A stretch of DNA of 20,233 nucleotides from an uncultured Gemmatimonadales bacterium (GTDB lineage: Bacteria > Gemmatimonadota > Gemmatimonadetes > Gemmatimonadales > GWC2-71-9): positions 1-20,233 of the forward strand of contig CAWJIM010000011.1 in assembly GCA_963842945.1 (NCBI GenBank). The letters are read 5' to 3'. The notes beneath the pieces were generated by a model. It saw nothing but the letters and a program-made list of their open reading frames with translations. It was not told the origin of the DNA and did not search any database. The stretch's first letter is position 1. The number at the start of each line of letters is the position of its first letter. A program made the position numbers and the translations under genes. This document shows, one piece after another, positions 1 through 20,233 of the stretch.

Positions 1-37
1 CCAGTGCCTAGGACATCTCACCACAAAGGCACGGTTC

Positions 38-2478
38 GTGGCCTCAGTTCCTGAGATCTTCCACTCAATGGAATACGGGCCTGCGCCCGAGCCTCCCGGG
101 CGGGTGGAGGAATGGCTCGAGCACCGAGGGCGGAGGTTCGGGCTGTTTATCGGGGGACGGTGGAGCGAGCCGGGCCGAGAGACGTTTGAGACGCTGAATC
201 CCGCCACGGCGAGGCCTCTCGCTACCCTGACCCAAGCGAGTCCAGCCGACATAGAACGCGCGGTTGCCGCCGCACGCAAGGCTCAGCCGCAATGGTGGGC
301 GCTGGGCGGGCACGGCCGGGCCCGCTACCTCTACGCAATTGCCCGGCAAATCCAGAAGCACAGCCGGTTCTTTGCCGTCCTGGAATCACTCGACAACGGC
401 AAGCCGATCCGGGAATCCCGCGACATCGACGTGCCGCTGGTAGCGCGTCACTTCTATCACCATGCCGGCTGGGCCCAGCTGATGGAGCAGGAGCTGCCGG
501 AGCGGGAGCCGGTGGGAGTCATCGGGCAGATCATTCCGTGGAACTTTCCGCTTCTCATGTTGGCCTGGAAGATTGCCCCCGCGCTCGCCATGGGAAACAC
601 CGTAGTGCTCAAGCCCGCCGAGTTCACCTCTCTGACGGCGCTGAGGTTCGCAGAGCTGTGCGAGGAGATCGGGCTCCCCTCCGGGGTGGTGAACATCGTG
701 ACGGGGGATGGGCGGGCTGGCGAAGCCCTGGTGAAGCATCCCGATGTGGACAAGATCGCTTTTACCGGCTCGACCGAGGTGGGACGGCTCATTCGCCAGG
801 CGACGGCCGGGAGCGGCAAGAAATTGTCACTCGAGCTGGGCGGAAAGTCCCCGTTCATCGTGTTCGGCGACAGCGACCTGGACAGCGTGGTGGAAGGCGT
901 GGTGGATGCCATCTGGTTCAACCAGGGCCAGGTCTGCTGCGCCGGATCGCGCATCCTGGTGCACGAAGGATCACAGGAACGTCTGGTCTCCAAGCTCAAG
1001 GCGCGAATGGAGACGCTCCGGGTGGGCGATCCCCTGGACAAGGCGGTGGACATGGGCGCCATCATCGCGCCGGTGCAGCTGGAGAAGATTCAGCAGCTGG
1101 TGCGCCGAGGCGAAGACGAGGGCGCTACTCTCTGGCAGCCCTCCTGGAGCTGCCCCCGGGACGGCTGGTTCTTCCCGCCCACGCTGTTCACCGAGGTCTC
1201 GCCGGCGGCTACCATCGCTCAGGTGGAGATCTTCGGGCCGGTCGTGGTGCTGATGACCTTCCGCACCCCGGCGGAGGCGGTGGAGCTGGCCAACAACACG
1301 CGCTATGGCCTGGCCGCCAGCGTCTGGACCGAGAACATCAACCTGGCGCTCGATATTGCCCCGCAGCTCAAGGCCGGCACCATCTGGATCAACTGTACCA
1401 ACGTCTTCGATGCCGCCAGCGGCTTCGGCGGCTACCGCGAGAGCGGCTTTGGCCGGGAAGGCGGACGAGAGGGGCTGAGGGAGTATGTGAAATGGGTAGG
1501 GGAGCGGGGCGGCCGGGCAGCGGGGCAGGAAGGCGGTAAGACGGTAAGTCGGAAAAGCGGTAAGTTCCGGAAAACTGGTGCCCGCAACGCGACTGCAAAG
1601 TCATCCGCTCACGTCTTACCGCCTTACCGCCCTACCGCCTTACCGCCAATCGATCGCACCCCCAAGCTGTACCTCGGCGGCAAACAAGTCCGGCCTGATT
1701 CGGGCTACAGTATCCCGGTGCTGGACCGGGCGGGGAAACACCTGGGTGAAGTGGGGCAGGGGAACCGAAAAGACATTCGCAATGCCGTCGAAGCGGCGCA
1801 CAAGGCGGCCAGCTGGGCCCACGCCACGGCTCATGCCCGGGCTCAGGTGCTTTACTATCTGGCGGAGAATCTGGCGGCCCGAGCCGAGGAGTTTGTGGCT
1901 CGACTGCAAACGTTCGGCGGGTCAGGCGAGAATGAAGTCGCCCTGACCATCGAGCGGATGTACACCTATGCGGCCTGGGCCGACAAGTACGATGGCGCGG
2001 TCCACCATACGCCGTATCGCAACGTCACCCTGGCCATGCCGGAGCCGATCGGCGTCCTGGGCGTGGTGGCTCCCCCGAGTGGCCGCTGCTTGGTTTCGTG
2101 TCCACCGTGCTTCCGGGCGTCGCGCTGGGCAACAGCGTAGTAGCGATTCCATCGGCTGCGGCCCCGCTGGCGGCCACGGATCTGTATCAGGTGCTGGAGA
2201 CCTCGGACCTGCCCGACGGTGTCATCAACATCGTGACCGGCGACCCTCGGGAGTTGGGACGGATCCTTGCCACTCACGACGATGTGGATGGGATCTGGTA
2301 CTTCGGGGACCAGGAGACTGGAGCGGAAGTGGAACGGCTCTCGGCCGGCAACATGAAGCGGACCTGGGTCGAGGAGGCTGCCTCTCGCGATTGGGCCAGC
2401 GCCAGCCTCGGGGCGGGCGAAGAGTTTCTCGAGCAAGCCACTCAGATCAAGAACATCTGGATTCCGTATGGAGAGTAG
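38..2478 (+). CDS. Long two-module aldehyde dehydrogenase (ALDH16-like), one apparent frameshift at about 2072-2076
   Basis: ORF 38..2140 has ALDH motifs IIPWNFP, FTGSTEVG, LELGGKSP (catalytic Glu), NQGQVCCAGSR (catalytic Cys), EIFGPV and FGGYRESGFGREGG, then a second NAD-binding-like module (LYLGGKQVRPDSG...). Adding one base in the C5 run at 2072-2076 joins it to EWPLLGFVSTVLPGVALGNSVV...KNIWIPYGE (ORF 2098..2478). Confidence 0.92.
1500..1647. repeat. Inverted array of 8-nt units inside the ALDH inter-domain linker
   Basis: Left arm GGGAGCGG GGCGGCCG GGCAGCGG GGCAGGAA GGCGGTAA GACGGTAA GTCGGAAA AGCGGTAA (1500-1563). Right arm TTACCGCC TTACCGCC CTACCGCC TTACCGCC (1616-1647). 1532-1563 matches the reverse complement of 1616-1647 at 27/32 positions. 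Confidence 0.9.
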
Positions 2479-2507
2479 CTGGGCCTAGCTCCTGACTCCC
2501 AGCTCTC
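2471..2507. repeat. Heptamer repeat and hairpin at the convergent ALDH/phoU junction
   Basis: CTAGCTC CTGACTC CCAGCTC at 2485-2505. AGCTGGG (2477-2483) is the exact reverse complement of CCCAGCT (2498-2504), extendable by GAG/CTC with a one-base bulge. No U-tract. Confidence 0.5.
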
Positions 2508-3189
2508 TTGCCTCTCCCCGGTCTTCTGCGTGATGCTTGATCGAGCGCCCCTCCACCAGAAACACCACGTCTTCGCCGATGTTCGTTGCCAGGTCGGCAA
2601 CCCGCTCCAGGTTCCGGCTCACCAGGAACAGCTCCATACCCGCGCCGATGGTGTGGGGGTCTTCCATCATGTGGGTCAGCAGGATCCGGAAGACCGAGCG
2701 GTGCAGCGCGTCCACCTTGTCATCCCGCCGGCAGACTTCGCGCCCCGCAGCGGCGTCGCCCCGAATGAAGGCCTCCAGGGCATCGGAGAGCATCTCCCGG
2801 GCTAGTCGAGCCATCTCCACGATCTCGGGCTCCGGTGCAATGGGGCGGGCCTGAAGCAGCCGCTCGGTGGATTGGGCAATGTTGACCGCGTGGTCACCCA
2901 CCCGCTCGAGGTCGTTCGCGATCTTGAGCGCCGAGGTGAGCATGCGGAGGTCTCGCGCCATCGGCTGCTGCAGCGCCAGGAGATTGACGCATTGCTCTTC
3001 GATCTCCACTTCCATCGCGTCGATCACCCGATCGCCGGCGATCACCCGCCTGGCCTTCTCGCTGTCGCGCTCCAGCAGCGCGTCGACCGCCAGGCCCAGC
3101 GCGGCTTCCGCCTCACCGGACATGGTGAGCAGCCGCACCTTGACGTGGCTTAGCTCGTCGTGGAAATGACGATGAACGTCGACACTCAT
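2485..3189 (-). CDS. phoU: Phosphate signalling/transport accessory protein PhoU
   Basis: Motifs [28 protein letters not shown] and [19 protein letters not shown] overlap with the pstB stop; last gene of the pst cluster. Confidence 0.96.
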
Positions 3190-4052
3190 CCGAATCTCCC
3201 GGTGATATACGCCTCGGTGCGCTCGTGGGTCGGCTTGGTGAAGAGCCGCTCGGTCTCATCGAACTCAATCAGCTTGCCCCGATCGAAGAAGCCGGTGTAG
3301 TCGGAGACCCGCGCTGCCTGCTGCATGTTGTGGGTCACGATCACGATGGTGTAGTGTTGCTTCAGCTCGAAGATCAGCTCCTCGATTCTTTGAGTCGCAA
3401 TCGGGTCGAGCGCCGAGCAGGGCTCATCCATCAGGAGCACCTCCGGCTGGTTCCCCAACGCTCTGGCGATGCAGAGCCGTTGCTGCTGCCCGCCTGACAA
3501 TCCCGTGCCAGGCTCTTCCAGCCGATCCTTCACCTCGTCCCACAGGCCTGCCTGACGCAGGCAACGCTCGACGAGATCAGGCAGATCGCGCCGGCTCACC
3601 AGCGCGTTGAGGGCCGGGCCGTAGGCCACATTCTCGAAGACGGTCTTGGGAAACGGATTGGGGCGTTGAAAGACCATCCCCACCCGCTGCCGGAGGGAGA
3701 CGAGATCGGTTCCCGGGCCGAACACCGACATGCCTTCCACCTGGATATCTCCCCGATGGCGCACCCCCGGAATCAGGTCGTTCAGCCGATTGATGGAGCG
3801 GAGGAAGGTGGATTTGCCGCAGCCGGACGGCCCGATGATAGCGGTGACCGCCTTCCGAGGGATCGAAAAGTTCAGGCCGCTCAGTGCCTCGCGCTGGCCG
3901 TAGAAGAAATCGAAGTTGCGAACCTCGATAGCAGACCCTGAGGACGGAACGTCGGAATGACGGAACGTCGGAAAGCGTACTGGTACCGTCGTTCCTTCGT
4001 TCCCCCGTTCCATCGCTCCCTCGTTTCCGCGTCGGATCGTCACCGTGCTCAT
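3186..4052 (-). CDS. pstB: Phosphate ABC transporter ATP-binding protein (second copy, with a repeat-derived N-terminal extension)
   Basis: Walker [21 protein letters not shown], signature LSGGQQQR, Walker [14 protein letters not shown]-terminal [14 protein letters not shown] overlap with the upstream pstB. Confidence 0.96.
3943..4030. repeat. Inverted array of 8-nt units inside the pstB 5' coding region
   Basis: GACGGAAC GTCGGAAT GACGGAAC GTCGGAAA (3943-3974), an 8-nt spacer, then GTACCGTC GTTCCTTC GTTCCCCC GTTCCATC GCTCCCTC GTTTCCGC (3983-4030), whose units are reverse complements of GANGGAAC-like octamers. Confidence 0.88.
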
Positions 4053-4861
4053 CCAAATCTCCCGGTGATGTAGGCCTCGGTCTGATCCTGCCGGGGCGCG
4101 GTGAAGATCTGGCGGGATGGACCGGTCTCGATCATGCTGCCCAGATAGAAGAAGGTGGTCGTGTCGGAGACCCGGGCCGCCTGCTGCATGTTGTGGGTCA
4201 CGATGATGATGGTGAAGTGTCGCTTGAGCTCGAACAGCAGTTCCTCGATCCGCTGGGTGCCCTGAGGGTCCAGCGACGCGGTGGGCTCGTCCAGCAGAAC
4301 AACATCCGGCGAAGGCGCAATGGTGCGAGCCAGGCAGAGCCGCTGTTGCTGACCACCGGACAGGGCCATCGCACTCGTCTTGAGGCGGTCCTTCACCTCA
4401 TCCCATAGAGCAGCCTGGCGTAGAGCCCGTTCGACTATGCCATTCAGCTCCGACCGGCTCATCCTTCCATTTACCCGCAGCCCCGCCGCCACATTGTCAT
4501 AGATCGACATGGTGGGAAATGGAGTGGGCCGCTGGAAGACCATTCCCACCCGGCGCCGCAGCTGCATGACGTTGACCCTCGGGGCATAGATGTCGGCGCC
4601 GTCGAGCAGCACCCGGCCGGTGATCCAGCCATGGTCCGACAGCTCGTGCATCCGGTTCAATGCTCGCAGAAAGGTCGACTTGCCGCACCCGGACGGACCG
4701 ATCAGCGCGTGCACCCGGTTGGGCGCAAAGCTGAGCGATACCGACTTCACCGCAGTGAACTTGCCGTACATGGCCGACAGCTTGTCGGTCACGATCCTGG
4801 GCTCCGCCGCTTTCTCCGGCTCCACGGTGGGCTCGGCGCGAGTCAAGGTGAGCTCAACCAT
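4049..4861 (-). CDS. pstB: Phosphate ABC transporter ATP-binding protein (first copy)
   Basis: [49 protein letters not shown]. Start placed at ATG 4861 (MVELTL...), overlapping the pstA 3' end; the ORF track extends to 4885. Confidence 0.95.
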
Positions 4862-5696
4862 TGAGGCTGAATCGGCGTATGGCAAGGCGTGCTCCCAGGC
4901 TCAATATGAGGACGACCAGAATCAGCACCAACGCGGCGGCCCAGGCGTATTGATGCCACTCCTCATAGGGGCCGGTGGCATAGTTGAATACCGTGAGCGG
5001 CAGCGCGGCCATGGGCTGGTTCATATCGAAGCTCAGGTACTGGCTACCCAGAGCCGTGAAGAGGAGTGGGGCGGTTTCGCCGGCAATCCGGGCAATGGCC
5101 AGGAGAGCTCCGGTCATGATTCCAGGCAGCGTGGTGCGAATCACCACCGAGAGACTGGTGCGCCACCGAGGATATCCCAGCGCCAGCGCAGCCTCCCGCA
5201 GCGAGTTGGGGACCAGCTTGATCATCTCCTCGGTGGTGCGGAGCACCATGGGAATCATCAACATGGAGAGCGCCACGCTTCCAGCCAAGCCAGAGAAGTG
5301 CTTCTGCCGGGCCACGATCCAGGCCCAGGCAAAGACCCCCACTACAATGGAAGGCGTACCGTTCAGCACGTCGGCCACAAATCTGCTGACCCAGGTAAGC
5401 CGGCTGGTGGGATACTCGGCGCAGTAAATCCCGGCACCGATCCCGATCGGCAGGCCGATGAGGCTCGCGGTGCCCACGATGAGGAGAGTCCCGACCAGCG
5501 CATGGACCACCCCTCCTCCGGTCTCACCCGCCGGAGCAGGGGTTCGGGTAAAGAAGTCGAGCGAGAGACTGCCCGCTCCTTTCAATACCAGGTTCAGCAG
5601 GATGAAGAACAACGGGATGAGCGCCACAACCACGGCGCCGATCATCAGCCCGACCATAAAATTGCTGAAAGCGCGCCGGAGCACCCGCCGGTTCAC
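4854..5696 (-). CDS. pstA: Phosphate ABC transporter permease PstA
   Basis: Hydrophobic protein with [13 protein letters not shown] loop LREAALALG and [12 protein letters not shown]. Start uncertain: GTG 5696, or the ATG at 5713 overlapping the pstC stop if one base is missing. Confidence 0.95.
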
Positions 5697-5709
5697 CGCC
5701 GGGCCCGCC

Positions 5710-6702
5710 TCATAGGGCGGTGCTCCCTGCGCCCGAGCCGCGTGCCACCCGCCAGATCAGGAGCCGGGCGCCGGCGTTCACCAGCACCGTCACCAGAAAA
5801 AGCACGAAGGCCACGTAGGCCAGCGCCGAGAGGTGGAGATCTCCCACCGCCTCCGAGAACTCGTTGGCGATCGCCGCGGCCATGGTGTAGCCCGGCGCGA
5901 ACAGGGAGGCGGCAATCTCGTGCCGGTTGCCGATCAGCATGGTCACGGCCATGGTCTCGCCCAGGGCTCGTCCGAGCCCGAGGATGATGGCACCGAGGAG
6001 CCCGGAGCGGGCATAGGGAACCACGGCGCTGGTGACTGCTTCCCAGCGGGTGGCGCCCAGTGCCAGAGCTGCTTCCCGCTGGCTGTTCGGCACCGCCAGC
6101 AGCACCTCCCGGGACACTGACATTACGTACGGCATCACCATGATCGCGAGGATGACCCCGGCCGCGAGCATCGACGGACCGTAGATCGGTCCCTGAAAGA
6201 GGGGAAGAAATCCGAAGACCTTCCGGAGCAGAGGAAAGGCGGTGGTGCGGAGCGCGGGCACCAGCACGAAGATTCCCCAAAGCCCATATACCACGCTGGG
6301 AATGGCGGCGAGCAACCCGATGAGAAAGGCGACCGGCTGGCGGACCGCCCGCGGCGCGAATTCCGTGAGATAAATCGCCACGCCCAGCGAGAGCGGCACC
6401 GCGATCAGCAAGGCGATCAGCGAGGAGAGCAGGGTCCCAAAGATCAGCGGGAACGCCCCGAATTCCTCCGCCACCGGGTCCCAGGTGCTCGAGGTGATGA
6501 AGTCGAACCCGAACCGGCTCACCGCCAGCTCGGCGCCGCTCCAGAGCTGGAACACCAGGAACCCGAGAAGGATGGGGATCAGGACAGCGGCGAGCGTCAA
6601 GATCAGCTTGAAGATCCGGTCGCCGTAGTTCGCTCGCTCGAGCGACACGGGCTTGAGTGAGGGAATTTCCTGAGGAATTTCCTGAGGCTGGACCGCAGTC
6701 AT
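5710..6702 (-). CDS. pstC: Phosphate ABC transporter permease PstC
   Basis: [47 protein letters not shown]. Start placed at ATG 6702; the ORF-track GTG 6741 lies inside the PHO-like repeat. Confidence 0.95.
   Translation of the reverse strand: MTAVQPQEIPQEIPSLKPVSLERANYGDRIFKLILTLAAVLIPILLGFLVFQLWSGAELAVSRFGFDFITSSTWDPVAEEFGAFPLIFGTLLSSLIALLIAVPLSLGVAIYLTEFAPRAVRQPVAFLIGLLAAIPSVVYGLWGIFVLVPALRTTAFPLLRKVFGFLPLFQGPIYGPSMLAAGVILAIMVMPYVMSVSREVLLAVPNSQREAALALGATRWEAVTSAVVPYARSGLLGAIILGLGRALGETMAVTMLIGNRHEIAASLFAPGYTMAAAIANEFSEAVGDLHLSALAYVAFVLFLVTVLVNAGARLLIWRVARGSGAGSTAL
6662..6687. repeat. 12-bp tandem duplication in the pstC 5' end
   Basis: GGAATTTCCTGA GGAATTTCCTGA GG, encoding PQEIPQEIP on the minus strand. 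Confidence 0.85.
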
Positions 6703-6769
6703 GTCCTGAGTGTAGAGGGGGCCCTCTCGGGCGCTCGTCACGGGAATGTAACGGCTAGGTCACGGCTGG
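6703..6769 (-). promoter_or_regulatory. Putative PhoB-dependent internal promoter for pstC (three 11-bp repeats plus a -10 hexamer)
   Basis: + strand GTCACGGGAAT GTAACGGCTAG GTCACGGCTGG starting at 6737, 6748 and 6759 (exact 11-bp period). Minus-strand TACACT (6714-6709) lies 22 nt downstream of the proximal GTGAC and 6 nt before the ATG. Confidence 0.65.
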
Positions 6770-6770
6770 A

Positions 6771-7838
6771 TTATTTCAGGGAGAGTCTTTGCTGCAGCAG
6801 CTCGATCACCGGCACCGGGAGTGGCGCGTAGTGCAGATCGGCGGCCATACGCTGAGCGTTAGGTTCGAGCATCCAGTCGAGGAACCCATGAAGGAGCCTG
6901 GCCTTGGCTGTGTCTCGGGGTTCCCGTGGAACCAGCAGCCAGGTGAACGATGCGATCGGGTAGGAATCCTTCCCCGAGGCCCCGGTGATGCTCACCCGAA
7001 AGTCGGTGTCCGGACCGAGCCGGGCACCCGCGGCGGCGGCGGACACGCTCTTGAGGCTGGGCTCGATGAACGCGCCCTCGGCGTTCTTCATCCAGGCGTA
7101 CGGCAAGCCATTGGAGATGGCATAAATCAGCTCGACGTAGCCGAGCGCCCCCTCGGTCTGCTTGACCTGCTGGGTAACTCCTTCATTGCCTTTGCCGCCC
7201 AAACCGGTGGGCCACTGCACCGAGGTGCCCTTGCCGACGGCTCCCTTCCACTGAGGGGAGATCTTCGACAGATAATCGGTAAAGACAAAGGTGGTGCCGC
7301 TGCCGTCGGAGCGGTGGACCACGATGATATCCTGGTTGGGCAGCTTTACGCCGGGGTTGAGAGCGGCGAGCCGGGGATCGTTCCACCGGTTGATCCGGCC
7401 CAGGAAGATGTCCGCCAGGGTAGGTCCATCGAGCTTCAGAGCCGTCTTCCCAGCCGTGGGCAGGTTATAGGTGGCCACCACCGCGCCGAGCACCGTGGGG
7501 ACGTGCAGGACGTTTCCCTTGACTGCGGCTATCTGGGCATCGGTCATCGGCGCGTCGGAGGCGCCGAAGTCCACCGTGCCCTCGGTGAACTGCCGGATGC
7601 CGCCACCGGAGCCGATCGACTGGTAGTTGATCCGGACGCCGGTCTCTTTGTTGTAGGCGTCGAACCATTTGGTGTAGATCGGATTGGGGAAGGTGGCGCC
7701 GGCCCCGGTCAGCGCCGCGCCGGTGCTGGACGCCGCAGCCGGCAGGTTGGACTTGCGAGTGTCGCGATCACCTGGCGAGCAGGCCAGCAGAAGCAGCAAG
7801 AGACTGCCGGCGATGCGGTACTCGAGGCTGAGGCTCAT
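6771..7838 (-). CDS. pstS: Phosphate-binding protein PstS, predicted lipoprotein
   Basis: LTGAGATFP, YQSIGSGGGI, DFGASD, HRSDGSGTT, GKGNEGV, YPIASFTW. N-terminus from ATG 7838 (MSLSLEYRIAGSLLLLLLAC) ends in a lipobox LLAC. Confidence 0.93.
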   Translation of the reverse strand: MSLSLEYRIAGSLLLLLLACSPGDRDTRKSNLPAAASSTGAALTGAGATFPNPIYTKWFDAYNKETGVRINYQSIGSGGGIRQFTEGTVDFGASDAPMTDAQIAAVKGNVLHVPTVLGAVVATYNLPTAGKTALKLDGPTLADIFLGRINRWNDPRLAALNPGVKLPNQDIIVVHRSDGSGTTFVFTDYLSKISPQWKGAVGKGTSVQWPTGLGGKGNEGVTQQVKQTEGALGYVELIYAISNGLPYAWMKNAEGAFIEPSLKSVSAAAAGARLGPDTDFRVSITGASGKDSYPIASFTWLLVPREPRDTAKARLLHGFLDWMLEPNAQRMAADLHYAPLPVPVIELLQQRLSLK

Positions 7839-7877
7839 GCTCCAAGCTGAGCAGTGGGTTGGAATGCCGCCATAGGC

Positions 7878-7924
7878 TGCCACGGATGAACACCGCTCAA
7901 GTGAAGGTCGGTTCATCCGTGGCA
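7878..7924. repeat. Perfect 14-bp inverted repeat (REP-like stem-loop) between the two pstS genes
   Basis: TGCCACGGATGAAC (7878-7891), a 19-nt loop, then GTTCATCCGTGGCA (7911-7924). Begins 7 nt after the stop of the upstream pstS; no U-tract. Confidence 0.85.
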
Positions 7925-7931
7925 CTCCCGA

Positions 7932-8970
7932 CTAGCGAGTGGCGATGGCCTTACCGCCGGCCTTCAGCGTCGGCAGCCGAGCCTGAACCAGCGAGACCAC
8001 CGGGCCAGGCAGCGGGGCATAGTGCAGCTCGGCGGCCATCTTCTGCGCCTCGGGCGTGATCATCCAGGCCAGGAAATCGCGGATGAGCTTGGCCTTGGCT
8101 GTGTCCTTATTGTCCTTCTTGACCAGGAGCCAGGTAAACGACGAGATCGGGTAGGCCTGGTCGCCGGGTGCATTGGTGATCGAGACCCGGAAATCGGTAT
8201 CCTTCGGCAGCTTCACTCCGGCAGCGGCGGCGGTGACGGTCTCTAGCGAAGGGGTAATAAAGTTACCCGCCGCGTTCTTGACCTGGGCGTAGGGCAGCTT
8301 GTTGGAGATGGCGTAGATCAGCTCGACGTAGCCCAGCGCGCCTTCGGTCTGCTTGACCTGCTGGGTCACGCCCTCGTTGCCCTTGCCCCCCAGCCCGACC
8401 GGCCAGTTCACCGAGGTGGCATAGCCGACTTTGTCCTTCCACTCCCGGGAGAACTTGTTGAGGTAATCGGTGAAGACGTAGGTCGTGCCCGAGCCGTCGG
8501 AGCGGTGCACCACGATCAGATCCTGATCCGGCAGCTTCACCCCGGGTTGAGCGCCGCGATCTTCGGGTCGTTCCACTTGGTGACCCGGCCCATGAAGATG
8601 TCGACCAGCAGGTTGCCGTCGAACTTGAGCTTGGTATCCCCGAGCGACGGAAGATTGTAGGTCACGACGACCGCGCCGAGCACGGTGGGAACGTGGAGCA
8701 CGTTGCCGTTGACCGCCTGAATCTGGGACTCGTTCATCGGCCCGTCGCTGGCGCCGAAGTCCACGGTGCCCTCGGTGAACTGGCGGATGCCGCCGCCGGA
8801 GCCGATCGACTGATAGTTGATCTGGATGCCGGTCTTCTTGTTGTAGGCGTCGAACCACTTGGTGTAGATCGGATTGGGGAACGTGGCCCCGGCGCCGGTG
8901 AGGCTCTGGGCGGCGCGGTGCGAGCCGCGAGCCAGCAAGCCCGCTTGCGAGTAGAGTACATCCGCGTCAT
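7932..8970 (-). CDS. pstS: Phosphate-binding protein PstS, Sec-signal type, with apparent frameshifts
   Basis: AGGAG ribosome-binding site before ATG 8970. The mature part AQSLTGAGATFP...ALNPG (ORF 8537..8938) continues as GVKLPDQDLIVVHRSDGSGTT...GGKAIATR (ORF 7932..8858) after a one-base loss at about 8540-8546. Further indel(s) in the signal peptide at about 8915-8955. Confidence 0.9.
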
Positions 8971-9004
8971 TCTGTATCTCCTGATGGTCTGCTTCATACT
9001 CGGT

Positions 9005-10178
9005 CTAGAAGTTCACGGTCAGCGCGCTGCGCATGCCGCTGATGCTCGGGGTCACGTCGCCCTGGAAGCTCTCGCGCTCGTAGGCCACCCGGAGCTGCGC
9101 CTGGCTCGACATGTAGATCCCCAGCACCGCGGTGATCAGGGTGGCCCGGTCGCTCTCCAGCGCTGGTGTTGGGGTCGGCCAGGTCGAACCGGAACGCCGG
9201 CTCGATGGCATAGAGCCACGAGGTCGGGCTCTTCAAGCGATAGTTGTACGCCGCCAGTCCCTGAATGCCCCGGATCTTGTTCTTGGCCGCGGTGGCATCG
9301 TTGCCGTCGAGGTACTCGCCCAGCACGTACAGCCCCTCGTCGCCCGGCTTACCCCACTGCGCGTCGACTCCCCAGGCGTAGTTGGTGAAGGCGGAGTCCG
9401 GGAGTGGTCGCCGACGGTGACGATGCCATCGTGGGCGAACCAGGAGCCGCCGATGTCGAGCTTGGAGCAGATGCCGGCGGTGGCCGCGGGCCCCGAAGCT
9501 CTTGGTGTTGTTCACGTCGTTGAGGCTTTCGCCCTGCCCGTTGTAGGCCCCGAACTTCAGCGTGACCAGCCGGAGCTCGTCGAGCTTGTACTCGTAGCGG
9601 AGGCTCGCGCCCACGTCGTGGGACAGGAACCCGTTGGCCGCGAACAGGTCGTTGGAGCGCCCGGGCAGCAGACCCTGTCCCGCGCCGCGCTCGATCGACG
9701 GCAGGTTGTTGGATGAGGTCAGCTCGTACCGGCTGTAGGGCCGCTTCTCCTGGCCGGCCCGCAGGTACAGCGCGCCCTTTGCTGGCCTCGGGGCTGAAGC
9801 GCACGTCGATCCAGGCATCCCGCAGCCGGAGGCCGCTCCGGCCGGTGGTGCGGCAGGCGAGCGGAGTGTCCCGCCTGCAGGTCGGTCAGGTACACGTTGG
9901 CGCTCAGGTTCCGTCCGCCCTCGAACGAGGGCTGGATGTAGACCGTGACATTCTCGGAGATCTGGCCCCGGGCCTCGATCCGGGCCCGGCGGGTGAAGAA
10001 GTTGCTCTGCGGTCCGACGGTGGCCGCGTAGTCCTCGTTGTCGAAGTAGTAGAACTGCTCCTGGAGCCGTCCGGTGAGCTTGACGTTGGGGTAGGTCGTC
10101 TGTGCGCTTGCCGAGCCCGAGCCATCCGATCGTCGCGACCACCAGGCCGAGCACTGCGCTCCGCGCCAGCAGGTTCAT
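9005..10178 (-). CDS. Outer-membrane porin, phosphate-selective OprO/OprP-like, multiply frameshifted
   Basis: GAAGGGA RBS and ATG 10178 with a signal peptide. Stitched frames give AQTTYPNVKLTGRLQEQFYY...FFTRRARIEARGQIS...LRLRDAWIDVRF...LRAGQEKRPYSRYELTSS...GAYNGQG...AQLRVAYE...SALTVNF*: alternating beta-strand pattern with C-terminal Phe. First gene of the pst cluster. Confidence 0.8.
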
Positions 10179-10229
10179 AGGTCCCTTCGAGTGAGAGTGA
10201 GGTCAGCGATTCGCGGGGTAAAAAAGCTG

Positions 10230-10280
10230 GTGACAGGTCACGGGGTACCCCCGTTGTTGTAACGACTCGGTAAACCGTTG
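10230..10280 (-). promoter_or_regulatory. PHO-box-like repeats upstream of the porin-pst cluster
   Basis: GTCAC at 10237, GTAAC at 10259 and GTAAA at 10270 (11-bp phase, one unit degenerate). Shares GTCACGGG and TGTAACG with the site upstream of pstC, in the same orientation. GTGACAGGTCAC (10230-10241) is a near palindrome. Confidence 0.6.
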
Positions 10281-10688
10281 CGGATTAAAGCAAACGCTCG
10301 ATTGTGCGGAGAATTAAGGGGTCTGCCACCTAGAGGTCAGGCCCCGTGCCGGACAACCGAAACCCCAGCATCCGGACCCAACCCGCTCGTCCTCCTGCTG
10401 TGCATTCTGGCACCGCCGCTCGGGTTGCTCGCCTGGGTCCTCACCAGTGGGTCCCACCGCCCCGCCTATCTCGGCTCGGGCTGGGTCCGAACCGGCCTGA
10501 CTCTGCTGCTCCTGGGCTCGGCCCCGCTGCTTGCCATCATCCTTGCCGCTGAAATCGGCCTCTGGCCCGATCCCAACCCCAACCCCGTCGGACCGGGGCT
10601 CCTGTTCTTCTTCGCCGGCGCGCTGGCCACCGGCTGCCTGGCCGTCGGAGTGGTGACGGTCTGGCTGAAGCTGCGCCGAGCCTCCTAG
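10278..10688 (+). CDS. Hypothetical membrane protein (about 3 TM segments); start uncertain
   Basis: Hydrophobic segments flanking GLWPDPNPNPVGPGLLFF, with GC-rich third positions from about 10370. TTG 10278 overlaps the PHO-like site, so the true start is probably later (possibly GTG 10346 with an indel). Confidence 0.65.
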   Translation: MRIKANARLCGELRGLPPRGQAPCRTTETPASGPNPLVLLLCILAPPLGLLAWVLTSGSHRPAYLGSGWVRTGLTLLLLGSAPLLAIILAAEIGLWPDPNPNPVGPGLLFFFAGALATGCLAVGVVTVWLKLRRAS

Positions 10689-11177
10689 ATGATTTCACGA
10701 GCCCGGAGACTGGTGGCAGCCCTGGAAATCGCCGGCGGATTCATCGGCATGGGCGTCGCTTCCAGCTCGGCGGCGGCTTCAGGCCTGAGCCTGCTCCAGC
10801 GGCTGATCATCGGTTCCATCGGCATTCCCTTTGCCCTCTGCGCCTACGCCGGCCGGGAGCTGTGGTTCGATCTGCCCCGCGGCTATCCGCTCTCTATTCT
10901 GGTGCAGGCCCTGCAGATACCCGCGTGGTCATCGCCCAGCCTGTTTTACCTCTTCCATTGCGGGGCACAAGTCGGCGTCTGGATCGGCAAGGCCGGGCTG
11001 GCGCCCATGTGGGGACTGGGGAGCCGCTTTACTTTCGTCCTGGTGGAACAGCCTCGGGGCGACGCCCTGGGTCTCAACTTCCTGGCCATTGCCGCGCTGG
11101 CCGTGCTGCTGATCGACCGGGTCGCAGTTCGGAGCGCCGGCATCAGAGCCATCCAGGCGGGGGCAGTCCCAGACTGA
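10689..11177 (+). CDS. Hypothetical membrane protein
   Basis: ATG directly after the previous TAG; several hydrophobic helices; codon bias typical of the region. Confidence 0.65.
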   Translation: MISRARRLVAALEIAGGFIGMGVASSSAAASGLSLLQRLIIGSIGIPFALCAYAGRELWFDLPRGYPLSILVQALQIPAWSSPSLFYLFHCGAQVGVWIGKAGLAPMWGLGSRFTFVLVEQPRGDALGLNFLAIAALAVLLIDRVAVRSAGIRAIQAGAVPD

Positions 11178-11245
11178 AACATCGGCCACCCACCAGTCGT
11201 AGGCGTGGTTGATTGACACTGGTGCCCCGAGCCGGAGGATGCGTC

Positions 11246-11557
11246 ATGACCTTCAAGGCCAAGATTTGGCAGCCGATCGCAGTGGTGCTGAGCGCCGGCA
11301 ACCTGGTTGCGGTGGGCTTTGCCGCGGGCGCTGCGGAGCCGTACCATGCGGCGGTGCACGCTGCCCTGGCGCTCGGATTGGGGCTCTGGGCGCAGCGCCT
11401 GCGGGGGAGGTCGGAGCGGAGAGATGAGCCCGGGGAGCTTCAGGCCGGACTCGACGATCTTCAGTTCGAAGTTAGCAACCTGCGGGCGGATCTGACCGAG
11501 ATGCAGGAGCGACTGGACTTCACCGAACGGGTACTGGCTCAGCCGCGGGAGAAGTGA
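11246..11557 (+). CDS. Small membrane protein with C-terminal coiled coil (ERLDFTER motif)
   Basis: GGAGG RBS at 11234-11238 and ATG 11246. Two hydrophobic segments, then heptad-like LQFEVSNLRADLTEMQERLDFTERVLAQ. Confidence 0.8.
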   Translation: MTFKAKIWQPIAVVLSAGNLVAVGFAAGAAEPYHAAVHAALALGLGLWAQRLRGRSERRDEPGELQAGLDDLQFEVSNLRADLTEMQERLDFTERVLAQPREK

Positions 11558-11605
11558 TAGGAACGCCCGCCGCATACCGTCCACGCTGCCAAACCCTAGG
11601 GTCTA

Positions 11606-13114
11606 TTGAAACAGACCTTGGTTCACCGACCTAGACTCCTCCCCAACGACCCGGGTTACGCCGCAGTCCTCGAGAAGCGCTTCAACAAGCGCTTCAGTGC
11701 GCGCCCTGATTACATCCAGCGGGCCGGCTCGACCGACGAGGTGATCTCGACGGTCCAGGAGGCGGTGAAGGAAGGACGCCGTCTGGTGGTGACCAGCGGC
11801 GGACACTGCCTCGAGGGGTTCGTTTCCGATCCCGACGTGGGGGTGATCCTCGACCTCTCGCCGATGAAGCGGGTGTACTACGACCCGGGCATGGGGGCGG
11901 TGGCGGTCGAGGCCGGTGCAACGGTGGGGCAGACCTTCGAAGCGCTCTACCGGGAGTGGGGAACGGTGGTGCCGCTGGGCGAGTATCCCGCGATCGGCAT
12001 GGGCGGCCACGTCGCCGGGGGCGCATTTGGTTTTCTCTGCCGGCAGCTCGGCCTGGCGGCTGACTACCTGTACGCCGTGGAGGCGGTAACGGTCGACCTG
12101 CACGGACTGGCCGGCAGCGTCGTTGCCACCCGCGAAGAATCGGACCCCAATCGCGAGCTGTGGTGGGCCCACACCGGTGGCGGCGGCGGCAACTTCGGTG
12201 TGGTGACGCGCTACTGGTTCCGCTCGCTCGACGCCGGCGGTGAGAATCCCCAGACTCTGTTGCCCCGCGCGCCAGACAAAGTCACCACCTTCAAGGCCGA
12301 ATGGAGCTGGCGCGACGTGGACCGCCCCAGCTTTCTCCGCCTCCTGCAGAACCACGGGACCTGGTGCGAGCGCAACAGCGACTCCGGCTCTCCCAACGCG
12401 TCGCTCTGGACCTTGTTCGAGATCCATCGCAGGCAGTTCGGCAAGATCATCTACCGTGGCGTGAGCACCGACTCCGACGCCGAACGCCAGTGGCGCGAGC
12501 ATCTGGCAGCAATAAGCGACGGAGTAGACGGACCGGGGAGTCAGGACACCGCAGCCATGTCCTGGCTCGCCTTTGCGCTGAACCCGATTCCCGAGCTCTT
12601 TACCATGCCGCCGGGCGGGGCGAGTGTGAAGGTAACCGACGCCTTGCTCCGGAAGCGGCTCACCGACCTACAGATCGAGACCGCCTACGATTTTCTGACC
12701 CGCGGTGACTTCGATGCTATGGGCGGCATGCTGGGCATGGCCACCTACGGCGGACAGATCAACACCATGGCATCCGACGCCACCGCGTCGGCCCAGCGCG
12801 GGTCGATTCTGGATCTGGCCTGCAGCACCGGTTGGCTGGACCCGAGGGAAGAGGAGCAGAATCTGAGATGGGCGAGGGCGTTCTACCGGGAGCTGTTCGC
12901 CGAGACGGGCGGCGTGCCGGTTCCGGGAGACCGCTACGATGGAGCGTTCATCAATCACCCCGACAGTGATCTGGCCGATCCGGCGCTCAATACGTCGGGC
13001 GTCCCCTGGTCCACTCTATACTACAAAGAGAACTACCCTCGGCTCCAGGCGGTGAAGGCGCGGTATGATCCGGGGAACGTGTTCCGCCATGCGCTGTCGG
13101 TGGAGGTGCCATGA
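11606..13114 (+). CDS. FAD-linked oxidase, VAO/PCMH superfamily with BBE domain (AknOx/TamL/Dbv29-like)
   Basis: SGGHCLEGF (flavinylated His), LWWAHTGGGGGNFGVVT, C-terminal GAFINHPD and YYKENYPRLQAVKARYDPGNVF. No signal peptide; TTG start uncertain. Confidence 0.9.
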   Translation: MKQTLVHRPRLLPNDPGYAAVLEKRFNKRFSARPDYIQRAGSTDEVISTVQEAVKEGRRLVVTSGGHCLEGFVSDPDVGVILDLSPMKRVYYDPGMGAVAVEAGATVGQTFEALYREWGTVVPLGEYPAIGMGGHVAGGAFGFLCRQLGLAADYLYAVEAVTVDLHGLAGSVVATREESDPNRELWWAHTGGGGGNFGVVTRYWFRSLDAGGENPQTLLPRAPDKVTTFKAEWSWRDVDRPSFLRLLQNHGTWCERNSDSGSPNASLWTLFEIHRRQFGKIIYRGVSTDSDAERQWREHLAAISDGVDGPGSQDTAAMSWLAFALNPIPELFTMPPGGASVKVTDALLRKRLTDLQIETAYDFLTRGDFDAMGGMLGMATYGGQINTMASDATASAQRGSILDLACSTGWLDPREEEQNLRWARAFYRELFAETGGVPVPGDRYDGAFINHPDSDLADPALNTSGVPWSTLYYKENYPRLQAVKARYDPGNVFRHALSVEVP

Positions 13115-13608
13115 TACCCGCGGCAAACCATCCTCTTCGCGTGCTGATCCTCTGCACTGGCAATTCGGCGCGGAGCCAGATGGCCGAGGCGGTGTTGAAC
13201 CGGAAGGGGGCGGGGCGTTTCATCGCCGAGAGCGCCGGGTCGCAACCAGCCGGGCGAGTGAATCCCTACGCGATTGAGGTGCTGCGGGAGGCGGGCATAG
13301 ACTGGGCGGGCCGCACGCCCCGGGGAATCGACGATCTCGATGTCCGGGACTGGGACATCGTGATCACGGTGTGCGACAATGCCCGGGAGGCATGTCCGAT
13401 CTTTCCCGGTCAACCGGTAGTGGCCCACTGGGGAATGGAAGACCCGGCTGGTGTCCAGGGTGACGAAGCAACCAGGCAACGGGCATTTAGGGAGACGTTG
13501 CAGCTCATCAGCCGGCGGATCGATATGATGCTTGCACTGCCGGTCGAGAAGTTGCCGCAGCAGGCCCTGCAGGAGCGGCTCAGAGCGATTGGTGAGGATG
13601 CGGGATAA
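13111..13608 (+). CDS. arsC: Arsenate reductase ArsC (thioredoxin-coupled, LMW-PTPase fold)
   Basis: P-loop CTGNSARSQMAE, SAGS, ITVCDNAREACP (two redox Cys) and HWGMEDPA. ATGA overlap with the oxidase stop. Confidence 0.85.
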   Translation: MIPAANHPLRVLILCTGNSARSQMAEAVLNRKGAGRFIAESAGSQPAGRVNPYAIEVLREAGIDWAGRTPRGIDDLDVRDWDIVITVCDNAREACPIFPGQPVVAHWGMEDPAGVQGDEATRQRAFRETLQLISRRIDMMLALPVEKLPQQALQERLRAIGEDAG

Positions 13609-13612
13609 CCGG

Positions 13613-14734
13613 CTAGGCCGGGGCGGCAGCTCGCTTCTGTGGCTTCCGTCCCGTGCTGCCCTCGAGCAGCAGCGGTCCGAGCGGAATCCGCCCGCTAGCC
13701 TGCTCCAGCAGCATCGGCCCCGTGAGGCCGACGGCGCCCGCGATCACGAATAGCAGGCTGGTGGGAAGCGGGATGCGGGTCCCGACGGCGGCGAAGGCTG
13801 CGGCTACGAATACCGGGTGGTACAGATAGATCGGGTAGGACGACCCTCCAATCTGTTCCATTACCCGCAGCCGCAGTCGCGGCAGCAGCTGCAGCGCGCT
13901 CAGGCTGGCAGATATGCCGATCATCAGGTTCAGGGCTGACCGATGGGCAACAGGGTCGATCGGGGCGAGCGTTCGCGTCAGGACGATGTAGCTGTGCCAA
14001 CCCTGAGCCGCGATCAGGCACATCAGCGTCACCGCCAGTGCGCGGCGGGTCTGGAGGACATCCCGGTAACGGTGCGCGGCGAGACCAGCCAGGAAGAACG
14101 GCAGGAGGTACGTGGCGTTGTTGAGGCCCAGGATCTCGTACCCCTGGAGCAGACCGCCCCCATAGAGCACCAGGGAGAGCGCGAACACCGGCAGGAATTG
14201 CCGGAAGGTGGATAAGGCACCCACCCACTCCAATGCGATCACCACCACGAACACGAGCAGCAGCGCCTGCACGAACCAGATATGCCAGTAGGGAAAGACA
14301 TAGATGGTCCAGACCTGAGCGGCCGGCGGCACCTTGTGATCGGTCACGGAGTGAAGGACATAGATGACGGTCGAGGCAACGATCAGGGGCACGCCCAGAC
14401 GGCGCAGCTTCTTGCGGGAGAATTCCAGCACCTGATCCGGCTGCAGCGGGCGGTAGGCGTACACCAGTCCAGAGAGGAAGGTGAACAGCGGCATCCGGAT
14501 GTGCACGAACAGATTGGTAAAGTGGCGGTAGACGGAGTCGTCCGGCACGTGCAGCCCTGAAGCCGAGGATGCGCCGACGGCGTGAAAGGCAACCAGCAAG
14601 AGGCAGGCAATGCCGCGCAGGGTCTGCACCCGGGCGGACTCGAGGGGATCGATCCTGGCGGGTTTGGCGGTCCCGGCGTGCGAAAGGCTGGGGGCCTCGG
14701 GCGGAATCCCGGGCGACGCCATCGCGGTCATCAT
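13613..14734 (-). CDS. Acyltransferase family 3 (membrane O-acyltransferase)
   Basis: TLRGIACLLLVAFH, RMPLFTFLSG, KLRRLGVP, WHIWF, SYPIYLYHP; about 10 hydrophobic segments. Confidence 0.88.
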   Translation of the reverse strand: MMTAMASPGIPPEAPSLSHAGTAKPARIDPLESARVQTLRGIACLLLVAFHAVGASSASGLHVPDDSVYRHFTNLFVHIRMPLFTFLSGLVYAYRPLQPDQVLEFSRKKLRRLGVPLIVASTVIYVLHSVTDHKVPPAAQVWTIYVFPYWHIWFVQALLLVFVVVIALEWVGALSTFRQFLPVFALSLVLYGGGLLQGYEILGLNNATYLLPFFLAGLAAHRYRDVLQTRRALAVTLMCLIAAQGWHSYIVLTRTLAPIDPVAHRSALNLMIGISASLSALQLLPRLRLRVMEQIGGSSYPIYLYHPVFVAAAFAAVGTRIPLPTSLLFVIAGAVGLTGPMLLEQASGRIPLGPLLLEGSTGRKPQKRAAAPA

Positions 14735-15097
14735 CGTGCTTGGCTCGGCCTTTCGAGTGCTCTTGCGGCCGCACTCAGATCGCCCGCGCCATGCAAGAAA
14801 TTGCGCGGTTGTCGGGCTACATCTTTCTCAGACGGCGCTGCGGTAGGATAAAAATTATCGCAGGGCGGGCGAGTTTGGCAATTGCTCCCCTCGTGCTTAC
14901 GAGCCCCGTTCCGAGGGGCCCATCGCCAGTTGCTCAAGTCCGAAGCTTGACCGCGTCGGCATCACCATCCATAAGAGATTGCGGCGTCGAACCGGGTCAT
15001 AGTCTCTTTACTGCTACGAGCCAACCTTGACCCGGCGGGCAAAGGGTTGATCGTCGCCGAGAAGCTCGATTCGATGAGCGTGTTGTCTTCCATGGAC

Positions 15098-15994
15098 CTA
15101 TGAATCCAGGAAAGTCGCGGCCTGTTGCACGAAGGAATCGTGGAACTGGAAGAGCGAGCCGTGGCCGGCATCGGGGTACGTCACCAGTATCGCATTGGGC
15201 AGGTGCTCGGCCAGGAAGTAGGAGTTTCTGACCGGGATCATCTTGTCGAAGACCCCGTTCACTACGAGGCACGGCTGGGTGATCCGGCGCAGCTTTGCGA
15301 AACGCTCGCCCTCCACCCGCTCCCACGCACGAAACGCGGCCAACTGGGCCTGCGCGACCTTCGGTCCGGAGAGGGGCTCACGATCCTCGGTGCGTGCCGC
15401 AAGTCGCGTGATGAAGGCCTGGCCCGCCGCCTCACTCGATTCGCTCGACGTAAAGAAGAGCTTCACCAACACCTGGTAGCCGGAGAGGCTGCGGTCATCG
15501 AGGATGCTCCTGAGCTCCGGCTTCTCCAGGTGCATGATGTCCTCACCACCCTCGGGCGCGGTGCCGACCAGCAGCATCTTGCGGATCAGAAAGGGGTGCT
15601 CGAGCGCGACCTGCTGCGCGACCATGCCGCCGAGGGAGAAGCCGAGTAGATCCACGTGGCTAAGGCCGAGCGCGTCGGCGAAGGCCAGGAGGTGCTGGGC
15701 CATCCCGGGGATGGTATCGGGCACCTCTCCGGTGGATCGACCCAGGCCGGCGCTCTCGAACAGGATGACTTCGCGGCCCCGGGCGAGCGCGTCGGTGACT
15801 GCAGGGTCCCAATTGTCCAGGGTACCGGTGAAGTGCTGCAGGAAGAGGAGCGGCGGACCGGCGCCTTCTCCGAACCGGCGGTAGGCGTAGGTCTCGAGCC
15901 GGGTCTCCATGAATTGAGTGGGTGCGGTGATGGCGGTCGCGTCACCGGGCACCGCCGCGCGACCCTGGCGGGGTATGGCCGTGGTCTGTGTCAT
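15098..15994 (-). CDS. Alpha/beta-fold hydrolase
   Basis: AGGAG RBS before ATG 15994. LLFLQHFTG, nucleophile elbow GFSLGG, NGVFDKMIP (acid) and YPDAGHG (His). Confidence 0.9.
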   Translation of the reverse strand: MTQTTAIPRQGRAAVPGDATAITAPTQFMETRLETYAYRRFGEGAGPPLLFLQHFTGTLDNWDPAVTDALARGREVILFESAGLGRSTGEVPDTIPGMAQHLLAFADALGLSHVDLLGFSLGGMVAQQVALEHPFLIRKMLLVGTAPEGGEDIMHLEKPELRSILDDRSLSGYQVLVKLFFTSSESSEAAGQAFITRLAARTEDREPLSGPKVAQAQLAAFRAWERVEGERFAKLRRITQPCLVVNGVFDKMIPVRNSYFLAEHLPNAILVTYPDAGHGSLFQFHDSFVQQAATFLDS

Positions 15995-16080
15995 AGACTC
16001 CTGCGGAACGATGGTGGATGTAGTGTCTTCGCTGCCCCTCCCGTGGCCCATTGATAACGCCGGGAACGTGCGGCCGACAT

Positions 16081-16118
16081 TAGACGAAGGTGCTGGTGTG
16101 GGTTAACGTAGGGACGTG
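16081..16118 (+). promoter_or_regulatory. Putative sigma70-type promoter giving a leaderless kinase transcript
   Basis: TAGACG (16081-16086), N17, TAACGT (16104-16109), N6, GTG (16116). Confidence 0.5.
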
Positions 16119-17772
16119 CCCGCAATGAACCAGCAAGTCACGCTCATGCACGCCGAGGGGCGGGATTCAACCAGCCGGAGCCACGCGCCGGGTTTCCCGC
16201 TCGATCTCCTCCAGCAGTCTGCCGGCCGCCTCCGTATCCTCGCCCTGCTCTACGCGTTCCTCTTCTTCATGGCCGGAATCGTTCCGGCGCTGGTGCTCCC
16301 GGAGGAGCGAGCCCGATTCCTGGCCAGCTTCCTTTTCTGGGGTCCCGGTGTGATCGGGATTGCAGTTGCGTTGCTCGTCGCCGCCGTGATCCGGAGCGAG
16401 CGGTTCTCGCTTCCCACCGCGATGAACGTAGGGCTGGTGTTCGAGATCGCCAGCAGCTATGCCATCGCCGCTGCCGAGTTCGGCGATCCGTGGGTCTCGA
16501 GACCCACAGGGGCTTCCTGGGGCTCTCCTGGGTCGCCGTGTGGGTCCTGCTCTTCACGGTGGTGGTGCCCACCCCGCCGCGCCGGGCGGTGTTGGCCGCG
16601 CTCGCGTCGGTGAGCTCGGTTCCGGTCGTCATCGGTTTCCAGATGGCGTCCGGCGGCACTTCAGTCCAGGTGAACCCGGGCCAGTTCTTCTTCGCGCTCG
16701 TGTTCCCCTACCTGCTCGTAGTGGCCATGGCCTACGTCGGCGCCCGGGTGGTCTATCAGCTGGGCACCGAGGTCAGGCGCGCGCGGGAGCTGGGGAGCTA
16801 CCGGCTGGAGGAGAAGCTGGGTGAAGGCGGGATGGGAGAGGTCTGGCGGGCCCGCCACCGGATGCTGGCCCGGCCCGCAGCCATCAAGCTGATCCGGCCC
16901 GCTGTCGCGGGCGATGGGCGCGCCGGCGTCTCGGCCGAGGCCATGCGCCGGTTCCAGCGCGAAGCCGAGGTGATCGCCCGGCTCCGCTCCCCCCACACGG
17001 TGGAGCTCTTCGATTTCGGGATGGCCGACGACGGCGCCTTCTACTACGTGATGGAGCTGCTGGACGGCCTCGACGCCGACTCACTGCTCCGGCGCTTCGG
17101 ACCAACGCCGCCCGAGCGGGCCATCTACCTGCTGCGGCAGGTCTGCCACTCGCTCTCGGAGGCGCAGTCTGTGGCCTGGTGCATCGGGACATCAAGCCGG
17201 CCAACATCTTTCTCTGCCGCTACGGCGAGGAGTACGACTTCGTGAAGGTGCTGGATTTCGGGATCGTAGGCGCGGTCCGGGACACTCCGGGCGGGAACGT
17301 CACCCGAACCGGGGAGAACGCGGTCCGGGGCACGCCGGCGTTCATTGCTCCCGAGCAGGTGACCGGGGGCCAGGTGGACGGCAGGGCGGATATTTACGCT
17401 ACCGGCTGTCTGGCATACTGGTTCCTGACCGGCGAGCTGGTGTTCACCGCCGACACGCAGATGGGACTGCTGCTGAAGCACGTGCAGACACCACCGGTGC
17501 CTCCATCCGCCCGTACCGACCGGCCCATCCCTCCCGAGCTGGAAGATTTGATCCTGTCCTGTCTCGCCAAGGACCCCGGCCAGCGGCCGCAGTCCGCCAG
17601 AGAACTGTCCTCCCGGCTGGCTCAGCTCGAGGGGGCGAGCGCGTGGACCGAGGATCGGGCGCGGGACTGGTGGTTGACCCACGTGCCGGCCGGGTCCGGT
17701 GGCGCAGCCGCGCTAGGGGAGGCCGCTACTGCGAAACAATCAGTAGCTGGTTCTGCCGATCCGTCATCCTGA
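16116..17772 (+). CDS. Hanks-type Ser/Thr protein kinase with an N-terminal multi-TM domain; two apparent frameshifts (about 16490 and 17170)
   Basis: Three consecutive ORFs join: TM region, then LGEGGMGEVW, AAIKLI, RFQREAE, YVMELLDG, then GLVHRDIKPANI, KVLDFG, GTPAFIAPE, DIYATG, CLAKDPGQRP. Confidence 0.9.
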
Positions 17773-20077
17773 TTCCGGTGGAATCGGGGGAGATCGGTTT
17801 GCCGTTCAGGTAGTACCTGGCACCGGGCAGCGGCTCCTCCTTCAGCACGAAGCGCCAGCCGCTCTCCTTGCCGTCGATCCGGTACTCGATCCCTCCATCG
17901 GTCTTCGCCCGAGAGAACGAGATCCGGTTGGTGCCCACTCGCAGGTCCTCGATGCTCAAATTCTCCCAACCCGCCGGCAGGTGCGGCTCGAAGGTCACCG
18001 TCTGGTGCACCGCGTCGGTTGCACCCCGAAGACGTGCTCCACCAGCGGCACCACGATCCCGTAGACGGTCCAAGCCTGAACGAAGTCGCCATAGTCCGGC
18101 ATCATCTCCGAGATCGAGCCGGGGAGCTTGCGGCCGAAGGTCTCGACGATCCGGTTCATGTACCAGAGCGACTGATCGGCTCGGCCATAGGTCGCCTCCG
18201 CTACCGCCAGCACCCCGGTCGAGATGGTCATCATTGCCGCCTGCGCCACGGCTGACAGATATGGCCCGTATTCTCCCACATCGCTCCGCCGGATCCGGTC
18301 GAGCGCCTGGATGGCCCGCTCCCTCGGCGCGATCCCGGTCTCCATCGGCGTCGCCACCACCCAGTTCTTGTTGGTGATCCAGCCTTTGGTCGTGTCCGGC
18401 ATCGCCTCGAACCGGCCCCGGAGCCGCTCGTAGTAGGGGATCAGCTCGCGGTCCCTTGCCGACATCTTGTCCTCACCCCTGAGGCGGATCTGCTTGATGA
18501 CGCCTTCGGTCGCGCTGATCGCCTGGGCCCGGGTGCCGTAGAAGTCGGCGTACGAGCTTTCATCCTCGAGCCAGAGGCGGTCGTTGATCCGCCGCTTCAA
18601 CTCCTCCGCCTGCTGCCGGTAGCGCGCTGCCGAGCTCTGGTGGCCCAGGACGGTGGCGATGTCGGCCGTAGCCAGCAGCGCCTGCTGAGTATAGACCGCG
18701 ACATCGATCAGCTCCGCGTTGAGCCCGTAGATCTCGGTGACGCCGTAGCCACCGGGGAAGAGGTTTTGGTTCTCATCCATGTCGACCAGGAGCCAGCGAA
18801 TTCCCCGCTTCATCGCGGGGTACATCTCCCGGGCAAACGCCAGGTCGCCGGTCCAGCGGACCACCTTGGCCGCGGTCATGATGAAATGCGCGGTCTCCTG
18901 GGTGTTGCCCGGATTGAACACCACACCGTTGGTGGTGACCTCGTGGATGATCCGGCCGTTGCCGTTGACCTTGTTGGACTGAGACAGGAGGAGCCGCAGC
19001 GTCTGCCTTGCCAGATCGAAGTCACCGGTAGCGATCTGACCATGGAGCGAGTAGGCGCCGTCGGTGCCGAACCACCAGGGATATTCCGGCAGACCGGCGC
19101 CGAGCCCGCGACCGATCCCCGGCACGTCCCGGACCAGCCACGCGTTGTTGATTCGGACCCAGTCGTAGACCTGCTGCAGCTTCTGGTCCGGGATCCGGAT
19201 TCGGGCGCGTTGGATGAGCGCGGCGTAGTGCGACTTCTTCCGCCCCAGCAGCGACACGTGGCTTCGGGCGATGGAGGTGAACGTGCTCTCCGCCGCTGAG
19301 CTCGAGCGGGTCGAGCCGGCGAAGACGAAGGTGAGGGTCGTGCTGTCACGCGGCTCGATCGAGACAAGGTAGCTCGAGGCGGCGGTTACTCCCTGTCCTG
19401 CGCTGGAGATCGGGTCCGGACTGGGCATCGGCGTGGCCCCGGCGGCCGTGGTTGCTCCCCAGACCGCGAACCAGCCGTGACGTTTGTCCCGGGCGAGGAA
19501 CCGGCGCGTGGCCGGCTGCCAGCTCACCCGGTCGGGAGCGTCGGTGAGGCCGATTTTTTCGGACTGCCAGACGGGAAGGAGATCCGTTTTCACCCTGAGC
19601 CGAAAGCGGAGCTCCCGCCGCTGGTCGCTCTGGTTCCGCAGGGTGTACTGCACCACGATGCCCGGCCGACCCTCCGGGCAAACTGGAAGCGGTCGATCTC
19701 GACCTGATCCAGCACCTGGCCGTACCGGAAGCGATTCCCGTAGGGGTAATTGATGAACTCCTCGCTCTTTCGAGAGCGCAACCTCCTGCCCGGCGGAGTC
19801 GGCGATGCTTGCCTCGAAGCCGTCGATCAGCTTGATAGGATGGACCCAGAGGCCGGCCATCTCGAGGGCCAAGTGCTCGCCCAGGTCGGGGAAGTTTCCG
19901 TCCTGGGTGCCGATCAGGTAGGCCCGATCGCCGGCGGTGACGTAGGGATACCGTGGCGTTCTTTTCCATTATTGCTAGTGCCGCGCATGGCGGTAGGCAG
20001 CATCCATTTGTCCTCCTGGGCCAGGAGCAGAGTGGGAACGGCAAAGGCCAGAGGAGCAAACCAAGGAGCCGGAGCAT
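17726..20077 (-). CDS. Secreted (alpha/alpha)6-barrel glycoside hydrolase (amylo-alpha-1,6-glucosidase/GDE-like), several apparent frameshifts
   Basis: Stitched frames: signal peptide MLRLLGLL/LAFAVPTLLLAQ, PYVTAGDRAYLIGTQDG, EMAGLWVHPIKL, EEFINYPYG, GLPEYPWWFGTDGAY, NGRIIHE, GNTQET, PGSISEMMPDYGDFVQAW, and a C-terminal beta domain (ORF 17726..18073). Substrate cannot be assigned. Confidence 0.8.
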
Positions 20078-20089
20078 GGGAGGAGTTTA
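20075..20089 (-). promoter_or_regulatory. Putative -10 element giving a leaderless glycoside hydrolase transcript
   Basis: Minus strand TAAACT-CCTCCC-ATG; no Shine-Dalgarno sequence upstream of the ATG. Confidence 0.5.
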
Positions 20090-20233
20090 CAGCGTGAATG
20101 CGGCGGCAGGCAGTCTGGACTGCAGCGACAAGGTGATGATGCTCCCCGAACAAGCTGACCGTCGAGGAATATTCATGTGGTTGCGGCGGGCCCCCCAGTG
20201 GCGCCTCCATCCCGCGGAGTGCTGGCGGAGCCC

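Follow-up and report, generated by a model that had tools for sequence, protein, structure and literature searches.

An ALDH16 interdomain linker encoded by convergent octamer arrays in an uncultured Gemmatimonadales bacterium

The window analyzed here, a DNA stretch of 20,233 nucleotides, is contig C11 of an uncultured bacterium (genome G000; 4.3 Mb, 87% complete), and the best protein relatives are in Gemmatimonadales. Near its start lies a gene for a two-module aldehyde dehydrogenase (Table 1). Pfam Aldedh matched both pieces of this gene, the N-terminal module being complete (model positions 1–457 of 461), and both modules matched PDB 6MVR (E = 2e-254), which we take to be the Loktanella ALDH16 structure of PMC8160307. 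The second stretch aligned to 6MVR 482–641, placing the C-terminal module in the same chain, and the catalytic residues E256 and C290/C291 were invariant among 48 sequences. Judged by sequence, the gene is an ALDH16, and aldehyde dehydrogenase activity and a dimeric form are predicted from membership in that family.

Table 1 Features of the ALDH16 gene, its linker and the neighboring pstB element (window coordinates)
Feature	Position	Strand	Basis or remark
Two-module aldehyde dehydrogenase gene, ALDH16-type, ~800 aa	68..2478	+	one frameshift as assembled
55-codon interdomain linker, predicted disordered	1487..1651	+	conserved bounding motifs; AlphaFold
Outer 5' array, GCGGGGCA-type units, stop-free	1499..1528	+	TRF
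Inner 5' arm, GGCGGTAA-type units, TAA only out of frame	1530..1564	+	TRF, frame reading
Loop, K/R/A-rich linker codons	1565..1611	+	genome match search
3' arm, four GGCGGTA(A/G) units, coding strand stop-free	1612..1647	-	repeat search
C-run with reading-frame shift	2072..2076	+	comparison with C21 copy
Second octamer-array element, GGAACGAC-type, in pstB N-terminal extension	3943..4025	-	TRF; translation

Orthologs encode both ALDH16 modules in one continuous ORF, whereas the window copy is frameshifted at a C-run. A second copy on contig C21 of the same genome, 99.6% identical, carries the opposite shift at this C-run, and one contig from a public sequencing run (depth 3), with a sequence between those of the two copies at the C-run, is in frame. 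Because the two copies are shifted in opposite directions and the independent contig is in frame, the frameshift is probably an assembly error. Several other apparent frameshifts were seen in the window. Among the public sequencing runs, none contained half of the query words, and no contig listed from four of them spans the linker. The whole window (1–20233) is a second haplotype of G000:C21:177149-196675, with near 100% identity over the ALDH gene and 73–94% across the pst operon; this duplication may reflect a strain bubble, recombination or contamination. Further along the window, two tandem pstS-like phosphate-binding genes (6771–8938) are 76% identical, the second being broken by an apparent frameshift near 8540, and the pair is followed by two pstB genes, also in tandem.

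In the linker between the two modules, AlphaFold gave residues 484–529 a pLDDT under 50 and assigned them no secondary structure. TRF assigned 1499–1528 to a separate array with unit GGGCAGCG, and the GCGGGGCA-type unit of this outer array is the commonest octamer in the genome, with 79 exact doublets. The loop was unmatched elsewhere in the genome except in the C21 duplicate and is unrelated to the loops of other elements; it is probably host linker sequence. As the initial annotation had described, the two arms can pair at 27 of 32 positions (1532–1563 with 1616–1647) around 52 nt, and folding of 1500–1647 gave a strong hairpin (−76.1 kcal/mol, z = −4.69), matched by none of 200 shuffles. 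One variant is common to both arms (1540–1543 with 1612–1615). The second octamer-array element of the window folded weakly (z = −1.73). The pstB leader that bears it starts in overlap with the upstream stop, and the C21 haplotype of this leader, ~83% identical there, is alignable and without clear repeats; the pair may exemplify repeat decay or overwriting between closely similar copies. An Rfam search over 1300–4200 returned four matches, all far below the gathering score, and no known RNA family.

The initial annotation had proposed that the linker array lost TAA in exactly those units in which it would fall in frame. In the ALDH frame and 8-base register, the codons at these slots do read CGG (1505–1507), GAA (1529–1531) and AAA (1553–1555), and out-of-frame TAA is retained at 1537, 1545 and 1561. 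While the letters are thus as claimed, the signal they carry is weak, with 1553 as the sole clean codon (p ~ 0.1). Unit 1500 has five mismatches to GGCGGTAA and one to GGCAGCGG; because it is not of the GGCGGTAA type, CGG at 1505 cannot be counted as a lost TAA and sits instead in a different, stop-free repeat. The two arrays join at unit 1524, which contains codon 1529. The out-of-frame units 1508 and 1516, left out of the claim, are likewise without TAA. Fisher tests gave p = 0.18 over all eight units and p = 0.10 over the five GGCGGTAA-type units. Against an intergenic background in which 64 of 76 units keep the stop (37 arrays, with gene calls made in this analysis), p was 0.015 with 1529 counted and 0.09 with 1553 alone. 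The three-codon pattern is suggestive, not proof, and stop avoidance at this single locus was rejected as proof of translation since too few units are informative. Taken alone the pattern is ordinary, as any open frame is without in-frame stops.

Translation of the linker between the two ALDH modules, also claimed at the outset, was well supported, by orthologs and structure and not by the three codons. A search for relatives covered 80 loci, from which 74 linkers were extracted (32 from Gemmatimonadota and 42 from others); all 74 were stop-free and had a length that is a multiple of 3. Two of the six unextracted loci were open by hand reading, two lay at contig edges and two were unread. A family set of 151 genomes, 82 with a match and 80 with fetched loci, yielded 76 linkers, 74 of which kept frame and 75 of which were stop-free, the exceptions being a frameshift, a gap of Ns and a TAG in frame. 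The hairpin-plus-array threshold was passed by 53 of 100 distinct Gemmatimonadota linkers. All 53 keep frame despite repeat periods of 7–9 bases, and their stop triplets are distributed over the three frames as 1/48/34, so that a single one of 83 is in frame and a single linker carries an in-frame stop. In G000 itself, five called genes run into a sense GGCGGTAA array and stop at its first in-frame TAA, whereas ALDH16 reads on. Given frame retention, the out-of-frame placement of stop triplets and the unstructured model, the linker is a coding sequence subject to purifying selection, and the tether is almost certainly translated. The initial wording that the element was selected for read-through does not fit, as no stop is read through; filtering by purifying selection does. 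Annotators should be warned that such linkers are real coding sequence and not assembly junk. In one relative (G100:C114, L107), the ALDH16 linker has an in-frame TAG that comes from a heptamer unit, followed nine bases later by GTG, and the TAG-type unit was found in the 3' arm as well; this ALDH16 may be naturally split by the repeat.

The linker was initially, by implication, interpreted as an insert of approximately 50 aa. Linkers in other phyla span 26–66 aa (median 34), with at least 55 aa in 5 of 42, and the 6MVR linker has ~23 aa. Within Gemmatimonadota, the medians are 41 aa with the hairpin versus 38 aa without, a net gain of ~3 aa at the median; the window linker, at 55 aa, is above the median. 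Because repeat-free orthologs already carry linkers of 26–66 aa, the linker existed before the repeats, and a block insert of that size is not supported, hairpin linkers being barely longer than plain ones. The initial annotation had held that equally long, alignable, repeat-free ortholog linkers would speak against its proposal; equally long ones do occur, but they are not alignable.

Arrays of this kind are dispersed over the genome. G000 contains 144 period-7, 157 period-8 and 72 period-9 arrays, and a triplet shuffle of contig C19 gave zero arrays for periods 7 and 8. A convergent partner was found for 152 of the 373 arrays and a divergent partner for 16, and 210 were unpaired within 600 nt; 115 of the arrays begin at a same-strand stop. 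Paired convergent 7–9-base hairpins number 91, with the purine-rich arm first in 89 and with mutually unrelated loops. Twelve of the 91 lie well inside called genes, a count in which one is the C21 duplicate and about three are probably in over-long gene calls. One heptamer hairpin is located at an apparent purN–purH junction within one open frame (G000:C2:140699-142639, L213; the gene names, assigned from motifs, are presumptive), a possible read-through fusion or over-long gene call. More in-frame hairpins were noted at G000:C23:465892-467109, C6:78068-80824, C21:316018-318225 and C2:88826-91594, in genes that we take from their motifs to encode Tgt, a UPF0182 protein, an MFS transporter and a TPR protein.

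The repeat units turn over between close relatives. In the family set of genomes, 40 of 75 members have the linker hairpin (24 heptamer, 15 octamer and 1 nonamer), compared to 1 of 42 orthologs from other phyla; that sole strong octamer hairpin outside Gemmatimonadota belongs to a member of Chthonomonadales (L069). The GGCGGTAA doublet is nearly private to G000, with 44 occurrences there and 1 in 26 other genomes. Of the four genomes in the window's genus, two have differing octamers in this linker, one has a nonamer and one has no repeat. Genome pairs such as G059/G121 and G009/G084 have near-identical ALDH flanks and different units in both arms. The ALDH tree was a quick tree, in which 36 of 73 inner branches are open. 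A linker's own unit was found elsewhere in the same genome in 13 of 14 cases, compared to 17 of 121 for foreign units, in a hand count of five units over 27 genomes with in-linker matches set aside and with kin that are not independent.

How the arms arrive is illustrated by MutS of G000 (G000:C19:527051-529705, L210), in which each occupies a loop of its own, with a conserved native stretch of ~37 aa between the two. From 30 loci, 4 of them unparsed, 26 orthologs were aligned, and both arms were present only in G000 and in the same-genus G094, with a slightly different unit in G094. The second arm adds ~3 aa. Because the MutS arms bracket native coding sequence, it appears that arms can be laid down separately, mostly replacing sequence. 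Complementarity between partner arms was about equal to that across copies in six unit families (mean 18.9 versus 18.9 in the largest), which argues against both fold-back copying and fine-tuned RNA pairing; copying from arm to arm was accordingly rejected, partner arms being no more complementary than arms of other copies. Repeats written by a reverse transcriptase were rejected for lack of a PF00078 match in G000 (87% complete). A RAYT-driven REP model was dismissed as well, as G000, at that completeness, has a single Y1_Tnp gene with no arrays within ~500 nt on either side. That lone gene, of IS200 type, lies downstream of ATP-synthase-like genes (G000:C21:326712-327050, L081). A MITE core with target duplication was discarded because no common core exists and flanking repeats are only 3 nt, at chance level.

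The linker units also bracket genes of the PF05635 four-helix-bundle family. G000 has seven such genes; automatic calling placed arrays beside five of them, and the remaining two show looser inverted repeats by eye. The gene at G000:C19:448286 is bracketed by GGCGGTAA arms of the same polarity as in the linker and the gene at G000:C19:117791 by GCGGGGCA arms; both ALDH16 linker units are therefore flanks of the genome's own PF05635 genes (hits L084 and L088). As assembled, the first of these (L212) appears frameshifted near its 5' end. Of the PF05635 genes in 28 genomes, 151 had sufficient flanking sequence, and 123 of these showed inverted periodic flanks versus 10 of 300 mismatched controls. 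In 12 of the 28 genomes the linker had a 14-mer in common with a cassette of its own genome, and for foreign cassettes this was so in 61 of 756 pairs; the other 16 of 28 linkers had none in common with a detected own cassette. None of 10 genomes lacking a PF05635 match had a hairpin linker, versus 39 of 64 with such a match, 25 of these 64 being without a hairpin linker, in tallies that are not independent because the 74 genomes are related and often incomplete. Among 86 cassette proteins, all 18 pairs with at least 70% identity shared the period and 14 of the 18 had units within one base of each other, compared to 14 of 2,743 pairs below 40% identity. Unit binding by the cassette protein is putative: the unit correlates with protein clade, a correlation that would fit recognition or plain co-inheritance equally. 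Neither the relatives search nor the family search gave an ALDH16 match whose length would allow a whole cassette within the linker. By title and abstract start, in mostly open-access literature, no paper ties the PF05635 family to repeat arrays or reports such arrays in Gemmatimonadota, and the cassette-linked repeat system is apparently unpublished.

We consider it probable that a native ALDH16 tether had its DNA colonized by two convergent arms of the genome's own cassette-bracketing repeats. Each arm would be laid down separately, with the purine-rich one first, and would largely take the place of host sequence that tolerates it. Acquisition of a cassette with a new unit by a lineage would lead to rewriting of both arms at permissive sites, and purifying selection would then retain only in-frame, stop-free versions. 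Most likely, as our best guess, the cassette protein recognizes its cognate convergent arrays and favors or drives their spread, and no benefit of the hairpin to the host would be needed. The repeat-overwritten linker of this known enzyme would then be an instance of a cassette-linked repeat system.

If the host instead selected an mRNA hairpin, as an interdomain ribosome pause or as an RNase or stability signal, with repeats as raw material, the strong fold would be explained, as would the recurrence of a hairpin, with changing units, at this linker position in 40 of the 75 family-set linkers. We regard this as unlikely, as the hairpin is absent from 47 of 100 Gemmatimonadota and 41 of 42 other-phyla linkers, its presence follows PF05635 genes, and partner arms are not specially complementary. 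The block insertion implicit in the initial annotation, a MITE- or RPE-like element of ~150 nt later purged of in-frame stops, would suit the size, palindromic form and frame of the element, the above-median length of the window linker and an ortholog (G081) with the whole hairpin within one MutS loop. It is made distinctly improbable by the lack of a common core in the loops of 91 elements, flanking 3-nt repeats at chance level, the ~3-aa median gain, the native sequence enclosed by the MutS arms of G000 and the lack of an ALDH16 match with room for a whole cassette in the linker.

A purely mutational origin, in which slippage builds an array, fold-back template switching inverts a copy nearby and the cassette protein has no role, accounts for native loops and for the variant common to the two ALDH arms. 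It seems very unlikely in view of the strong polarity (152 convergent versus 16 divergent), the genome-specific units at many unlinked sites and the lack of any excess of variants common to partner arms. That the ALDH16 gene here is a pseudogene or split, with an untranslated linker, could be argued from the downstream frameshifts of both assembled copies and from the repeat-derived TAG in the G100 linker. The opposite shifts at one C-run, the in-frame independent contig, the several other apparent frameshifts in the window and the open linker itself render this extremely unlikely.

The comparison describes one linker repeatedly rewritten, in both arms at once, in each species' current unit, with a large orphan gene family linked to the unit. 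The origin of dispersed 7–9-base arrays would become testable with the cognate pair of G000:C19:448286 and GGCGGTAA. A further proposal, offered tentatively and which we would sooner expect to fail than to hold, is that the active part of a selfish system not yet described lies in the PF05635 cassettes: each protein would recognize a 7–9-base unit of its own and have convergent arms of it overwrite host DNA that tolerates them, protein linkers included. If true, each new cassette would rewrite disordered segments of housekeeping proteins genome-wide, and the unexplained heptamer and octamer arrays of many bacteria would have one cause and linkers a route to rapid evolution.

Several known systems resemble parts of this one. 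The Loktanella LsALDH16 structure (PDB 6MVR/6MVS/6MVT/6MVU) is described in the cited passages of PMC8160307. Like that protein, the window ALDH16 carries a catalytic ALDH module and, C-terminal to it in a single chain, a cofactor-domain-like module, and both align; unlike its ~23-aa linker, the linker here has 55 aa and is encoded by repeat arms. Xanthomonas GGGAATC and Nostoc GGGGA(C/T)T heptamers form dispersed tandem arrays, often in convergent pairs, that lie close behind the upstream ORF and are mostly intergenic, with 7–11% intragenic in Xanthomonas, according to the cited passages of PMC4692102; the term 'four helix' is absent from its main text. As in the Xanthomonas pairs, arrays here are dispersed and convergent, with the G-rich arm behind the upstream gene. 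In contrast to both, the present genomes have many 7–9-nt units each, with turnover between close species, and arrays that lie within protein linkers and agree with the flanks of PF05635 cassettes. As regards G-quadruplex formation, a trait of the Xanthomonas-type pairs, GGCGGTAA has two-G tracts only.

Rickettsia RPEs, as the cited portions of PMC10969869 and PMC3733652 describe them, are ~150-nt palindromes in frame inside housekeeping genes, block insertions that encode a conserved peptide; the portion of PMC3733652 does not mention gemmatimonad genomes. The linker element is similarly an in-frame palindrome tolerated at a flexible spot inside an ORF. It differs in having no conserved core or peptide, arms that are tandem arrays and a loop that can be host sequence. 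RPE membership was rejected, as loops are unrelated and peptides and units differ among orthologs, as was MITE membership, given the lack of a common core, flanking repeats of only 3 nt and the native loop in MutS. The Beggiatoaceae TAACTGA unit ends ORFs in the one direction in which it bears a stop and is intragenic only where stop-free, in the cited part of PMC4679880. Orientation-dependent tolerance of a stop-bearing unit is common to both systems; TAACTGA arrays are almost all single and direct, whereas here the stop-bearing arm lies in sense, mid-gene. REP/BIME elements are 20–40-bp palindromes with GTAG or CGTC, whereas the arms here are tandem arrays; there is one CGTC ahead of the 3' arm at 1612, and most listed copies are without the tag. 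The linker element differs from PF05635 cassettes (annotated as '23S rRNA intervening sequence protein') in being without such an ORF and resembles them in its arms, whose units and polarity match the flanks of two G000 genes.
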